NCBI GenBank assembly: GCA_937128795.1
Contig: CAKZMQ010000021.1
Location: forward strand, 30,577 to 94,576
Source of the DNA: an uncultured Solirubrobacterales bacterium
GTDB taxonomy: Bacteria; Actinomycetota; Thermoleophilia; Solirubrobacterales; JACPNS01
Length of the DNA stretch: 64,000 bases
Direction: 5' to 3'
Shown here: in pieces, positions 1-64,000 of the stretch
Layout of the letters: every line of letters starts with the position of its first letter
Position numbering within the stretch: the first letter of the stretch is position 1
Program-made: the position numbers and the translations under genes
The notes under the pieces: model-generated
What the model saw: the letters and a program-made list of their open reading frames with translations, nothing else
The model's database searches: none
Told to the model about the DNA's origin: nothing

Positions 1-438
1 TTCCAGGCAGATCGCGGCAAGCGTGTACGGCTCCGCGCCATACGAGCATCCGGCCGACCAGAGCTTGAGGCGGGTGCCGCCGGATCTTTCGTCGAGCTCC
101 GGCAGGATCTGCTTTTCGATCACTTCGAAGATGTCGGTGTTGCGCCACAGCTGACTGACGGTGATCGTCATCCGCTCCATGAACTTGTCGAGCAGCGGCG
201 CATCGCGCCTCAGCAGCTCGAGATATTCGGTCAGGGTCTCGACGTGGTTGCGCGACGCCAGGCCGCGCGCCCTACGCTCCATCTGATTGCGCTTGTAGAG
301 CGACAGATCCACACCAAGCAGCTGCTTGATACCGGCGCAAAAATTGTCGAAGTCGCCCGGCGGCAGCGGTTCCGGGTCCGGCGGGCCGTGCGGTGGCCTG
401 CGCGGCGGCTCGCGGCGGGATCTCGGTGAATCAGCCAC
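1..438 (-). CDS. cheR: Chemotaxis protein methyltransferase CheR, N-terminal part (gene runs off the left window edge)
   Basis: Hand translation of the minus strand gives ...DFDNFCAGIKQLLGVDLSLYKRNQMERRARGLASRNHVETLTEYLELLRRDAPLLDKFMERMTITVSQLWRNTDIFEVIEKQILPELDERSGGTRLKLWSAGCSYGAEPYTLAAICLE. This is a CheR N-terminal helical domain followed by the start of the SAM-binding fold (WSAGCSxGxEPY). A candidate GTG start at 438 overlaps the cheB stop. The ORF is absent from the supplied track because it is open at the window edge. Confidence 0.8.
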   Translation of the reverse strand, partial: MADSPRSRREPPRRPPHGPPDPEPLPPGDFDNFCAGIKQLLGVDLSLYKRNQMERRARGLASRNHVETLTEYLELLRRDAPLLDKFMERMTITVSQLWRNTDIFEVIEKQILPELDERSGGTRLKLWSAGCSYGAEPYTLAAICLE

Positions 439-1474
439 CGGCCACCTCTGCAATTGCCGGTCCGATCTCGTCGATCGGCAAGACGCCGTCTGCCAGTCCT
501 GCCTCAACGACGGCGCGCGGCATGCCATTTACCGTGGTCGTCTCGCCGTGTTCGGCGATCACCACGCCGCCCGCATCGTGGACCAGCTGGGCACCGTTGC
601 TTCCATCGCGACCCATGCCGGTTAGTACGGCGAGCACGATGTCGCCGCCGAACTCGGTGACTGCGTCGGCGATCGTGACGTCGGCGCAGGGCTTGAGGCC
701 GCCGATCGCAGCATCATCTGACAGCTCCAGCCGCTGACGCCGAATGCGCAAGTGCTTCCCGCCCTGGGCGACGTAGCCGTGGCCGGGCTTGATCTTGGCT
801 CCGGCTTCGGCCTCGCTTATCTGCAATGGGCCGAGACTGTCGAGTCTGATCGCCAGCGACTCGGTGAATCCGGCTGGCATGTGTTGGACGATCAACAATC
901 CCCGGCCGAGTGTTTCCGGGAATGCCTTGACAACGTTGGTGAGCGCTCGCGGTCCGCCGGTTGATGCGGCGATGACCACCAGTCGTCCCGTCGTGGACCC
1001 CGCTCGGGTGACTTTTTGTTTGGGCGCGAGTGGCGGTGGAGGTTTTGGCGGCTGCACGACCGTTGCTCGCGGTGCGCTGCGTACTTCACGGATCGCGGCT
1101 TCGACCTTTGCCAGTAGGTCGTCGAGGAAGTCTTGGAGCTTGCCTCCCGCAGAGGTTTTTGGCACGAGTTCGAATGCGCCTTCAGACAGGGCATCGACCG
1201 CGCGCACGCCGCCATCCTCGCTGAACGAAGAGACGACGACGATCCTCAGACCATTCATCGTGCGTAGTTTGCGCAGCACCTCCATGCCATCCACCTCGGG
1301 CATCGCGAGATCGAGCGAGAGCACGTCCGGCTCGTGCAGGCGGCAGGCCTCAATCGCCTCGCGGCCGTTCGCTACTTCTGCGACGACATCGATCCCGGCG
1401 CGCGTCAGGACATCCGAAATCAATCGGCGCATGAATGCCGAATCATCGGCAACTACTACGCGTGCGGCGCTCAT
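431..1474 (-). CDS. cheB: Protein-glutamate methylesterase/glutaminase CheB (receiver domain + methylesterase domain)
   Basis: ORF 431..1579. The N-terminal response-regulator receiver reads VVVADDSAFMRRLISDVL...DVLSLDLAMPEVDGMEVLRKL. The C-terminal CheB esterase reads VVIAASTGGPRAL...LIVQHMPAGFT...LTGMGRDG. The start was moved to the internal Met (MSAARVVVADD) at 1474 so that it does not overlap the dnaE2 stop. Confidence 0.9.
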   Translation of the reverse strand: MSAARVVVADDSAFMRRLISDVLTRAGIDVVAEVANGREAIEACRLHEPDVLSLDLAMPEVDGMEVLRKLRTMNGLRIVVVSSFSEDGGVRAVDALSEGAFELVPKTSAGGKLQDFLDDLLAKVEAAIREVRSAPRATVVQPPKPPPPLAPKQKVTRAGSTTGRLVVIAASTGGPRALTNVVKAFPETLGRGLLIVQHMPAGFTESLAIRLDSLGPLQISEAEAGAKIKPGHGYVAQGGKHLRIRRQRLELSDDAAIGGLKPCADVTIADAVTEFGGDIVLAVLTGMGRDGSNGAQLVHDAGGVVIAEHGETTTVNGMPRAVVEAGLADGVLPIDEIGPAIAEVAGG

Positions 1475-1547
1475 TGAGTTTTGGTGGATTTTTTGGTGTT
1501 TCGTCGACGGACCCGTCGGTTGGGTTACGAGCCCCGCCTTTTGGTGT

Positions 1548-5633
<4,086 letters not shown>

Positions 5634-5683
5634 TTGCAGGGCCTTTTACTACCGCTTCTGAGGTATGTATGGTCTTCCTGACA

Positions 5684-5697
5684 CGAACATATGTTCG
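5684..5697. promoter_or_regulatory. LexA (SOS) box CGAACATATGTTCG in the divergent dnaE2 / antitoxin intergenic region
   Basis: Perfect palindrome CGAAC-N4-GTTCG, matching the Gram-positive/actinobacterial LexA operator core (GAAC-N4-GTTC). It lies 51 bp upstream of the dnaE2 ATG (5633, minus strand) and 22 bp upstream of the antitoxin ATG (5719, plus strand). On the minus strand it is immediately preceded by TAGAAT, which resembles a -10 element. Confidence 0.75.
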
Positions 5698-5718
5698 ATT
5701 CTACAGCAGGAGGCAGCG

Positions 5719-5973
5719 ATGGTCGTTATAACATCCGTTATACTGAACGACGTGGAACTGAAGATCACACAAATCGGGAACTCCCTGGGAGTGATCCTCC
5801 CCAAGGAACTGCTCGCCAAGCTCAAGGTTGAGAAGGGCGACTCCCTGCACGTGCTCGAAACGAAGGACGGCGTCGAGCTGACGCCGTTCGATCCCGAGTT
5901 CGCGAACCGCATGGATCGGGTCGAGCGCATCATGCGCGAGAACCGCAACCTGCTCAAGCGACTCGCGGAGTAG
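5719..5973 (+). CDS. AbrB/MazE/SpoVT-fold antitoxin (Phd-like partner of Doc)
   Basis: ORF 5665..5973. The start was moved to the Met at 5719, which is preceded by AGGAGG. The sequence VELKITQIGNSLGVILPKELLAKLKVEKGDSLHVLETKDGVELTPFDPEF is a typical swapped-hairpin AbrB-type DNA-binding domain. The doc gene begins 4 nt after its stop. Confidence 0.8.
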   Translation: MVVITSVILNDVELKITQIGNSLGVILPKELLAKLKVEKGDSLHVLETKDGVELTPFDPEFANRMDRVERIMRENRNLLKRLAE

Positions 5974-5977
5974 TTCC

Positions 5978-6364
5978 ATGACTGAGATCAAATGGCTCCG
6001 CACAGTCGATGTGCTCGGAGCACACAAACTGCTGATCGAATTCAGCGGCGGCAGCGACGGGGTTAGAGATGAGGGGTTGCTCGAATCGGCGCTCGCCCGA
6101 CCACGCAACATTCACGCCTACGAGCCAGATGCACCACTCACAAAGCTCGCCGCTGCATACGGATACGGAATCGCCAACAACCACCCGTTCGTGGATGGCA
6201 ACAAACGGGCTGCGTTCGTCGCGATCGAGTTGTTTCTGGACCTCCATGGCATCACGATCGACGCGTCGGAGGAAGACAAGTACGCGACGATGATCGGCCT
6301 GGCCGCTGGCGATCTGAGTGAAGACGCGCTCTCTGAGTGGTTGAGCGAGCACTGTCATCCGTGA
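5978..6364 (+). CDS. doc: Doc (death-on-curing) family Fic-fold toxin
   Basis: 128 aa with the Doc/Fic signature HPFVDGNKRAAF. It also has the typical N-terminal context (GVRDEGLLESALARP) and is tightly coupled to the upstream antitoxin. Confidence 0.88.
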   Translation: MTEIKWLRTVDVLGAHKLLIEFSGGSDGVRDEGLLESALARPRNIHAYEPDAPLTKLAAAYGYGIANNHPFVDGNKRAAFVAIELFLDLHGITIDASEEDKYATMIGLAAGDLSEDALSEWLSEHCHP

Positions 6365-6406
6365 TCAAACAGCCGATCGGCCATCTTCACCCGTAGTCTT
6401 ACCGCC

Positions 6407-7357
6407 GTGTCCACCCTCACAGAAGACGGAACGCGCCGCCATCGTCGGCTGATGCGGATGGTTTGGCTCGCGATCGCTGCGGCGGTCGCGACGATTGCGC
6501 TGAAGCTCTCGGCCTGGCTGATCACGGGGTCGGTCGGTCTGCTCGCCGACGCCGCCGAGTCGTTCGTCAACCTCGCGGCGGCGATCGTCGCGTTGATCGT
6601 CGTGCGCTGGGCCGGTCAGCCCGCCGACGAGGACCACGCCTACGGACACGACAAGGCCGACTACCTCTCGGCCGGGGCCGAGGGCACGATGATCCTCGTC
6701 GCCGCCGGCACGATCGCGATTGCCGCCGTCGGCCGGCTGATCAATCCCGTGCCGCTCGAAACCGTCGGCCTCGGTCTGGCGATCACAGCCGTCGCCACTG
6801 TGATCAATCTGACCGTAGCCATACTGCTGCTGCGCGTCGGTCGCGAAGAATCGTCGCTGACCGTCGAGTCCGACGGCCGACACCTGATGACCGACGTCTG
6901 GACGTCGGTCGGCGTGATCGGCGGTGTGGCACTGGTCGCAATCACCGGCGTCGAGCGCCTCGACCCAATCATCGCTCTGCTCGTCGCATTCAACATCATC
7001 TTCACCGGTGCGCGCTTGGTGAGGCGCTCGCTCTCCGGGCTGCTCGACCGTGCACTTGAGACCGACGAGATCGCTCAGATCGAGTCGGTGCTCGACAAGT
7101 ATCGCGCCGAGGAAATCTCGTTCCACGCTCTACGCACCCGTCGCTCCGCGCATCGCGCCTTCGTCTCGGTTCACGTTTTGGTGCCAGGCGGGTGGTCCGT
7201 GCAGCAGGGGCACGATGTGGTTGAGCGCATCGAGCACGACCTGCGCTCGCTGTTCGGCACGGTGACGGTCTTCACGCACCTTGAACCGATCGAGGATCCG
7301 GTGTCATTCGCAGACACGCAACTCGATCGTGAAGATGGTCATCCCAATAGCCGCTGA
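6407..7357 (+). CDS. Cation diffusion facilitator (CDF) family metal efflux transporter
   Basis: 316 aa with six predicted TM segments. CDF signatures SVGLLADAAESFVN and HAYGHDKADYLSA are present. The C-terminal cytoplasmic domain reads FHALRTRRSAHRAFVSVHVLVPG. Confidence 0.88.
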   Translation: MSTLTEDGTRRHRRLMRMVWLAIAAAVATIALKLSAWLITGSVGLLADAAESFVNLAAAIVALIVVRWAGQPADEDHAYGHDKADYLSAGAEGTMILVAAGTIAIAAVGRLINPVPLETVGLGLAITAVATVINLTVAILLLRVGREESSLTVESDGRHLMTDVWTSVGVIGGVALVAITGVERLDPIIALLVAFNIIFTGARLVRRSLSGLLDRALETDEIAQIESVLDKYRAEEISFHALRTRRSAHRAFVSVHVLVPGGWSVQQGHDVVERIEHDLRSLFGTVTVFTHLEPIEDPVSFADTQLDREDGHPNSR

Positions 7358-7387
7358 GATCGCTCGCCCGTCGGGGCCGTTGCACGG

Positions 7388-8878
7388 TCAAGCCCGCTGC
7401 TCAAACCATCGCTTGGTCTTGAGATCCTGAAATACGACGGCGTTGCTGCCGCCCTTGAGCACCAGCTCGAAGTAGCGGCGTCTGACCGGACTGCCCGTCC
7501 ACCAACGATCCTCCACCACCCAGCGCTCGCGCTCCTGATCGACCGGGTGACCGCGCAGCGCCAGCGGGTTGCCGTCGCCGTCGGCGCGCAGTTGGGCTGG
7601 CTTGGGGCGACCGAGCGGCACCGGCCCGGGCGAGAGTGCGGTGCGGCGCTCGGGCAGGCGCGAGCCCTCGTTCATCCGCACGACGCGCGCGACCTTCTGC
7701 GGTGAACCGGCCGCTTGACGGGCCTGCTCGGAGGCGACCTTCAGGCGGCGTTTGCGCTCGGCGGGTGAATCCTCGTGCAGCAGCGTCAAGACCTCGTGGT
7801 CGAGCGGCCCGAAGCCGTCGACGGTGAACTCCAGCGCAGACGCGGGCTCGGGTAGTTCGAGCAGTTTGCGCTCGGCGACCAGTTTGATGCGCACGGGGTC
7901 GGCGGTCGGTTCGCGCATCAGGCCGCGCGTGCTCCATGAGCCGCCCTCGATGAAGCTGGTGTGCAGCGTGAAGCCGCGCAGCGTACGGCCAGCGCGCTCG
8001 GGGCGTGCGAGCAGGCGCTCGATCAACAGCGTCAGCGCGCGTTCGAGATCGCCGGCCATCGCACCTTGTGCGTTCCTCGCCTGACCTTCGGCATCGTCGA
8101 TCAGCTCGATCCGCTCGCTCAGGCGCTCGGCGGGCCGGCGCGGGCGCAGTGGTGGCTCTTGTCCGTAGATGAGGTCGCGCGCCGTCAACCCGACGCGGCC
8201 GAATCGTTCGGCCACCTGGGCGCGACGCAGCACCGCGAACTCACCGAGCGTCTCGATGCCGAGCTTCTCCAGCGTCGCGGCCAGCTGCTCGCACTGTTTC
8301 GAGTAGAGCGCAAGCCAGCCGACCGGCGCGTTGGCGAGAAACTCGCGCCGCTCAAGATCGTTGCCGATCACCCGTGGCTTGCGCGGACGCGCCGTACGCG
8401 CTGCGGCCAACGCGATGAACCTCGTCTCGGCCGCACCGATCCTGACCGGTCGACCGATCGCGTCGCGCACGGCCGCGATAACTCCGTCGAAGCCACGGTG
8501 CAGCGGTTCGAGTCCGGCGGATTCGAAGAACACCGTGCCCGGTTTGTCGGGATCGCTCTCGACCTCGGTGCCGATGTTCTCGAGCGCGCGCAGCACGGCC
8601 TCCCACCCATTCGCGGCGGCGACCGGATCCGGTGGCACCAACTTCAGCTGTGGGCAACGCGCGAATGCCTCGCCGACCGACAGACCCGGAGTGACAGCAA
8701 AGGCCTCGGCCGCCGCCGAGACCTGCCCGATCACCGCGCGACCCGTCGGGGGTGGGGCGAGGGCGATCGGTTGCTGCATCAAGGCCGCTGCGACTTCGGC
8801 GTGCCCGCCGGTCGTGCGAGAGCCGGGCACGCACGAATCGGCCGAAGCAGCAACCATCAGCTCAAAACGAGGGAGCAT
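7388..8878 (-). CDS. imuB: ImuB, Y-family-polymerase-like component of the ImuB/DnaE2 mutasome
   Basis: ORF 7388..8974. The Y-family-like N-terminus starts MLPRFELMVAA... The start is set at the Met at 8878 because the upstream 32 codons would contain the LexA box. The gene is close to dnaE2. Confidence 0.8.
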   Translation of the reverse strand: MLPRFELMVAASADSCVPGSRTTGGHAEVAAALMQQPIALAPPPTGRAVIGQVSAAAEAFAVTPGLSVGEAFARCPQLKLVPPDPVAAANGWEAVLRALENIGTEVESDPDKPGTVFFESAGLEPLHRGFDGVIAAVRDAIGRPVRIGAAETRFIALAAARTARPRKPRVIGNDLERREFLANAPVGWLALYSKQCEQLAATLEKLGIETLGEFAVLRRAQVAERFGRVGLTARDLIYGQEPPLRPRRPAERLSERIELIDDAEGQARNAQGAMAGDLERALTLLIERLLARPERAGRTLRGFTLHTSFIEGGSWSTRGLMREPTADPVRIKLVAERKLLELPEPASALEFTVDGFGPLDHEVLTLLHEDSPAERKRRLKVASEQARQAAGSPQKVARVVRMNEGSRLPERRTALSPGPVPLGRPKPAQLRADGDGNPLALRGHPVDQERERWVVEDRWWTGSPVRRRYFELVLKGGSNAVVFQDLKTKRWFEQRA

Positions 8879-8895
8879 TACGCATACAACAGACA

Positions 8896-8909
8896 CGAAC
8901 GTATGTTCG
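8896..8909. promoter_or_regulatory. LexA (SOS) box CGAACGTATGTTCG upstream of imuB
   Basis: CGAAC-N4-GTTCG palindrome 18 bp upstream of the imuB ATG. The extended 18-nt context GACACGAAC(G/A)TATGTTCG is shared with the dnaE2 box apart from one base. TTGACA (a -35-like element on the minus strand) lies just upstream, within the palindrome TGACAAGACATTGTCA (8915-8930). Confidence 0.75.
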
Positions 8910-8953
8910 CATACTGACAAGACATTGTCAAGTGGGCCTGCGAGATCCGGGGC

Positions 8954-9287
8954 TTGCAAGGTCCGAGGTTGCAAGCGGGATCAGTGCGTGACGTTCGTGG
9001 ATTGCTGCGAGGGTGGGTTGACTTTCGTTTGGCACCGATGGGGTGAGGCGGTTGGTTGTGGTGCGGGCCGATCTCGTTGGGGATCGACGTAGTGTGAATC
9101 GGTGGCCCTGATTGCAATGGGGTGTTTTGGTCCAGGAGTCCCCCGGCGGGGGAGTCTTGGACCATTTTGCCCCATCGGAATCACCACCACCAATCAGCCC
9201 ATTCCCTTTTCGGTGCCCAAACGAAAGTCAACCTGCGCCCCGCATCAAACCCCAACCAGATCCCGCTTGCAACCTCGGACCTTGCAA
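8954..9287. repeat. 334-bp long imperfect palindrome with 29-bp perfect terminal inverted repeats (MITE-like element or structured RNA locus)
   Basis: Left end ttgcaaggtccgaggttgcaagcgggatc (8954-8982) is the exact reverse complement of 9259-9287. An internal 22-bp block, gttgactttcgtttggcaccga (9017-9038), matches tcggtgcccaaacgaaagtcaac (9210-9232). The centre, ggtccaggagtcccccggcgggggagtcttggacc, is itself a near-palindrome. Each terminus also contains its own small hairpin (CTTGCAA-N9-TTGCAAG). No convincing ORF is present. Confidence 0.85.
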
Positions 9288-9302
9288 AGGAAAAGGGAAT
9301 TG

Positions 9303-9335
9303 GGCAAAGAGAAAGACCCGGCGTTTGGCCGGGTC
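9303..9335 (-). terminator. Putative intrinsic terminator (minus strand), about 220 nt downstream of dxs
   Basis: Stem GACCCGGC / GCCGGGTC (9315-9322 and 9328-9335) with a 5-nt loop. On the minus strand it is followed by tttctctttg. Confidence 0.55.
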
Positions 9336-9554
9336 TGATCTCTGGGGAGGATACTGCTGTGTCTCTGGGTCGTCTCGTACTTGGGGGAGAGAGACGCCCT
9401 GGAGAAGTCGTGTCCGATAAAACTTGGAGGCGACTTCCGTATCTGGTGGTAAAGATAGGCCTCGTTGTGTGATGTGTGTGTGAGATTGCTCACACTTGCA
9501 CAAAGTACTTACGTCTCGGTATCCCGCTCCTGATGCGGGTTGACGGCAGTCCGT

Positions 9555-11540
9555 TTAGGCGTCGCTGGGCGTCTTCGACGCCATTCGTTCTGTGATGCGT
9601 CGTGCGACGGCATCGGCGGTGAAGCCGATCTCTTCGTGTAAAAGCTTGGGTGCGCCGTGCGTTATGTAGCGGTCCGGAATGCCCACGCGCAATGTCGAGA
9701 CGGGCAACGCGTTGTCGGCCAAATGCTCGATCACTCCCGAACCAAATCCACCGGCCAGCGCACCCTCCTCGAGCGTCACAAGCAGCTCGTGTTCGGCGGC
9801 GAGCTCGTTGACCAGCTCGGTGTCGAGTGGCTTCGCGAATCGCGCATCGGCGACCGTGGCGGACACTCCCTGTTCGGCGAGCACGCCGGCCGCGCCTTGC
9901 GCCACCCCGACGCCGGTTCCGTATCCAAGTAGCGCGACACTTCCGTCACCACGCGACAACACCTCGCCCACACCAACGTCGATCGCAGTGGGCGATTTCG
10001 GCAATGGCACACCAACGCCCTCGCCCCGCGGATAGCGGATCGCCACCGGGCCATCGTCGTGGAGCAACGCCGTGTGCAGCATGTCCACAAGCACAGCCTC
10101 GTCGCGCGGCGCCATCAAGATGATGTTCGGCAACGGGCGTAGATAGGAGATGTCAAATGCGCCGTGGTGCGTCGGGCCGTCGTCGCCGACCAGTCCCGCG
10201 CGATCCATCGCGAAAACGACGTTCAACTTCTGCAGGCAGACGTCGTGAACAATTTGATCGAAGCCGCGCTGCAAGAAGGTCGAGTAGACAGCAACCACAG
10301 GCTTCACGCCCTGCAATGCGAGTCCGGAAGCGAACAAGACTGCGTGTTGCTCGGCAATGCCTACGTCGAAGTAGTGCTCTGGCATTTCTTTCTGCAGGAT
10401 CGAAAGACCGGTGCCGGAATTCATCGCCGCCGTGATGCCGACCACGCGTTCGTCGCGCTTGCATTCGGCCACCAACGCTTCGCCGAAGACCTTGGTGTAT
10501 TGCGGCGGCGCTTTTTTCATCGCCGCTCCGTTGGTGGTCGATTTAGCCGGTGCCGCGGTCGGCTTGCGGTCGGTGATGCCCTTCGGCTTCACCGCGTGCC
10601 ATTGCTCCATTCCTTCGAGTCCACCCTCTTCGGCCGGCGCGAATCCCTTTCCTTTGACCGTCGCGATATGGACGACGACGGGGCGGTCTGCTGCCAGAGC
10701 TTCCTCGATCGCCGGGCGTAGCTCGCTGACGTCATGCCCGTCGATCACGCCGATGTATGCGAAGTCGAGCTCCTCCCAGAACAATCCGGGCGCCCAGAAG
10801 GCCTTGACGGATTCCTTGAATTGGGGGCCGAAGCGTTCGAACGCCGCGCCGATACCTGCCGGTAGTTTGGTGAGCGCACTTTCCGCACCGTCACGCGCCT
10901 TGTAGAGCTTCGGATTCATGCGAACCCGATTGAAGTAGCGCGAGAGCGCCCCAACGTTTGGTGAGATCGACATGCCGTTGTCGTTGAGAATCACGACGAT
11001 CGGCGAACCCAGGCCACCTGCATTGTGGATCGCCTCAAAGGCGACGCCTCCGGTCATCGAGCCGTCACCGATTACGGCAACAACCTTGCCGTCGGGTCCG
11101 CTGCCCATCCGCATCGCCTCTTTGAGGCCCACGGCGTATGAAATCGATGTCGAAGCGTGCCCCGCCCCCATGATGTCGTGCTCACTCTCAAAGCGTGCGC
11201 AAAACGGCGCAAGCCCGTCGTACTTGCGGATCGTGGGAAGCTGATCGCGTCGGCCGGTGAGAATCTTGTGGGGATAGGCCTGATGTCCGACGTCCCAGAG
11301 GATCTTGTCGGTCGGTGAATCAAGCAGCGCATGCAGCACCACTGACAGCTCGCAAACGCCGAGGTTCGCGCCGAAGTGTCCGCCGATCTCGCCGACCGTG
11401 TCGATCAGCTCTTCGCGGACTTCCTGGGCTATCTGTTGGAGCTGCTGGTCGTCGAGACCCGAGAGGTCATCGGGTCCGTCGACGCCGGACAGCAACGAGC
11501 CCGACGGCAAAGCGTTTTCGTTGGATTTTGATTTCGCCAA
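9555..11540 (-). CDS. dxs: 1-deoxy-D-xylulose-5-phosphate synthase
   Basis: 661 aa. Contains the TPP-binding motifs GHFGANLG, WDVGHQAYPHKILTGR and IGDGSMTGGVAFEA. The transketolase-like C-terminus reads ITAAMNSGTGL and DVGIAEQHAV. Confidence 0.95.
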   Translation of the reverse strand: MAKSKSNENALPSGSLLSGVDGPDDLSGLDDQQLQQIAQEVREELIDTVGEIGGHFGANLGVCELSVVLHALLDSPTDKILWDVGHQAYPHKILTGRRDQLPTIRKYDGLAPFCARFESEHDIMGAGHASTSISYAVGLKEAMRMGSGPDGKVVAVIGDGSMTGGVAFEAIHNAGGLGSPIVVILNDNGMSISPNVGALSRYFNRVRMNPKLYKARDGAESALTKLPAGIGAAFERFGPQFKESVKAFWAPGLFWEELDFAYIGVIDGHDVSELRPAIEEALAADRPVVVHIATVKGKGFAPAEEGGLEGMEQWHAVKPKGITDRKPTAAPAKSTTNGAAMKKAPPQYTKVFGEALVAECKRDERVVGITAAMNSGTGLSILQKEMPEHYFDVGIAEQHAVLFASGLALQGVKPVVAVYSTFLQRGFDQIVHDVCLQKLNVVFAMDRAGLVGDDGPTHHGAFDISYLRPLPNIILMAPRDEAVLVDMLHTALLHDDGPVAIRYPRGEGVGVPLPKSPTAIDVGVGEVLSRGDGSVALLGYGTGVGVAQGAAGVLAEQGVSATVADARFAKPLDTELVNELAAEHELLVTLEEGALAGGFGSGVIEHLADNALPVSTLRVGIPDRYITHGAPKLLHEEIGFTADAVARRITERMASKTPSDA

Positions 11541-11550
11541 GGCACGTCAC

Positions 11551-12477
11551 CTATCGGTCTCGGCCATATATGTACGCGCTGACGGACCGCAAATCGCTTG
11601 CATCGCCACGAAACTCGATCGAATCGAGCAGTCCGCAGACTTTTCGATAGCTCTCGTCCGCCAGTTCACGCGCGCGATCGAGACCAAAAACGCTGACATA
11701 TGTTGCCTTGCCGTGTCGCTCGTCGCTACCACTCGGCTTTCCGAGGTCGGCGTCCGAGCCAGTGACATCGAGGATATCGTCGATGATCTGAAAAAGCACC
11801 CCCAACTCTGCGCCGAACCGCCCGAGGTTCTCGACCGTCCCGGTGTCGGCGCCCAATGCGACCGCCGCACCCTTGACCGAAACGCGAATCAAGCGACCGG
11901 TCTTGAGTTCGTGCATCTGCGTCAGTTCTTCGGCGGTTTCGACCTGATCGGCGATGTCAATGAACTGACCGCCCACCATCCCTGCTGCACCGGTGGCCGC
12001 GAGCAGCTCGTCGATCGCCGCGATCACGTGTGCCGGCTCACCGGACTGGAACGAAGTGATCAGACGAAGCGCTTCGGCGAACAATGCATCGCCGGCAAGA
12101 ATTGCGACGTTTTCGCCGTAGGCAACGTGGCACGTCGGCTTACCACGACGCAGATCGTCGTCGTCCATCGCAGGGAGGTCGTCGTGGATCAGCGAGTACG
12201 TATGAATCAGCTCGAGCGCGGCGGCATACGGCATGACCGCCGCGGGATCGTGGCCGAGCGCGTGGGCCGTGCTCAGAGCCAGCACCGGTCGCACACGCTT
12301 GCCGCCTGCCAACAGCGAGTAACGCATTGCCTCGGTCAAGCCGTCTATCGGCACACTCTGATCGAAATCGACCTGCTCAAGATAGGCGTCGACCGCGGCC
12401 CGCTTGGCGTCGGGAAAAGCGACGGGGGTGTCTCCCGGAAGATGGACGGCGGGTCCGCTCATCTGACCCTCGGTCAC
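11551..12477 (-). CDS. ispA: Polyprenyl diphosphate synthase (FPP/GGPP synthase, IspA family)
   Basis: First Asp-rich motif LIHDDLPAMDDDDLRRGKPTCH and second Asp-rich motif FQIIDDILD. GTG start, in a 4-nt overlap with the xseB stop. The order xseB-ispA-dxs is as in E. coli. Confidence 0.9.
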   Translation of the reverse strand: MTEGQMSGPAVHLPGDTPVAFPDAKRAAVDAYLEQVDFDQSVPIDGLTEAMRYSLLAGGKRVRPVLALSTAHALGHDPAAVMPYAAALELIHTYSLIHDDLPAMDDDDLRRGKPTCHVAYGENVAILAGDALFAEALRLITSFQSGEPAHVIAAIDELLAATGAAGMVGGQFIDIADQVETAEELTQMHELKTGRLIRVSVKGAAVALGADTGTVENLGRFGAELGVLFQIIDDILDVTGSDADLGKPSGSDERHGKATYVSVFGLDRARELADESYRKVCGLLDSIEFRGDASDLRSVSAYIYGRDR

Positions 12478-12703
12478 CGCGAGACGGAATCTAGAGTCGA
12501 AGCTGCGCGGCTTGCCAGGTCGGTCAGTTCGCGCAGACGAGCTTCCAGGGCGCTGGCGTCAAATTCGCCCTCACGCAAAGTACCGACCTTCTCTTTGAGT
12601 TCGCCAATCAGTTGATCGAGCTCGGCGATCTGGGTGTCGGCGTTTTGGGTGTCGGCGTTTTGGACGTCGGCAATCTGCGCATCATTCTCAGAATGTTCAG
12701 TCA
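12474..12703 (-). CDS. xseB: Probable exodeoxyribonuclease VII small subunit
   Basis: This is the last 76 codons of ORF 12474..13022, starting at a GTG that overlaps the nusB stop. The helical pattern IAELDQLIGELKEKVGTLREGEFDASALEARLRELTDLASRA resembles XseB (LE.GDL.LEE.L..FERG..LAR). Its position upstream of ispA-dxs is the conserved one. Sequence similarity was judged by eye only. Confidence 0.55.
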
Positions 12704-13110
12704 CTGGCAGCTCCTGGCTCTGGACTTGCTCCGGCGGGGATATCGCGGAGGATCGACCCGAGAATACCGTTGACGAACTTTGGCGCGTCGGCCGAGCAGT
12801 AGTTCTTGGCGAGTTCGACCGCCTCATCCACCGCCACTTCCGGCGGAACGTCGCCGTTCGCGAGAAGTTCGTGGATCGCCACGCGGAGAATGTTGCGCTC
12901 AAGCGGCGCAATACGGTCGATCGGCCAGTTGCCCTTGGCGTAGCTCGTGATTTGCTCGTCGAGCTTCTCGCGCTCTTCGAGCGTCGCCTCCGCCAACGCG
13001 CGCGTGAAGTCGGTTGCGTCATCGGCGATCAAGGTGTCGAGATCGCGACCCGTCAAATCGTTCTGGTACAGGGCAAAAACGGCGAGCCTGCGTTGGTCCG
13101 ACCGTTTCAT
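12697..13110 (-). CDS. nusB: Transcription antitermination factor NusB
   Basis: 137 aa. RRLAVFALYQ...RNILRVAIHELL...VAVDEAVELAK is typical of NusB, and the gene follows efp as in other Actinomycetota. Confidence 0.92.
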   Translation of the reverse strand: MKRSDQRRLAVFALYQNDLTGRDLDTLIADDATDFTRALAEATLEEREKLDEQITSYAKGNWPIDRIAPLERNILRVAIHELLANGDVPPEVAVDEAVELAKNYCSADAPKFVNGILGSILRDIPAGASPEPGAASD

Positions 13111-13156
13111 CGTTGCTCACCCACGCCTCGAGCGTGCGTTGCCTGAACAACGGCGG

Positions 13157-13717
13157 CTATGCACGCGACATGTACTCGCCACTGCGGGTGTCCACCTTGA
13201 CGGTGTCGCCGGAGTTGAGAAAGAGCGGCACGTTGATTGTTTTGCCCGTCTCGAGCGTCGCGGGCTTGTTGCCGCCGCCCGACACCGTGTCCCCGCGGAC
13301 CCCGGGCTCCGTCTCGGTGATTTCGAGAACGACCGATGCCGGCAACTGGATGTCACTGAAATCGCCATCGATGTACAGCGCCTCGACCTCACTGTTGGGC
13401 TTGACGAATCCGAGCGGTTCTGCGAGTTTGGCGAGTGGCGCCGAAAGCTGATCAAACGTTTCGTTGTCCATGAAGTGGGCATCGTCGCCGTCGCTGTAGA
13501 GAAACTGCAGCTTCTTGACCTCCGTGCGCACGGAGCGGAATTTTTCGCCAGCTCGGAACGTTTTGTCGATCACAGCGCCGTCGCTGCTGCGCTTCAGCTT
13601 GGTGCGTACGAATGCACCGCCCTTGCCGGGTTTGACGTGTTGGAATTCCACGATCTTGTAGACCGTGCCCTCGACGTCGATGTGATTGCCGTTCTTGAAC
13701 TGGTTTGTGGAGATCAT
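13157..13717 (-). CDS. efp: Elongation factor P
   Basis: 186 aa. MISTNQFKNGNHIDVEGTVYKIVEFQHVKPGKGGAFVRTKLK is the canonical EF-P N-terminus. Confidence 0.96.
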   Translation of the reverse strand: MISTNQFKNGNHIDVEGTVYKIVEFQHVKPGKGGAFVRTKLKRSSDGAVIDKTFRAGEKFRSVRTEVKKLQFLYSDGDDAHFMDNETFDQLSAPLAKLAEPLGFVKPNSEVEALYIDGDFSDIQLPASVVLEITETEPGVRGDTVSGGGNKPATLETGKTINVPLFLNSGDTVKVDTRSGEYMSRA

Positions 13718-13755
13718 GGACGCGAAGGATAGACCCGCGCGCTGGCGAGCACGGT

Positions 13756-13959
13756 TCAGTCTGTTTTCGACGAGTCGGCGTCGCGCGGCCGGTCTGGCTC
13801 TTCGGCGGCAGCGCGCGCCTTGCGGTCCGCCATACGCTGATAGGCGATGCCCCCCGCGAGCACCAGAACCGGAGCGAGATAAAGCAGGTTCGCCAGCCAG
13901 TGACCGACGTGCGCGAGCGGGAGCTCGGTTCCTACAGACGATGCAAGCTCAGAAATCAT
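13756..13959 (-). CDS. Small hypothetical membrane protein (67 aa)
   Basis: This is the last 67 codons of ORF 13756..14589: MISELASSVGTELPLAHVGHWLANLLYLAPVLVLAGGIAYQRMADRK... It has one TM helix. Its ATG overlaps the stop of the upstream membrane protein (ATGA), which suggests translational coupling. Confidence 0.5.
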   Translation of the reverse strand: MISELASSVGTELPLAHVGHWLANLLYLAPVLVLAGGIAYQRMADRKARAAAEEPDRPRDADSSKTD

Positions 13960-15269
13960 TGGTTCGCTTGCGACAGTAGCCAGAGGCCGAAACTGGTGAA
14001 GCCGACCATGACGATCAGCATCCACACCTGCGACTGCACCGCCGCGCGGGCCTTGCCCCAAACAGAGAGCGCCTTGTCGTGCGCGACGGCCAGACCGGCG
14101 ACGTGGCCGATTACCAGCGCAAGCACCTGCACGTACCAAATCACTTGGCTGGAAACGAACCGGTAGTCGATGCCGGACGTCGCCGTACCGAAATAGTCGG
14201 AACCGTTCCCCAGCGGATCCGACAACATTGGCCAGAGTGCCTGCCCTTGGAACATGATGAACGAGAAGTAGTGGGCGACGACGTAGCCGAGCATGATCGG
14301 GACGAGCGACGGTGCGAACGTCTGCGAGAGCTCGCGCGCCGACATCTCGATATGACTTGAGCGCATCCCCTCGACTCCGAGGCGGTAGAAACCGAACACG
14401 ATTCCGATCGCAACGAGCAGTCCAAGCGTCGAAGTGATCACGCTGGGATCTGTGCCGCCGACACTCTGCCAGAGCGCACCTTCGGAAGCCCCGTCGAACG
14501 CTGTGATGCCGATGGCGGCGCAAAAGAACATCACCGTTGCGGGCAGCCACTGGATGTCGGTCAAGCCAGAGAGCGGAAGACGAGTGCATACCCGTCCTCG
14601 CTGCACCGTCAACGGTGCGATCCGCGAAAACATGTTGAAGTAGAGGTTGAAGGCGTCTCCGCGTTCACTCCACCGGTCACTGCCGAACAGCGCCATGCCC
14701 GAGAACTGGACCACGCTGTAGGCGATGATCATCCAGGCGAGAAAACTCGGATCGCGTCCCGATTCGGCGACCAACTCGATCCAACCGAAAGCAAACAACA
14801 GGACAACCGCTGGCCATCGTCCAAGTGCCTCGGGATAGTTGAACGGTGCCGGAAGTGCGTTCGGTGCGATCTTCGACTTGGCCCATCCTGCGGCGCGACC
14901 AACTGCAAGCCACGGGTTGAAGGCGCGAAAAACGTCTCCGAGGGCGGCGGAGATTATTGGCAGGACCGACCAGGCGTAGACATAGACAAAGGTCGGGACG
15001 ATATTCGTCGACGGATCCTGATCACCGGCGAACCCCGCATAGACGAGGAACGTCAGGACAGCGATGCCGACGAATCCGCACAGCGGACCGAAGAACTGAG
15101 AAATTCTGAAGCGTGGCCTGGGTGTTGCCGTTTCCAGTTTCGGCGTCTGCCACATCGCCGCGAAGGCGAAGAACGAAACCGCAAGCACAGCGGCCGCCGC
15201 CCATGCAAACAGCCATCCGGGCAGCGGCAGATCAGCGCGTTCGCCAAGTCCATGTGCGAGGACGATCAA
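13956..15269 (-). CDS. Hypothetical polytopic integral membrane protein (437 aa)
   Basis: Long ORF that reads hydrophobic by eye, with about 10 predicted TM segments. It overlaps both neighbouring ORFs by 4 nt. No family was recognised by eye. Confidence 0.75.
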   Translation of the reverse strand: MIVLAHGLGERADLPLPGWLFAWAAAAVLAVSFFAFAAMWQTPKLETATPRPRFRISQFFGPLCGFVGIAVLTFLVYAGFAGDQDPSTNIVPTFVYVYAWSVLPIISAALGDVFRAFNPWLAVGRAAGWAKSKIAPNALPAPFNYPEALGRWPAVVLLFAFGWIELVAESGRDPSFLAWMIIAYSVVQFSGMALFGSDRWSERGDAFNLYFNMFSRIAPLTVQRGRVCTRLPLSGLTDIQWLPATVMFFCAAIGITAFDGASEGALWQSVGGTDPSVITSTLGLLVAIGIVFGFYRLGVEGMRSSHIEMSARELSQTFAPSLVPIMLGYVVAHYFSFIMFQGQALWPMLSDPLGNGSDYFGTATSGIDYRFVSSQVIWYVQVLALVIGHVAGLAVAHDKALSVWGKARAAVQSQVWMLIVMVGFTSFGLWLLSQANQ

Positions 15270-15838
15270 GGACTGACCCTGAGGACCGCCACCTGCTCGC
15301 CGTTGCCGTGAAGCTCGATCTCGAAGACTCCGTCGATGTCGGCCTTGAACTTGTAGTTGACCGTCTTGCTCGCCGGCAGCGGGACGTAGAGGTCATATCC
15401 ATGGATGTGCAGTTCGTCCGTCGTCGCCGAGCGACCGCGGATATACACCGTTTCGCCCTTGTCGACCTTGATCGTGGTCTTTTTCCCGGATCTCAGCAAG
15501 GGCGCGGTGCTCCTGGATGTTCCTGCCTCTGCGCCGCCGGTTCCCGAGCCGTCGTTCTGCGGACTGGCACCGCCGGTGTCATCGCCCGGGCTGCCGCCAC
15601 CAGTGCCGTCATCGGGCGTCGTCCCGCCCGTATCGTCGTCGTCCCCGGATCCTCCGGTGGACCCTGTTCCGCCAGTCGACGGCGTGCTCGTTGACCCGGT
15701 GGGTTGCTGCGCCGGCGCGCTTGGTTCGTCGGTCTCGGTCGCCGTGTTCGAGTCGTCGCTGGTGCCGATCACGACTGCGGCAACGATCAGGATCACAGCG
15801 CCGATCAGTGCCAGTGCCCAGCGGGTGTTTTTGCTCAC
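15266..15838 (-). CDS. Membrane-anchored secreted protein with a Thr/Gly/Asp-rich linker and a C-terminal beta-sandwich domain (possibly cupredoxin-like)
   Basis: N-terminal TM/signal anchor (WALALIGAVILIVAAVVIG) followed by a low-complexity TGGS/D linker. The C-terminal domain reads IKVDKGETVYIRGRSATTDELHIHGYDLYVPLPASKTVNYKFKADIDGVFEIELHG. The cupredoxin-like assignment is a weak impression. No Cys ligand is present. Confidence 0.6.
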   Translation of the reverse strand: MSKNTRWALALIGAVILIVAAVVIGTSDDSNTATETDEPSAPAQQPTGSTSTPSTGGTGSTGGSGDDDDTGGTTPDDGTGGGSPGDDTGGASPQNDGSGTGGAEAGTSRSTAPLLRSGKKTTIKVDKGETVYIRGRSATTDELHIHGYDLYVPLPASKTVNYKFKADIDGVFEIELHGNGEQVAVLRVSP

Positions 15839-15932
15839 TTGTTTTCGCTCCGGGTCGGGATGGTTTGGAGTTCCTGAATGCTGGCTGGAACTCTACATCG
15901 TTTGGTGTCGAGTTCGCTCGGGTGCGTATCGG

Positions 15933-17033
15933 TCAATCGACGACGAGTAGTTGTTTTTCAAACGGTGTCAGCACTCGCGGTCCGTCGTCGGCGACCACCA
16001 CAAGATCTTCGATCCGCACCCCGAACTCACCCGGCAAGTAGATGCCGGGTTCAACGGTGACGACATTTCCCAGTTCGAGCACGTCCTTCGAGCGCGAAGA
16101 GAGCGTCGGCAGTTCATGCACTTCCACGCCCACACCGTGCCCGGTGCTGTGACCGAACTGATCCGCATATCCCGCCGCGTCGATCACGTCTCTGGCAGAT
16201 TTGTCGATCAACTGGCACTCAACGCCCTCGGCGATTTGCGCGAGTGCGGTTCGCTGCGCATCGAGCACGATGTCGTAAATCTCGCGCGCGTGACCATCCA
16301 CGTTTCCAGATGCAAACGTTCGCGTGCAGTCCGAGCAGTAGCCGTCGAACACGACGCCAAGGTCTAGAACCACCAACTCCCCGTCGCCGATCTTTCGATC
16401 GCGCGGCTCGGCGTGCGGCAGCGCGCCGTGTGGGCCGCCAGCGACGATCGGTGGGAATGAAAGCCCACTGGCTCCGCGCTCCCGGGCAAGCCACTCGATG
16501 CGCCAGGCGACATCCTTTTCGCTTCTTCCAGCGAGACCCTCCTCGGAAATCGTTGAGTAGATCGAATCGGCGATCGCAGCAGCTCGGGCGATCGCGTCGA
16601 TTTCGTCCGCATCCTTGACTGCGCGCAGCTTTTCGACAACGCCGGCGGCGGCGACCAATTCAGTCCCCTCAGAGAGTTCCTCGACCAACGCAGCGTGATT
16701 TTTGACGCGCATGTCGGCATCGTCAAAACCGACCTTCGCTCGGGTGTTCATCCGTTCGGCCAACCGCTTGCGCGGAGTTTCACCGCCGTCGATCACTTCG
16801 AAATCAGGAGATTGGTCGGCAGCCTGTTCGACGTAGCGAAAGTCGGTCAGCAGGTAGGCGTCGTCGGGGTCGATCAAAAGTGTGCCATTAGTGCCGGTGA
16901 ACGCCGAGAGGTAACGCACGTTTTCTTTGCCCGACACCAGTAAGGCGTCGAGACCGTCGGTGGCGATCAGCTCGCGAAGCCGACCGATTCGCTCAATCGA
17001 CCTACTCATCGCCATCGACCGCTTGTTCGGCAT
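15933..17033 (-). CDS. pepQ: Xaa-Pro aminopeptidase / dipeptidase (M24B family)
   Basis: Creatinase-like N-domain plus an M24 catalytic domain with metal ligands in context (DLGVVFDGYCSDCTRTF, HSTGHGVGVEVHE, TVEPGIYLPGEFGVRIED). The true start may be one of the Met codons at 17015 or 17009. Confidence 0.9.
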   Translation of the reverse strand: MPNKRSMAMSRSIERIGRLRELIATDGLDALLVSGKENVRYLSAFTGTNGTLLIDPDDAYLLTDFRYVEQAADQSPDFEVIDGGETPRKRLAERMNTRAKVGFDDADMRVKNHAALVEELSEGTELVAAAGVVEKLRAVKDADEIDAIARAAAIADSIYSTISEEGLAGRSEKDVAWRIEWLARERGASGLSFPPIVAGGPHGALPHAEPRDRKIGDGELVVLDLGVVFDGYCSDCTRTFASGNVDGHAREIYDIVLDAQRTALAQIAEGVECQLIDKSARDVIDAAGYADQFGHSTGHGVGVEVHELPTLSSRSKDVLELGNVVTVEPGIYLPGEFGVRIEDLVVVADDGPRVLTPFEKQLLVVD

Positions 17034-17475
17034 TCTTCACGAGTTCGCCGCGAAGCGCTGATAGCGCCGTGCGGTAGCCCTCAACACCTTCGCCAGCCAC
17101 AGTGAGGATGCACTGGTCGCGAATCACCGATTGCTGCCGCCAATCCTCGCGCGCCGTCAGGTCTGAGATGTGAACCTCGACGGCCGGCATCGCGGCAATC
17201 TCGAGCGCATCGTGAATTGCCCAGCTGTAGTGCGTCCAGGCTCCCGGGTTGAGAATCAATCCGTCGGCCAATTCGCGCGCGCGGTGAAGCCGTTCAACGA
17301 ACTCGCCTTCGCTGTTGGTCTGAAAACACGACACTTCCAGCGACAACTCATCCGCGAAGCTCTCGATCTTGTATTCGAGTTCCGACAGGCTGAAGCTGCC
17401 GTAGATCTCGTTCGGCCGCTTTCCGAGCATGTCAAGGTTGACTCCGTGTAGCACTTCGATCCTGCTGCGCATCAA
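17002..17475 (-). CDS. aroQ: Type II 3-dehydroquinate dehydratase
   Basis: IEVLHGVNLDMLGKRPNEIYG...NPGAWTHYSWAIHDAL...EVHISD are canonical AroQ motifs. Confidence 0.95.
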   Translation of the reverse strand: MMRSRIEVLHGVNLDMLGKRPNEIYGSFSLSELEYKIESFADELSLEVSCFQTNSEGEFVERLHRARELADGLILNPGAWTHYSWAIHDALEIAAMPAVEVHISDLTAREDWRQQSVIRDQCILTVAGEGVEGYRTALSALRGELVKNAEQAVDGDE

Positions 17476-17503
17476 AGCCCGCTCTCGTGTTGGTTGCCTG
17501 ACA

Positions 17504-19036
17504 TCAAACGATCAATTCTTCGACGGCCGCGCGTAGCTCGCCAGCGGCAATCTCGTGCCCCGGCGTGACCTGCCCCGGCTGCTCGACGAGCACAAATGGC
17601 ACAACGTCTCCCTTGCGTTTCTTGTCGAGCCTGATCCCTTCGATCACGGTATCCGCGGAGACGCCGGAAACCGTCACGGGAAGACCCGCAGCACGGCACA
17701 CGTCGATCACCTGTTGACGCAATGCCTCGTTCCCGGAGAGCCGCATCGCGCCGGCCAGTCCGATGCTTACGGCTTCACCGTGACGCAGAGTGCCATACCC
17801 GGCCGCGGTCTCGATCGCGTGTCCGATCGTGTGACCAAGGTTGAGAATCTGTCGCAGGTTCGCATCGCGCTCGTCGGCAGAGACGACGCTCAATTTTGTT
17901 CGCGCGCATTCGAAGACGACCCATGGATCTAGTGGTTGGCCAAGATCCACGCCGGCTGCCACCTTCTTCCAGAGCCGGCCACCAGCGATCAATGCCGTCT
18001 TAATCACTTCGGCGTAACCGGCAACGAGCTCGGCCTTCGGCAATCCGACCAACGCATCCGTGTCGACCAAGACAGCGTCTGGCTGGTGAAACGCACCGGC
18101 GTAGTTCTTCGCAGCGGGCAGGTCCACACCGGTCTTACCGCCGTATGCGGAGTCCACCTGCGCCACGAGACTCGTCGGCACTTGAATGAACGGCGTACCG
18201 CGCTGGTAGATAGCCGCGGCAAATCCAGCAAGGTCGCCAACCACACCGCCGCCGACCGCGGCGATCTGACGCCCACGTTCGAACTGACGCTCGGCGAGTT
18301 GGGAACATACGGATTCGACTTCCGCAAGCGTCTTTGCCGTCTCTCCGGCAGGAACGATGATTCCCTCGTCGAGCCATGGGTAGATATTCAGGAGGTGCTC
18401 GTCGGTGACGGTCACGGCATCGCGGCGGGCGAGCCAAAGATCTCCGCGCTCGAGCACCCCCGGGTCAAACACAGATGGGTATCCCCAAGACTTGCCAGCC
18501 GCCCAGAGCATCCGCGGGTTTTGCATTGACGAACTCGGTCGGCTCAGCAACTCTCGAAGGACCGGTAGCGCTTCCCGCAACGCACCCCGAGGCGAGTTCG
18601 GAATTATCGCGTCGGAGGTGTCCTCGTACGTCGCGAGCCGCTTGGAGTGCAGCGCTCGAAACGCCTCTTCATCGCGGGCGAGCGGGCGACGAGAGTTCTT
18701 CACGCGCTGCCAAGCGTCGTCGGCAGAGATTTCCAAGTACACCACAAGATGCTTCTTCAGCGCGCGGCGTGTCTTTGACGACTGCAATGCACCGCCGCCG
18801 AGTGCAATTACGGCGGGTTCATCGGCGGACAGAACCTTCGCGATCAGCGCTTCTTCGCGTTCGCGAAAATCACTTTCGCCGTGCTTGTCGAAGAACTTGG
18901 GGATCGACATGCCGACTTCGCGTTCGAGCAGCGCGTCACTGTCGACCGCTTCGCGGCCGAGCTGTTTTGCCAGACGGGTCGCCGAACTCGACTTGCCGGC
19001 GCCCATGAAGCCGGTCAAGACGAGATGACGGGTCAT
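17504..19036 (-). CDS. aroKB: Bifunctional shikimate kinase / 3-dehydroquinate synthase (AroK-AroB fusion)
   Basis: ORF 17504..19186. The start is set at MTRHLVLTGFMGAGKSS (Walker A of AroK) so that it does not overlap aroC. The C-terminal roughly 340 aa are AroB (GGGVVGDLAGFAAAIYQRGTPFIQVPTSLVAQVDSAYGGKTGVD, NLGHTIGHAIE). Confidence 0.9.
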   Translation of the reverse strand: MTRHLVLTGFMGAGKSSSATRLAKQLGREAVDSDALLEREVGMSIPKFFDKHGESDFREREEALIAKVLSADEPAVIALGGGALQSSKTRRALKKHLVVYLEISADDAWQRVKNSRRPLARDEEAFRALHSKRLATYEDTSDAIIPNSPRGALREALPVLRELLSRPSSSMQNPRMLWAAGKSWGYPSVFDPGVLERGDLWLARRDAVTVTDEHLLNIYPWLDEGIIVPAGETAKTLAEVESVCSQLAERQFERGRQIAAVGGGVVGDLAGFAAAIYQRGTPFIQVPTSLVAQVDSAYGGKTGVDLPAAKNYAGAFHQPDAVLVDTDALVGLPKAELVAGYAEVIKTALIAGGRLWKKVAAGVDLGQPLDPWVVFECARTKLSVVSADERDANLRQILNLGHTIGHAIETAAGYGTLRHGEAVSIGLAGAMRLSGNEALRQQVIDVCRAAGLPVTVSGVSADTVIEGIRLDKKRKGDVVPFVLVEQPGQVTPGHEIAAGELRAAVEELIV

Positions 19037-19040
19037 GGAA

Positions 19041-20240
19041 TTACTTGCTCTCCCGATGGAAGACTGCCTCACCGGCAATTCTGGCGCGATAGGCGGACAG
19101 CGCGGCCTGCGTGTCGGCGATGTTGTCGCCGCCGAACTTTTCGAGATAAGCGTTCGCAAAGACCAGCGCGGCCATCGCCTCTCCAACCACGCCTGCAGCA
19201 GGGACCGTGCACGAGTCGGTGCGTTCGCGCAACGCCTCCGCCTCTTCGCCGGTGGCGATGTCGACGCTTCGCAGCGGCTTGGTCAGGGTCGGCAACGGCT
19301 TCATCGCGCCCTTCACGACGACGGTCTCGCCGTTCGTCATACCGCCCTCGATGCCGCCGGCGTGGTTGGTCGTGCGATGAAAGCCGTATGGTCCGTCGCC
19401 CGGAAAGATTTCGTCGTGCGCCGCCGATCCGGGGACGTTGGTAAGACCGAAGCCGTCACCGAACCCGACGCCCTTGATCGCCTGGATCGAGCAGAACGCC
19501 TGAGCGAGCCGTCCCTCGATCCGGCCGTCCCACGTCGCGTACGAGCCGACCCCCGGCACGAGACCAAAAATCAGCACTTCGAAGATGCCGCCAATCGATT
19601 CGTTCGCCTTGCGCTGGACGTCGATGTGCCGGATCATCGCGCGCTCGGTGTCCTTGTCGAGGCAGCGGACGGGGGATTCGTCAACAGCGTCAAAATCAGC
19701 GAGCGTCAACGGACTCTCCGACGGCGGCGCGTCGACCTCACCGACCCGCGTCACGTGACTGCGGATTTCCACGCCGAGGTCGCGCAGGACCGCACGTGCG
19801 ACCGCGCCAGCTGCAACGCGGGCGGTCGTCTCACGCGCACTTGCACGCTCAAGCACGTTGCGCACGTCTTCGTGACCGAACTTCTGAACTCCCGCCAGAT
19901 CGGCGTGCCCGGGGCGCGGAAGATGCACCTGAGACACGTCGGCATCGACGGGCCATGGGTTCATGCGCTCCTCCCAGTTCGCGTAGTCGCGATTCGGGAT
20001 CGATAGCGCGATCGGACTACCCAGAGTGCGGCCATGACGGATGCCAGAAACTACGGTGGCGGCGTCTTTCTCGATCTTCATGCGACCGCCGCGGCCGTAG
20101 CCGAGCTGCCGACGCGCAAGGTCGTCGTTGAGGTCGTCCGGGGCGAGCTCAATGCCCGCCGGCACGCCTTCGATCATCGCGACGAGACCCGGTCCGTGAG
20201 ACTCGCCAGCAGTTGTGAAGCGCAGATGCATCGCCGCCAA
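19041..20240 (-). CDS. aroC: Chorismate synthase
   Basis: FTTAGESHGPGLVAMIEGVPAG...GRGGRMKIE...RASARETTARVAAG are canonical AroC motifs. Confidence 0.96.
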   Translation of the reverse strand: MAAMHLRFTTAGESHGPGLVAMIEGVPAGIELAPDDLNDDLARRQLGYGRGGRMKIEKDAATVVSGIRHGRTLGSPIALSIPNRDYANWEERMNPWPVDADVSQVHLPRPGHADLAGVQKFGHEDVRNVLERASARETTARVAAGAVARAVLRDLGVEIRSHVTRVGEVDAPPSESPLTLADFDAVDESPVRCLDKDTERAMIRHIDVQRKANESIGGIFEVLIFGLVPGVGSYATWDGRIEGRLAQAFCSIQAIKGVGFGDGFGLTNVPGSAAHDEIFPGDGPYGFHRTTNHAGGIEGGMTNGETVVVKGAMKPLPTLTKPLRSVDIATGEEAEALRERTDSCTVPAAGVVGEAMAALVFANAYLEKFGGDNIADTQAALSAYRARIAGEAVFHRESK

Positions 20241-20291
20241 GCCTAGATCATGCGCTGTCGACCAAAATCGATCGACCGCTGGATTTGCAGG

Positions 20292-21290
20292 CTAGTTCTT
20301 ACGCTTGATGAGGACTTTGTTCGACTCGCTGTAGCGGATCGTGTAAGTCACGTCGTCGCCCTGAATGTTGCGGTAGTCCGCGAATCGGACGATTCCACCC
20401 TTTCCGACCTTGACCTGACGGATCGGGTTGTCGTACTCAATCTTGCGACTCTTGTCTTCGATCACCTCGACGTCGGTGACGACGAACAGTTCGATCACGT
20501 CCTTCTTTACTGCGATCACCTTGACCGTCGGCTCACCGCCGAAATCAATCCAGCCTCCAGCGCGTTTGCGACTCTTGGTCCAGGGCGTAAACGAGGAGTA
20601 CGTGATCAGCGACGCGCTGTAGAGAGACGCTGTCGAAGCCGCCGGTGCGGTCGCGCGAGTCTTGGCGTTCGCAGTTGCCTTGCGCTTGGCGTCGGCAGGC
20701 GAGTTCGGTGCAGTGCCGTCGGATTTACCGGTCTTGGCAGTTGGTTGCGGCGCTTCGTAGCCATCTGCGGCAAACGGATCGCGGCTCTTCCCCTTTGCCT
20801 TGTCGTCGGCCGTCGACTGATCTGTATCCAAGGTCACCCCGGCTGATTCAAGACCCGGGTCGTCGATGAAGGCTGCGGTCGAGCGCTGCGCCGTGGCGTT
20901 GTCGCCGGACGGAGATATCAACGCGATACCGACCAATGCGATCAATAGCGCAGATGCTCCGGCAATCACCGGCGACGGATTCGGCGCCATTCGCGCGACT
21001 CGCGTCAGCACGGTCGGCCCGCGACCGATGATGATTGCTTTCGGCTTCGCCTCCGCTGAAGTTTGCTGGTTCTTTTTGGCCGCAGTCTTCGCGGGAGCCG
21101 CGTCCGTCTCGGCAGAATCGCGTTCGACGAAGATTCGCTTCTCGACGACTAGCGGCTCCACGTCGGCCAGCGGTTCGACCCACGCAAACGTCGAAGGCTC
21201 GGCACCTGGCCGAGCCGAGTTTCCTCGCTGATTCTTCGCAGTTCGCCGTTGCGGCCTGCGGGCGCGTGGATTGCCGTGGGACAACCTCAT
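20292..21290 (-). CDS. Hypothetical membrane-anchored protein, last gene of the pilus cluster (possibly PilP-like)
   Basis: 332 aa. Basic N-terminus, one TM (VIAGASALLIALVGIALI) and an Ala/Lys/Thr-rich linker containing SRDPFA. The C-terminal beta-rich domain reads TVKVIAVKKDVIELFVVTDVEVIEDKSRKIEYDNPIRQVKVGKGGIVRFADY. Its start overlaps the upstream gene by 4 nt. Confidence 0.6.
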   Translation of the reverse strand: MRLSHGNPRARRPQRRTAKNQRGNSARPGAEPSTFAWVEPLADVEPLVVEKRIFVERDSAETDAAPAKTAAKKNQQTSAEAKPKAIIIGRGPTVLTRVARMAPNPSPVIAGASALLIALVGIALISPSGDNATAQRSTAAFIDDPGLESAGVTLDTDQSTADDKAKGKSRDPFAADGYEAPQPTAKTGKSDGTAPNSPADAKRKATANAKTRATAPAASTASLYSASLITYSSFTPWTKSRKRAGGWIDFGGEPTVKVIAVKKDVIELFVVTDVEVIEDKSRKIEYDNPIRQVKVGKGGIVRFADYRNIQGDDVTYTIRYSESNKVLIKRKN

Positions 21291-22150
21291 TTGGTCACCT
21301 TGAAAATCTTGTCGAGCTTCAGCGAGTGCGTGACTCCAGACGGATCGGTCAGGGTCGCGGACTTACCCTTCTCGAGCTCAAAGGTCCCGAGCGATTCGTC
21401 GACCGGTACACCGGCCACGGACACTCCGTCTCCAGCGATGAAGATCGCTTTTGTGTTCTTGCTGTTGGTCCCCGCATACGTCACGAGAATCGTCTTCGTG
21501 TCGGGAAGCGGTGCGCCAGCCTCCACGTTGCTGAAAGTCGTGTCGTCGATCGTGGCCTGAATGACATAGAACGACTCGGTCTCGGTGGGATTCTGTTGTG
21601 GTTCGCTCTGGCCGCCGCCGTTGCCACCACCCGTGTCACCGCCCGAACTCGGCGTTTCGGTACCCATCGGGGCACCGGTTTCAGCCGAAGCGCCGGTCGA
21701 ACCAGACGCGCCCGACGATTTCGTCGCGCAGATTCCCGCGGCCTCGACCTCCGGTCCGGCCGGCGGACACGTGACTCGAACCAAGAGATCGCCGATCATG
21801 CAGTTGAACTTTTTCGGTTCACCACTATTGATCTGCGAGCACTTTGCAGCGTCAGTTCCGTAAAACGGATTGCTTGAATCGGTCAGCGCGACATCGTCTT
21901 CGAGCGAACTGACACCGACCAGTTTCAAACTCACCTGCGCGGGACGCTCGATCGCTTCACCGTCGGCGACCGGCGTCGTGACTGGCTGTGGGGGCGGCGG
22001 GCTCGAAGATTTCGGAAGCACGAACACCGCGGCAATGATCGCCACGAGCATGACGCCCGCCGGTATCGCCAAACGCCGTGCGTGCAGATCGGCAACCACG
22101 TCACTGACTGCGCGTCGGATCTGATCCATGTTCAAACCGTTGTTTCCCAT
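21287..22150 (-). CDS. Hypothetical membrane-anchored protein downstream of pilO (possibly PilP-like)
   Basis: 287 aa. One TM (AIPAGVMLVAIIAAVFVL), a Pro-rich segment, an SSNPFYG motif, a Gly/Ser/Thr linker and a C-terminal beta-rich domain (FYVIQATIDDTTFSNVEAGAPLP...THSLKLDKIFKV). Confidence 0.6.
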   Translation of the reverse strand: MGNNGLNMDQIRRAVSDVVADLHARRLAIPAGVMLVAIIAAVFVLPKSSSPPPPQPVTTPVADGEAIERPAQVSLKLVGVSSLEDDVALTDSSNPFYGTDAAKCSQINSGEPKKFNCMIGDLLVRVTCPPAGPEVEAAGICATKSSGASGSTGASAETGAPMGTETPSSGGDTGGGNGGGQSEPQQNPTETESFYVIQATIDDTTFSNVEAGAPLPDTKTILVTYAGTNSKNTKAIFIAGDGVSVAGVPVDESLGTFELEKGKSATLTDPSGVTHSLKLDKIFKVTK

Positions 22151-22151
22151 T

Positions 22152-23153
22152 TCACTTCACCCCCACGAACGCTGCGGGCGGTGCACCGCCACCTGCTGCA
22201 GGTGCGGGCTGCGCCGGTGCCGGTGCCGATGCGCTCACACTTTCCGTGCCCGCAGGGCCGGTGGCCGTTGCACCGGCGGTGATCGTGGCTCCGGTTGGAA
22301 GTGCGTAGCCGGTCATAGACACGGTCGCCGTAAGTTGCGGGAATGACTTGACTGCAGTGGTGATCGAGTTGATCTGGAGCAACCGACCGGTCACGTTGAT
22401 CCGCCCGTTCTTGACACGAACCATGTCGAGCAGCCCGTTGTAGACCTTGTAGAGGTCAAAGAAGCTGCCCTCGAACGTGAACGTGTACGCGTACACACGA
22501 AGTCCGGAAGCCTGCGCCGCAACGTCGGTAAGAGTCGGAGAGCTCGCGCACTTGACGGCGAAGTCTGCTGACTCGCTCGCCGCGCGTTCCCCATCTGCAT
22601 TGGAAGATTGCTGGGCGTCGGTCGCGTTGTCGCGAGCCTTTCCTACGCCACTTTGAGCCGTCGAGCCGGTAGCGCCGGTCGATGTCGCGCCCGAACTGCC
22701 GGTCGATCCCGCGCTGCCGGTTGACCCAGTACTGCCGCTGGTCTCCGTGACCGTGCCGTCGGCTTCGCAGGTCGTGGTGCCACCGGTTGCCCCGACTTCC
22801 GCGCCACTCTCGGTCGACCCTTCGGACGAGGTGAGACTGAGAAAATTGACGTTCGCATCTTCTGAGACGTCATTCACCTGCACCAGCAATGACGGAAAAT
22901 CACTGTCGGTCGGGATCGCTTTGCCCATTCGCAGCACACGTGCGTAGCTGACTGGGTAACGCTTTTTCTCGATCTTGCCCTGCTGAGCAGAAGACTTTGC
23001 TGTGTCGAGTGCCGTCTGAGCCTCCTGTACGGCCTGTTCCGCATCGGCGACGGCCTGTCGTTTGCCACCGAGAATCAGGAACCAGTATCCGCCGAGCAAT
23101 ACGACGGCGGCAAAGATTGCGAGGAGCTTCTTGTCACGTTCTGTCATTCCCAT
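22152..23153 (-). CDS. pilO: Type IV pilus assembly protein PilO (with a Ser/Thr/Gly-rich insertion)
   Basis: ORF 22152..23285. The start is set at the Met at 23153, 4 nt after the pilN stop and preceded by CAGGAGG. N-terminal TM plus coiled coil (KKLLAIFAAVVLLGGYWFLILGGKRQAVADAEQAVQEAQTALDTAK), then PSLLVQVNDVSEDANVNFLSL. Confidence 0.75.
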   Translation of the reverse strand: MGMTERDKKLLAIFAAVVLLGGYWFLILGGKRQAVADAEQAVQEAQTALDTAKSSAQQGKIEKKRYPVSYARVLRMGKAIPTDSDFPSLLVQVNDVSEDANVNFLSLTSSEGSTESGAEVGATGGTTTCEADGTVTETSGSTGSTGSAGSTGSSGATSTGATGSTAQSGVGKARDNATDAQQSSNADGERAASESADFAVKCASSPTLTDVAAQASGLRVYAYTFTFEGSFFDLYKVYNGLLDMVRVKNGRINVTGRLLQINSITTAVKSFPQLTATVSMTGYALPTGATITAGATATGPAGTESVSASAPAPAQPAPAAGGGAPPAAFVGVK

Positions 23154-23157
23154 GAGG

Positions 23158-23943
23158 TCAGCCTCCTGCCGGCGGGGTCGATTGGGCGGCCGGTGCCGGA
23201 GTCGTGGCGGTGCCGGACGCGCCGGTTGAGCCGGTCGCACCCGCGGCCTGCGGCGCGTCGATCTTCGGAAGCCCGATGAGGTCAACCTTGCGGGCGTCGT
23301 AGATGACCGTCAGGGCAAATTGGAGTGGCGCGGGGCCACAGTTCTGTGTGCGTTTGCTGTTCTCGTCCTCACCCTCGCCGACCACGCCGTTGCTCGTACT
23401 CTGCGTCGAGCGGACGTTGTTCACACCTGGCATCTCCTTCAGCCAGACCATCAGACGCGAGTAGCCGATCCAACCTGAAGTGCAGCCTGTGAGAGCAAGC
23501 GACGGCAGCGCGGTCGATTCGACAGCAGCTGCTCCCGATGCCTGGTCGGCTGCCACCACCGACTTGTCGGCAGTCACAGCGTTGATGTCATTCAGCGTCA
23601 CGTCTTCTGGCAGGGAGCGCGAAAGGTTGTAGAGCGCATTGCCCCAGGGAAAACGGCTGGCTGCCAAGCCACCTACGAGCAGGGTCCGGCTCTGTGCGAC
23701 GCCGGCGAAATCGTTGAAGGCCTCGACCGGTCGCACGGTGCTCGATTGAGCGCGAGTGGCCTCGGCTTGGAGTGCCGTCGCCTGGTCGTTCAACGTCGTC
23801 GCCTTGTTCGAGTAGGAGATCGCAACGATGACCATCAAGAGAAGAACGGCGAGTCCGCCGATGACCCCATATGCAACGCGTGGATCGCCGTCACCAGCGA
23901 CGCGCGATCGGAGCTCCGGTGGCAGAAGGTTTACGGCCCTCAC
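23158..23943 (-). CDS. pilN: Type IV pilus assembly protein PilN
   Basis: The N-terminus MRAVNLLPPELRSR followed by a TM helix (VIGGLAVLLLMVIVAISY) is the PilN signature. It overlaps the pilM stop by 4 nt. Confidence 0.8.
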   Translation of the reverse strand: MRAVNLLPPELRSRVAGDGDPRVAYGVIGGLAVLLLMVIVAISYSNKATTLNDQATALQAEATRAQSSTVRPVEAFNDFAGVAQSRTLLVGGLAASRFPWGNALYNLSRSLPEDVTLNDINAVTADKSVVAADQASGAAAVESTALPSLALTGCTSGWIGYSRLMVWLKEMPGVNNVRSTQSTSNGVVGEGEDENSKRTQNCGPAPLQFALTVIYDARKVDLIGLPKIDAPQAAGATGSTGASGTATTPAPAAQSTPPAGG

Positions 23944-25088
23944 AGCGCCGCCACCTCCTCCATCGCCAGACCAGCTGCGAGCGTCAGCCGACGCTCATCG
24001 ATACCCGAGCCAGCAATGCTTTCGGCGTCGAGCGCGCCCAGCGGTGCAGGGGTTTCGACCGCCAGTCCCGTGCGCTGGGCGATCATCTCGCCGAGCCCGG
24101 GGATGCTCGATCCCGGCCCCGACACGAGGATTCGGTTGACGCGTGCCATCGAATCCTGGACGGAATGAAAGTCGATCGCGGCCGTGATGTCCGAACTCAG
24201 TTGATCGACCGCTGCCGCCAACCCTTCGCGCGTTGCCTGGATGATGTCCGACTCGCCCTGAAGCGTCTCGACCGGTGCCAACAAGCCGACGTAATCGGCC
24301 CACATCTGAGCATGCTCGTGGGTCAGATTCACGCGTTTTGAAAGCTGGTCGAGCAGCGACTCGTAGCCGTTTGCGGTTGCACGCGTGAACTTGCAAACTT
24401 TGCCCTGGGCGAGCGTGACGTTGACCATGTCGCCGTAGTGCAGGTACGCGATCGTCTCGCTGTCCGCGACTGCGCCCGGGTACATGACCCGGATCAATCC
24501 AAATGCCGAGAGGTCGACGCCCTGAAGCTTGATACCGGCGTGTCGAGCGGTCTCGACGATCGTGTCGATCAGTCCTCGACTTGCTGCCACCAACAACACT
24601 TGGAAGCGAGGCGGGTCCCCGACCTCAAGTCCCGGCAGGGTGCGCAGGATCTGGTGGTCGATCACTGCCTCGTCGACCGACATCGGAAGGTGGTCAGCGG
24701 CTTGGAATCGAATCGCCGCTTCGAGCTGCTTGCGATCGGATATCACCGGCACTTCCATCGTGCGAATCACGACGCGCGGACTGGCAACGCCCATCCGCAC
24801 CTTGTTGGGCAGGCCGTTGGCGTGGAAGAATTCGCCGATTGCAGCTCCCAGTGCAGGAGCATCGGCGATCTCGCCGTCAACGATCAGACCGGAATCAAGC
24901 GTCGTTATCGAAGCTGCACGTACGCGACCATCAGAGACCTTGGCCGCCGCAATACCGCTGCCAGAAATGTCTAGGCCGGTCAGCCCCTCGGACTTGACCT
25001 TGCCGTTCATCTGTTCGGCGGTGACGTTGGCGTCGCCGACGTCGGGCGTGTCTTCGCCAGTTGGCTTACGTGAGAGTTTGAGCTGCAT
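23940..25088 (-). CDS. pilM: Type IV pilus assembly protein PilM (actin-like ATPase fold)
   Basis: 382 aa with GLDISGSGIAAAKV...VASPRVVIRTMEVP...LVAASRGLIDTIVETARHAGIKLQGVDLSAFGLIR...ILVSGPGSSIPGLGEMI. The gene is followed by pilN and pilO. Confidence 0.85.
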   Translation of the reverse strand: MQLKLSRKPTGEDTPDVGDANVTAEQMNGKVKSEGLTGLDISGSGIAAAKVSDGRVRAASITTLDSGLIVDGEIADAPALGAAIGEFFHANGLPNKVRMGVASPRVVIRTMEVPVISDRKQLEAAIRFQAADHLPMSVDEAVIDHQILRTLPGLEVGDPPRFQVLLVAASRGLIDTIVETARHAGIKLQGVDLSAFGLIRVMYPGAVADSETIAYLHYGDMVNVTLAQGKVCKFTRATANGYESLLDQLSKRVNLTHEHAQMWADYVGLLAPVETLQGESDIIQATREGLAAAVDQLSSDITAAIDFHSVQDSMARVNRILVSGPGSSIPGLGEMIAQRTGLAVETPAPLGALDAESIAGSGIDERRLTLAAGLAMEEVAAL

Positions 25089-25235
25089 TGAGAATCGGTC
25101 CTACTGTTAATGCGGGTCTTGCGCGGGAGGCGGTCCAGTCCATGGACCTTTTGTCTAGTCCCCTATCGGCCTGTTGGCACGAAGGCTTTACAGGGAATAT
25201 CTGCTTGCACTTGCATCTTCGTTCGGCACGGCTCA

Positions 25236-27077
25236 TCAGCCCGTGCACGCACACGCTGGCGTCTGCTCGCGTGATCGCGAGGTCTTCCAGGTGGAAAGCG
25301 TCGGAACGAGGAAATGCGGAGGAGTCAAGTAGCGGTAGCGGTAGTCGTAGGAATAGTTCTTTATGTAGCCCGAACCGCCGCTTCCTCCACCTCCGGTACC
25401 GACCGGACCACGGTATTTCTGCGCAATCACACCGTTGACGGTCAGGTAGTAATTCGGTGACGCGCCGAGCTTGTCGCCGCAATCGTGACGATCAACCATG
25501 AACGAGTGTGTCAGCGCGAGGATCGCCGCGTCGATCTGAGTCACGTCGCTGCCGGTCTGACTCGACGAGTTTCCGCATGAATTGAATGACTTGTAGTAGT
25601 GGCGGACGCGTACGAAGTGCGTTCCAATCAGACCGAGCACCGCAGTCGGCGACCCCGCATCCTTGACGATATTTCCGGTGACAACCACGTCCGCGTCAGA
25701 CGTGATCGTCAGCGGGAGGTTGTACGTACCGCGAACTTCCGCGAGCCCACAACCGCTGTTGATGAACGGGTAGCTCGCGCCACTTGAAATGTTCAGATCG
25801 CAATCACTCCGCGTACTTGCCACACGAATGACGCCGGACGTCGGCACTGGATACGTGGTCGTCGCGTTGCTGTTGACGTTGGCGTTGTTGATGTCGATCG
25901 TTCCGTCGTTCTTCAGAAGAATCTTCGTCGTGCCGTAGAACGTCAATCCGCGTTGTGTCGGGTCACCGTTGTTTGGATCCGCATACGTGGCGAGATCTTC
26001 GTTGCTCTCGGGCAGATCCAGATATCCGGCGTTCTCGCCGGTCAGCAGCTGCGTTCCGATGCCGCTGCGCGCTGGAGTGGTGTAGTAGGTCGACGAGCCT
26101 GTTCGATAGGCCTGACTTCCCTGTCCGTAGTCGTAGACCTCAATGCGATCGCCCTTGTTGTCGTTGCCGAACTTGGCGCCGTTCGTGGTGCTGTAGCTAC
26201 CCAGCAAAACGCTGTCGTTGGTGTGGAACGGCCCCTTGATTTGGTCGCCGTCGGCAAATTGGATTTCTGAGCAGCTGTAGTTGTGGCGACCCGGAGTCGA
26301 GCCCCAGGTGCGCCAGTAGGTGGCACACTGGGTCCGCAGCGTTGAGTTCGTGTAGAGCGTCGGTTCCAATCCTTCACGGTCGGTGAAGTAGGCGTAGTCG
26401 AGGAAGCCTCTGCGGCGAAACTCGACGACTATCGAGCGGTGGCGCCAGCGCTTCTGACGCCACTCGTTGATCGAGGCCGCAGTACGGGCGACGAACGTGT
26501 TCGGGTTCGCTGGATCGGGGTTGATCGTCGGCGTGTTCGGGACTGCCGGCCCGGCTCGCCCTGTTACGCGTACGCGAATCGCACCGGTTTGCTCATCGAC
26601 CATGGTGATCGCACGGTTTCCGTTCGCCTTGCAACTCGTGTTGCCGTTGGCGGGAATCAGGTCAATCGTGTATTGGCCAGTTTGGGCGGTGTTTTCTGCG
26701 AGGTTCGTCGGCGTTGGCCACCAGCGACGATTGAGGTGGCCCGCGCTGCCGATGTCAGTGTCGTTGATCGCGTGATCGATGCCGTCGCTGTCGTCCGTAC
26801 CGCTCGGCTGATCGCAGTTCTGCCAATAACTCGAGTCCTCGGCCATTCGCTGCACATAGTCAGTGACGCCGCTCTGCGCCTTGGTGTAGGCGACCTTCGA
26901 CCAGCGATCGCGGTCCTGCAGATTGACATCGCCGTTGGCCGCGGCCCATGCACCCAGCGAAAGCAGGCTGCCGGTGGCGACCGCGGTGATCGCCGGGATC
27001 ATCGTGAAACCACCGTCGCTGTGCAAGCGACGAACGGTCGACTTGATCGAAGTCCAAGTTTTTGAAATTCGCATCAT
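25236..27077 (-). CDS. Large pilus-associated protein with a PilX-like N-terminal hydrophobic segment (613 aa)
   Basis: ORF 25236..27173. The start is set at MMRISK (27077), after the upstream stop. The N-terminus LHSDGG|FTMIPAITAVATGSLLSLGAW resembles a prepilin-type leader but lacks Glu at +5. The long Thr/Asn/Gly-rich beta-type body contains TITSDADVVVTGNIVKD. Confidence 0.65.
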   Translation of the reverse strand: MMRISKTWTSIKSTVRRLHSDGGFTMIPAITAVATGSLLSLGAWAAANGDVNLQDRDRWSKVAYTKAQSGVTDYVQRMAEDSSYWQNCDQPSGTDDSDGIDHAINDTDIGSAGHLNRRWWPTPTNLAENTAQTGQYTIDLIPANGNTSCKANGNRAITMVDEQTGAIRVRVTGRAGPAVPNTPTINPDPANPNTFVARTAASINEWRQKRWRHRSIVVEFRRRGFLDYAYFTDREGLEPTLYTNSTLRTQCATYWRTWGSTPGRHNYSCSEIQFADGDQIKGPFHTNDSVLLGSYSTTNGAKFGNDNKGDRIEVYDYGQGSQAYRTGSSTYYTTPARSGIGTQLLTGENAGYLDLPESNEDLATYADPNNGDPTQRGLTFYGTTKILLKNDGTIDINNANVNSNATTTYPVPTSGVIRVASTRSDCDLNISSGASYPFINSGCGLAEVRGTYNLPLTITSDADVVVTGNIVKDAGSPTAVLGLIGTHFVRVRHYYKSFNSCGNSSSQTGSDVTQIDAAILALTHSFMVDRHDCGDKLGASPNYYLTVNGVIAQKYRGPVGTGGGGSGGSGYIKNYSYDYRYRYLTPPHFLVPTLSTWKTSRSREQTPACACTG

Positions 27078-27093
27078 CCGTGACGCTCCATGG

Positions 27094-27972
27094 TTAGTTG
27101 CACCCATCCACGCCGACGCGGACATACACGTCGGTCGAATACGAAGCTGTTCGTGTGTCTTGCTGCACGCCACCGTTCTGAATCGAGTCCTTACCGCTCG
27201 CCGCGAGGATTCTGAATGTGACGTTCACGCGGTTGACGTTGCTCAAAGCTGCGCTTGTGACGGCGCCGCTTGACTGCGGCAGTTCAGCGCCGGCTGCGTC
27301 GTAGTAGCGGAAAAATGGAATCGGCACGTTGCCCGGGCCGACTTCGTTGGTCACGCCCTCGGCCATCGGCGTGGACTCCGAGGGATTGACCTGGTTGACG
27401 TTCCCCACCGTCGCCATCTGGTCGAGCGCAGTGACGCCCGTCAATGGAGACAGGCTGAAATTGAACGGAATCGATGAGTTGGAGGTGCTGCGAGAACCCT
27501 CCATCAGCTTTCCACGACGACCGGCAAATTTACCTGTAGTGACGCCCGGGTCGTACCAGATGTATCTGAGTTGCGGGCGGTAGCCGACCGAACCGGCGAC
27601 GTTCGTCGCCCCGTTGGCATTGGAGATGTCGCCGATGAAGGCCATTTTGGTCGGATTCGCGTGGATGAAGCTTCGTTGCCCGCCGCTGTCGGGGAGCACT
27701 CCGTTAATCGAATATTCCTGAGGAAACAGGCAGGTCTGCGATCGCAGGCGCTGCTGCATCAGCTCGATCGCACCGCGGCCCTGCGAGGCCGAATTGACTT
27801 TGTCGTTGACACGATTCGAAGAGTTGAATGAGATCAACATCACTGCTGCGGCGGCAGTGAGAACTACGCCGCCGATCAGCTCTGCGACCAAGACCTCGAT
27901 GATCGAGATTCCCGATTCATCGCCGAGGCCGACGCGCGGTCGTAAATGAAATGGGCCTTGCATCACGACCAC
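27094..27972 (-). CDS. Prepilin-type N-terminal cleavage/methylation domain protein (PilW-like minor pilin, 292 aa)
   Basis: The leader ends in G, followed by ISIIEVLVAELIGGVVLTAAAAVMLI. Glu is at +5, giving a class III signal peptide. Confidence 0.75.
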   Translation of the reverse strand: MVVMQGPFHLRPRVGLGDESGISIIEVLVAELIGGVVLTAAAAVMLISFNSSNRVNDKVNSASQGRGAIELMQQRLRSQTCLFPQEYSINGVLPDSGGQRSFIHANPTKMAFIGDISNANGATNVAGSVGYRPQLRYIWYDPGVTTGKFAGRRGKLMEGSRSTSNSSIPFNFSLSPLTGVTALDQMATVGNVNQVNPSESTPMAEGVTNEVGPGNVPIPFFRYYDAAGAELPQSSGAVTSAALSNVNRVNVTFRILAASGKDSIQNGGVQQDTRTASYSTDVYVRVGVDGCN

Positions 27973-29570
27973 GACACCTGTCCGCTCGAGCAGTCACCTG
28001 TGCTGGATGAACCGAAGCTTGAGAAGTTGAAGGTCGGCGAAATTGCAGATCGATAGAACAGGTCCTGGTTGCTGATCGACATGTAGCGAGTTTCCGACGT
28101 TGAATTCCACCAAAATAGGACGCGGTATTCCCACTCCAGCCGCACTCGAACGCAGATGTCGTATCGACCGGCCGGTAGCGACTCCGCGTCGTCGGACAGG
28201 TAACCGTTTTGGCTCGTGACACCGGGAAGGCGAACGTAACGGTCGTAGTGGGAAGAGAGTCGCGAACCACATTTCGCTCCGACCTTCTCGGCACCGGGGT
28301 CGGCGACGAGTTTCACTGCCACCTGCACGGAGTTGTTGACAATATTTTCGTTTCTGTAGCTAAATCCGTTTGCGCCGGAGTTCGCATACGCGCGAGACCG
28401 AATCTGCGAGAGCCATAGCGGAGAGCCGGCGGTATAGGTGCCGCCCGGCACCCAGGTGCCCTCGGTACCCGGAACCGGCAAGGTGGCGCGCTCACTGCCA
28501 TTGCCGACGTTTCCATCATCGGGGTCGTTGATGTCACATGCCCCGGCGTACGCGCCGTAGCCGCTCGGGTCGGGGTAGATCTGATTCGCTGGCAGAGGTG
28601 CGGCGTGCGGCATGTGCACTGAGCCCGGCAAGGTGGTGAAGTCAGTACCCGACTCGCGCGTGATCTTCTCCGAGGTGGCAACCCACGGGCCAACATGGCT
28701 ACTTGAGTTTGCGGGATTCACCGTGAGATCGGCGCTTCCATTGTTGACTCGAAATGTCGGGGCCACCGTCACCGGCGTCTCTATTCGGACGTCCTTCGAA
28801 AGTGCAGCACGCTGCGGGACGTTGATCGGCACGTTCACGATCGCCGCGTTCGTCGGTTTGCGTTCCATATGGATCTCGTACTTGGTGTTCGGGATCCGCA
28901 CTTCGTAGGCACCACGCTCGAGACCGATGAACAGCACACAGCCGTTCTCGTTGGCGATCTGCTGGTCCTGGTAGACGCCGTCCAAGTAGAGCTGCACCTG
29001 CTGTGTACCGGGATTGACCTCGATGCCGTTGCGGTCGAGCACATAAATTCGAAGAGTCGCCGTGCCGGTTTGAGTGCTGCCGCCTTCCGGCGCGTAGTAC
29101 GCGTCGAGCGTTGCACCCGGATCACTTTCGGCATTTGAGGTCGAGCCGTTGTGCGCAACGGAGACCTTCAGGTAGATGAATTTCGCTGTGCCGCCCGCCG
29201 TGCCGTCGAACTTCTTGCCGCAGGCGGTCGTTTGGTCGCCTCCAAGGCCGGTCACGTAGTAGGCGCGCCGCGTCACGGCATAGTTCGTTCCCTGATACGT
29301 GACGTTCGAGGATGAGTTCTCCAGGTCATCCAACACCCTGATGTCTTGCGTCAAATCGTTGCGCATCTTGTCGAGTTCGTTCTGCGCCACGACAAGCGCC
29401 GTTGTCCTTTTGATGTCGCGTGAAGCTGTTTTCGAGCTCGCGTCGAGTGCGTAGAAGGTCGCCGTGAAGGCAAGCACGACGACGACCGACGACATGACTG
29501 CGTCCATCAGAACCCAGCCGTTGTCCCGGCGCAAGCTGAGCATGCGGTATCTACGTCGAAGCGTCTGCAT
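27963..29570 (-). CDS. Large prepilin-like protein (PilV-like N-terminus; ~535 aa)
   Basis: ORF 27963..29615. The likely start is MQTLRRRYRMLSLRRDNG|WVLMDAVMSSVVVVLAFTATFYAL, with Asp at +5. An internal segment, TLRIYVLDRNGIEVNPGTQQVQLYLDGVYQDQQIANENGCVLFIGLERGAYEVRI, resembles a carboxypeptidase-regulatory-like beta-sandwich. Confidence 0.65.
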   Translation of the reverse strand: MQTLRRRYRMLSLRRDNGWVLMDAVMSSVVVVLAFTATFYALDASSKTASRDIKRTTALVVAQNELDKMRNDLTQDIRVLDDLENSSSNVTYQGTNYAVTRRAYYVTGLGGDQTTACGKKFDGTAGGTAKFIYLKVSVAHNGSTSNAESDPGATLDAYYAPEGGSTQTGTATLRIYVLDRNGIEVNPGTQQVQLYLDGVYQDQQIANENGCVLFIGLERGAYEVRIPNTKYEIHMERKPTNAAIVNVPINVPQRAALSKDVRIETPVTVAPTFRVNNGSADLTVNPANSSSHVGPWVATSEKITRESGTDFTTLPGSVHMPHAAPLPANQIYPDPSGYGAYAGACDINDPDDGNVGNGSERATLPVPGTEGTWVPGGTYTAGSPLWLSQIRSRAYANSGANGFSYRNENIVNNSVQVAVKLVADPGAEKVGAKCGSRLSSHYDRYVRLPGVTSQNGYLSDDAESLPAGRYDICVRVRLEWEYRVLFWWNSTSETRYMSISNQDLFYRSAISPTFNFSSFGSSSTGDCSSGQVSWS

Positions 29571-29702
29571 CCCCGTCTGTATCGGTGATACGCAGGTGCG
29601 GCTTGATACCGGCAACTGGGCCAGTCAATCGTTTGTCCGTCTTTTGGCGAGAGGCTAAAGCCACGCCCGTAGGGTCGTCACCCCATGCGAATCCGGCGAA
29701 GT

Positions 29703-30482
29703 TCAGCCGCCGGCAAAGGTGTCCAGGTACCAGTCGATCACGTCTTCACCAAAAAACAGCGCAAACACGCCACCAGCAGCCATGAACGGCGCAAACGGGA
29801 CCTTGGTTTTACGACCCTCAGCAACGCCCTTGCTCGCCATGACCGCCAGTCCAAAGATCGTTCCAGTAAGGAAGGCGAACAGCAGCGCGGGAGCCACCGC
29901 TCGACCCAAGTACAGACCCATGATTCCGGCCAGCTTCACGTCTCCCATGCCCATACCGCGCGGATATGCCAACGCGATGATCAGCATCACCGCAAAGGCG
30001 ATCGTCGCGGATAGCGCCCAGGTGAGCCAGTCGTCGGGGTAGGCAAGCGCCTGCGCGACGACACCGAACAGCAGCGAGACGAACAGCACGGCGTTCGGCA
30101 CGACTCGCATGTCGATGTCGCTGTTGGCGACGACAACGAGCGTCGACGCGAACAACAGTGCGGGAAGCAGCTCGACGCTCCAGCCGAACTTCAATCCAAT
30201 CGCGCCGAATAGCAGTGCGGTGATCGCCTCAAACACTGGATACTTCCACGAAATCGAGGCGTCGCAGTAGCGACATCGTCCGCGTAGCAACAGCCAGCCG
30301 AGAACGGGAATGTTGTCGCGGGCATGGAGCTGCGCTTGGCAACTCGGACAGTACGATCGCGCGGGACTCCACGGCGTCTCGCCGCGTGGGACTCGATACG
30401 CGACGACGTTGAGAAAGCTACCTACCGGGAGGCCGAGAACGAAAAGCAGAATTGCTGTGAGCAGTGTGTCTTCGGAGTTCAT
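29703..30482 (-). CDS. pilD: Prepilin peptidase / N-methyltransferase (A24 family)
   Basis: SFLNVVAYRVP...CPSCQAQLHARDNIPVLGWLLLRGRCRYCDASISWKYP carries the Cys-x-x-Cys pairs. The active-site Asp motifs are in context (VVANSDIDMR and GMGMGDVKLAG). Confidence 0.92.
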   Translation of the reverse strand: MNSEDTLLTAILLFVLGLPVGSFLNVVAYRVPRGETPWSPARSYCPSCQAQLHARDNIPVLGWLLLRGRCRYCDASISWKYPVFEAITALLFGAIGLKFGWSVELLPALLFASTLVVVANSDIDMRVVPNAVLFVSLLFGVVAQALAYPDDWLTWALSATIAFAVMLIIALAYPRGMGMGDVKLAGIMGLYLGRAVAPALLFAFLTGTIFGLAVMASKGVAEGRKTKVPFAPFMAAGGVFALFFGEDVIDWYLDTFAGG

Positions 30483-30577
30483 CGTTCGTCAAAGTACGGC
30501 GGCGCGCAAAAGTCGGGTCGATACCGCACTCACGCGATTCGCGAGGTCGCTTCACAACCCTTCCAGACGACGCCTGG

Positions 30578-30621
30578 TTAAAAAAAGAAATCCGGGTGGG
30601 CCGTTGGGCCCACCCGGATTC
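30578..30621 (-). terminator. Strong intrinsic terminator immediately downstream of pilA
   Basis: The minus strand reads AATCCGGGTGGGCC-caac-GGCCCACCCGGATT, a 14-bp GC-rich stem, followed by tctttttttaa. It lies 28 nt after the pilA stop. Confidence 0.85.
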
Positions 30622-30648
30622 GAATACTGCTGCTGTGAGTCGCGCGAC

Positions 30649-31143
30649 CTACCAGGTGTTTCCAGCCTGGCAACCACCGTATGGCAGTGTGTTGCCTGCC
30701 GGGACGGTGCAGCTTCGAGTGATCGTGCCGCCGGCTGCTTCGCCAATCGAGAACACGTTTCCACTTGCGGACGCCGCAGATACACAGAACGTGTTGGTGC
30801 CCGGCGATGTTGCGCCGTCACAAGCGTTCGTTGCGATTGCGTTACCGACGGTCACTGCGGAACCCGTGCCGCACTGTCCGGCCTGGATCGAGTTCTCGAT
30901 GTTGGTCAGCGTGGCAAGGGTGGTACCTGTGTAGCTGCCATTGTCGATCTGAGCCGTCTTCATGGCCGTCTGCATCTGCTTGGCCATTGACTTTGCGCAG
31001 GCGTCCTGGCCCCTGGTGCGCTGGCTGAGGAACGATGGGATTGCGATCGCGGCGAGAATGCCGATGATCAGAATCACAACGAGGAGCTCGATGAGGGTGA
31101 AGCCCTCTTCGCTCTCCATGCGATTACGTAGTTTGCTGAACAT
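30649..31143 (-). CDS. pilA: Type IVa major pilin
   Basis: MFSKLRNRMESEEG|FTLIELLVVILIIGILAAIAIPSFL is a canonical prepilin leader, cleavage site and N-terminal helix. The C-terminal globular part has several Cys residues. Lower-GC intergenic regions flank the gene. Confidence 0.93.
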   Translation of the reverse strand: MFSKLRNRMESEEGFTLIELLVVILIIGILAAIAIPSFLSQRTRGQDACAKSMAKQMQTAMKTAQIDNGSYTGTTLATLTNIENSIQAGQCGTGSAVTVGNAIATNACDGATSPGTNTFCVSAASASGNVFSIGEAAGGTITRSCTVPAGNTLPYGGCQAGNTW

Positions 31144-31437
31144 GTGAATTTGCTCCTGTACTTCGAAATGCCTGAAATTCGGAGGGTTCTTGCGTGAAGC
31201 AAATTCGACGCGTTCCCGAAACCCAGGCTGCTGTCCTGTCGGGGTTGGTTATCGAGCAGCGACGCGTATTACTTGACCTAGGTGCTGGACCTTATGGACA
31301 TGTGTACTAGGCCTAGACGTTCGCATGACGACCGAAAAGGGCGCAATCGACCTTCTGGCGCGGGATTGGACGGCTTTATACGGACGCGCTGCGAACGGCA
31401 ACCAGTGCGCCGGTGATCGCAAAATCACGTGCAGTGA

Positions 31438-32652
31438 CTACTGGATCTCGTTGTAAATCTTGAACATCGGCATGTACATCGCGACCACGATGAAACCGAC
31501 GATGCCGCCGACGACGATGATCATCACCGGCTCGAGGATCGAGGTCAAGGCCTTCACCGACGCGTCAACTTCGTCCTCATAGAAGTCGGCGACCTTGCTG
31601 AGCATCTGATCGAGCGCGCCGGTTTCTTCACCGGAGCCGATCATGTGACCGACCATCGCCGGAAAGACTGATGAAGCCCGCAGCGGCGCAGCCACGGTGC
31701 CTCCCGACTCGACTGAGCGCGTGACGTCTTCCATCGCAAGGAAGAGCTCGTTGTTTCCTGCGGTTCTGCCCGCAACCTCGATGCACTGCAGGATCGGCAC
31801 GCCTGCTGCAGTCAGCGAAGCGAACGAGCGGGCCCAGCGGGCGAGCGCGACCTTGTGAATGATGTCGCCGATCTTGAAGGGGATCCGCAGCAGAAACTTG
31901 TGCCACTTGGCCTTGCCGGCCGGCGTCGCCTTCCATTTTTTGAAGCCGAACCAGATCGCCGGCGGTGCGAAGATCAATACGTACCAGTAACTCTTGATCG
32001 CGTTCGACATCGCGACCGTCACCTTCGTAATTACCGGAAGCTCGCCACCGAGGTCGTCGAAAATCTCGGCGAACACCGGCACCAGAAACGTCAGTAGAGC
32101 GATCAGCACTACTAGGGCAAAAATCATGATGATCGCCGGATACATCATCGCCGACTTCACCTGTCTACGCAGGGATTCGTCCTTTTCGAGTTGGGTCGCG
32201 ACGCGTCGTAGCGTCTCTTCGAGGATTCCTCCGGCCTCACCGGCGCGGACCATCGCCACGTAGAGCTCGTTGAAAACTGTTGGGTGACGCTCCAGGGCGT
32301 CTCCGAGCGAGGAGCCGGATTCGATGTCTTCCCGGACCTCGGCGATTTTCTCTTTCAGCAGCTCATCCTCTGTCTGCTCTTCGAGGATGTAGAGCGAGCG
32401 CAGCAGCGACATGCCGGAGTCGACCATCGTCGAGAGCTGCCTGGTGAAGACGACGAGCGACTTGGAGTTGATCTTCTTGAAACGCCCGAAGAGGTCTCCG
32501 ACATCGGTTGTCTTCTGCTCGTCGACCTGTACGACGATCAGACCCTTGCCGCGAAGGTGTTCGGTCACGCCGAGCTTGTTGTCGGCCTCGATCTCTCCTT
32601 CGATCGGTCGTCCGATCGTCGGATCAATTGCCTTGTATGCGTAGGCGCCCAT
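31438..32652 (-). CDS. pilC: Type IV pilus platform protein PilC (GspF family)
   Basis: 404 aa with a duplicated T2SS-F domain (FTRQLSTMVDSGMSLLRSL...; FASLTAAGVPILQCIE...) and three TM segments. Confidence 0.93.
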   Translation of the reverse strand: MGAYAYKAIDPTIGRPIEGEIEADNKLGVTEHLRGKGLIVVQVDEQKTTDVGDLFGRFKKINSKSLVVFTRQLSTMVDSGMSLLRSLYILEEQTEDELLKEKIAEVREDIESGSSLGDALERHPTVFNELYVAMVRAGEAGGILEETLRRVATQLEKDESLRRQVKSAMMYPAIIMIFALVVLIALLTFLVPVFAEIFDDLGGELPVITKVTVAMSNAIKSYWYVLIFAPPAIWFGFKKWKATPAGKAKWHKFLLRIPFKIGDIIHKVALARWARSFASLTAAGVPILQCIEVAGRTAGNNELFLAMEDVTRSVESGGTVAAPLRASSVFPAMVGHMIGSGEETGALDQMLSKVADFYEDEVDASVKALTSILEPVMIIVVGGIVGFIVVAMYMPMFKIYNEIQ

Positions 32653-32665
32653 CGTTCAGCGATTC

Positions 32666-33808
32666 CTACGACGCGACCTGCATGGCACCGTTGCCACTGC
32701 TGCCTGCGTTGCCGTTGGAGGTGGCGACGCCACCGCCATCGAGCAGTCGGCGTAGCTCAGACGGCGCAGAGGAGCGGGACTCCGCCAGCGTCTTGGTGAT
32801 CGCGCCACCGCGAACCAGTTCGGCCAGGGCCGAGTCCATCGTCTGCATTCCGTGCTGCCCACCGGTCTGCAACACGCTGTAGACCTGGTGCGTCTTGCCT
32901 TCACGGATCAGGTTGCGGATCGCCGGGGTCGGTATCAAGATTTCGCAGACGCAGACGCGTCCCGATCCATCGGCGCGCGCCAGGAGCTGCTGCGTGACGA
33001 CGCCCTGCAACGCCATCGAGAGCTGCACGCGGACCTGCTCCTGTTGTTCGGGTGGAAACACGTCGATGATGCGGTCGATTGTTGATGCGGTGTCCTGGGT
33101 GTGCAGCGTGCCGAACACGAGGTGTCCGGTTTCCGCTGCAGTCAGCGCGGTCGAGATCGTTTCGAGATCACGCATTTCTCCGACGAGAATCACGTCAGGG
33201 TCCTGGCGAAGTGCGGCCTTGAGACCGAGCGCAAAACTCTCCGCGTCCGTGCCGATCTCGCGTTGGTTGACGATGCAGTTCTTGTGGCGATGGAGAAACT
33301 CGATCGGATCCTCGATCGTGAGGATGTGGTCGTGGCGCGCTTCGTTGATCTCGTTGATGACGGCGGCGAGCGACGTCGACTTTCCCGAACCGGTTGGGCC
33401 GGTTACGAGAACGAGCCCACGTGGCTTGTCGGCAAACTCATGGAGCACCGGAGGCAGGCCAAGGTCCTCGATCGTCTTGATCTCGCTCGGAATCAGGCGG
33501 AAGGCGGCACTCAGTGCGTTGCGCTGGTAGTAGCAGTTGATACGGAAGCGGGCCATGCGCGGCACCGAGTATGCGAAGTCCAGCTGAAGGTTTTCCTCGA
33601 GCCGCTGGCGTTGATCGTTGGAGAGAATTCCGTAGATGATCGCGCGCGTTTGGTTCGGAGTCAGGGGGTTGTAACCGGCAAGCGGACGCAGCGTGCCCTT
33701 TTCGCGGATCGTCGGCGGGGCGCCAGCCGTAATGTGAAGGTCGGAAGCACCGCGGTTGATCATCTGCGTGATGATGTCCGCGAAATCGATTGCTTGCTCA
33801 TTGCTCAT
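32666..33808 (-). CDS. pilT: Twitching motility retraction ATPase PilT
   Basis: ASDLHITAGAPPTIR, Walker A GPTGSGKST, TIEDPIEF, ALRQDPDVILVGEMRD and GHLVFGTLHT are all present. Length is 380 aa. Confidence 0.93.
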   Translation of the reverse strand: MSNEQAIDFADIITQMINRGASDLHITAGAPPTIREKGTLRPLAGYNPLTPNQTRAIIYGILSNDQRQRLEENLQLDFAYSVPRMARFRINCYYQRNALSAAFRLIPSEIKTIEDLGLPPVLHEFADKPRGLVLVTGPTGSGKSTSLAAVINEINEARHDHILTIEDPIEFLHRHKNCIVNQREIGTDAESFALGLKAALRQDPDVILVGEMRDLETISTALTAAETGHLVFGTLHTQDTASTIDRIIDVFPPEQQEQVRVQLSMALQGVVTQQLLARADGSGRVCVCEILIPTPAIRNLIREGKTHQVYSVLQTGGQHGMQTMDSALAELVRGGAITKTLAESRSSAPSELRRLLDGGGVATSNGNAGSSGNGAMQVAS

Positions 33809-34036
33809 CGCTGGGTTGCCTTGACTTTCGCTGCGTTACTTTGCGGGATTGCTGACTGGTGTGGATCGTGCTTGAGACTGCTGACTTGCGTATATCGGTG
33901 ATTTGCCGGGATCTGGGCGGAGAAACCTGATTTCCGGCGCTGATTGCCGGATCAAGCTCCAGCAAAAGCGTGAACTGCATCTGAACTCTTGTCGGCAGTA
34001 CAACGCGCTCTCCTTAGCTGCAATGCGATAAATCTC

Positions 34037-35929
34037 TCATGTCACGCCGCTTACACGGGAGACTTCCTCGATCGTCGTCTTACCCTCGATGATCTTTGCG
34101 AGGCCCGCCTGACGCAACGTGTCCATCCCCTCGTCAATCGCCTGCTCCTCGATTTCTTGCGCGTTCGCGCGGTCGAGGATCATTGAGCGAATCGTCTCGG
34201 AGATGCCCAGCACCTCGTAGAGACCGACTCGGCCCTTGTATCCGTTTGTGCAACGTGGGCAACCAACTGCCTGCAGCGCCTCGATGTCTTTGTCGGCCTT
34301 GAAACCGCTCTTGCGCAGTTGTTCGGCCGAGACCGTCGACGTCTGGGCACATTGGGTGCAGACTCGCCTGGCAAGTCGCTGGTTCACGACAACTTCGAGC
34401 GCTGTCGCCGTCAGGAACGGCTCGACGCCCATCTCGGTGAGACGCGTGACGGTGGTGGAAGCGTCATTGGTGTGCAGCGTCGAGAGCACGAGGTGACCGG
34501 TGAGCGCCGCCTCGATCGCGATCTGGGCGGTCTCTCCGTCTCGAATTTCACCGACCATGATGATGTCGGGGTCCGAACGCAGCGCGGCTCGAAGGCCTTG
34601 GGCGAACGTCAAACCGGCTTTGTTGTTGACCTGGACCTGAGAAATTCCATTGAGCTGGTATTCAACGGGGTCTTCGATCGTCAAGATCGAACGCTCGATC
34701 GTGTTCAACTGGTTGACGGCAGCGTAGAGCGAGGTGGTTTTACCGGAACCGGTCGGGCCGGTGACGAGTACCGCGCCGTAAGGGCTCATGAAACCGGTGC
34801 GGAAGCGGTCACCGGCCGCACCGCTCATGCCGAGATCGTCGAACGTGAGCTGGGTCGAGGACTTGTCGAGAATACGGATGACGACTTTTTCGCCGAATAC
34901 CGAGGGCATCGTCACGACACGAAGGTCGACGCTGACCTGGCCGACACGCAGCGCCACGCGGCCATCCTGCGGGACTCGCTTCTCGGCGATGTTCATGTCG
35001 GCCATGATCTTCAGTCGGCTGATCATGCCGCTGACCATCTTGCGCGGCACGGTCGTGGCGCGCTGGAGCACGCCGTCGACCCTGAATCTGACGCGCATCT
35101 CCTTGCCCTCGGGTTCGAAGTGGAGGTCGGACGCGCCGACGGTGACCGCTTGGACGAGGATCGAGTTGATCAGCTTGACAACCGGCGCGTCGGTCGCCGA
35201 TTCGCGGACTTCGAGCTGCACGGCCTCGTCGTCGCCCTCGTCGTCGTAGGCCTCGGTCACCGCCTCGTCGAGGTTGGTCAGCTTGGTGAACGCGCCCGCG
35301 AGGTCGTCCGGGGCCGCAACCGCCGGTCGCAGCTCCTTCTTGAGCATCAGCTTGAGGTCGTCGAGCGCAAGCACGTTGGCCGGGTTCGCCATCGCGACGA
35401 GCACCGAACCATCCTCGTACTGACGCACCGGGAGTACTTCGTAAGATCGCGCCTTTTCGGCGGAGATCAGCGCAGCGACCGACATGTCGACTTCGAATTG
35501 CGAGAGATCGATGTAGTTGATGCCGAACTTCTCGGCCGTCGCCCGAGCGAGTTGATCGGTCGAAACGATCGAATCGCCCATCAGCACCTGTTCAGGCGTT
35601 ATCCCCTGCGCCTGAGCCTTGGCGACAGCAGATTCAAGTGCCAGTGCGCCTACGTATCCCAGACGCACGAGCGCGTCAAGCACCGTAGGAGGCGTGCGCC
35701 CTGCTTGCTTGAGCGTGGGCGCGAAGAGGCCCGGAACACCGGTGCCGCCGTCCGCGGGTGCTTGTGGTTGGCGCCCAGCCCCAGCCTGACGTGCAGCGCC
35801 CATGTTCTGGACCTGCCCGGGTTGCTGCTGCTGGGACATCTGCCGCACTTCCGGCGGTTGCTGCGGAGCCTGCGCCGGTTTTTGCTGTGCGGACTGCCCA
35901 ATCCTTGGGATGTTTGGATCGTCAGCCAT
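34037..35929 (-). CDS. pilB: Type IV pilus assembly ATPase PilB (GspE family) with a Gln/Pro-rich N-terminal extension
   Basis: ASDLHFEP, Walker A GPTGSGKTT, TIEDPVEY, ALRSDPDIIMVGEIRD, GHLVLSTLHTND and a C-terminal CxxC...CPRC zinc motif. The first ~60 aa are low complexity (QQKPAQAPQQPPEVRQMSQQQQPGQ). Confidence 0.93.
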   Translation of the reverse strand: MADDPNIPRIGQSAQQKPAQAPQQPPEVRQMSQQQQPGQVQNMGAARQAGAGRQPQAPADGGTGVPGLFAPTLKQAGRTPPTVLDALVRLGYVGALALESAVAKAQAQGITPEQVLMGDSIVSTDQLARATAEKFGINYIDLSQFEVDMSVAALISAEKARSYEVLPVRQYEDGSVLVAMANPANVLALDDLKLMLKKELRPAVAAPDDLAGAFTKLTNLDEAVTEAYDDEGDDEAVQLEVRESATDAPVVKLINSILVQAVTVGASDLHFEPEGKEMRVRFRVDGVLQRATTVPRKMVSGMISRLKIMADMNIAEKRVPQDGRVALRVGQVSVDLRVVTMPSVFGEKVVIRILDKSSTQLTFDDLGMSGAAGDRFRTGFMSPYGAVLVTGPTGSGKTTSLYAAVNQLNTIERSILTIEDPVEYQLNGISQVQVNNKAGLTFAQGLRAALRSDPDIIMVGEIRDGETAQIAIEAALTGHLVLSTLHTNDASTTVTRLTEMGVEPFLTATALEVVVNQRLARRVCTQCAQTSTVSAEQLRKSGFKADKDIEALQAVGCPRCTNGYKGRVGLYEVLGISETIRSMILDRANAQEIEEQAIDEGMDTLRQAGLAKIIEGKTTIEEVSRVSGVT

Positions 35930-36085
35930 GACTTAGTCGCAAGGCTCTGAGCCCTTGCGTCTTCCTGTTTGTTTATTCAGTTCGCGAACTTGAGGGATCG
36001 ACCAAATGGCCAATTTCAACGGAATTATCGGCTCACGCGGCGAAATGCTTGATGGAGCCACGGCCCCATACCGAAAATGCTCCGA

Positions 36086-36928
36086 TCACGAATCGAGTGC
36101 CGCGCGCATCGCTGCCAGCGGCGGCGGGCGATTGAACCAGATCTCGAAACTGAGGGCGGCTTGACGGGCGAGCAGATCCCGGCCATCGACAGTTGGCATC
36201 CCGAGACGGTGGGCGGCATTTCGCAGCTCACTGCCGTCGTCGCGGTAGACGAAGTCGACCACAACCGTCGTCGTGGGAAGCTCATCCAGCCGCAGTCCGA
36301 GCGATTCGAACACCGATTGTTCGCTCGCGGTGGCGTCCATACCGACCGCCGTTGTATTCACCAAAACGCCGTAGCCGACGCCGCCGCCAGTCGAATTCAC
36401 TGACGCGACGCCAAGTTCACGCGCCAAACGCTGCCCGCGTTCGACCGTTCGATTCCAGACTGCAACCTCGGCACCGGCTTCGCGCAGCGCCCAAACGGCA
36501 GCTCGCGCGGTGCCACCGGCGCCGAGCACCAACACGTTTTGTCCTTCGATCCCGGTCGTTTGCTCCAGTTCGGCAACGAGTGCCGGGGCATCGGTGTTGT
36601 CCGCACGAATCGACTCGCCATCGAACGTCAGCGTGTTCGCGGCACCGATCTCGCGTGCGCGTTCCGACACATCGTCGGCGACCCGCAACGCCGCCTCTTT
36701 GTGCGGAATCGTGACGTTGATACCGGAGAATCCGCTTTTCGGTAGCGCACGCACTATCTCGTCGAACAGTTCCGCAGGGATCGGGAGCCGCAGATAGTCC
36801 GCCGCGATGCCCAGTTCGGCGTAGGCCGCCAAATGCATCTGCGGCGAGCGGCTGTGCCCAACCGGATATCCGGCGACGCCATAGCGTGCGGTCAACGTCG
36901 GATCAGCATCCACTCGGTTGCTTTCCAC
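36086..36928 (-). CDS. aroE: Shikimate dehydrogenase
   Basis: YGVAGYPVGHSRSPQMH...GINVTIPHKEAA...ANTL...LVLGAGGTARAAVWAL. The annotated start overlaps the mltG 3' end by 26 nt, so the true start may lie slightly downstream. Confidence 0.92.
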   Translation of the reverse strand: MESNRVDADPTLTARYGVAGYPVGHSRSPQMHLAAYAELGIAADYLRLPIPAELFDEIVRALPKSGFSGINVTIPHKEAALRVADDVSERAREIGAANTLTFDGESIRADNTDAPALVAELEQTTGIEGQNVLVLGAGGTARAAVWALREAGAEVAVWNRTVERGQRLARELGVASVNSTGGGVGYGVLVNTTAVGMDATASEQSVFESLGLRLDELPTTTVVVDFVYRDDGSELRNAAHRLGMPTVDGRDLLARQAALSFEIWFNRPPPLAAMRAALDS

Positions 36929-38219
36929 CTGCCGCTTCGCGAGCCTTGTTGTAGCGCGAGACTGCAGCCTGGAATTCGGCGTCCGTCTTGGCGAAGGTGT
37001 GGGTTCCGGGTTTGCATGGATTCGCCACGTAGTAGAGAAAGTCGGTCGACTTCGGGCGCGCGGCAGCCTTTATCGCCGCCAATCCGGGATTGCCGATCGG
37101 TCCGGGCGGCAGTCCCTTGTTGGTGCGCGTGTTGTACGGCGTGTCGTCCTGCAAGACAGCATTGGTCAGCGGCTCGGTCCAGTTTCGTGTCTCGAAACGC
37201 GTGGTCGCATCTATCCCGAGGGCAATACCGGCCTTCAGGCGGTTGTAGATCACCGACGCAACCGTGCTGCGTTCACTCGGTACGGACACCTCCCGGTCGA
37301 TCAGTGACGCGATGATCAGTACGTCGTATACGGTGAGGTTCTTGCTGCGTGCGAAACGCATGTTCACTGCGCCGATGTTGTTTTTGAATGCTCTCAGTTG
37401 TTGATTGACGAGCTGACTTGCCGAAGCGCCGTCCTCGAATTCGTAGGTCGCGGGAAACAGAAATCCCTCGAGGCTCTGCACATTGGACGGAGCGCCGTAT
37501 CGCCTGGGGTTGAGCGACCTGCTTGATTTGCTCGCTTCCATGTAGTCGCCCGACAGTCCCTGTTCTTTGACCTGCTGCGCGATTTCATAGCGTGACCGAC
37601 CTTCCGTCACGGTGACTGTGACGATTCCGGTGTTCGGTCCGGCTACAAGCAGGTCGATCACGGCGGAGTAGCTCATCCCCTCTGCCATCGAGTATTTGCC
37701 CGCCTGAAACTTGTCGGATTTGCTTGACCAGTTTGCGCGCCAGCCGAAGTTGCGCGCGCTCGACACAACACCCGAGTCGGCGAGCAGCTCGCCGATCTGT
37801 TCGATCTCGGCGCCCTTGGGAACCGTGACCTGAACCTGCCCCTCCCCGCCTCCGTCACCGGCAAACGGTTGGAAAATCGCGATCAGATTCCAAAGCAGAA
37901 ACGCCGCGAGCAGGCCTCCAGCGATGATCAGGGCTCGCTTACCCATCTGGCCATGAGTGACCTTGACTGGCGGCGGTGGTGGATGCTCATGGTGGGCAGC
38001 GTGCTGCTCGGTGTAGTCGTTCACCAGCGCATCAGAGGTGTCGAACTCGCTGGGATCGAACGAAGTCGCGCCGTCGCCCTTCCACGGCGGAGGAAGATTT
38101 GGCTCGGGCGGCGATTCGGGCGGCGGCTCGGGCGGGGCACCGCGGCCACTTTTCGCCATACGTCGTTGTTCGCGCTCGAGTCGAGCTCGTTCGCGTTCTT
38201 CTTCTGATCGACCGTTCAA
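36903..38219 (-). CDS. mltG: Endolytic murein transglycosylase MltG (YceG-like) with an extended basic/Pro-rich N-terminus
   Basis: TM helix plus a YceG domain (LASLIDREVSVPSERSTVASVIYNRLKAGIALGIDATTRF...YNTRTNKGLPPGPIGNPGLAAIKAA). Confidence 0.9.
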   Translation of the reverse strand: MNGRSEEERERARLEREQRRMAKSGRGAPPEPPPESPPEPNLPPPWKGDGATSFDPSEFDTSDALVNDYTEQHAAHHEHPPPPPVKVTHGQMGKRALIIAGGLLAAFLLWNLIAIFQPFAGDGGGEGQVQVTVPKGAEIEQIGELLADSGVVSSARNFGWRANWSSKSDKFQAGKYSMAEGMSYSAVIDLLVAGPNTGIVTVTVTEGRSRYEIAQQVKEQGLSGDYMEASKSSRSLNPRRYGAPSNVQSLEGFLFPATYEFEDGASASQLVNQQLRAFKNNIGAVNMRFARSKNLTVYDVLIIASLIDREVSVPSERSTVASVIYNRLKAGIALGIDATTRFETRNWTEPLTNAVLQDDTPYNTRTNKGLPPGPIGNPGLAAIKAAARPKSTDFLYYVANPCKPGTHTFAKTDAEFQAAVSRYNKAREAAGGKQPSGC

Positions 38220-38632
38220 GATTCGGTTCCGTCCGTTGTCTGGATCTTCTGTGCCAAGTAGTCCTCGAGGAGGTGTGCGGCCGCCAGCGAGTCCTCTTCG
38301 GAGGTCGCCCCCTCGGCGAGGCTTGACTGAGCCATCTGCGTGGTGAATCGCTCGTCGAACAGTTCGACGGGCACGTCGATTCGGCCTTCGAGCCTACCGG
38401 CGAATGACCGTACGGCTGCTGCCTGCGCGCCGGATTCTCCACTCTGAAGCAGCGGAAGGCCGATCAAAACCAGCTCGGCCTCGTGATTTCTGGCGAGGTG
38501 TTCGATTTCCGTCAGGCCTGGGCCGGAATCCGGGCGCAGAACGATCGGCAATGGCGTGACAATCGTGCCGGTCGGGTCGGAAATCGCACAACCGCAGCGG
38601 GCGGCACCGTGATCGAGCGCGAGCACGCGCAT
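38216..38632 (-). CDS. ruvX: Putative pre-16S rRNA nuclease / Holliday junction resolvase-like protein YqgF
   Basis: MRVLALDHGAARCGCAISDPTG...VLIGLPL is the YqgF/RuvX pattern. It is at the conserved position downstream of alaS. Confidence 0.9.
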   Translation of the reverse strand: MRVLALDHGAARCGCAISDPTGTIVTPLPIVLRPDSGPGLTEIEHLARNHEAELVLIGLPLLQSGESGAQAAAVRSFAGRLEGRIDVPVELFDERFTTQMAQSSLAEGATSEEDSLAAAHLLEDYLAQKIQTTDGTES

Positions 38633-38635
38633 GCT

Positions 38636-41296
38636 TCAGCCCGCCGCGTTCGCGATCGCTTCGCGTACCACTTCCAGAGCATCGGGCAGCTTTGCGGGAT
38701 CTTTGCCGCCGGCCTGGGCGAGATTGTCCCGTCCCCCACCACCGCCGCCGACGACCTCGGCGGCGAGTTTGACCAACGCTCCTGCTTTTACTCCGCGCTC
38801 GATCGCGCTCGGCTGGGCGGTCGCCACGATCTGAACCCGGCCTTCTGCAACGCAACCGATCACCACCACCTCGGCTTCGAACTTGTCGCGCATACGGTCG
38901 GCCACCGAACGCAGATCCTTCACCGCGTCGGCACCGATCGCCTCGCCGTCGAGTGCAGTGATCAACGCGCGAGTGCCCGCAATATCTGCGACTTGCTCGC
39001 CGAGCGAGGTGAGCGCGTCGTCGGACATGCCCTTCCCTTGCTTCTGCGCCTTTTGGAGGTCTTTCAGACGCACCTCACGATCGCGAACCGCATCGACCGC
39101 AAGCTCCGGTTTGGTGCGAAGCTGGTCGGCGATGTCCCGCAGGTCACGCTGAGTTTCGATCAATTTGCTGGCAGCCGCCGGTCCGGCGAGTGCCTCGATT
39201 CGGCGCACATTCGCAGCGCTGGACGTCTCGGATGCAATCGAGAAGACGCCGACCTCTCCCGTCGAACGTACGTGGGTACCGCCGCACAGCTCGCGAGACA
39301 CGGCGCTGATTCCATCGCCGACCTCGACCATCCGAACCTGGTCGCCATATTTTTCACCGAAGAGCGCCATGGCACCGAGCTTCTCGGCTTCGTCTCGCGT
39401 GGTGATCACGGCATGCACATTGTGGTTGTCGGCGATCCATCCGTTCACGCGATCCTCAACGGCGGCAATGTCCTCCGGGGTCATCGGCTTGCCGTGCGTA
39501 AAGTCGAAGCGAAGCTTGTCCGGCCGCACCGCCGAGCCGGCCTGACGTACGTGTGTGCCCAAGCGTTCGCGCAGCGCGGCGTGGAGCAAATGGGTTGCGG
39601 TGTGGTGCGTTGCAGTCGCGAATCTTGCGTGCTTGTCGACTGTGGCCGTGACGGTTTGGCCGTCGGCGAATTCGCCGTCCGTGAGCTTGACGTCGACAAC
39701 CTGGTCGTCGCCTATTCGATATACATCGACCACCTCGCCAGCGGCAGTGTCGCTGACGATCGTGCCGGCGTCCGACACTTGACCTCCACCCTCCGCATAG
39801 AAGACGCTTTCGGCGAGCTTCAGCAATACGTGGCCATCGGCGCCGGCTTTCGGGGCGACGGACAGGACAGTTGTGGCGCAGCCAAGATCCGCGTAACCGA
39901 CGAACTCGCTTGCCCGCCCGGTTTCGCGGGCAAACCGCTGAATGGCCTCGTGAGCGCTGCCGCTCGCGTAGGCCTTGAGTGTGCCGCTGCGAGCACGGTC
40001 GCGCTGTTGTTCCATCAACTCGTCGAAGCCGTCGTCGTCGACGGAGAGACCCTCGGCGGCCAGCAGTTCCTTTGTCATGTCATAGGGAAATCCAAACGTG
40101 TCGTGCAGCTGGAAGGCATCGGCGGCGTCGATCCAGGAAGTCTGGTCCTTTTTCGCCGTGGCGATCAGGTCGTTGAGCAGATCTGTGCCCTGCTGAAGCG
40201 TGCGACCGAAGCCTTCTTCTTCCGCACCAGCCCATTGCAGAATCGCGTCGCGCTGAGTGTGCAACTCTGGGTACGGCTCGCCCATAACGTCGACCACCCG
40301 CTCTGCAAACGGCACTAGCGACGAGTCGAGACCGAGCGTGCGTCCCTGTTGAATTGCGCGACGCATGATGCGACGCAGGATGTAACCGCGGTCCTCGTTC
40401 GACGGAACCACGCCGTCGGCAATCAAGAACGCCATCGACCGCGAGTGGTTCGCGAGCACGCGCATCGCTTTGGTGACGGTGGCGTCCTCGTTGTAGTTCT
40501 TGCCAGAAAGTTCTTGACCGAGTTCGATCAACGGCCAGAAGTTGTCGGTCTCGTAGACGGACGGTTTGTCCTGGAGGATCGCCGCCATCCGCTCGAGACC
40601 CATGCCCGTGTCGATGTTCTTGGCGGGCAACTCGCTGAGCGATCCATCCTCGGCCAGCTCATATTGCATGAACACGAGGTTCCAGAACTCGAGGAAGCGC
40701 TCGGAATCGTCGCCGGGGCGGTCATTTTCCGCACCAAAATCGAGACCGCGATCGAGATAGAGCTCGCTGCAGGGACCGCACGGGCCGGTCGGACCTGCCT
40801 GCCAGAAGTTATCGCCACGACCGAGCCGAACGATCTGTTCATCCGGAACGCCCTTGGCCCGCCAGAATCCGATTGCGTCTTCGTCCGGTCCGAGCCCGAG
40901 TTCGTCGTCGCCGCCGAACACCGTCATCCAGACCTGCTCCGGCTTGAAGCCGAACCCGTCGATCGCAAGGTCGTAACCGAAGCCGATCGCCTCTTGTTTG
41001 AAGTAGTCACCAAAGCTGAAGTTGCCGAGCATTTCGAACATCGTCAGGTGTCGTGCGGTCTTGCCGACCTCGTCGATGTCGGTGGTGCGGAAGCATTTCT
41101 GGCAGCTGGTCAGGCGCGTCTTGGGCGGCGTCTCCTGCCCGCGGAAGTACGGCTTGAAAGGCTGCATTCCGGCAGTCGTGAGCAGCACGGATGCGTCGAG
41201 TTCGGCAGGCACCAACGATGCCGACGGCATGCGCAGGTGGTCGTTCTGTTCGAAGAACGACAGGAAGGTCTCGCGAATCTGGTTCGAAGTCATCAT
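38636..41296 (-). CDS. alaS: Alanine--tRNA ligase
   Basis: ORF 38636..41419. The start is set at MMTSNQIRETFLSFFEQNDH (41296), downstream of the mnmA stop. Class II motifs, an editing domain (HTATHLLHAAL) and a C-terminal DHHA1-type region (GGGGGGRDNLAQAGG) are present. Confidence 0.95.
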   Translation of the reverse strand: MMTSNQIRETFLSFFEQNDHLRMPSASLVPAELDASVLLTTAGMQPFKPYFRGQETPPKTRLTSCQKCFRTTDIDEVGKTARHLTMFEMLGNFSFGDYFKQEAIGFGYDLAIDGFGFKPEQVWMTVFGGDDELGLGPDEDAIGFWRAKGVPDEQIVRLGRGDNFWQAGPTGPCGPCSELYLDRGLDFGAENDRPGDDSERFLEFWNLVFMQYELAEDGSLSELPAKNIDTGMGLERMAAILQDKPSVYETDNFWPLIELGQELSGKNYNEDATVTKAMRVLANHSRSMAFLIADGVVPSNEDRGYILRRIMRRAIQQGRTLGLDSSLVPFAERVVDVMGEPYPELHTQRDAILQWAGAEEEGFGRTLQQGTDLLNDLIATAKKDQTSWIDAADAFQLHDTFGFPYDMTKELLAAEGLSVDDDGFDELMEQQRDRARSGTLKAYASGSAHEAIQRFARETGRASEFVGYADLGCATTVLSVAPKAGADGHVLLKLAESVFYAEGGGQVSDAGTIVSDTAAGEVVDVYRIGDDQVVDVKLTDGEFADGQTVTATVDKHARFATATHHTATHLLHAALRERLGTHVRQAGSAVRPDKLRFDFTHGKPMTPEDIAAVEDRVNGWIADNHNVHAVITTRDEAEKLGAMALFGEKYGDQVRMVEVGDGISAVSRELCGGTHVRSTGEVGVFSIASETSSAANVRRIEALAGPAAASKLIETQRDLRDIADQLRTKPELAVDAVRDREVRLKDLQKAQKQGKGMSDDALTSLGEQVADIAGTRALITALDGEAIGADAVKDLRSVADRMRDKFEAEVVVIGCVAEGRVQIVATAQPSAIERGVKAGALVKLAAEVVGGGGGGRDNLAQAGGKDPAKLPDALEVVREAIANAAG

Positions 41297-41360
41297 CGGT
41301 GTTCGTTGGTCGCCGAGCGGAATGCTCCTGCCCGGCGAGATGCACTGATTGGCGACCGAT

Positions 41361-42863
41361 TCAGGCGGCCGGCCGTGCGATCGGCCGTATTCTGGCATCG
41401 TCTGGGCGGTCTCTGGCAATTGTCGCCCATCCGACGACTGCCTCGCCGCGCATCAAACAGGCGATCTGCCCGGGCGCCGCGCCGTTGACCGGGCTATGCA
41501 ATTTGACGCGGAGATCGCGGTGTCGTCCGGCTTTGGCGTCGCCGACGACTTCGCACTCGGTGGGTGCGTTGCGGTACCGCAGTTTCACGCGATCTATTTC
41601 ATCGCCGTCACGCAGCAAACGCGCGCCGATCAGGCGGACCTCTGTGGTGTTCAGCGCCGCCAGAGGGCCAACAATCACCCGATTCTCGTTGTTATCCACG
41701 TCGAGCACATAGAGCGGCTCGGGAGCCGCCACTCCGAGGCCACGACGCTGACCGACCGTGAAACGGTGAGCGCCGACGTGCGTCCCGAGCTCTTTTCCCT
41801 GCTGATCGACGATCGCGCCAGGGCGTTCGACGATGCCGCCGTGGCGTTCGAGGAAATCATCGCGGCCGATTCCGGCGAGAAAGCAGAGGTCCTGACTCTC
41901 GGGCTTGTCAGCAACCGACAGTCCCGCCGACTTCGCCTGCTCGCGAACCTGTGGCTTCTTCAGTTCGCCAAGCGGGAACTCCAGCCGGGCGATCAGATCG
42001 GGGTCGACCGCGGCAAGCATGTAAGTCTGGTCCTTGTTGTCGTCCTCGGCGGCGGCCAACAGCGGCCCGTGCGTGTCGTGTTCGATCCGGGCATAGTGGC
42101 CGGTTGCAAGTGTTTCGGCACCGAGTCGGTCACGAATGTTGTCGAGTGCATCGAAGCGGACGTGCCCGTTGCAGCCGACGCAGGGATTTGGCGTGTCGCC
42201 ATCGCCGAACGCAGAAATGTAGGGGTCGACGACGCCCTTTCTGAACGCGTCGCGCAGGTCAACGGTGAAATGTGGCATGTCCATCTCGTGGGCAAGGCGG
42301 CGGGCGGCGGTGACGGCCTGCGGTGAGCAGCAACTTGCCGTGCCATCGGTTGCCGGATCGTCCCACAGTTGCAGAGTCAGGCCAACTGTTTCGGCGCCGT
42401 CCTCGGCGAGGATGCGAGCAGCTGTGGCGCTGTCCACGCCGCCGCTCATCGCGACGAGTTTTCGGCCTGGCGCTGGTGCCAGGAGCGAATCATCGCCCTC
42501 CGAGACAACGCACCCGAGCGCGCGGTGCAGTGCCTCCTCGACCAAGACGGCGGCGTGCTGGCGCTCGACCGATAGGCCGTCGAGAGCGTCGATGATCTCG
42601 TCGCGACCGATACGCGCCGCGTCGAGAAGCGGCGCGTCGGTCAAGAGCTCGACGAGCGCGCTGGCGCTGGCCGTCAAAGCGGCGCAACCATCGGCGTTAA
42701 AACCGGCATGACTGACGATTCCCCGATCGACGCTTATGCCCACGGTGACCAAGTCGCCACAGGCCGACCCACCTGCCAAGCCGGTGGAGGCATTGGCGGG
42801 GAGCGAGTCTCGCCCGCGAGGCGACGCTACATGGTCGGCGAAAAGTGTTGCTGAGTCGAACAT
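41361..42863 (-). CDS. mnmA: IscU/NifU-like N-terminal domain fused to tRNA 2-thiouridine(34) synthase MnmA
   Basis: Residues ~1-120 (HVASPRGRDSLP...GGSACGDLVTVGISVDRGIVSHAGFNADGCAALTASASALVELL...SVERQHAAVLVEEAL) read as an IscU/SufU-type scaffold. Residues ~135-500 are MnmA: PP-loop VAMSGGVDSATAA, CCSPQ, DQTYML, SQDLCF and a C-terminal beta-barrel. Confidence 0.85.
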   Translation of the reverse strand: MFDSATLFADHVASPRGRDSLPANASTGLAGGSACGDLVTVGISVDRGIVSHAGFNADGCAALTASASALVELLTDAPLLDAARIGRDEIIDALDGLSVERQHAAVLVEEALHRALGCVVSEGDDSLLAPAPGRKLVAMSGGVDSATAARILAEDGAETVGLTLQLWDDPATDGTASCCSPQAVTAARRLAHEMDMPHFTVDLRDAFRKGVVDPYISAFGDGDTPNPCVGCNGHVRFDALDNIRDRLGAETLATGHYARIEHDTHGPLLAAAEDDNKDQTYMLAAVDPDLIARLEFPLGELKKPQVREQAKSAGLSVADKPESQDLCFLAGIGRDDFLERHGGIVERPGAIVDQQGKELGTHVGAHRFTVGQRRGLGVAAPEPLYVLDVDNNENRVIVGPLAALNTTEVRLIGARLLRDGDEIDRVKLRYRNAPTECEVVGDAKAGRHRDLRVKLHSPVNGAAPGQIACLMRGEAVVGWATIARDRPDDARIRPIARPAA

Positions 42864-42949
42864 TTCGGTTCGAACACAGCGTATTGACTGCGCCGCAATG
42901 TTCCGCGTTTGGCGCGCGGGTTCGGCCCGATGGAGACTGCCGTGCTCGC

Positions 42950-43582
42950 TCAGTCGCTGCCGGAATTGCCGGTCAGGCGAGTGATCTTGGTGTTCAGCGC
43001 TGCGGAGTCGATGTATCCCTGCGCTGTGTCGGCCTCATCCTTGTAGAGGATCACGATGCCTGGCGTCTGCGTCAACTCGGCGGCCTGTGCGATGCCGTCG
43101 TACTTCGACTTGTTCGCGATCTCCTCGCGGAACACCACCATCGAACTGCCGCGGTACTTCTGAAGATTCTTGATCGAGTCATCGACGCGTTCGTCGTCTT
43201 TGGCCTTCGGCTCCCAGAAGAAGATCATCACGATCTTGCCCTTTTTGACGGCGTCGTAGACCGGGGTCGGCATTCCTGCAGCCTTTGCATCGGCGACCAG
43301 CTTCTTACGGCGTTCGATGCGAATTCGACGACGCTTCTCTGCGGCCGTCTCCTTCGCCTTTTTGACCGCGCCAGTGACGTTTGTCGCTTCTGCGGCTGCG
43401 GTCGGGCCGGTCGAGCCGGCCTTTTCAGTACTGCCGGTTTCACCGGTGGCAGCGCTTGTCACGGCCGGGGCAGGCGGCGGCAACTCCTCGCCCGACCCGC
43501 CACGCAGCAATACAAAACCGCCGAGCACAATTGCGCCGACGAGGGCGATCAAAACTGGCTTTGAAATCTGAATGTCGCTCAT
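42950..43582 (-). CDS. Hypothetical membrane-anchored protein (210 aa)
   Basis: N-terminal TM (PVLIALVGAIVLGGFVLL), a Thr/Ala/Gly linker, a Lys/Arg-rich helix and a C-terminal alpha/beta domain (KIVMIFFWEPKAKDDERVDDSIKNL...GIVILYKD) that loosely suggests a thioredoxin-like fold. Confidence 0.6.
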   Translation of the reverse strand: MSDIQISKPVLIALVGAIVLGGFVLLRGGSGEELPPPAPAVTSAATGETGSTEKAGSTGPTAAAEATNVTGAVKKAKETAAEKRRRIRIERRKKLVADAKAAGMPTPVYDAVKKGKIVMIFFWEPKAKDDERVDDSIKNLQKYRGSSMVVFREEIANKSKYDGIAQAAELTQTPGIVILYKDEADTAQGYIDSAALNTKITRLTGNSGSD

Positions 43583-43741
43583 GAGCTGCTTTTTGGATTA
43601 GTAGATCGGCGGATTGCCGTTCTGCGGAGCCGACCCGTTCAACATGCCACGGTCCGGTGAACGCGAGTTCTACCGCCACATCGACAAATCCGCCCCCATC
43701 CTTGAGCGCCCCCCAACCCCGCCAACCAACATGCAACTCCG

Positions 43742-43775
43742 AAAAACAAGGTTTGCCAAAAGGGGAACCTTGTTT
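43742..43775 (-). terminator. Intrinsic terminator after the aspS-hisS-downstream small gene
   Basis: The minus strand reads AAACAAGGTT-ccccttttggca-AACCTTGTTT followed by TTCGG. It starts about 20 nt after the TAA stop at 43796. Confidence 0.7.
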
Positions 43776-43795
43776 CGTGGAAGGTGGGTGGGGTT

Positions 43796-44014
43796 TTAGT
43801 CGGCTTCTTCGGGGAAGTCGATTAGGTCGCGGGCGGCGAATTGGTCTTCTTCGGGGTGAGTACGGAGGGCGATGTCGCCCGTTCCGAACTGGTCCAGTTC
43901 CCAGTCGCTCGTGATTTCGGCGGCAAATCCTGCGTCGCGTAGTTGTTGGCAGAACGCCATCGCAACCGTAATTTCTTGATAGTCAGCGACGATCGGCCAG
44001 TCGTCGTATGCCAT
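43796..44014 (-). CDS. Small acidic hypothetical protein (72 aa)
   Basis: This is the C-terminal part of ORF 43796..44155, starting at MAYDDWPIVADYQEITVAMAFCQQLRDAGFAAEI... so that it does not overlap aspS. No function can be assigned. Confidence 0.5.
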   Translation of the reverse strand: MAYDDWPIVADYQEITVAMAFCQQLRDAGFAAEITSDWELDQFGTGDIALRTHPEEDQFAARDLIDFPEEAD

Positions 44015-44081
44015 GTCGCCGACCCGCAACACGATCTTGCCGGTGCGCGGGAGTTTGTTGCGGCGGAAGAGGCCCACTCGA

Positions 44082-45923
44082 TCAGCTCTCGCTGACTTCT
44101 CCCTCGACCGCGTCGACTGCCGGCGGCGGCGCGGTCGAGACGAGGTGCAGGTCACGAATCTGGTGCTCGTCGACGGACGACGGCGCGCCGGTGAGCGGAT
44201 CGGCTCCGGTCGCGCTCTTTGGAAATGCGATCGCGTCGCGAATCGAATCGGCGCCGGCGATCAACGCAACAAGGCGATCCAGGCCCAAGGCGAGGCCACC
44301 GTGGGGCGGCGCACCGTACTTAAGCGCCTCGAGCAAGAATCCGAAGCGCTGCTCGGCTTCGGAACGATCGATGCCGATCACCTCGAGGATCTTCTCCTGA
44401 ACCTCAACGGTGTTGATACGGATCGAACCACCACCGACCTCCCATCCGTCCATCACGATGTCGTACGCGCGCGACCCAAGATTCGCTGGATCGTCGAGAT
44501 CGCCATCGGGCGCGGTGAATGGATGGTGGAGCGGATCCCAACGCTGTTCGTCATCGTTGAATTCGAGCATTGGGAACTTGACGACCCAGACGAGCTTGTG
44601 TTCGCCGAACGGGATCAGATCGAAGCGTTTGGCGAGGTTCTCACGCAATGCACCGAGCGATGCCGCCGCAGTCATCGACTTGGCATCGGCGACGGCAAGC
44701 AAGAGATCGCCCGGCTTGGCGTCGAGCGCGCTGACGGCCGCGGCGCGTTCGTCGTCGGCCAGAAACTTGGCTATCGGCGAACGCCAGCCGCCGTCATCCT
44801 CAACGAACGCCCAGACCAACCCACCGGCGCCGTGGCCCTTGACGAACTCGGTCAGTTCGTCGAGATCGGCTCGCGAAAGCTCGCGTTGCCCGGCGTTGAT
44901 CGCACGCACCGTGCCGCCACTCGACAACACCGATGCAAATACTTTGAACTCGCTCTTGGCGAAAACATCATCGAGATTGACGATCTCCAGCCCAAAGCGA
45001 AGGTCCGGCGCATCCTTGCCGAAGCGACCGATCGCCTCGTCGTAACACATGCGCGGAAACGGCGTTTCGACCTCGATGCCGCCCTCGGCAAGCACCTCTT
45101 TTAGTACGGCCTCGGTCAGCTCGATCACGTCGTCCTCCTCGACGAACGACATCTCGAGGTCCAGCTGGGTGAACTCGGGTTGGCGATCGGCGCGCAAGTC
45201 TTCGTCGCGAAAACAGCGGGCGATTTGGTAGTACCGCTCCAGTCCTCCCATCATCAGGAGTTGCTTGTAGAGCTGGGGCGACTGCGGCAACGCGTACCAG
45301 GATCCGGGCTTGACGCGACTTGGCACTAGATAGTCGCGAGCACCCTCGGGCGTTGGACGAGTGAGATTCGGGGTCTCGATCTCGAGAAAGTCACGCTCGT
45401 CTAGCACCCGGCGCATCGCGCGGACAACCCTGGCTCGAAGAGCGATGATCGGTGCGATCGTGCCGCGGCGAAGATCGAGGTAGCGGTGCTTGAGGCGCAG
45501 CGACTCGTCGACCGGCCCGTCTTCGTCGACCTGGAAAGGCGGCGTCTCGGCGCGAGCCAGAATTTCGATCTTGCTGGCCTGGAGCTCGAGGTGCCCGGTC
45601 GGAAGGTTCGGATTGACAACGGCGTCGTCGCGCCTGACCAACTTACCCTTGACCGATACGACATCCTCGGCGCGCAACGTGCCTGCGGTTTCGTGGGCCT
45701 TTGCTGCATGCTCGGGGTGAAAAACGATCTGCAGTAGGCCACTCCGGTCGCGCAGGTCGATGAACACCAAACCACCGTGATCGCGACGGCGATGCGCCCA
45801 CCCGCTGACCTTGATCTCCTTGCCGATCGGCTGCTCGATCGCACCGGTCGCCCACGTATCGCGATATGCGTTCGCGCGCGGCGGGCCGAGCGGTTCGTGG
45901 CGACCGTCGCTGGCCGAGCTCAT
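44082..45923 (-). CDS. aspS: Aspartate--tRNA ligase
   Basis: 613 aa. OB anticodon-binding domain ([21 protein letters not shown]) and class II motifs ([18 protein letters not shown]; GGGSIRI; [13 protein letters not shown]). Confidence 0.96.
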
Positions 45924-47212
45924 CGCTTCACCCCGGCCAACACTCGTTCTGCGATTCGATCGAAATAGTCACCGGCAGTCAACCCATCCAATTCCTGCTG
46001 CTCCCCCGTTTGCAAGTTTTTCACGGCCGCATCGTATTGCCCGCGTTCTCCCCCGAAGATCACGAGCACCTTCGCGCCGATCCGCGACGCCTGTTTGAGT
46101 TGCCCCTTCATCGAGCGGCCAGCAAGTTCGATCTGTGCACTCAATCCGTGAACCTCGCGAAGCTTGAGAAGCACCGTAAACGCTGCGCTGCGGTCGGCGT
46201 CGTCATCAAGGGCGATGTAGACGTCGGTGTTCGCGGTCGGCTCGGGCTCGGTCGACAACTCGGCAGCCGCAAGTACGCGCTCAACGCCGCAGGCCCAGCC
46301 GATCCCGGCCGTCGGTGGCCCCCCGAGCAACTCGACCAGACCGTCGTACCGCCCGCCGCCACCCACTCCGGCCTGCGCGCCGAGATTTGGCGAGGTGAAC
46401 TCAAAAACCGTGCGCGTGTAGTAGTCAAGGCCGCGAACGAGCGTCGAATCGACCTCGTAACCAACTTGGGCGGCATCCAGCAGCGCAAGCACCTCGTCAA
46501 AGTGCGCGCGGTCCTCGACGGAGATCGCGTCGAGCAACCGTGGGGCGGCCTCCATCACGGCCTGTGTGCCCTCGTGCTTGGCATCGAACGCCCGAAGCGG
46601 GTTCTGGTCGATGCGCGCGAGCACGTCGGCAGAAAGCTGCCGTTCGTTTTCACGCAAGTAAGTCTTGAGTTCCTGCGAATACGCCTGCCGCTCGCTCTTG
46701 GACCCCAGACTTGAGATTCGCAGCGTCGTATCCGTAGCCCCGGCGGCTTCAAGCAGTCGCGCGAGCAGAACGATTGATTCGGCGTCGAGCGCGGGATCGT
46801 CGCTGCCCAGAGCCTCGGCGCCGATCTGAAAGAACTGCCTGAAACGCCCGGCCTGTGGCGCCTCCTGACGAAAGAACGGCCCCTGGTACCAAAGCTTCAC
46901 CGGCTGGGGCAACTTGTGCATGCCGTGTTCGGCGTACGCGCGGCAGACCGGAGCAGTGCCTTCCGGACGCAGGGTGACTGACCGATCACCCTGATCGAGG
47001 AAGGTGTACATCTCTTTGCTGACGACGTCAGTGGATTCGCCAACGCCGCGGGCGAACAGCGCTGTGTCCTCGAAAATCGGCGTGTCGATGCGCGAGTATC
47101 CGGCGCGCGCGAACGCAGGAGCCGCGATCTGTTCGACCAGAGCATCGCGTTGCGTCGAGCTTGCCGGCAGCACATCGAAAGTCCCCTTTGGAGCTTGAAG
47201 TTTGTCGCTCAT
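45920..47212 (-). CDS. hisS: Histidine--tRNA ligase
   Basis: APKGTFDVLP...LRPEGTAPVCRAY...YQGPFFRQEAPQAGRFRQFFQIGAE...GGGRYDGL are canonical HisRS motifs. Confidence 0.96.
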   Translation of the reverse strand: MSDKLQAPKGTFDVLPASSTQRDALVEQIAAPAFARAGYSRIDTPIFEDTALFARGVGESTDVVSKEMYTFLDQGDRSVTLRPEGTAPVCRAYAEHGMHKLPQPVKLWYQGPFFRQEAPQAGRFRQFFQIGAEALGSDDPALDAESIVLLARLLEAAGATDTTLRISSLGSKSERQAYSQELKTYLRENERQLSADVLARIDQNPLRAFDAKHEGTQAVMEAAPRLLDAISVEDRAHFDEVLALLDAAQVGYEVDSTLVRGLDYYTRTVFEFTSPNLGAQAGVGGGGRYDGLVELLGGPPTAGIGWACGVERVLAAAELSTEPEPTANTDVYIALDDDADRSAAFTVLLKLREVHGLSAQIELAGRSMKGQLKQASRIGAKVLVIFGGERGQYDAAVKNLQTGEQQELDGLTAGDYFDRIAERVLAGVKR

Positions 47213-47223
47213 CGCGCTGCCCG

Positions 47224-47856
47224 TCAGCGTGCCAAGAATGGATTTGACTTGGCTTCGGCATCGAGCGTGGTCACTCCCATGTGTCCGGGAAACACCGCGG
47301 TTTCCGGCGCCAATGATTCCATCAACGTCGTGATCGAGTCGAGCAGCGTCTGCGTGTCGCCGCCCGGAAGATCAGTGCGTCCGATCGAACCCTGAAAAAG
47401 CACGTCTCCGGAGAACAGCGCCGAGTGCTCGGGTATCGCGTAGCTCACGTGACCCACGCTGTGGCCGGGAGTGAAGTGGACGTCGATTTCGAATCCTGCC
47501 AGCTCAAGCCGCTCGCCGCCCTCGACCTCGTGTTCGGCGTCGTAGCTCTCGAACGGACCGACGCCGGGAAATCGGATGAAGTTGTTGATATCGGCGAGTA
47601 TGTGTTTTTCCAACTTCGGAACCCAGACCTCGGCCCCCGTGCGCTCGACCATCGGTGCAACCGCACCAACGTGGTCGAAATGGGTGTGCGTCAGCAGGAT
47701 CGCCTTCACGTCGGCGTTGCTGCCCTCGATCGCCTGCATGATCGCGTCCGGCTCGTCGCCCGGATCGATCAACAGCGCGGCGTTGTCGGCCTCTTCATTG
47801 ATCGCCAGAAACGTGTTCTCGGCGACCGGGCCGACCGTGAGATAGGCGACCTTCAT
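47224..47856 (-). CDS. MBL-fold metallo-hydrolase (glyoxalase II-like)
   Basis: The HxHxDH motif LLTHTHFDHVGA, then TPGHSVGHVS, then a C-terminal PGH. Confidence 0.88.
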   Translation of the reverse strand: MKVAYLTVGPVAENTFLAINEEADNAALLIDPGDEPDAIMQAIEGSNADVKAILLTHTHFDHVGAVAPMVERTGAEVWVPKLEKHILADINNFIRFPGVGPFESYDAEHEVEGGERLELAGFEIDVHFTPGHSVGHVSYAIPEHSALFSGDVLFQGSIGRTDLPGGDTQTLLDSITTLMESLAPETAVFPGHMGVTTLDAEAKSNPFLAR

Positions 47857-47866
47857 GCCCGCAGCC

Positions 47867-48325
47867 TCACTCGGTCGCAGCTTCGCCGTCGGCCGAACTG
47901 GCGTTCTGCTCGACGGCCTTCTTCTGGGCCGAATTCTTTTTTGCCAGTTTCTCGACCTCGGCGCGACTACGCGCCTGTGCTTCCTTGCGCAAGCGGCGTT
48001 GGTAGAGGAAGCGATCGGTGTAGTAACCCATCGGGATGTACAGACCGAACATCACGAACGCGACGAACACCGCGCTGACCGGCGGCTGCTGGAAAAGAAT
48101 CAACACTGCGAGAAAAACCGCGGCGGCGACGGCGGCGCGAATCGCCGCGCTGCGCCATGTGGGAGGCTGATTCGCCCGTTCTACGCGTCCTGACTGACGC
48201 TTCTGCTGTGCCTGCTGACGCGCCTGGGCGCGACTGGTCGGGCGCGACGTGCGTCCGCGCGATTCGACGGTGCCGGCCTGCGTGCCGCGGTGTTTGGTGC
48301 GGCGTTTCTTCTTTGACTGTGCCAT
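47867..48325 (-). CDS. Hypothetical membrane protein with a highly basic N-terminus (152 aa)
   Basis: KKKRRTKHRGTQ... basic tract, two TM helices (AAIRAAVAAAVFLAVLILF; VFVAFVMFGLYIPMGYY) and a Lys/Glu-rich C-terminus. Confidence 0.6.
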   Translation of the reverse strand: MAQSKKKRRTKHRGTQAGTVESRGRTSRPTSRAQARQQAQQKRQSGRVERANQPPTWRSAAIRAAVAAAVFLAVLILFQQPPVSAVFVAFVMFGLYIPMGYYTDRFLYQRRLRKEAQARSRAEVEKLAKKNSAQKKAVEQNASSADGEAATE

Positions 48326-48341
48326 CGGCCGGTCAGCTTAT

Positions 48342-49220
48342 CTACCTGCTGCCGTACACACCCTCGTCGCCGAGCACGTTTTCGACGACGTGCCGAGCCG
48401 GATCAAAATCTAGCCAACGCACATCTTCGGGGAAGCCCTCGATTGCAGCGCGAGGAGCCAACCCGACAAGCTCGGACGATTCGACCGCCGCGCGTTCGCG
48501 CACAAAAGCGACGACCTCGGCCAACGGAACCGCGAAGGGGTCATGGATGTTGCAGGAAACTTGTGCGCGCGCCTGACCGTCGAGCCACAGTCCGATTGCA
48601 CGCACTCCCGGCAGCCCGCCGCCGGATTCGCGCAACTCGGCAGCGATCTGCTTGCTGCGTTCGAGCGATTCAGTCTCGCTCAGTACCAAGTTGAAGGCGA
48701 CCATCGGAGGGCGGGCAGACACCAGCGTCGCGCCGACTTCATGGGATATCGATTTCGGGCCGAAATCAGGCGAATGCTGACCGTCGGCCATGCGTGCAGC
48801 CAAACCGTGGAGCCCGCCTTCGCGCAACTCGGCGCGCTCGCGACCGCCGGCGAGTTCGCCATACAGGAACACCGGCGTCGCACACCGCTCGGCGATTAAA
48901 TGCGCAGTCACCAAAGCCTCGGCGCACGCGGCGCCGCGGTCTTCAGGTCGGAGGTAGACCACCGGTACGACATCGACCGCGCCAACGTGTGGGTGCACAC
49001 CGGAGTTGTGTTCGAGCGAGACGTGTTGGTGGGCGACGAAGGTGCCGTTGGCCAGTTCTGCGGCCAGTCGACCCTGCTCAGATGCGAGCGTGAAGACCGC
49101 ACGATTGTGGTCGACATCGCTGTGAATGTCCAGCACACGAGCTGGCTCAAAGGCCTCACAGATCGCGTCAAGAGTGGCTTTGCTGACGCCTTCGGAGACG
49201 TTTGGCACGGCCATGAGCAT
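48342..49220 (-). CDS. Glutamate formimidoyltransferase (FtcD N-terminal domain family)
   Basis: The N-terminus AVPNVSEG...HSDVDHNRAVFTL...HPHVGAVDVVPVV matches the formiminotransferase pattern (xVPNFSEGR ... D.DHNR). Confidence 0.8.
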   Translation of the reverse strand: MLMAVPNVSEGVSKATLDAICEAFEPARVLDIHSDVDHNRAVFTLASEQGRLAAELANGTFVAHQHVSLEHNSGVHPHVGAVDVVPVVYLRPEDRGAACAEALVTAHLIAERCATPVFLYGELAGGRERAELREGGLHGLAARMADGQHSPDFGPKSISHEVGATLVSARPPMVAFNLVLSETESLERSKQIAAELRESGGGLPGVRAIGLWLDGQARAQVSCNIHDPFAVPLAEVVAFVRERAAVESSELVGLAPRAAIEGFPEDVRWLDFDPARHVVENVLGDEGVYGSR

Positions 49221-49240
49221 TGGTAGGCTTCCGATCTCCC

Positions 49241-49314
49241 GGCGGGGTAGCTCAGTTGGTTAGAGCAGCGGAATCATAATCCGCGTGTCGGGGGTTCGAG
49301 TCCCTCCCCCGCTA
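49241..49314 (+). tRNA. tRNA-Met (anticodon CAT); elongator type. tRNA-Ile2 (lysidine) cannot be excluded from sequence alone
   Basis: Cloverleaf folded by hand. Acceptor GGCGGGG/CCCCGCT (G1-U72 wobble). D arm GCTC-AGTTGGTTA-GAGC. Anticodon stem GCGGA/TCCGC with loop ATCATAA. T arm GGGGG-TTCGAGT-CCCTC. Discriminator A. No encoded CCA. Confidence 0.88.
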
Positions 49315-49455
49315 CTTCCCGCGCCACGTCGCAGCTCGCTTCGCAAGTTCGCCGCACCGCCCGCTCTGGCAGGTTGCGATGCCTCGATGCCTTGCCAGCC
49401 GTGGCTCCTCCCGAGCGCCTCCCCGGACGTTGCCGCCAATACTATACTTTCTGAA

Positions 49456-51225
49456 GTGAGCAATTTTTGGCGACTACTTGGATTCTTGCGACCGTATAAA
49501 ACGGGCGTGATCTGGTCGGTGGTGCTCGCCGCCATCGCGATGGGCATCGGGGCGATGATTCCGCTGCTCGCGGGTTCTGCGGTCGGGCAGGTTCAGGATG
49601 GTGACACGCAGAGCCTGTGGCTGATCGGCGGAGCCGTCGTGGCAGTCGGTCTTGTTCGCGGCGCCCTGTCGGTCGCGCGGCGGCTGCTCAGCGGTCGAGT
49701 TTCGCTTGGCGTCGAACACGACCTGCGCACGAAAATCTATGCACATCTCCAAGGGCTCGAGATCGGGTTCTTTCACGACCAGCAGACCGGCCAACTGATG
49801 TCTCGAGCGACGGTCGATCTGCAGGTAGTGCGTTTCTTCCTCGGATACGGCTTGATCTTCATGATTCAGAGCGCCTTCACGATCGTGATCAGCGGCGCGA
49901 TCATGATCTACCTACAGGCAGACCTCGCGTTGATGGTGCTCGCGACGATGCCATTCATCATCTACTCGGCTGCGCGCTACGGCAAACTCGCCAGGCCAGC
50001 GGTGACCGAGGCTCAGCAACGCCTCGCAGAGCTTTCTGGCGACGTCGAGGAGAACGTGTCGGGAATTCGCGTGATCAAGGCATTCGCGCGCGAGGACGAG
50101 CGCATGGAGCGCTTCGAACATACGAGTACGCGGGTCTTCGACCAGAAGATGTACTCGACGAAGCTTTCGGCGTTCTTCGACCCTTTGCTCGGCTTCATCC
50201 CGTCGCTGGGCTTGGCTGCCGTGCTGATCTACGGCGGAAATCTCGTGATCAACGGCGAAATGTCGCTCGATCACTTCACGTCGTTCTACTTCTTCGTCGG
50301 CATGCTGATCGGCCCGATGAGGATGCTCGGTGGCACGCTCGGCTCCGCGCAGCGCGCAACCGCCGCCGGCGTGAGAATCTTCGAACTACTAGATCGCGAG
50401 CCACGGATCGAGGCCGCCAATGATGCTCAACCGATGCCCGGCGGTGGTGGCGAAGTCGAGTTCACCGACGTCGATTTCGCATTCCCTTCGAGCGACCGCA
50501 AGATCCTTCACGCGGTCAATCTCACTGTCCCCGCTGGGCAGACCGTCGCCGTCGTGGGCGGCACGGGATCAGGGAAAACGACGCTGGTTTCTTTGATCTC
50601 ACGCCTTTACGACGTTGACTCCGGGTCGATCAAGGTGGACGGAGTAGATGTCCGTCAGCTTCAGCCGATCGAGCTGCGCAAGAACATCGCCTTCGTGGCG
50701 GAGGACAGTTTTCTGTTTTCTGCCTCGATCGCAGAGAACATCGCCTACGCGCGTGACGACGTGACCGACGCGCAAATCGCGGCAGCCGCGAGCCGTGCGC
50801 AGATCGCCGACTTCATCGAGACGCTTCCCGACAAGTACGAAACTGTGATCGGCGAGCGCGGCATCACGCTGTCCGGTGGTCAGCGACAGCGCGTCGCGAT
50901 CGCGCGTGCATTGGTTGCCGATCCGCGAATTCTCGTGCTCGACGACGCGACCTCGTCGGTCGACGCCCGCACCGAGGGCGAAATAAAGACCGCCCTCGCA
51001 GAGGTGATGCGGGGCCGGACAACCTTCGTGATCGCCCATCGCCTGTCGACGATCTCGCTCGCCGACAGCATCGTGGTGCTGGATGGCGGGACGATCACCG
51101 CCCACGGCACACACGAGGAATTGCTGCAGCGCAGCGAAACCTATAAGGCGCTCGCCACCAAGGGCATGCCGGAAAGCGTCTTTCTCACCCGTAAGGACCC
51201 GACCGCAGAACTCGCGGGCCTGTGA
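49456..51225 (+). CDS. ABC transporter permease/ATP-binding protein (type I exporter half-transporter)
   Basis: ORF 49285..51225 overlaps the tRNA, so the start is placed at the GTG at 49456 (VSNFWRLLGFLRPYK, a typical exporter N-terminus); the Met at 49387 is an alternative. Six TM segments, Walker A GGTGSGKTT, signature LSGGQRQR and Walker B ILVLDDATS. Confidence 0.88.
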   Translation: MSNFWRLLGFLRPYKTGVIWSVVLAAIAMGIGAMIPLLAGSAVGQVQDGDTQSLWLIGGAVVAVGLVRGALSVARRLLSGRVSLGVEHDLRTKIYAHLQGLEIGFFHDQQTGQLMSRATVDLQVVRFFLGYGLIFMIQSAFTIVISGAIMIYLQADLALMVLATMPFIIYSAARYGKLARPAVTEAQQRLAELSGDVEENVSGIRVIKAFAREDERMERFEHTSTRVFDQKMYSTKLSAFFDPLLGFIPSLGLAAVLIYGGNLVINGEMSLDHFTSFYFFVGMLIGPMRMLGGTLGSAQRATAAGVRIFELLDREPRIEAANDAQPMPGGGGEVEFTDVDFAFPSSDRKILHAVNLTVPAGQTVAVVGGTGSGKTTLVSLISRLYDVDSGSIKVDGVDVRQLQPIELRKNIAFVAEDSFLFSASIAENIAYARDDVTDAQIAAAASRAQIADFIETLPDKYETVIGERGITLSGGQRQRVAIARALVADPRILVLDDATSSVDARTEGEIKTALAEVMRGRTTFVIAHRLSTISLADSIVVLDGGTITAHGTHEELLQRSETYKALATKGMPESVFLTRKDPTAELAGL

Positions 51226-53033
51226 TGAAACGCCATTACGACACCTTCATGTCGACCTGGGCGCGACTGCGAGGCGAGCAGACTCGTAGCCGTCGCTTGC
51301 GCGAGCTGCTCGCGCTGCTGCGGCCGTACAAGTGGCGGGTGATCCTGATGTTCGTCGCGATGACAATCGCAATCGCGGCCGGGCTTGCTCCCCCCTATCT
51401 TGCAAAAATCGCGATCGACAGCGGGATCCTTGAAGGCGATGCTCGCACTCTGACGCTGGTGGTCGTGCTCTATCTCGTCAGCGCAGTAACGCTTTGGATT
51501 GCGACCTACGTACAGACATACATGACCGGTTGGGTCGGCCAGCGAGCGTTGCTTGACCTGCGGATCACATTGTTCGACCACCTGCAAAAGCAGTCGTCTG
51601 GCTTCTACTCGAAGCGAAAAACCGGCGTGCTCGTGTCGCGCTTGACCAATGACGTCGAGGCACTCGATCAACTGGTTACGAACGGCGCGATGACGCTCTT
51701 CCAATCCGTCGTGACGCTTGCCGCGATGGTCGCGATCATGCTCAGCCAAAGTGTGCCGCTCGCGCTCGTTTGCTTCGCCGTATTTCCGTTCGTCGCCTTC
51801 GCGAGCTTCATTTTTCGCGTGGTCTCGACCGACGTTTATCGGACCACCCGCGAACGGATTGCGCAGGTCACGTCCTATCTGCAGGAGACGATTTCCGGCG
51901 TCGCGGTCGTTCGTTCGTACGGGCGAGAAGACCGCCACGTCGGCGAATTCGAAGAGTTGTCTGCCAACAACCGCGACGCGAATATGAAGTCGGTGGTGCT
52001 CAACGCGGCTTACTTCCCGGCCGTCGAGTTCATGTCTGCCGTCTCGATGGCAGTGATCCTGCTGTTCGGCGGCTACCAGGTGATCGAGGGCAACATCGAG
52101 ATCGGTGTGCTGGTTTTGTTCGCCGGATACATGCAGAACTTCTTCGATCCGATCCAGCAGCTGTCACAGCTTTACACCACTTACCAAGCCGGTATGGCGG
52201 CCCTCGACAAGATCTTCGACCTACTCGCCGAGGAACCCGATGTCGTTGACCGGCCCGGAGCCGCCGAGCTCGATCAGATTCGCGGCGAGATCGTTTTCGA
52301 CGGGGTCGGATTCAGTTACGACGAATCGACGACCGACGCTGCGTCGACGTGGGCGTTGAAAGACATCGACCTGACGGTTGCGCCGGGTGAGACGATCGCG
52401 CTCGTCGGAGCGACGGGAGCCGGTAAATCCACGTTCGCGAAGTTGATTCCTCGTTTCTATGATCCGCAGCGCGGACGAGTCCTTGTCGACGGACATGACC
52501 TTCGCGATGTTCAGGCGCGATCACTGCGGCAACAGATCGGCTACGTGCCCCAGGAGGGCTACCTGTTCTCGGGCAGCGTGGCCGAGAACATCGCCTTTGG
52601 CAGACCCGACGCCACACGCGCGCAGATCGAAGCGGCCGCCGACGCCGTTGGTGCGCGCGAAGTGGTAGCCGCCCTACCCAATGGATTCGACACGATCGTC
52701 GGCGAGCGCGGCAGTCACCTTTCTGCCGGTCAGCGGCAACTTGTCGCGTTCGCTCGCGCGTTGATCGCGCAACCGCGACTGTTGATCCTCGACGAGGCGA
52801 CGGCAAGCGTCGACGTACACACCGAGCTGCGTATCGAAGACGGTCTACGCAGACTGCTGTCGGGGCGCACAGCGGTGGTGATCGCACACCGGCTGTCGAC
52901 GATCGTCAATGCGTCGCGGATCGCCGTGCTTGAAGGCGGCCGAATCGTGGAGATTGGCAGTCACGAGGAGCTGATCGCCGCTGGCGGGCACTACGCCGAG
53001 TTGTACGGCAGCTGGGAAAAACAGGTTGCCTAA
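51222..53033 (+). CDS. ABC transporter permease/ATP-binding protein (partner half-transporter)
   Basis: 603 aa. Its start overlaps the upstream stop by 4 nt. Walker A GATGAGKST, signature LSAGQRQL and Walker B LLILDEATA. This is probably a heterodimeric exporter. Confidence 0.9.
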   Translation: MMKRHYDTFMSTWARLRGEQTRSRRLRELLALLRPYKWRVILMFVAMTIAIAAGLAPPYLAKIAIDSGILEGDARTLTLVVVLYLVSAVTLWIATYVQTYMTGWVGQRALLDLRITLFDHLQKQSSGFYSKRKTGVLVSRLTNDVEALDQLVTNGAMTLFQSVVTLAAMVAIMLSQSVPLALVCFAVFPFVAFASFIFRVVSTDVYRTTRERIAQVTSYLQETISGVAVVRSYGREDRHVGEFEELSANNRDANMKSVVLNAAYFPAVEFMSAVSMAVILLFGGYQVIEGNIEIGVLVLFAGYMQNFFDPIQQLSQLYTTYQAGMAALDKIFDLLAEEPDVVDRPGAAELDQIRGEIVFDGVGFSYDESTTDAASTWALKDIDLTVAPGETIALVGATGAGKSTFAKLIPRFYDPQRGRVLVDGHDLRDVQARSLRQQIGYVPQEGYLFSGSVAENIAFGRPDATRAQIEAAADAVGAREVVAALPNGFDTIVGERGSHLSAGQRQLVAFARALIAQPRLLILDEATASVDVHTELRIEDGLRRLLSGRTAVVIAHRLSTIVNASRIAVLEGGRIVEIGSHEELIAAGGHYAELYGSWEKQVA

Positions 53034-54958
53034 GCGGCGCTCTGGTGATCGGTCCCACTCTGTGGCTTGTCGAACGGGTAGAACTCGGCGCCGGTGGCTT
53101 GCGCGAACTGCGGTGCACCGCTGTTCGCCTCGCCGATCACGACCATCGTGACGCCGTCCCGGCGGAGCTCCTTCGCAGCGAACCGCGCCTCGGAAAGCGC
53201 GTCGCCGGACCTCGCGACATTGGCGTAGCCGTCTGTGACCAGAGCGACGATCGGACGCAGATCCGGATTTCGACGCAGCTCGCGCAAGGCCGTTTCGTGC
53301 GCGACGCGGATACCTTCGGCGAGTGGTGTGGTGCCGCCCGGCTCGATCGTGTCGAGACCCGCCAGCACCGCTGCATGATTGCGCGAAGGCGGAGCGACCA
53401 GTCGTGCGTCCCGTCCGCGGAAGACGATCAGTCCGACGCGATCGCGGCGACGCCGCGCATCCGAAGCCAAACCCCCGAGCAGGGCGCGGAGCTCACCGTC
53501 TCGCCCGTTCGCCAGCACCGAGCTGCTCGCGTCGACGACGCAGAGGACGAGATTCGCCTCGCGACCGCTGCGGACGCGATCACGCAGGTCACCGGCGAGA
53601 ATGTCGCCGGGTTTCGCGTGGATCGGATCGGAATCGTCGATCGCGCCGAGCGAGGGTTGGTCGACCGACCCGTTGAAGAGCCTTCGCGTGACCGCGGCGC
53701 GCGCGGTCGCGATGACATCGAGATCCGCAGGATTGGGACTTGGTTTGGCGTCCACCGCCGGTCGATCTCCGTCGGTGGCCCGAAGGCCGCGACCAAGCTT
53801 GCCCGACATCTGCTCGCGATCTGTCGCAGCGAGGTCGTCTGCGAATCCGGCCACACCGTCAGAGTGTTCTGCCGAACCCGGTGAACGGTCGGCGAGGTTA
53901 TTTCTCTGGGCCGCGTTGTCGCCACTTGTGTCTAGTCGGTACGTCGCTCCGGCGGTGGTGCGCGGCCGCGAGACTGATTCACGCGCCGTCTCGCCGTCGC
54001 TCTCTGATCCAGACAGTGCGCGGCGGATTTCCGCAGCACCGATCCATTCGTCGCCGAGTGACGTAGCGGCGCGGTGAGGAAGAGCGAGCATGGCGGCAGT
54101 CTCAACGTCGCGGTCGATCACGCGCTCTCGTTGATCCAGCGCTGCCAACGCGCGGGCGGTTCGCGCGGTCGCGAGATCGGCGCGTACTCCCTCCACGCGC
54201 AATCGATGGCACGCGGTGGCGATCAGATCGAGGCAATCTGACGAAAGTTCGACGTTGGCGAGGCCGGCGCGGGCGCGCTCGACGATCTCCCGCAGCGCCG
54301 TCTCGGTCGGCGCGAACCTTGCCGCGAACGCGGCGCGATCGCGCTCGAACTCAATGCGTCTGCCGACGATTTCAGTTCGCTGGTCGATCGACTGGGCGGT
54401 TTCGATGCGCACTGCAAGGCCGAAACGATCCAACAATTGCGGGCGTAGCGAGCCCTCCTCGGGATTCATCGTTCCGACCAGGACAAAGCGAGCGGGCGCA
54501 GTGGCGCTGATGCCTTCGCGCTCGGTCCTGGCCACGCCGAAGGCGGCCGCGTCGAGGACGACGTCAACGAGATGGTCGCCGAGCAGGTTGACCTCATCGA
54601 CGTAGAGCACGCCCCTGTCGGCCTCGGCGAGTAGCCCGCGGCTGACGTGCGCGCCTTCACCGGCCAGCAATTTTCCGGTGTCGATCGAGCCGGTCAGGCG
54701 GTCGAGCGAAGCTCCGAGCGGTAGCTCGACGAAAGTGGCATTCGACAGCTCAACGGCCGGAAGAACGTTCGCAAAAGCGCGGGCGAGCGTGGATTTTGCG
54801 GTACCGCGCTCGCCCGATGCGAGCACGCCACCGATCGCCGGGTCGACGGCGTTCGCGAGCAGGGCGAGCTTGTAGTCATCCTGCCCCACGACCGCTGAAA
54901 AGGGGAATTCGGCTTCTGCACAAGAAACTTGTGCGCCACGCTTTGCCGTCGCACTCAT
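53030..54958 (-). CDS. Mg-chelatase-like AAA+ ATPase (ChlI/BchI type) fused to a C-terminal vWA domain (ChlD/BchD type)
   Basis: N-terminus FPFSAVVGQDDYKLALLANAVDPAIGGVLASGERGTAKSTLARAF, then YVDEVNLL, then an acidic/low-complexity linker. The C-terminal vWA reads LVLCVVDASSSVLANGR...LIVFRGRDARLV...GGTPLAEG. Confidence 0.82.
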   Translation of the reverse strand: MSATAKRGAQVSCAEAEFPFSAVVGQDDYKLALLANAVDPAIGGVLASGERGTAKSTLARAFANVLPAVELSNATFVELPLGASLDRLTGSIDTGKLLAGEGAHVSRGLLAEADRGVLYVDEVNLLGDHLVDVVLDAAAFGVARTEREGISATAPARFVLVGTMNPEEGSLRPQLLDRFGLAVRIETAQSIDQRTEIVGRRIEFERDRAAFAARFAPTETALREIVERARAGLANVELSSDCLDLIATACHRLRVEGVRADLATARTARALAALDQRERVIDRDVETAAMLALPHRAATSLGDEWIGAAEIRRALSGSESDGETARESVSRPRTTAGATYRLDTSGDNAAQRNNLADRSPGSAEHSDGVAGFADDLAATDREQMSGKLGRGLRATDGDRPAVDAKPSPNPADLDVIATARAAVTRRLFNGSVDQPSLGAIDDSDPIHAKPGDILAGDLRDRVRSGREANLVLCVVDASSSVLANGRDGELRALLGGLASDARRRRDRVGLIVFRGRDARLVAPPSRNHAAVLAGLDTIEPGGTTPLAEGIRVAHETALRELRRNPDLRPIVALVTDGYANVARSGDALSEARFAAKELRRDGVTMVVIGEANSGAPQFAQATGAEFYPFDKPQSGTDHQSAA

Positions 54959-55069
54959 CGAACGTCAGGATGCCGCAGCAACCGGATGGAGGAATCGCCA
55001 CAAGCCCGCTTACAAAGCGGGTTTGTGGGGCATTTGCAGGGCATTGCGTTGGTGACACCCTGCGAAAAA

Positions 55070-55140
55070 CTGGGGGACAGGGGCTCGAACCCCGACTTCT
55101 CGGACCAGAACCGAGCGTCCTACCATTAGACGATCCCCCA
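55070..55140 (-). tRNA. tRNA-Gln (anticodon CTG)
   Basis: The reverse complement reads TGGGGGATCGTCTAATGGTAGGACGCTCGGTTCTGGTCCGAGAAGTCGGGGTTCGAGCCCCTGTCCCCCAG. Acceptor TGGGGGA/TCCCCCA (U1-A72 as in tRNA-Gln). Anticodon stem CTCGG/CCGAG with loop TTCTGGT. T loop TTCGAGC. Discriminator G. Confidence 0.9.
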
Positions 55141-55285
55141 AGGGATACAGCGTTTGCCGTCTGCACGCGACAAATCGTCGCCCGACCGGCAGCTGCGGCT
55201 CAATAGGATAACGCGCGCCGAATGAGCTTTTTCTCGCTGATCTCGAGACGCGCCGACCTAAAAATCATCGGAGGTCGGCCGCCGG

Positions 55286-57472
55286 CTATCGCCGGATCAG
55301 GACCTTGATTGATCTCGCTCCGGCACCGGCGCGATCTGAATCCCCGGACCAGCGGGCTATAAAGATGGTTGGTCTGCTCACCCGCCACGACGTGGTGAAC
55401 GATCCGCTCGGCGAGACTGGTCTCTCCTGGGATGTCCAGCCGGTTCCGCGCTTCGAGCCGAGTGCGCGGGCAAGTACCGTCACGCGCTCGCCACCGATCG
55501 CTGGAGTCAGTTTGCCGGTGACCTTGATCACTGTCCGCTTGCGTACGCGCCTGGACGACGATTTGATCGAAAGTTTCGAGGGCGTGCCCAACGACCCGCC
55601 CGTGGTCGTATTGAAAATTCTGTTCGTACCACCGACCAGCAGGATCGCTGACTTTCCGGTCGGCGCGGCCACCAGTGTTGGCGAGGTCGAGTTGGCCTCG
55701 TAGAACGGATACTGACGCGACCAGCTACTGCCGGCGTTCGTAGTTACAAGCACGCGGCCATCCGAGCTTGTGAGATATCCGTTCTTGCGATTGCCGAACG
55801 CCATCGACGTGACTTTCCCGGCACCGGTCGTTTCGATTCGTTTCCACTTCTTTCCAGATGTGCGCGTGAACCAAAGCTCATTCCGTGTGTCCAGTAGGTA
55901 TCCCGTTCGGGCCGAGAGCATGTCGAGCCTTCGAATTGACCGCACCGCCCTCGGAACCTTCACGCGTTTCCACTTTCTACCGCGACTACTTGATGTTGCG
56001 ACGGATCGCGAGCCGTAGACGAACAGGCTTTTGCCAGCAACATCGATACGACGAAAACTCAGGCGTCGGAATTTACGATCTCCGACTGCCGTGAAACGTT
56101 CGGCGCCATTTGTTGAGCGACGCACTCCCCTAGGCCCGACAAGAAGGACTGTCGATTCGTCGACCGCATGCATGGCTTTCGGTCGTGCCTTCGACCCGGA
56201 GCTGAAAAACCGCCAGCTGCTGCCGTCGTTGTCGGTGCGGAGCACGGTGCCGAGACTGTCGAGCACGTAGCCACGCGAGTCACCGACAAACGCGGCATCG
56301 AGCACGTCGGCCGTCGTCGAGACGTTTACCGGCCGCCAGGAGCGGCCACCGTCGGCGGAGCGGGCGAGCGCTGCGTTCTTGCCGGTGGCCACTGCGTTGT
56401 TAGCGTTCGCCGCGGAAACGTCGTTGAACTCCCCCGCCACTCCGCCGTTGATATGGGCCCAAGACGCGCCGAAGTTGTCGGTGGCCACGATCGCGCCGGA
56501 TTCGCCGACCGCGATGCCGCGTGTTGCGTTGACAAGACCGACTCCCGCCAATTTGACGGGCGATGCGGTCACAGAAGTCCAGAAGTGACCGCCGGTGTTT
56601 GTGGTGACGATGCGCTGGTTGTCGGCGGTTGCCCCGAGGCAGTTCATCGCAGTGGCGCAACTTAGAGCGCGAAAAGTCTCGCCCGGGGGCACCATCGAGT
56701 AGATGATCGTCCAGTTTGCGCCGCCATTGCTGGTGGTAATCGTCGCTCCACCGTCACCGACGGCAAGGCCCTGTGTGGGCGAGACGAATTCGAACGCGTT
56801 GATCGGGAGGGTGGCGTCGACAACAGGCGTCCAACTATTCGCCGAGTCGGCCGTTCGAAAAACTTTTGAGCCGACTGAGATCACACCCTCGCTGGCGCTG
56901 GTGAACCAGATGTCTCCGACGCTGGCTGGACCGCTAGCCGCGTCCGATCCGGGAGCCGAGGTTTTCCTGGCCCATGTCTCGCCGCCATCAGAAGTGGCGA
57001 AAATCTCGCCGTTCTTGAGCATCAAGTAGCCAACGATCCCGGTCGGAAAGTAAAACGCTGCGATCTCTGAACCGCAGCTGTCGTCGCTCGGACCCCACGC
57101 GAGCCTGCGAACGGTGTTGCCCCCGTCATCGGAGCGGCGCAACGCGCAGCGCCCCGAGAAAACGATCGAATCGGGCGTAATCGCGCGGATCGACTTGATG
57201 CCGTCCAGTAGACCCGTACGAACTCCGGTCCAGTTGAAACCCGCGTCATCGGAACGAATCAACGTTCCATTTGCACCTCCCGCGTAGATGCGGCCATCGA
57301 CCGTCTCGACCGTGGTCAATGAGTTCCCCTGTGGAAACGGACTCGACCACTCCCAGCCCGTGTTTCCGGCCGTGACCGCCGAGGCCGAGGTGGCAGCAGC
57401 CAGCATTGCAGCGGCCGCGAGCGACGCGAGGACGAATGACCTGAGGAGGGGACGAAATCTGTCGATCTTCAT
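55286..57472 (-). CDS. Secreted BNR/Ycf48-like beta-propeller repeat protein with a C-terminal Ig-like/beta-sandwich domain
   Basis: ORF 55286..57535. The start is set at MKIDRFRPLLRSFVLASLAAAAMLAAATSASA (signal peptide). There are about 10 BNR-type S/T-x-D-x-G-x-x-W repeats (SDDAGFNWTGV, SDGGETWARK, TSNGGANWTI, TDNFGASWAHI, SADGGRSWRPV, TDNDGSSWRFF, TNAGSSWSRQ). Confidence 0.8.
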   Translation of the reverse strand: MKIDRFRPLLRSFVLASLAAAAMLAAATSASAVTAGNTGWEWSSPFPQGNSLTTVETVDGRIYAGGANGTLIRSDDAGFNWTGVRTGLLDGIKSIRAITPDSIVFSGRCALRRSDDGGNTVRRLAWGPSDDSCGSEIAAFYFPTGIVGYLMLKNGEIFATSDGGETWARKTSAPGSDAASGPASVGDIWFTSASEGVISVGSKVFRTADSANSWTPVVDATLPINAFEFVSPTQGLAVGDGGATITTSNGGANWTIIYSMVPPGETFRALSCATAMNCLGATADNQRIVTTNTGGHFWTSVTASPVKLAGVGLVNATRGIAVGESGAIVATDNFGASWAHINGGVAGEFNDVSAANANNAVATGKNAALARSADGGRSWRPVNVSTTADVLDAAFVGDSRGYVLDSLGTVLRTDNDGSSWRFFSSGSKARPKAMHAVDESTVLLVGPRGVRRSTNGAERFTAVGDRKFRRLSFRRIDVAGKSLFVYGSRSVATSSSRGRKWKRVKVPRAVRSIRRLDMLSARTGYLLDTRNELWFTRTSGKKWKRIETTGAGKVTSMAFGNRKNGYLTSSDGRVLVTTNAGSSWSRQYPFYEANSTSPTLVAAPTGKSAILLVGGTNRIFNTTTGGSLGTPSKLSIKSSSRRVRKRTVIKVTGKLTPAIGGERVTVLARALGSKRGTGWTSQERPVSPSGSFTTSWRVSRPTIFIARWSGDSDRAGAGARSIKVLIRR

Positions 57473-57622
57473 GAAAACTTCCTTTACAGGCATTCGATTC
57501 GGAGCGGGACGGCGCGTTTGCTCTGCGTCATCCAAACACTGATCTGTGACACGAGTTGCGCGATCTGTGGCAAGTTTTGGGTACAGATTGAAGATCGCGT
57601 CGGCGGGTCGACCGGTCGGCCC

Positions 57623-58867
57623 TCACGCCAGATCGGCGGGATTGCTCATTGCGACGGCCAATTGATCGATCTGGGCGGCGGTCAACTCTTGGCGTGAGGC
57701 GATCAATTTTCGGCCGGATTCGATGTCATCCGAACGACCGATCGCAGCAACTTGCGCAACGCGATTGCCCTGCAGGTACCAGACGCTCAGGTCTCGACCG
57801 TCGAGCTCGCCGCGGACGATCACTCTGTCCCATTCGAACGCCGGGCCCACGGATTCGATTTCGACATCGGCCATGTCGGTCCAGAAATACGGGACCACGT
57901 CGTGCTCGGTCGGCTGCCCGAGCATGTTCAAGGCCGCCGTCTTGCCGTGATTGAAGGCGACGTCCCAATGCTCGACGCGAACGTGACCGCCGTGCATCTC
58001 AGACTCCCACTCGCAGACGTCGCCGGCGGCGTACACGTCGGCTGCGCTCGAGTGCAGAAACTTGTCACAGAGGATGCCGCCGCGCTCACCGATCGTGAGC
58101 CCGGCCGCCTTTGCAAGCATCGTGTCCGGATGCACTCCGGCCCCGATCACGACCACGTCGGCGTCGACTTCCAGCCCCGATTGGCAGACGACCTTGGTGA
58201 CGCGCTCGCCGTCCCCCTCAAGATGGTCCAGACCTTGCGCCGGGTGAAGCTTCACGCCAAGCGACTCGAGGTGGGATTTCGTCCATGCGCCGAGCTCGTC
58301 GCCGAGGGTGCGCTGCAGCGGTAGGTCTTCGAGCATCACGATCTCGCATTGGCAACCGAGGCGTGAGAGCGTGGCTGCCACCTCGCAGCCGATGTAACTG
58401 CCGCCGATCAACACCACGTGGCGGCCGAGGCGGTCGAGGTCCTCGCGCAGTGAGTCGCTGCTGCCGTAAGCACGCATGTAGTGAATGCCGTCCTGACCCA
58501 TCCCGTCGACGTGCAGCAGGTTCACGTTCGCGCCGGTCGCAATCAATGCGTTGCCGTAGCTGATCACGTCCTTGTTCATCAGCACCGCCTCGTGCCGGTC
58601 GGCGTCGAGCTTCATCACGTTCATCCGCGTGAGGACTTCGATGTCGTTGTCCGTCCAGAATTCGGGCGGACGGAAATAGTCCATCGCACGGTCTTCCGTA
58701 GCCGCCAGATACCCCTTCGTCAGAGCAGGACGGTTGTACGGCGGTTCGGGCTCACGACCGACGAGCAGAATGCTGCCTTCTCCACCCGCTTCGCGCAGCC
58801 AGCGCGCGCAGTTGCCCGAGGCGAGACCTCCGCCGATCAAAAGGTGGTCTACGTGTCGATTCGCCAC
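57623..58867 (-). CDS. FAD-dependent pyridine nucleotide-disulfide oxidoreductase (ferredoxin/rubredoxin reductase-like)
   Basis: DHLLIGGGLASG (FAD GxGxxG), VVLIGGSYIGCEVAA (NAD GxGxxG) and VYAAGDVC, followed by a C-terminal dimerisation domain. Confidence 0.85.
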   Translation of the reverse strand: MANRHVDHLLIGGGLASGNCARWLREAGGEGSILLVGREPEPPYNRPALTKGYLAATEDRAMDYFRPPEFWTDNDIEVLTRMNVMKLDADRHEAVLMNKDVISYGNALIATGANVNLLHVDGMGQDGIHYMRAYGSSDSLREDLDRLGRHVVLIGGSYIGCEVAATLSRLGCQCEIVMLEDLPLQRTLGDELGAWTKSHLESLGVKLHPAQGLDHLEGDGERVTKVVCQSGLEVDADVVVIGAGVHPDTMLAKAAGLTIGERGGILCDKFLHSSAADVYAAGDVCEWESEMHGGHVRVEHWDVAFNHGKTAALNMLGQPTEHDVVPYFWTDMADVEIESVGPAFEWDRVIVRGELDGRDLSVWYLQGNRVAQVAAIGRSDDIESGRKLIASRQELTAAQIDQLAVAMSNPADLA

Positions 58868-58885
58868 AACGCCACCGTCCGCCGA

Positions 58886-59560
58886 CTAGGCGAATGCTTC
58901 GTCGGGCGTCGTGAACAGCCCCGTGATATCGGTTTCCAGGCCGGGGTTGAGAATCAGCAGGACTTCGTCGCCGACATCGATCACCGTGTCGCCGCTCGGC
59001 ACGATGCCTGCGCGATCCCGCAGAATCGCGATGATCAGACCACCGTCGGGTAGCTCGATCTGGTCGACGCGCTTCCCGGCGGCCGACGCACCGGCCGTGA
59101 CCTCCACCTCGATGATCTCCAAGTCCTCGGCCTGCAATTTCAGGAGGTGGACGAGTCCGTATTGCGGGACTTCGTGCTCGATAAGCCGCAGGATCAGGTC
59201 GGTCGAGCTGATCACCGGGCTGATGTCGAGCAGCTCGAAGTGCGCCATGTTGCGGATGTTGTTGCACCGGGCGATGATCTTCTCGCGACCGTACTTCTCG
59301 CGCGCGACCTGCGAAATGATGATGTTGTCCTCGTCGTCGCCAGTCACGGCGATGACCATGTCGGCGCGCGCGATACCGGCGCGTTCAAGCACCCAGAGTT
59401 CCGTTCCGTCGCCGAGGTGAACGACGTGTTCAAGCTGCGGCTCGAGCGTGGCGTAGCGCGAGCGCTCCTGCTCGACAAGCGTGACCTCGTGGCCTTTTTG
59501 CATCAACTCACGAGTGAGGTTGAGCCCGACCTTGCCGCCACCGACTACAAGAACGTACAT
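58886..59560 (-). CDS. trkA: Trk/Ktr-type potassium uptake regulatory protein (TrkA-N + TrkA-C domains)
   Basis: MYVLVVGGGKVGLNLTRELMQKGHEVTLVE is an RCK N-domain Rossmann fold. It is followed by a C-terminal TrkA-C domain. Confidence 0.85.
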   Translation of the reverse strand: MYVLVVGGGKVGLNLTRELMQKGHEVTLVEQERSRYATLEPQLEHVVHLGDGTELWVLERAGIARADMVIAVTGDDEDNIIISQVAREKYGREKIIARCNNIRNMAHFELLDISPVISSTDLILRLIEHEVPQYGLVHLLKLQAEDLEIIEVEVTAGASAAGKRVDQIELPDGGLIIAILRDRAGIVPSGDTVIDVGDEVLLILNPGLETDITGLFTTPDEAFA

Positions 59561-59563
59561 CGC

Positions 59564-60016
59564 CTAGACCGTCTCGACCAGCGGATTGGAATCAGTATCA
59601 CCGCGGACCGCGGCGGTCAGCATGTCGATGCCGGCCTGGGTCGGGCAGATCGTGTGTAGGCCCTGCTCGGCGTACCAATCCGCTCGACGCGGGTCCAGTA
59701 CACGCACCACGACTTTGGGCACGTTGAAGCGCCTTTGAGCGATCTGGGCGATCACCAAGTTCGTGTTGTCTCCGTTGGTGCCGGCCACGAAGGCGTCTGC
59801 CTGTTCGATTCCCGCCTCGATGAGCGCGTCGATCTCGAGTGCGGTTCCGACCGTGAACATTCCGCCGGCGTCCTCCCAGTTCGTTTCGAGGTCGACGTCG
59901 AGCAGACGATGAGATTCCGCGCTTTCGTCGAGCACCGAGACGGTGTGGCCATCGGCCAAGAGGTTTTTTGCGAGTGCCGATCCAGCGCGGCCACATCCAA
60001 CGATCAATACGAACAT
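59564..60016 (-). CDS. TrkA-N (RCK N-terminal) domain protein
   Basis: The start is set at MFVLIVGCGRAGSALAKNLLADGHTVSVLDE. This is a short RCK N-domain-only protein immediately upstream of the trkA-like gene. Confidence 0.8.
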   Translation of the reverse strand: MFVLIVGCGRAGSALAKNLLADGHTVSVLDESAESHRLLDVDLETNWEDAGGMFTVGTALEIDALIEAGIEQADAFVAGTNGDNTNLVIAQIAQRRFNVPKVVVRVLDPRRADWYAEQGLHTICPTQAGIDMLTAAVRGDTDSNPLVETV

Positions 60017-60085
60017 GCCGCGTAGGTTAGTCACACGTGAACGCACTCGTCGACGCCACGAAACAAGACGTTCACAAGGCGATCG

Positions 60086-62266
60086 TCAAGAGATCGTGTC
60101 GATGAAGTCGTCCGGGTCCTCGTCGTCCGCGACCGCGTCGTGGTCTGCGTCGGTCTCGTGGGGTCGGGACGATTGCTGGTCGATTTTGACACCCGGGGTA
60201 ACCGGATCGTGCTCGCCGGTGAGACCGGCGAGGCGTTGAATCCGCTCGGCCTCGCGGCTGGCAAAAGACTCGCTGACATGCGGGTTGTCCTTGATCGACT
60301 CGAGCAGCGCCTCGACATCCGTCTCCGGCGGCGCAGTCAGGATCACGCGGCATGGCGCCTTCCGCGTGACGTACTCGGTCACCTTTCCGATGAACTCTGC
60401 CGCCCGCGGTTCCACGCCGCCCAGCAGCGGACCGCCACGGATCCGTGACGGGCGCTCGGCCGCCAGCACGATCGCTTCCACGCCTCGTCTTGCCGCTTCA
60501 CGCACGATCGCCTCGCCGGTCGAACGCGCGCGAACCGTCGCGGTTGCCACCTCGACGCCTTGATACTCCTCGCCGACCTCTTTGGCGCGCGCAAGAATCT
60601 GTCGAGCTCGCTGTAGACGGTCCGAAGGAACCGGCGCGTCGATCGGCTGCGACATCGGAATCTCGATCACGTGTAGTGCCTCGATCATTGCGCCGCCCTC
60701 TTCGTCGCTGCCCTCTTCCATCGCCAGGCGACCGGCGGTCCCGACGATGTCGTCGTCAAGCACACCACCAAAGACTGGCACCAGAATCGAACCGTAACCC
60801 TCCTTCTCCTGCTCCCTCGCGCGCTTGCGACGGAGATCCTCTTCGGGAATCAGGATGCGCTGGCGCAGCGGTTTGCCCTGTGTCTTGCGATAAACGATGT
60901 ACATCAAAATGCCCGCCGCGAGCCAGCCAGCTCCGACGGCAGTCGCCGTGCTGCGCGTGAAGAGAACTGCGACGAATGCACCCGCCGAGGCCAGGAACGC
61001 GACGAGACTGGGGATCGGGAGCGAGCCTTTGCCGACGTTGAGCGAAAACGGCACGCGATATGCACGCGTCGCCTGCGGTTCCCGGAATCGCAGCACGATG
61101 ATTGAAAGATTGGCGATCGAAAATGTCAACAGCGCGCCAAAGGCGAACATCGCGATCAGCAGTTCGTGGTCGTCGAGTATCGCGAGGGTGCTGGCGACGA
61201 CGGCCACACCGATGGCCGCAACGTACGGCGTGCCGTAGGTGCGATGCAACCTCCCCATCGGTCCGGGAATCTGGCGATTCGTTGCGAGCGCATAGGTCAC
61301 GCGCATCGGGCCGAGCATGTAGATACGGGCTGCCTGAATCAGGGTGATCGCAGCTATCACGCCCACTACATAGGTGAGCGTCGACGCCAGCCAACTCGGT
61401 TCGAAAGCGCTGACGACGCCGACGACGGGCTTCTCGACGTACTGGCCGCCGATCCCGAGCTGGTCGCCGTTGACGCTGGCAAGCAACGGCTCGGCCATCA
61501 ACGCCACGACGGCGATTCCGGCGAAGATCGTGATCGTGGAGCCCGCGCTGGCCATCACCACGGACTTCAGCTCGCGACGGCCGATCTTGATCTCCCCCGC
61601 CAGCCCTGATGCCGCCTCGATACCCGTCCCGGCCACGGTCGCAAGAATCAACCCGATCAGCAGGCCCTCGCCTGTGGGAGCGGTTCCGAAGTCGACCTCA
61701 TCAACCAGCGCACCGGGATTCCAAACCGCGACCAGGCCGATCGCGATGATCGCGAGCATCACGAACAGGTCGAGCCACCCGAACGGCAGCCGACGTCTCA
61801 AAGTCTCCGCACTGACCCCGCGCACGTTCGCGTATGCCATTGCGACGATCAGTGCGACGGGAATCACCATCTCCGCCGTGTGATCCTCCAACGGCGCCCA
61901 GAAGACCGACAGGTAGTTGGGCACCGCCGAGGCGACCAGCGCGAGAACGATCGCGTAGTCGAGCAGGATCGCCCAGCCAGCGATGAAGCTGACCAACTCG
62001 TCGAAGGCGAATCGAGCGAACGAGGATGCCCCTCCGCGCTCGACGTGCAGTGACGATCCCTCTACATAGGACATGAACGTCAACACGAAGAAGACGCCGC
62101 CGAGCAGCATCACCACCGGAGTCATACCGAGGCTCTGCTCGGTGATCAGGCCCAGCGCGAAATAGAGCGAGGACGACGCAGCGATGTAAACGACGAGAAA
62201 CAGCGCCCCCGCACCGATCGAAGACATCGGGCCGAAGCGAACTCTTGTGACGAGGCGGTTGATCAT
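60086..62266 (-). CDS. APC-superfamily amino acid/polyamine permease fused to C-terminal universal stress protein (Usp) domains
   Basis: About 12 TM segments over the first ~470 aa. The cytoplasmic part that follows has Usp-like segments (ILVPVFGGVLDDDIVGTAGRLA...; VEAIVLAAERPSRIRGG...KAPCRVILTA). Confidence 0.8.
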   Translation of the reverse strand: MINRLVTRVRFGPMSSIGAGALFLVVYIAASSSLYFALGLITEQSLGMTPVVMLLGGVFFVLTFMSYVEGSSLHVERGGASSFARFAFDELVSFIAGWAILLDYAIVLALVASAVPNYLSVFWAPLEDHTAEMVIPVALIVAMAYANVRGVSAETLRRRLPFGWLDLFVMLAIIAIGLVAVWNPGALVDEVDFGTAPTGEGLLIGLILATVAGTGIEAASGLAGEIKIGRRELKSVVMASAGSTITIFAGIAVVALMAEPLLASVNGDQLGIGGQYVEKPVVGVVSAFEPSWLASTLTYVVGVIAAITLIQAARIYMLGPMRVTYALATNRQIPGPMGRLHRTYGTPYVAAIGVAVVASTLAILDDHELLIAMFAFGALLTFSIANLSIIVLRFREPQATRAYRVPFSLNVGKGSLPIPSLVAFLASAGAFVAVLFTRSTATAVGAGWLAAGILMYIVYRKTQGKPLRQRILIPEEDLRRKRAREQEKEGYGSILVPVFGGVLDDDIVGTAGRLAMEEGSDEEGGAMIEALHVIEIPMSQPIDAPVPSDRLQRARQILARAKEVGEEYQGVEVATATVRARSTGEAIVREAARRGVEAIVLAAERPSRIRGGPLLGGVEPRAAEFIGKVTEYVTRKAPCRVILTAPPETDVEALLESIKDNPHVSESFASREAERIQRLAGLTGEHDPVTPGVKIDQQSSRPHETDADHDAVADDEDPDDFIDTIS

Positions 62267-62496
62267 CAGATGTGGTGCCTGAGAGTCAGGAACAATCGCA
62301 TTCCGGCCATCACCGCGAGGATCGCTCCGAGCAGAATGCCGCGAGCGGCCAGTCCTCCGCCGTTGGCAAGCGTGACGATTATCGTCAGAAGTCCCAGCAC
62401 CAGCGCGGCCGAGCTCAGCGCAATCTTTAAGCTGCGCATCCTCTGGGGCGCTGCGGGTTGCTGTTGATCTGTCGGTTGTTCGTGGGGAACGTTCAT
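62266..62496 (-). CDS. Small hypothetical membrane protein (76 aa)
   Basis: Two hydrophobic helices (ALSSAALVLGLLTIIVTLA; GILLGAILAVMAGMRLFL). Its start and stop overlap the flanking permease genes, consistent with translational coupling. Confidence 0.5.
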   Translation of the reverse strand: MNVPHEQPTDQQQPAAPQRMRSLKIALSSAALVLGLLTIIVTLANGGGLAARGILLGAILAVMAGMRLFLTLRHHI

Positions 62497-64000
62497 CAGG
62501 TGGTGGATTTGATGACTGATTTAACGGGCTCGGAAGTCATGATCACACGGCAGGGTCGCTCTTCGAGCACCTTCTGCACCGCTTGCGAGAACAGCGAGCC
62601 GGAGACGTCACGTTTGAGCGGGAAAACGATCGCACGCGCGTTGATTTCGTGAGCCTCGGCGACTATCCGGCGGCCGGACTCACCGGCACGAACCTTTTCC
62701 CAGTGACCGGTGACGCGACGCCCTCCGATCAAACGCGCGCGCTCGATCGAATTGTTCGCCTTTTCCTCGGCGGCCGGTAGATGTGCGCTGATCGGCGCGT
62801 TTGCAGGCACCGTTATCGGAACGATCACGTGGACCCCCCTACGTTTGCGCGACGCCAGTTTCACCGCAGTTGAGACCGCCTCGGGCGAGAAGTGACCATC
62901 TTCGAACACAACCAGAACGCTGTCGTATTCGACCTCGTGCTCGACGATCGGCTTGGGTTTGACGATTTTTGACGACTCGGTCAGGCTCAACTCCTGGCTG
63001 CGGCGGAACACTATGTAGACCACGATGCCGATCGACATCCACCCCAGGCCAAAAATCAACGTCGGCGTGTCGCGAATGGTGACCACGAGAAACGAGAGCG
63101 CGGTGACCGTGCCTCCGATCAATGCCAAGACAGGGATCGGTACGCCGCGGAGGTTGAAGTTGACGGGACTTCGCCAAGGCCGCTCGGTATCCGGGCGCCT
63201 GAATCTAAGTCGAACCAGCGAAACGTGCGCGATCGTGAAACTGAGCATCGCGCCGAACGCATAGACGCGTGACAAGAACTCGGCCTGCCCCGGAACGATC
63301 ACCAAGCAGGCGATTCCGCCAAACAGAATTATCGCGATGTATGGCGTTTTGAACCGCGGATGCAGCGCACTGATCCGCCGCGGAAGCTGGCGGTACGTGC
63401 CCATCGAGTAACTCAGTCGAGAGACTCCGATCAATCCTGCGTTTGTGGCGATCGTCAGAATCGTGCCCGCGAGCAGACCAACGTAGAGCACTGCATACGG
63501 CGTGAAATCTCCGAGTCCCATCTGCCGGACGATTCCGACGATCGGGTCTCCGGCATACGTCGTCGCCAGCTCGGTTTGGCCATTGACGACGGGCATTGCG
63601 CTGAGCGCGACCGCCGGCAGCACGGCGTAGATAACGAAAACCGCAAATACAACACGTTTTGTGGCGGCGGGAATCGTGACTCTGTAGTCCTTGGCCTCCT
63701 CGGCGAGATTTGAGATCGTCTCGATTCCCGTGTACGCGATCATTCCGATCGGGATCGCGAGTAGAAAGTTCTCGACGGTCGGGAAGGTCCCGAAGTCCAC
63801 ATTGTTGACGAGCGTGTCGGCGTTGAATACGAGGGCGATACCGACGATCACCAGCAGAACCTGCGTGGCAAAGTCGACGGCCGACAGGATCGTGTTGATA
63901 CGTGTCGACTCCTGCGCGCCGAAGACATTGATCGCGCCGAGTACGACCACGACCGTGATACCGCCAATGACGTCCCACGGCGACGATTTCAGTGGCTGCC
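62496..64000 (-). CDS. APC-superfamily permease::Usp fusion, paralogue of 60086..62266 (N-terminus beyond the right window edge)
   Basis: The reading frame remains open upstream of the listed 'M' at 63950, which is really an internal GTG codon, up to position 64000 (…QPLKSSPWDVIGGITVVVVLGAINVFG). It has TM-rich permease segments followed by a Usp-like C-terminus (VLVVFEDGHFSP...RGVHVIVPITVP...ARAIVFPL...PCRVIMT). Confidence 0.8.
   Translation of the reverse strand, partial: QPLKSSPWDVIGGITVVVVLGAINVFGAQESTRINTILSAVDFATQVLLVIVGIALVFNADTLVNNVDFGTFPTVENFLLAIPIGMIAYTGIETISNLAEEAKDYRVTIPAATKRVVFAVFVIYAVLPAVALSAMPVVNGQTELATTYAGDPIVGIVRQMGLGDFTPYAVLYVGLLAGTILTIATNAGLIGVSRLSYSMGTYRQLPRRISALHPRFKTPYIAIILFGGIACLVIVPGQAEFLSRVYAFGAMLSFTIAHVSLVRLRFRRPDTERPWRSPVNFNLRGVPIPVLALIGGTVTALSFLVVTIRDTPTLIFGLGWMSIGIVVYIVFRRSQELSLTESSKIVKPKPIVEHEVEYDSVLVVFEDGHFSPEAVSTAVKLASRKRRGVHVIVPITVPANAPISAHLPAAEEKANNSIERARLIGGRRVTGHWEKVRAGESGRRIVAEAHEINARAIVFPLKRDVSGSLFSQAVQKVLEERPCRVIMTSEPVKSVIKSTT

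Follow-up and report, generated by a model that had tools for sequence, protein, structure and literature searches.

Doc toxins phosphorylate EF-Tu, arresting translation. In the Phd/Doc system of phage P1 and in chromosomal doc modules, the toxin has a Fic fold and the motif H-x-F-x-D-[AG]-N-K-R, its gene directly follows a small antitoxin gene, and Doc has been described as a kinase that is inhibited by its antitoxin (PMC10728895). LexA-regulated type II toxin–antitoxin (TA) systems are also known, namely yafNO of E. coli and higBA of Caulobacter (PMC9578287; PMC8265657). In the dinB-yafN-yafO-yafP operon of E. coli, the TA pair adjoins an SOS translesion polymerase gene with a LexA box (PMC9578287), lies downstream of dinB and is co-transcribed with it from the LexA promoter, and for the chromosomal higBA pair of Caulobacter crescentus both SOS regulation and induction by DNA damage have been reported experimentally (PMC9578287). 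For imuA(′)-imuB-dnaE2 cassettes, variable and split configurations have been described (PMC9578287).

Here we analysed a 64,000-nt stretch of DNA (the window) from a Thermoleophilaceae metagenome-assembled genome, in which the imuB...dnaE2 cassette is split and a TA pair lies between the two polymerase genes (Table 1). A preliminary description of this DNA, made from its letters and open reading frames, had proposed that the LexA box beside dnaE2 also controls the antitoxin–doc pair, and possibly a metal exporter. Our literature search turned up no Doc module described for imuB/dnaE2 loci or for Thermoleophilia.

Genes of the locus and their described relatives

Like the described cassettes, the locus encodes ImuB-like and DnaE2 proteins, with a LexA box ahead of each gene. 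It differs from them in that the two genes are separated by an oppositely oriented block, made up of a cation diffusion facilitator (CDF) gene alone or of TA plus CDF, and in that imuA or imuA′ adjoining imuB was not found at this locus, where approximately 650 nt without a convincing open reading frame lie 5′ of imuB and are followed by dxs. The TA genes are divergent from dnaE2 and convergent with imuB. An Rfam scan of positions 5000–10000 gave no matches.

Table 1 Features of the imuB–dnaE2 locus in window coordinates
Feature	Position	Strand	Remarks
dnaE2	1548..5633	−	error-prone Pol III alpha paralogue, 1361 aa; PHP, DNA_pol3_alpha, finger, HHH_6 and OB domains
13-codon upstream open reading frame MFVSGRPYIPQKR (then stop)	5649..5690	−	read from the translation; predicted leaderless; ATG within LexA box
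LexA box CGAACATATGTTCG	5684..5697		perfect palindrome; predicted dnaE2 operator
dnaE2 −10 hexamer TAGAAT (ATTCTA on +)	5698..5703	−	7 nt ahead of in-box ATG; predicted function
AGGAGG-N5-ATG, alternative upstream antitoxin start	5708..5721	+	in frame; would yield 84 aa
Tandem operator GTTATAAC-ATCC-GTTATACT	5725..5744	+	candidate; second repeat supplies −10 TATACT (5739–5744)
Antitoxin gene	5752..5973	+	AbrB/MazE fold, doc_partner family; 73 aa counted from GTG 5752
doc toxin gene	5978..6364	+	Fic fold kinase family, 128 aa; HPFVDGNKR; TIGR01550 and PF02661
CDF gene −10 hexamer TAGTCT	6394..6399	+	7 nt ahead of GTG 6407; predicted leaderless
CDF gene, MntE/FieF-like	6407..7357	+	316 aa; PF01545 and PF16916; TIGR01297, 225 bits
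imuB	7388..8878	−	Y-family, ImuB-like, 496 aa; PF00817; gene calls on identical contigs
Second LexA box CGAACGTATGTTCG	8896..8909		17 nt upstream of imuB

Profile searches upheld the gene identities given in the preliminary description (antitoxin, Doc, CDF and dnaE2), all with matches above curated cutoffs. The dnaE2 product matched the error-prone polymerase family NF004225 with 900 bits, and three low-complexity inserts in DnaE2 are present solely in the window copy. The antitoxin matched PF04014 and the doc_partner family TIGR02609 (81.6 bits against a cutoff of 55.9), and its gene lies directly 5′ of doc in the same orientation, with the antitoxin stop codon at 5973 and the doc ATG at 5978. 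Doc scored 64.7 bits with TIGR01550 (cutoff 38.65) and 65.8 bits with PF02661 (cutoff 24); the intact HPFVDGNKR motif that had been noticed is encoded at 6182–6208 (residues 69–77) and carries the Doc-type lysine. Among the matches listed, the catalytic motif H-x-F-x-[DN]-[AG]-N-[KG]-R was present in 117 of 120; the Doc motif is intact in the window protein, and 15 of its 16 closest homologues share it, one orthologue deviating. The closest solved structures are those of P1 Doc (3K33 and 3DD7).

The module departs from Phd/Doc in several respects: its antitoxin is of the AbrB/MazE-fold doc_partner family and not of the Phd/YefM fold, its candidate operator consists of direct repeats in tandem, GTTATAAC-N4-GTTATAMT, and at the same time provides a −10 element, its mRNA is probably leaderless, and its Doc shows low identity to that of P1 (E = 4e-9). 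The likeness to dinB-yafN-yafO-yafP drawn in the preliminary description holds in that a type II TA pair adjoins an SOS mutagenic polymerase gene with a LexA box, but it does not extend to co-transcription, since the pair here is divergent from the polymerase gene and would have its own promoter. The toxin and the polymerase differ as well, YafO being a ribosome-dependent RNase and Doc belonging to a kinase family, and Pol IV standing in E. coli where ImuB/DnaE2 stand here. Like higBA, this is a chromosomal type II pair with a link to the SOS response, which here consists of an adjoining LexA box; unlike in Caulobacter, that box is shared with dnaE2 or belongs to it, and lies well upstream of the conserved TA start.

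Antitoxin start codon and operator-promoter

Two start codons are available to the antitoxin gene. Script output and reading by eye placed the LexA box, the AGGAGG (5708–5713), the ATG at 5719 and the dnaE2 ATG at 5633 where the preliminary description had put them, with 21 nt between the box and ATG 5719. This upstream start, which gene callers picked in several contigs, is in frame in six of the nine TA-bearing lineages: a Shine–Dalgarno (SD)-like purine run and an in-frame ATG or TTG are kept in the window, L165, L183, L166, L172 and L169, while neighbouring bases vary. In L173 the upstream start is out of frame, and L175 and L177 have no upstream SD and ATG but retain the cassette. A purine-rich remnant of the SD-like element also occurs in L005, a relative that lacks the TA genes. 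For ATG 5719 to be used, transcription would have to begin at the LexA box or to its left.

Comparison with the family pointed to the downstream codon. Antitoxin homologues begin 2–4 residues ahead of the KLKIT motif, the TIGR02609 match starts only with residue 14 if the 84-aa form is taken, and the upstream ‘VITxVI’ reading is non-coding in homologues, where stop codons interrupt it at several loci. Of the distinct dnaE2-linked lineages, five have GTG at window position 5752 and four have ATG, in each case 6–7 nt past TATACT or TATAAT, and the 33 nt that follow ATG 5719 correspond to the conserved non-coding operator of the family. Because of the homologue N termini, the GTG/ATG alternation and the conserved operator after ATG 5719, GTG 5752 is probably the family-typical start and ATG 5719 probably not the main one. 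A codon-level test for translation of the 11-codon N-terminal extension was limited by the small numbers of sites and of independent lineages.

The operator motif GTTATAAC-N4-GTTATACT was found 5′ of 44 of 51 homologous cassettes but in none of 51 control segments, and it is identical or near-identical across all dnaE2-linked lineages. It sits where an autoregulatory operator is expected, which makes it a candidate for that role, and its second repeat probably serves as the −10 element of a leaderless antitoxin mRNA. The −35 region of the TA promoter proposed here is poor. A consensus promoter scan of positions 5400–7600 returned no sigma-70-like site, but such a scan is uninformative for actinobacterial promoters that consist of a −10 element only; a pattern of TANNNT followed by a start codon is enriched at gene starts in the window (5/12 matches at gaps of 7–8 nt).

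The choice of start bears on the LexA box. Its distance of 22 bp from the antitoxin ATG had been read as a sign of shared wiring, but that start codon is not used by homologues, and relative to a TA start at GTG 5752 the box lies at −55 to −68. Seven lineages have 27–31 nt between box and operator, whereas L175 has 52 nt and L177 has 831 nt.

LexA boxes and the dnaE2 and CDF promoters

The box at 5684–5697 matches the Gram-positive/actinobacterial CGAAC-N4-GTTCG type. Two perfect boxes occur in the 64-kb window, compared with 0.25 expected from shuffles, one of them 5′ of dnaE2 and the other 5′ of imuB. The dnaE2 ATG at 5633 lies 50 nt from its box. Directly abutting the box is the predicted dnaE2 −10 hexamer, which reads TAGAAT or TAGGAT in all lineages compared, with unchanged spacing. 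The ATG inside the box, which in the window opens a 13-codon reading frame, runs in frame with DnaE2 in L005, L006, L008 and L169, and the short window frame thus reads as a relic of the original DnaE2 N terminus. In L172 and L173, the imuB start codon falls within the equivalent of the second box. From these positions, the relatives are predicted to make leaderless dnaE2 and imuB mRNAs with start codons inside LexA boxes, a trait that sets them apart from the described imuA(′)-imuB-dnaE2 cassettes.

The dnaE2 box was kept in every relative compared, with or without TA genes. In the four TA-less relatives L005–L008 it is perfect and its spacing to the dnaE2 −10 hexamer is unchanged. A LexA box of its own accompanied dnaE2 at 48 of 52 loci without adjacent imuB, versus 2 of 27 loci with imuB immediately upstream. 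Since the box and the dnaE2 −10 hexamer are unchanged where the TA genes are missing, and since nearly all dnaE2 loci without adjacent imuB have a box, the box is most likely the operator of dnaE2, at a promoter whose function is predicted from the same conservation.

The CDF gene starts 42 nt after the doc stop codon, as the preliminary description had it. Its −10 hexamer is found with the same spacing in TA-bearing and TA-less relatives and overlaps the doc stop codon in L173; no plus-strand terminator was found between doc and the CDF gene in the scan of 5400–7600. By this comparison, the CDF gene has its own conserved, predicted leaderless promoter and appears as an ancestral neighbour rather than as cargo of the TA genes, which speaks against the idea of metal efflux coupled to an SOS-controlled module.

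Regulation and ancestry of the toxin–antitoxin pair

We propose that the region consists of three independent leaderless units, each built as TANNNT, approximately 7 nt and a start codon. dnaE2 would be read leftwards, with its start region covered by the LexA box; antitoxin and doc would be read rightwards from the family-typical operator-promoter, where the antitoxin or the antitoxin–toxin complex presumably binds the tandem GTTATAAC repeats and thereby autoregulates the pair; and the CDF gene would be read rightwards from its own promoter. Direct repression of the TA genes by LexA is not expected, because the box lies outside the usual repression zone of the TA start. Here we infer the positions of promoters and transcription starts, autoregulation, Doc toxicity and the lack of LexA control. 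We hold this arrangement, with the LexA box as dnaE2 operator and the TA genes not directly LexA-repressed, to be the probable one, with some confidence but well short of certainty.

A less probable arrangement, though one to be taken seriously, is the one favoured in the preliminary description, in which a promoter over or left of the LexA box drives antitoxin and doc through the AGGAGG and ATG 5719, so that DNA damage would co-induce the TA genes and dnaE2. Candidate promoters are TATGTT in the box (start at about 5703) and TTTACT-17-TATGGT (start at about 5680), and the box would lie inside any such promoter or between it and the gene. The in-frame AGGAGG-N5-ATG and its retention in six lineages, the conservation of the neighbourhood across 67–84% Doc identity and the precedents of yafNO and higBA agree with this arrangement. 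The lineages in which the upstream start is out of frame or absent argue against it, as do the remnant in TA-less L005, by which the purine run may belong to the dnaE2 promoter region, and the equal conservation of the box where TA genes are missing. The plus-strand promoter that had been proposed does have its TTACTA (5646–5651) and TATGGT (5668–5673), but it is weak (7/12 matches), was not reported by the promoter scan and has a −35 part, TTACTA, that is not conserved. The family-wide evidence favours the downstream start with its own −10 element.

Coupling could also be indirect or run in reverse, with no LexA operator for the TA genes: from back-to-back promoters with overlapping polymerase footprints, the TA complex might co-repress dnaE2, or SOS-derepressed dnaE2 might occlude the TA promoter, lowering antitoxin levels and freeing Doc. 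With dnaE2 starting at about 5690 and the TA genes at about 5752, the operator would occupy approximately −35 to −54 relative to the dnaE2 start, and in seven of the nine lineages it is 21–24 nt from the dnaE2 −10 hexamer. No other protein of the locus is as conserved as the antitoxin (81–96% identity), and the neighbourhood has long been retained. The argument is nonetheless one of geometry, and L175 (46 nt) and L177 (approximately 0.8 kb) break that geometry while keeping both units; at least three lineages lost the TA genes with the dnaE2 promoter unchanged. We regard such indirect coupling as improbable. The two predicted starts in the three-unit arrangement are approximately 62 bp apart, and the polymerase footprints deduced from them overlap, so that some coupling is possible there too.

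Taking all routes together (a LexA-gated upstream promoter, co-repression of dnaE2 by the antitoxin or promoter occlusion), coupling of the TA pair to the mutagenic polymerase through the shared 60-bp control region is doubtful, if somewhat likelier than any one route. If true, it would time Doc-mediated translation arrest with ImuB/DnaE2 mutagenesis in this Thermoleophilia clade and would constitute a second, independently evolved polymerase–toxin link after dinB-yafNO, with a different toxin family and polymerase system and in a poorly studied actinobacterial class. As things stand, the locus serves mainly as a caution and as a description: a LexA box beside a gene does not count as evidence of SOS control as long as the true start and promoter have to be guessed. 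The comparison also yielded a clean operator candidate for the doc_partner/Doc family and documents predicted leaderless SOS genes with the start codon inside the LexA box.

The survey of doc near imuB or dnaE2 that had been suggested placed eight of the nine closer Doc homologue clusters that were looked up (67–84% identity) divergently beside dnaE2 and the ninth at the same locus, adjoining imuB, whereas Doc homologues of 63% identity or less were not beside dnaE2. A metagenome scan for Doc relatives returned only proteins of approximately 60% identity or less, none of them adjoining dnaE2, imuB or a CDF gene; taken alone, that scan gave a wrong impression of uniqueness. Doc identity tracks that of DnaE2, ImuB and CDF, indicating a similar rate of divergence. 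In an extended DnaE2 tree, TA-bearing and TA-less lineages interleave with 75–97% bootstrap support, and TA-bearing lineages are found in all three subclades, which would imply that the TA pair is ancestral and was later lost at least three times. Because Doc identity parallels that of its neighbours, the GC content at third codon positions (GC3) is host-like and the lineages interleave, we consider it reasonably likely that the TA pair is a long-resident, vertically inherited type II module in the divergent gap of the split imuB...dnaE2 locus, within a Thermoleophilaceae clade of uncultured soil actinobacteria. It would then exemplify a chromosomal TA pair kept at one locus over genus-to-family-level divergence, with repeated clean losses.

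Recent and random insertion of a mobile TA cassette beside the dnaE2 box in a single strain, which the preliminary description had named as a possible outcome, is hardly credible: the four closest GTDB species representatives (L005–L008) lack TA genes at the site and the GC content of the pair is slightly low, but eight further Doc lineages lie beside dnaE2 and a ninth in the same locus, all three DnaE2 subclades have TA-bearing members, and both Doc divergence and GC3 match the surroundings. We had favoured this insertion at first, on the strength of L005–L008 and of a neighbour-joining tree that set the window beside TA-less L005, until a large protein search, context look-ups and the extended tree overturned it. 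The MAFFT alignment over the TA gap misplaced the CDF side, and the junctions were read by hand and from anchored printouts. The GC content of the TA pair is 58%, against 68–70% in the immediate flanks; as a sign of foreign origin this was dropped, because the window mean is only 62% and GC3 is host-like.

Layout of the split imuB–dnaE2 locus

Reading of positions 5400–7500, together with an ORF listing and coordinates set by script, confirmed all of the sequence features listed in the preliminary description, including the intact Fic motif of Doc and the CDF gene that follows doc. Profile searches matched the antitoxin to PF04014 and TIGR02609 ('doc_partner'), Doc to PF02661 and TIGR01550, DnaE2 to NF004225, and the transporter to CDF proteins (PF01545 and PF16916, with MntE/FieF as the nearest models). 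The minus-strand genes imuB and dnaE2 are separated by a plus-strand block of antitoxin, doc and CDF, and no imuA or imuA′ adjoins imuB (window 8879–9555). Perfect CGAAC-N4-GTTCG sites occur twice in the 64 kb, against 0.25 expected, both at this locus; because these two LexA boxes precede dnaE2 and imuB, the TA pair lies within a split imuB...dnaE2 locus for SOS mutagenesis.

Features of the locus, in window coordinates
Feature	Position	Strand	Remark
dnaE2 ATG	5633	minus	script
uORF, MFVSGRPYIPQKR then stop	5649–5690	minus	relic of DnaE2 N-terminus; DnaE2 restarts ~55 nt downstream at 5633
LexA box CGAACATATGTTCG	5684–5697		script
dnaE2 putative −10, TAGAAT	5703–5698	minus	7 nt, then ATG within LexA box
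AGGAGG	5708–5713	plus	then ATG 5719; script and sequence reading
Tandem operator GTTATAACATCCGTTATACT	5725–5744	plus	exactly 7 nt, then GTG 5752
Antitoxin	5752–5973	plus	
HPFVDGNKR of Doc	6182–6208	plus	script
doc stop	6364	plus	script
CDF putative −10, TAGTCT	6394–6399	plus	7 nt, then GTG 6407
CDF GTG	6407	plus	script
imuB-like gene	7388–8878	minus	PF00817
Second perfect LexA box	8896–8909		directly upstream of imuB
29-nt perfect inverted repeat	8954–8982, 9259–9287		inner 17-nt pair
dxs	9555–11540	minus	next gene beyond imuB

As a member of the Doc/doc_partner family, the module is unremarkable. The closest solved relatives of its toxin are the P1 Doc structures 3K33 and 3DD7, and Doc has been described as a kinase that its antitoxin inhibits (PMC10728895). 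SOS-linked type II TA pairs are already known from yafNO in the dinB operon and from Caulobacter higBA (PMC9578287; PMC8265657), but the TA of dinB-yafNOP is co-transcribed, whereas that of the window is divergent. Our literature search found no account of a Doc module in Thermoleophilia or next to imuB/dnaE2.

Distribution and inheritance of the TA pair

The identical Doc protein was found on contigs of four samples (including GCA_041232675.1), with the same layout in all, and DnaE2 relatives placed the window in Thermoleophilaceae/Solirubrobacterales. The four closest of 80 species representatives (L005–L008) have dnaE2, the LexA box, imuB and a CDF gene in opposite orientation, but neither antitoxin nor doc. 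In the 80-locus metagenome set, no Doc homologue at about 60% identity or less had dnaE2, imuB or CDF as a neighbour. Together, these data suggested a one-species insertion, a reading that was overturned when a search of a 5.8-billion-protein collection found Doc homologues of 66–84% identity. Genomic context was examined for nine Doc clusters of 67–84% identity, plus P0017 (66%) and P0019 (63%). Eight of the nine (P0002, P0003, P0004, P0005, P0008, P0009, P0013 and P0016) divergently adjoin dnaE2; in the ninth, P0007, imuB flanks doc and the contig ends at the antitoxin side. The contig of P0017, the tenth cluster, is too short to show the neighbourhood, and P0019 is located elsewhere. The arrangement is thus not confined to one strain as a recent random insertion, a possibility that the preliminary description had raised; the conserved Doc/dnaE2 neighbourhood is real and, as a description, new.

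Each of the three subclades of the DnaE2 tree includes TA-bearing lineages, interleaved with TA-less ones (bootstrap 75–97%), and the simplest history suggested by these sequences would be one ancestral TA acquisition followed by at least three clean losses. The identity of Doc to that of the window (67–84%) parallels that of DnaE2, ImuB and CDF, and the TA genes have host-like GC3, both of which fit long vertical residence.

In this clade the gene that ancestrally lies divergent to dnaE2 is CDF. It has a conserved promoter of its own and is not TA cargo: its TAGTCT-N7-start is conserved in TA-less and TA-bearing relatives, overlapping the doc stop codon in L173. Nothing ties it to SOS control. 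No terminator was found between doc and CDF, which leaves room for read-through from the TA. The gap between doc and CDF (or imuB) has gained differing extra genes by lineage (L165 3436–4488; L166 2036–3085; L175 6447–6719; L182 728–3453), namely a protein of 350 aa that Pfam did not match confidently, an ORF of 90 aa, and an ATPase of the AAA_14/DUF4143 type accompanied by two uncharacterised ORFs; genes seem to have landed in this gap repeatedly.

Antitoxin start, TA promoter and the LexA box

The preliminary description placed the LexA box 22 bp upstream of an antitoxin ATG at 5719; box, AGGAGG and ATG are all present, but homologues speak against that start. The antitoxins of about 50 homologous cassettes begin 2–4 residues ahead of the KLKIT motif, TIGR02609 (74 positions) starts at residue 14 of the 84-aa version, and the window's 'VITSVIL' stretch is non-coding in homologous cassettes, several loci having in-frame stop codons. 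Read as DNA, this stretch is a conserved tandem repeat, GTTATAAC-N4-GTTATA(A/C/T)T, which precedes 44 of the 51 doc_partner/doc cassettes taken from unrelated metagenomes (L085–L142) and is absent from all 51 control segments. The second copy is often TATAAT and doubles as a −10 hexamer, and the repeat looks like the operator of the family. Across distinct dnaE2-linked lineages this operator is nearly invariant, and the codon corresponding to 5752 is GTG in five of them and ATG in the other four, invariably 6–7 nt past TANNNT; such alternation at fixed spacing is characteristic of the start codon of a leaderless mRNA. The antitoxin is also the most conserved protein of the locus (81–96% identity, versus 67–84% for Doc and 64–85% for DnaE2, against L165–L177); antitoxins of TA pairs usually diverge faster than their toxins.

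Several observations assign the LexA box to dnaE2. Neither it nor the neighbouring −10 of dnaE2 has changed in the four TA-less relatives; Solirubrobacterales dnaE2 loci have their own box in 48 of 52 cases without imuB immediately upstream versus 2 of 27 with it; the gene divergent to dnaE2 differs among such loci (MFS transporters, GDPD or class II aldolase); and the box holds the dnaE2 start codon in many relatives. Relative to the TA start at 5752 the box lies at −55 to −68, and 27–31 nt separate it from the operator in most lineages, with 52 nt in L175 and 831 nt in L177, where an RHH and PIN pair with its own TATAAT-N7-ATG intervenes. A box kept without the TA, and a TA kept away from the box, argue against obligatory wiring.

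The order TANNNT, ~7 nt, start codon is common to antitoxin, CDF and dnaE2, which leads us to interpret the region as three distinct leaderless units; among the window's candidate gene starts, gaps of 7–8 nt are enriched. The mechanism that we consider most likely, and moderately probable, is that of an autoregulated, leaderless, long-resident TA situated beside the dnaE2 LexA operator. Direct control of the TA by LexA, the core of the SOS-wired module first proposed, appears unlikely: the conserved neighbourhood stands, but the TA appears to have its own operator and start, and the observations above assign the box to dnaE2. A purine-rich SD-like element with an in-frame ATG/TTG upstream of the operator is kept in six of nine TA-bearing lineages despite surrounding change, a transcript using that start would need its 5′ end at the box or to the left of it, which would make it sensitive to LexA, and TATGTT inside the box is an alternative −10 candidate. 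However, L173 has the upstream start in another frame and L175 and L177 lack it, a purine-rich remnant is also present in TA-less L005, and the suggested TTACTA...TATGGT promoter is weak, with a −35 part that relatives do not conserve. Indirect promoter coupling is more improbable still, although the inferred dnaE2 and TA starts lie ~62 bp apart and the antitoxin operator at about −35 to −54 of dnaE2, which makes polymerase competition or co-repression geometrically possible.

Other features of the locus and its relatives

Solirubrobacterales dnaE2 boxes (L005–L084 starts) usually contain the start codon, as CGAACAT-ATG-TTCG with TAGRAT 7–8 nt upstream, and so do the imuB boxes of L172 (3508–3521) and L173 (4468–4481); judged by this layout, such genes appear to be leaderless SOS genes whose start codon is covered by the operator. 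The ATG inside the box has ceased to start dnaE2 in the window, L165, L166, L172, L173 and L177, where it opens a 13-codon uORF. DnaE2 of the window has 1361 aa versus 1092–1155 aa in relatives, the excess being three window-only low-complexity or repetitive inserts (residues 870–951, 1034–1075 and 1096–1140; for example GADRADGADRADGADR and a duplicated KFPHALS...PQGQS unit) that are not intein-like.

The second TA-like pair of L177 (1494–2340; GCA_016650075.1), an 89-aa RHH and a PIN-domain protein between the dnaE2 box and the doc cassette, also carries ATGCAT palindromes, and the Doc of L182 (P0007) has a C-terminal tail resembling the end of this RHH antitoxin. The inverted repeat lies upstream of the imuB LexA box, and its region, 8954–9287, has no Rfam match. 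Near-identical contigs end within it (L003 at 9031, L002 near 9146), and L001 diverges at its right edge, 9287, beyond which it has a fatty-acid desaturase gene versus dxs in the window; the repeat may mark an assembly breakpoint, or else be an element that is mobile or repeated.

Follow-up and report, generated by a model that had tools for sequence, protein, structure and literature searches.

The DNA examined in this work, referred to as the window, is a stretch of 64,000 nucleotides (64 kb) from an uncultured Solirubrobacterales bacterium, and the feature under study is a long imperfect palindrome of 334 bp located between dxs and imuB. On the minus strand the features follow each other in the order dxs, terminator-like hairpin, palindromic element, LexA box, imuB, cation-efflux gene, Fic/MazE genes and dnaE2 (Table 1). 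The motif in the imuB promoter is taken to be a LexA/Cheo-type box by reference to the established consensus; it is conserved in all imuB relatives and lies 44 nt from the end of the element in the window, in agreement with a preliminary description of this DNA that had placed the palindrome directly upstream of the imuB promoter. The same description had located the element where imuA' would normally be found, which was not borne out since no imuA' is present here or in any relative, the cassette in relatives being composed of imuB, a CDF gene, Fic/MazE and dnaE2. A fatty-acid desaturase gene precedes imuB in all relatives whose contigs reach far enough on that side, and the possibility that the element replaces imuA' was rejected, imuA' being absent there from every relative.

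Table 1. Coordinates of the palindromic element, its modules and the neighbouring features in the window.
Feature	Position	Strand	Description
imuB	7388..8878	-	496 aa, ATG at 8878; relatives named 'protein ImuB'; Pfam PF00817
Presumed LexA/Cheo-type box of the imuB promoter	8896..8909	-	CGAAC-N4-GTTCG, read in the sequence as CGAACGTATGTTCG
Whole foldback element	8954..9287	.	334 bp, copy-A sequence type; limits from the ends of similarity with copies A and B, nhmmer matches and folds
Left terminal inverted repeat (module T)	8954..8982	+	TTGCAA-N9-TTGCAA at 8954-8974
Left-arm part missing from the 244-bp copy (L003)	8983..9077	.	left M block and arm-specific extra sequence
Inner conserved block M, left copy	9016..9038	+	GGTTGACTTTCGTTTGGCACCGA; inverted-repeat comparison
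Core hairpin (module C)	9098..9194	.	apex 9145-9147; z = -6.6 and -6.2
Inner conserved block M, right copy	9210..9233	-	inverted-repeat comparison
Right terminal inverted repeat (module T)	9259..9287	-	TTGCAA-N9-TTGCAA at 9267-9287
Intrinsic-terminator-like hairpin and T run	9314..9336	-	closes the dxs unit, 27 nt before the element
dxs	9555..11510	-	651 aa as called in L001 and L041

Some minor features were noted in the sequences flanking the element. On the minus strand, the arrangement TTGACA...TTGTCAGTA-N8-TACGTT (8899-8931) overlaps the LexA box and resembles the actinobacterial RecA-NDp/PafBC promoter motif; its TTGTCAGTA part is not conserved upstream of imuB in the relatives L005, L037, L038, L042 and L043, where the LexA box is. 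On the other side, about 218 nt (9337-9554) to which no feature is assigned separate the dxs stop from the terminator-like hairpin and include a possible 37-codon ORF with a GTG start behind GGAGGA (9361-9474, plus strand), while the stretch 9299-9495 gave sub-threshold Rfam matches (Yfr1 with E=0.07; suhB and SorX over the terminator).

The overall architecture given in the preliminary description, that of a long imperfect palindrome with perfect 29-bp ends, was confirmed. The terminal repeats are 100% complementary over their 29 bp and, when the 29-mer was searched with at most 3 mismatches, the two arms were its only two matches in the 64 kb, shuffled sequences being expected to give 0. The inner block, previously seen as a second conserved block with one indel, is a perfect inverted repeat over 17 bp (9016-9032 with 9217-9233) that reaches about 9038/9210 with the indel included; no further occurrence of the inner 17-mer was found in the 64 kb even with mismatches, none being expected in shuffles. 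Perfect inverted repeats of at least 17 bp were found in the window solely within 8954-9287. The centre (9129-9163) reads ggtccaggagtccccc-ggc-gggggagtcttggacc and is near-palindromic as had been stated, the central palindrome as a whole (9098-9194) having a complementarity of 73%. The left arm, at 192 nt, is 51 nt longer than the right one (141 nt), close to the 50 nt or so that had been estimated, and a global alignment of one arm to the other gave 120 matches, 18 mismatches and 57 gap columns.

The TTGCAA hexamer is concentrated in the element, with 5 of the 11 copies of the window inside the 334 bp for 0.04 expected. Each terminus had been credited with a small hairpin of its own, CTTGCAA-N9-TTGCAAG. 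Both motifs are indeed present, but on the right CTTGCAA-N9-TTGCAA is followed by A and not G, and the terminal hairpins, folded alone, did not exceed shuffles in stability (z = -1.3 and -0.4), the real signal at the termini being that of the hexamer.

Folding of both strands, which had been proposed together with the palindrome, gave structures far more stable than those of shuffled sequences, with -217 kcal/mol against about -143 for the plus strand (z = -13.7) and -201 against about -126 kcal/mol for the minus strand (z = -14.0). This very stable fold is what speaks for one of the explanations put forward beforehand, namely a long-hairpin structured RNA or, alternatively, a convergent-transcription or antisense locus. 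The plus strand folds better by 16 kcal/mol since 7 of the 9 mismatches of transition type between its arms are present there as G-T, and wobble preserves plus-strand pairing at 3 of the 5 differences between the two copies A and B presented below; as a sign of RNA, this strand asymmetry is suggestive only, and the 7:2 split of the mismatches is not significant. Against an RNA locus, no Rfam family matched over the element at gathering score or E<=1 and a consensus scan detected no promoter-like site inside it. Covariation analysis of the core hairpin in both orientations showed no pair changed on both sides, although the six sequences used are too few and too similar to one another for this to be decisive. 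The orientation of the element relative to the neighbouring genes is not conserved either. With no Rfam match and no compensatory changes, the data do not speak for the structured-RNA candidate, and this reading, including its antisense variant, is very improbable.

A TTGACT in block M was also considered as a -35 box and rejected, the corresponding sequence being CTGACT in L003 and ATGACT in L001. As for coding capacity, the concatenated six-frame translation of the element compared with 5.8 billion proteins yielded 0 matches at E<=10, in accordance with the earlier statement that no credible ORF is present.

It had further been proposed to look for other copies of the palindrome, and such copies were found at other loci. 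Contigs encoding exactly the ImuB and the Dxs of the window were retrieved from one metagenome assembly (ENA ERZ928089), which contains two complete and slightly different copies of the 334-bp element. Copy B (L040) has the arrangement desaturase-CTGCC-[334 bp]-imuB; its contig matches the window at 99.9% identity between 9287 and 4388, all 5 differences being within the element, and beyond the outer terminus it runs into the stop codon of the fatty-acid desaturase and not into dxs. Copy A (L041) is arranged as dxs-terminator-[334 bp]-GGACT, and its contig reproduces window positions 16510 to 8955 with a single base changed, inside the element (window 9077), splits from it at the terminal base 8954 and goes on with GGACT and the contig end instead of the imuB flank. 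Since both contigs come from ERZ928089, this population carries the element twice, as copy A following dxs and as copy B preceding imuB. In a strain with 98% identity (L001), the order dxs-terminator-element is also seen, and the contig stops inside the palindrome.

A third context was provided by a Solirubrobacterales MAG (GCA_049608465.1, contig L003), in which a 244-bp copy (1272-1515) fills the gap between the stop codons of convergent SDR and Mrp/ParA-type ATPase genes. Over 214 nt this copy shares 91.6% identity with the window, and it has no counterpart of window 8983-9077. In all three contexts the similarity ends exactly at the TTGCAAGG...CCTTGCAA termini; the left-type T terminus was found in L040, L041, L001, L003 and L042, and the core of block M, CGAAAGTC, is kept in L001, L003, L037, L038 and L042. 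No target-site duplication was detected at these sites, where the flanks are CTGCC/GCCCC for copy B, TTCCT/GGACT for copy A and GCCCC/GCGGC for L003, and the left flanks CTGCC, TTCCT and GCCCC show no clear shared target. A one-off local inverted duplication, which the preliminary description had set down beforehand as the outcome contrary to its claims, accounts for nothing beyond the palindromic shape and is excluded by these independent copies with the same ends; together with its variant, a decayed inverted duplication of a gene, against which stands the lack of protein similarity in any frame, it has a practically negligible probability.

Searches on a larger scale returned few additional sequences. 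The exact 22-mer of the terminus was looked for in 185,579 GTDB species representatives, and the sole true match was L003; an Acidobacteriaceae match (L004) was rejected as a chance hit in a CTTGCA-rich stretch. The same exact search disclosed no autonomous element sharing these ends in the 185,579 genomes, a result that diverged ends would escape. Viral contigs scanned with the terminus and with the core gave 0 matches, blastn against plasmid and phage collections gave none, and the 29 loci found metagenome-wide with the core 19-mer TTGGTGGNGGTGATTCCGAT were all chance matches devoid of extended similarity. No further copies turned up in the 64 kb of the window or in the remainder of the loci retrieved. 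The copy number is consequently very low, with at most 2 copies seen per genome, a count that is underestimated because MAG assemblies break at the palindrome.

The comparison with copies A and B also bears on the junction of the window itself. Five positions tell A and B apart, and the window has the A-type variant at each of them although its element adjoins the imuB flank; the dxs-element-imuB arrangement was seen in no other assembly examined, and in ERZ928089 the identical dxs and imuB flanks are on separate contigs, each with its own element copy (junction landmarks: window 8954 and 9287; L040 2587-2592; L041 7556-7561). An A-type element joined to the imuB flank implies that the junction of the window arose either by recombination of A with B, the crossover falling in the last 115 or so identical bases, or as a chimeric assembly across the repeat. 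As MAG assemblies break at the palindrome, the junction may be an artefact, and the adjacency of dxs and imuB in the window should be read as a possibly chimeric or recombinant join.

Upstream of imuB, parts of the element were found next to the LexA box in 7 of 7 lineages with 82-100% ImuB identity, while the modules kept, their orientation and their distance from the LexA box (13 to 44 nt) vary among close relatives. The core hairpin is the sole module kept, and is inverted, in L005 (ImuB 94%) and in L044, which comes from the same MAG as L003 and whose core of about 95 nt separates the desaturase stop codon from the imuB promoter; in these two the hairpin begins right after the desaturase stop and is followed on the sense strand by ACTTTGT, a terminator-like configuration. 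L042 (ImuB 84%) is also inverted, with its T terminus just 13 nt from the LexA box. L037 (83%) has an arm with the M block and without T, L043 (83%) has a short core-proximal piece only, and the contig of L038 (82%) starts at the palindrome centre, with a proximal arm of 76% identity in the window orientation and no T terminus. In L006, L007 and L039 (ImuB 72-74%) there was no trace of the element, and the spacer holds other hairpins, short repeats or an IS1595 insertion. Parts being present throughout the clade with at least 82% ImuB identity, the element would have been at the imuB site since the ancestor of that clade, and since then it has lost modules and flipped its orientation, with further copies made at other sites in some lineages.

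The Logan contigs L005, L037, L038, L042 and L043 end 83-266 nt upstream of imuB, those of L038 and L005 at or near the palindrome centre, as expected of short-read assembly at a long palindrome or repeat. The repeat disrupts short-read assemblies just upstream of imuB in all the relatives examined, and the systematic break conceals the imuB-upstream region in MAGs. In the more distant relatives, the desaturase-imuB spacer is an insertion hot spot, with an IS1595-family transposase gene and small ORFs in L006 (2213-3145) and several unrelated GC-rich hairpins together with repeated GGAATTTGCGCAATTTGCG-like motifs in L007 (3714-4000) and L039 (2304-2498).

It was of interest to set the conservation of the element beside that of imuB. 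Identity to the window at four-fold degenerate sites of imuB was 0.80-0.83 for L005 and L044, 0.59 for L038 and 0.53 for L037, and that of the element was 91.6% for L003, 86-88% for the core in L005 and L044 and 76% for the arm in L038, the element values being inflated by the fact that BLAST aligns only similar parts. Judged from these identities, the element appears more conserved between species than the four-fold sites of imuB. Since the L003 figure spans nearly the whole copy, some constraint or a more recent common ancestry is likely, and the earlier suggestion that uneven conservation reflects constraint and not a recent duplication seems reasonable.

This conservation above the four-fold level, like the presence upstream of imuB across the clade with at least 82% identity, also fits a role specific to the locus. 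The element could accordingly be an ancestral cis module of the imuB upstream region that insulates against or terminates desaturase read-through, or a DNA structure modulating the SOS promoter, its other copies being secondary. Its parts lie just upstream of the LexA box in all 7 lineages, L005 and L044 have the terminator-like disposition after the desaturase stop, and other hairpins occupy the same place in more distant relatives. However, close relatives differ in modules, orientation and distance to the LexA box, L043 and L044 retain fragments only, copies A and L003 have identical ends and no imuB, the sense strand in the window orientation has no U run after the core, and no promoter was detected inside the element by the consensus scan. 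A cis module of imuB is for these reasons considered unlikely, and the proposal of a protein-binding architectural element next to the SOS promoter was not borne out, given the copies without imuB and the variable versions at imuB.

In a bolder form of the same idea, the palindrome would be a conserved, flip-flopping cruciform or hairpin module next to the LexA box that couples DNA structure, single-strand exposure or programmed inversion at TTGCAA-N9-TTGCAA to the expression of the error-prone polymerase, with the other copies as spin-offs. This scenario is improbable, and the persistent linkage to imuB at an above-neutral level of conservation gives a real regulatory or invertible module a slim residual chance.

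A related explanation takes the 29-bp repeats as recombination sites and the 276 bp between them as an invertible, phase-variable switch next to imuB. Invertons of the fimS or hin type are characterised by the presence of both orientations in one population and by a promoter inside the segment. As in these, perfect inverted repeats bound a segment of about 300 bp by a regulated gene and its promoter, and both orientations relative to imuB occur among relatives. Each repeat also has a TTGCAA-N9-TTGCAA dyad that might be a recombinase core site. In contrast to invertons, the interior of the element is palindromic, so that its inversion would change little, no promoter-like site lies within it, and there is no gene that copies A and L003 could switch. 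Moreover, the four assemblies of the species (window, L040, L041 and L001) show one and the same orientation relative to the flanks. A phase-variable switch is on these grounds scarcely probable.

With copies in other contexts whose boundaries fall exactly at the terminal inverted repeats, the candidate favoured among those proposed beforehand is a non-autonomous MITE/PATE-like element, and the palindrome was compared with the known classes of such elements. MITEs are typically shorter than 500 bp, lack a transposase gene and have TIRs of about 4-30 bp (PMC10969869, section 2.1); they are also multicopy and dispersed in intergenic regions, with flanking direct repeats, a related autonomous IS, AT-richness and a stem-loop transcript (PMC10969869), the direct repeats fading in old copies (PMC10969869). 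The copies studied here agree with this definition in size (334 bp and 244 bp) and in having no protein match in any frame, in their 29-bp perfect TIR with the same termini in L040, L041 and L003, and in their predicted stem-loop (z = -13.7 and -14.0). They depart from it in that the flanks of copies A, B and L003 have no shared duplication and that the GC content, 59.0% for the element and 62.3% for the window, does not amount to AT-richness. As for dispersal, the element occupies three intergenic contexts, with one copy in the 64 kb and one true match among the GTDB representatives.

Bacterial MITEs that fold back over their full length include the ERIC/IRU, Correia and Chunjie elements (PMC10969869, PMC3184786). 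Like them, the present element is shorter than 500 bp, non-coding and intergenic, with TIRs of about 30 bp, a very stable predicted stem-loop, size variants due to indels, partial copies lacking ends and a location near terminators or promoters. It differs from them by its 2 copies seen per genome instead of tens to hundreds and by being found without flanking direct repeats, AT-richness or a related insertion sequence. In the collections searched here, it matched no described family in sequence.

Two other classes share part of these properties. REPINs are formed of paired inverted REP hairpins mobilised by RAYT transposases, are about 100 nt long, occur in hundreds of copies and carry a GTAG-type tetranucleotide. 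As in REPINs, two inverted hairpin-capable motifs bound a long-hairpin unit that is intergenic, often between convergent genes, and has no target-site duplication; the element is on the other hand 244-334 bp long and low-copy, with a TTGCAA-N9-TTGCAA motif that occurs in the 64 kb only at its two ends, no GTAG and ordinary terminal hairpins. With the PATEs derived from IS200/IS605 it has in common the lack of target-site duplication, the end hairpins and the lack of coding capacity. In IS200/IS605 elements, the ends are not mutual inverted repeats and insertion takes place 3' of a fixed tetra- or pentanucleotide, whereas the ends of this element are perfect 29-bp inverted repeats and its left flanks differ.

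Taken together, the 334 bp are probably a copy of a low-copy, non-coding, modular foldback repeat of the MITE-like kind, confined to one uncultured clade of Solirubrobacterales (Thermoleophilia). Its anatomy comprises T modules (a 22-29-bp inverted repeat with TTGCAA-N9-TTGCAA), inner M blocks and the central hairpin C. A T-bounded unit of which copies have been made at three or more unrelated intergenic sites would behave like a non-autonomous mobile element, a foldback of MITE or ERIC type, and may have spread by transposition or by site-specific recombination acting on the T ends, the movement itself being deduced from the distribution of the copies. The lack of target duplication and the TTGCAA-N9-TTGCAA dyad at each tip leave room, by inference, for mobilisation by a recombinase or single-strand transposase instead of a DDE enzyme.

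For the host, a transcript reading through the MITE-like repeat would be predicted to fold into a very stable hairpin and, at most, the element might insulate the LexA-controlled imuB promoter from the upstream unit or terminate transcription between them. As a dispersed repeat it could also serve as a substrate for recombination and mediate rearrangements. Its effect at the host level is most likely incidental, that of a strong hairpin and a rearrangement-promoting repeat, and annotation of the palindrome as a regulatory feature of imuB or as a remnant of imuA' would be unwarranted. Read as a MITE-like repeat, it represents a family of foldback repeats not described before, in an actinobacterial order that has hardly been studied, and combines in an unusual way perfect TIRs, the absence of target duplication, a very low copy number and a conservation above the neutral level.

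Other observations concern the remainder of the imuB-dnaE2 cassette. Genes for a MazE-like antitoxin and a Fic-domain protein (window 5719-6364, plus strand) lie between the cation-efflux gene and dnaE2 and constitute a toxin-antitoxin-like pair inside the cassette, which is kept in L006, L040, L042 and L043 and absent from L044. The dnaE2 of the window codes for 1361 aa and includes an in-frame stretch of about 300 nt (2746-3042, minus strand) that is missing from L044, in which two hairpin-forming repeats (for instance 2771-2853, with 41-nt arms that are 80% complementary) encode a repeated PHALS; a GADRAD-type tandem repeat is found nearby. This dnaE2 stretch looks like an intragenic palindromic insertion of a family other than that of the foldback element.
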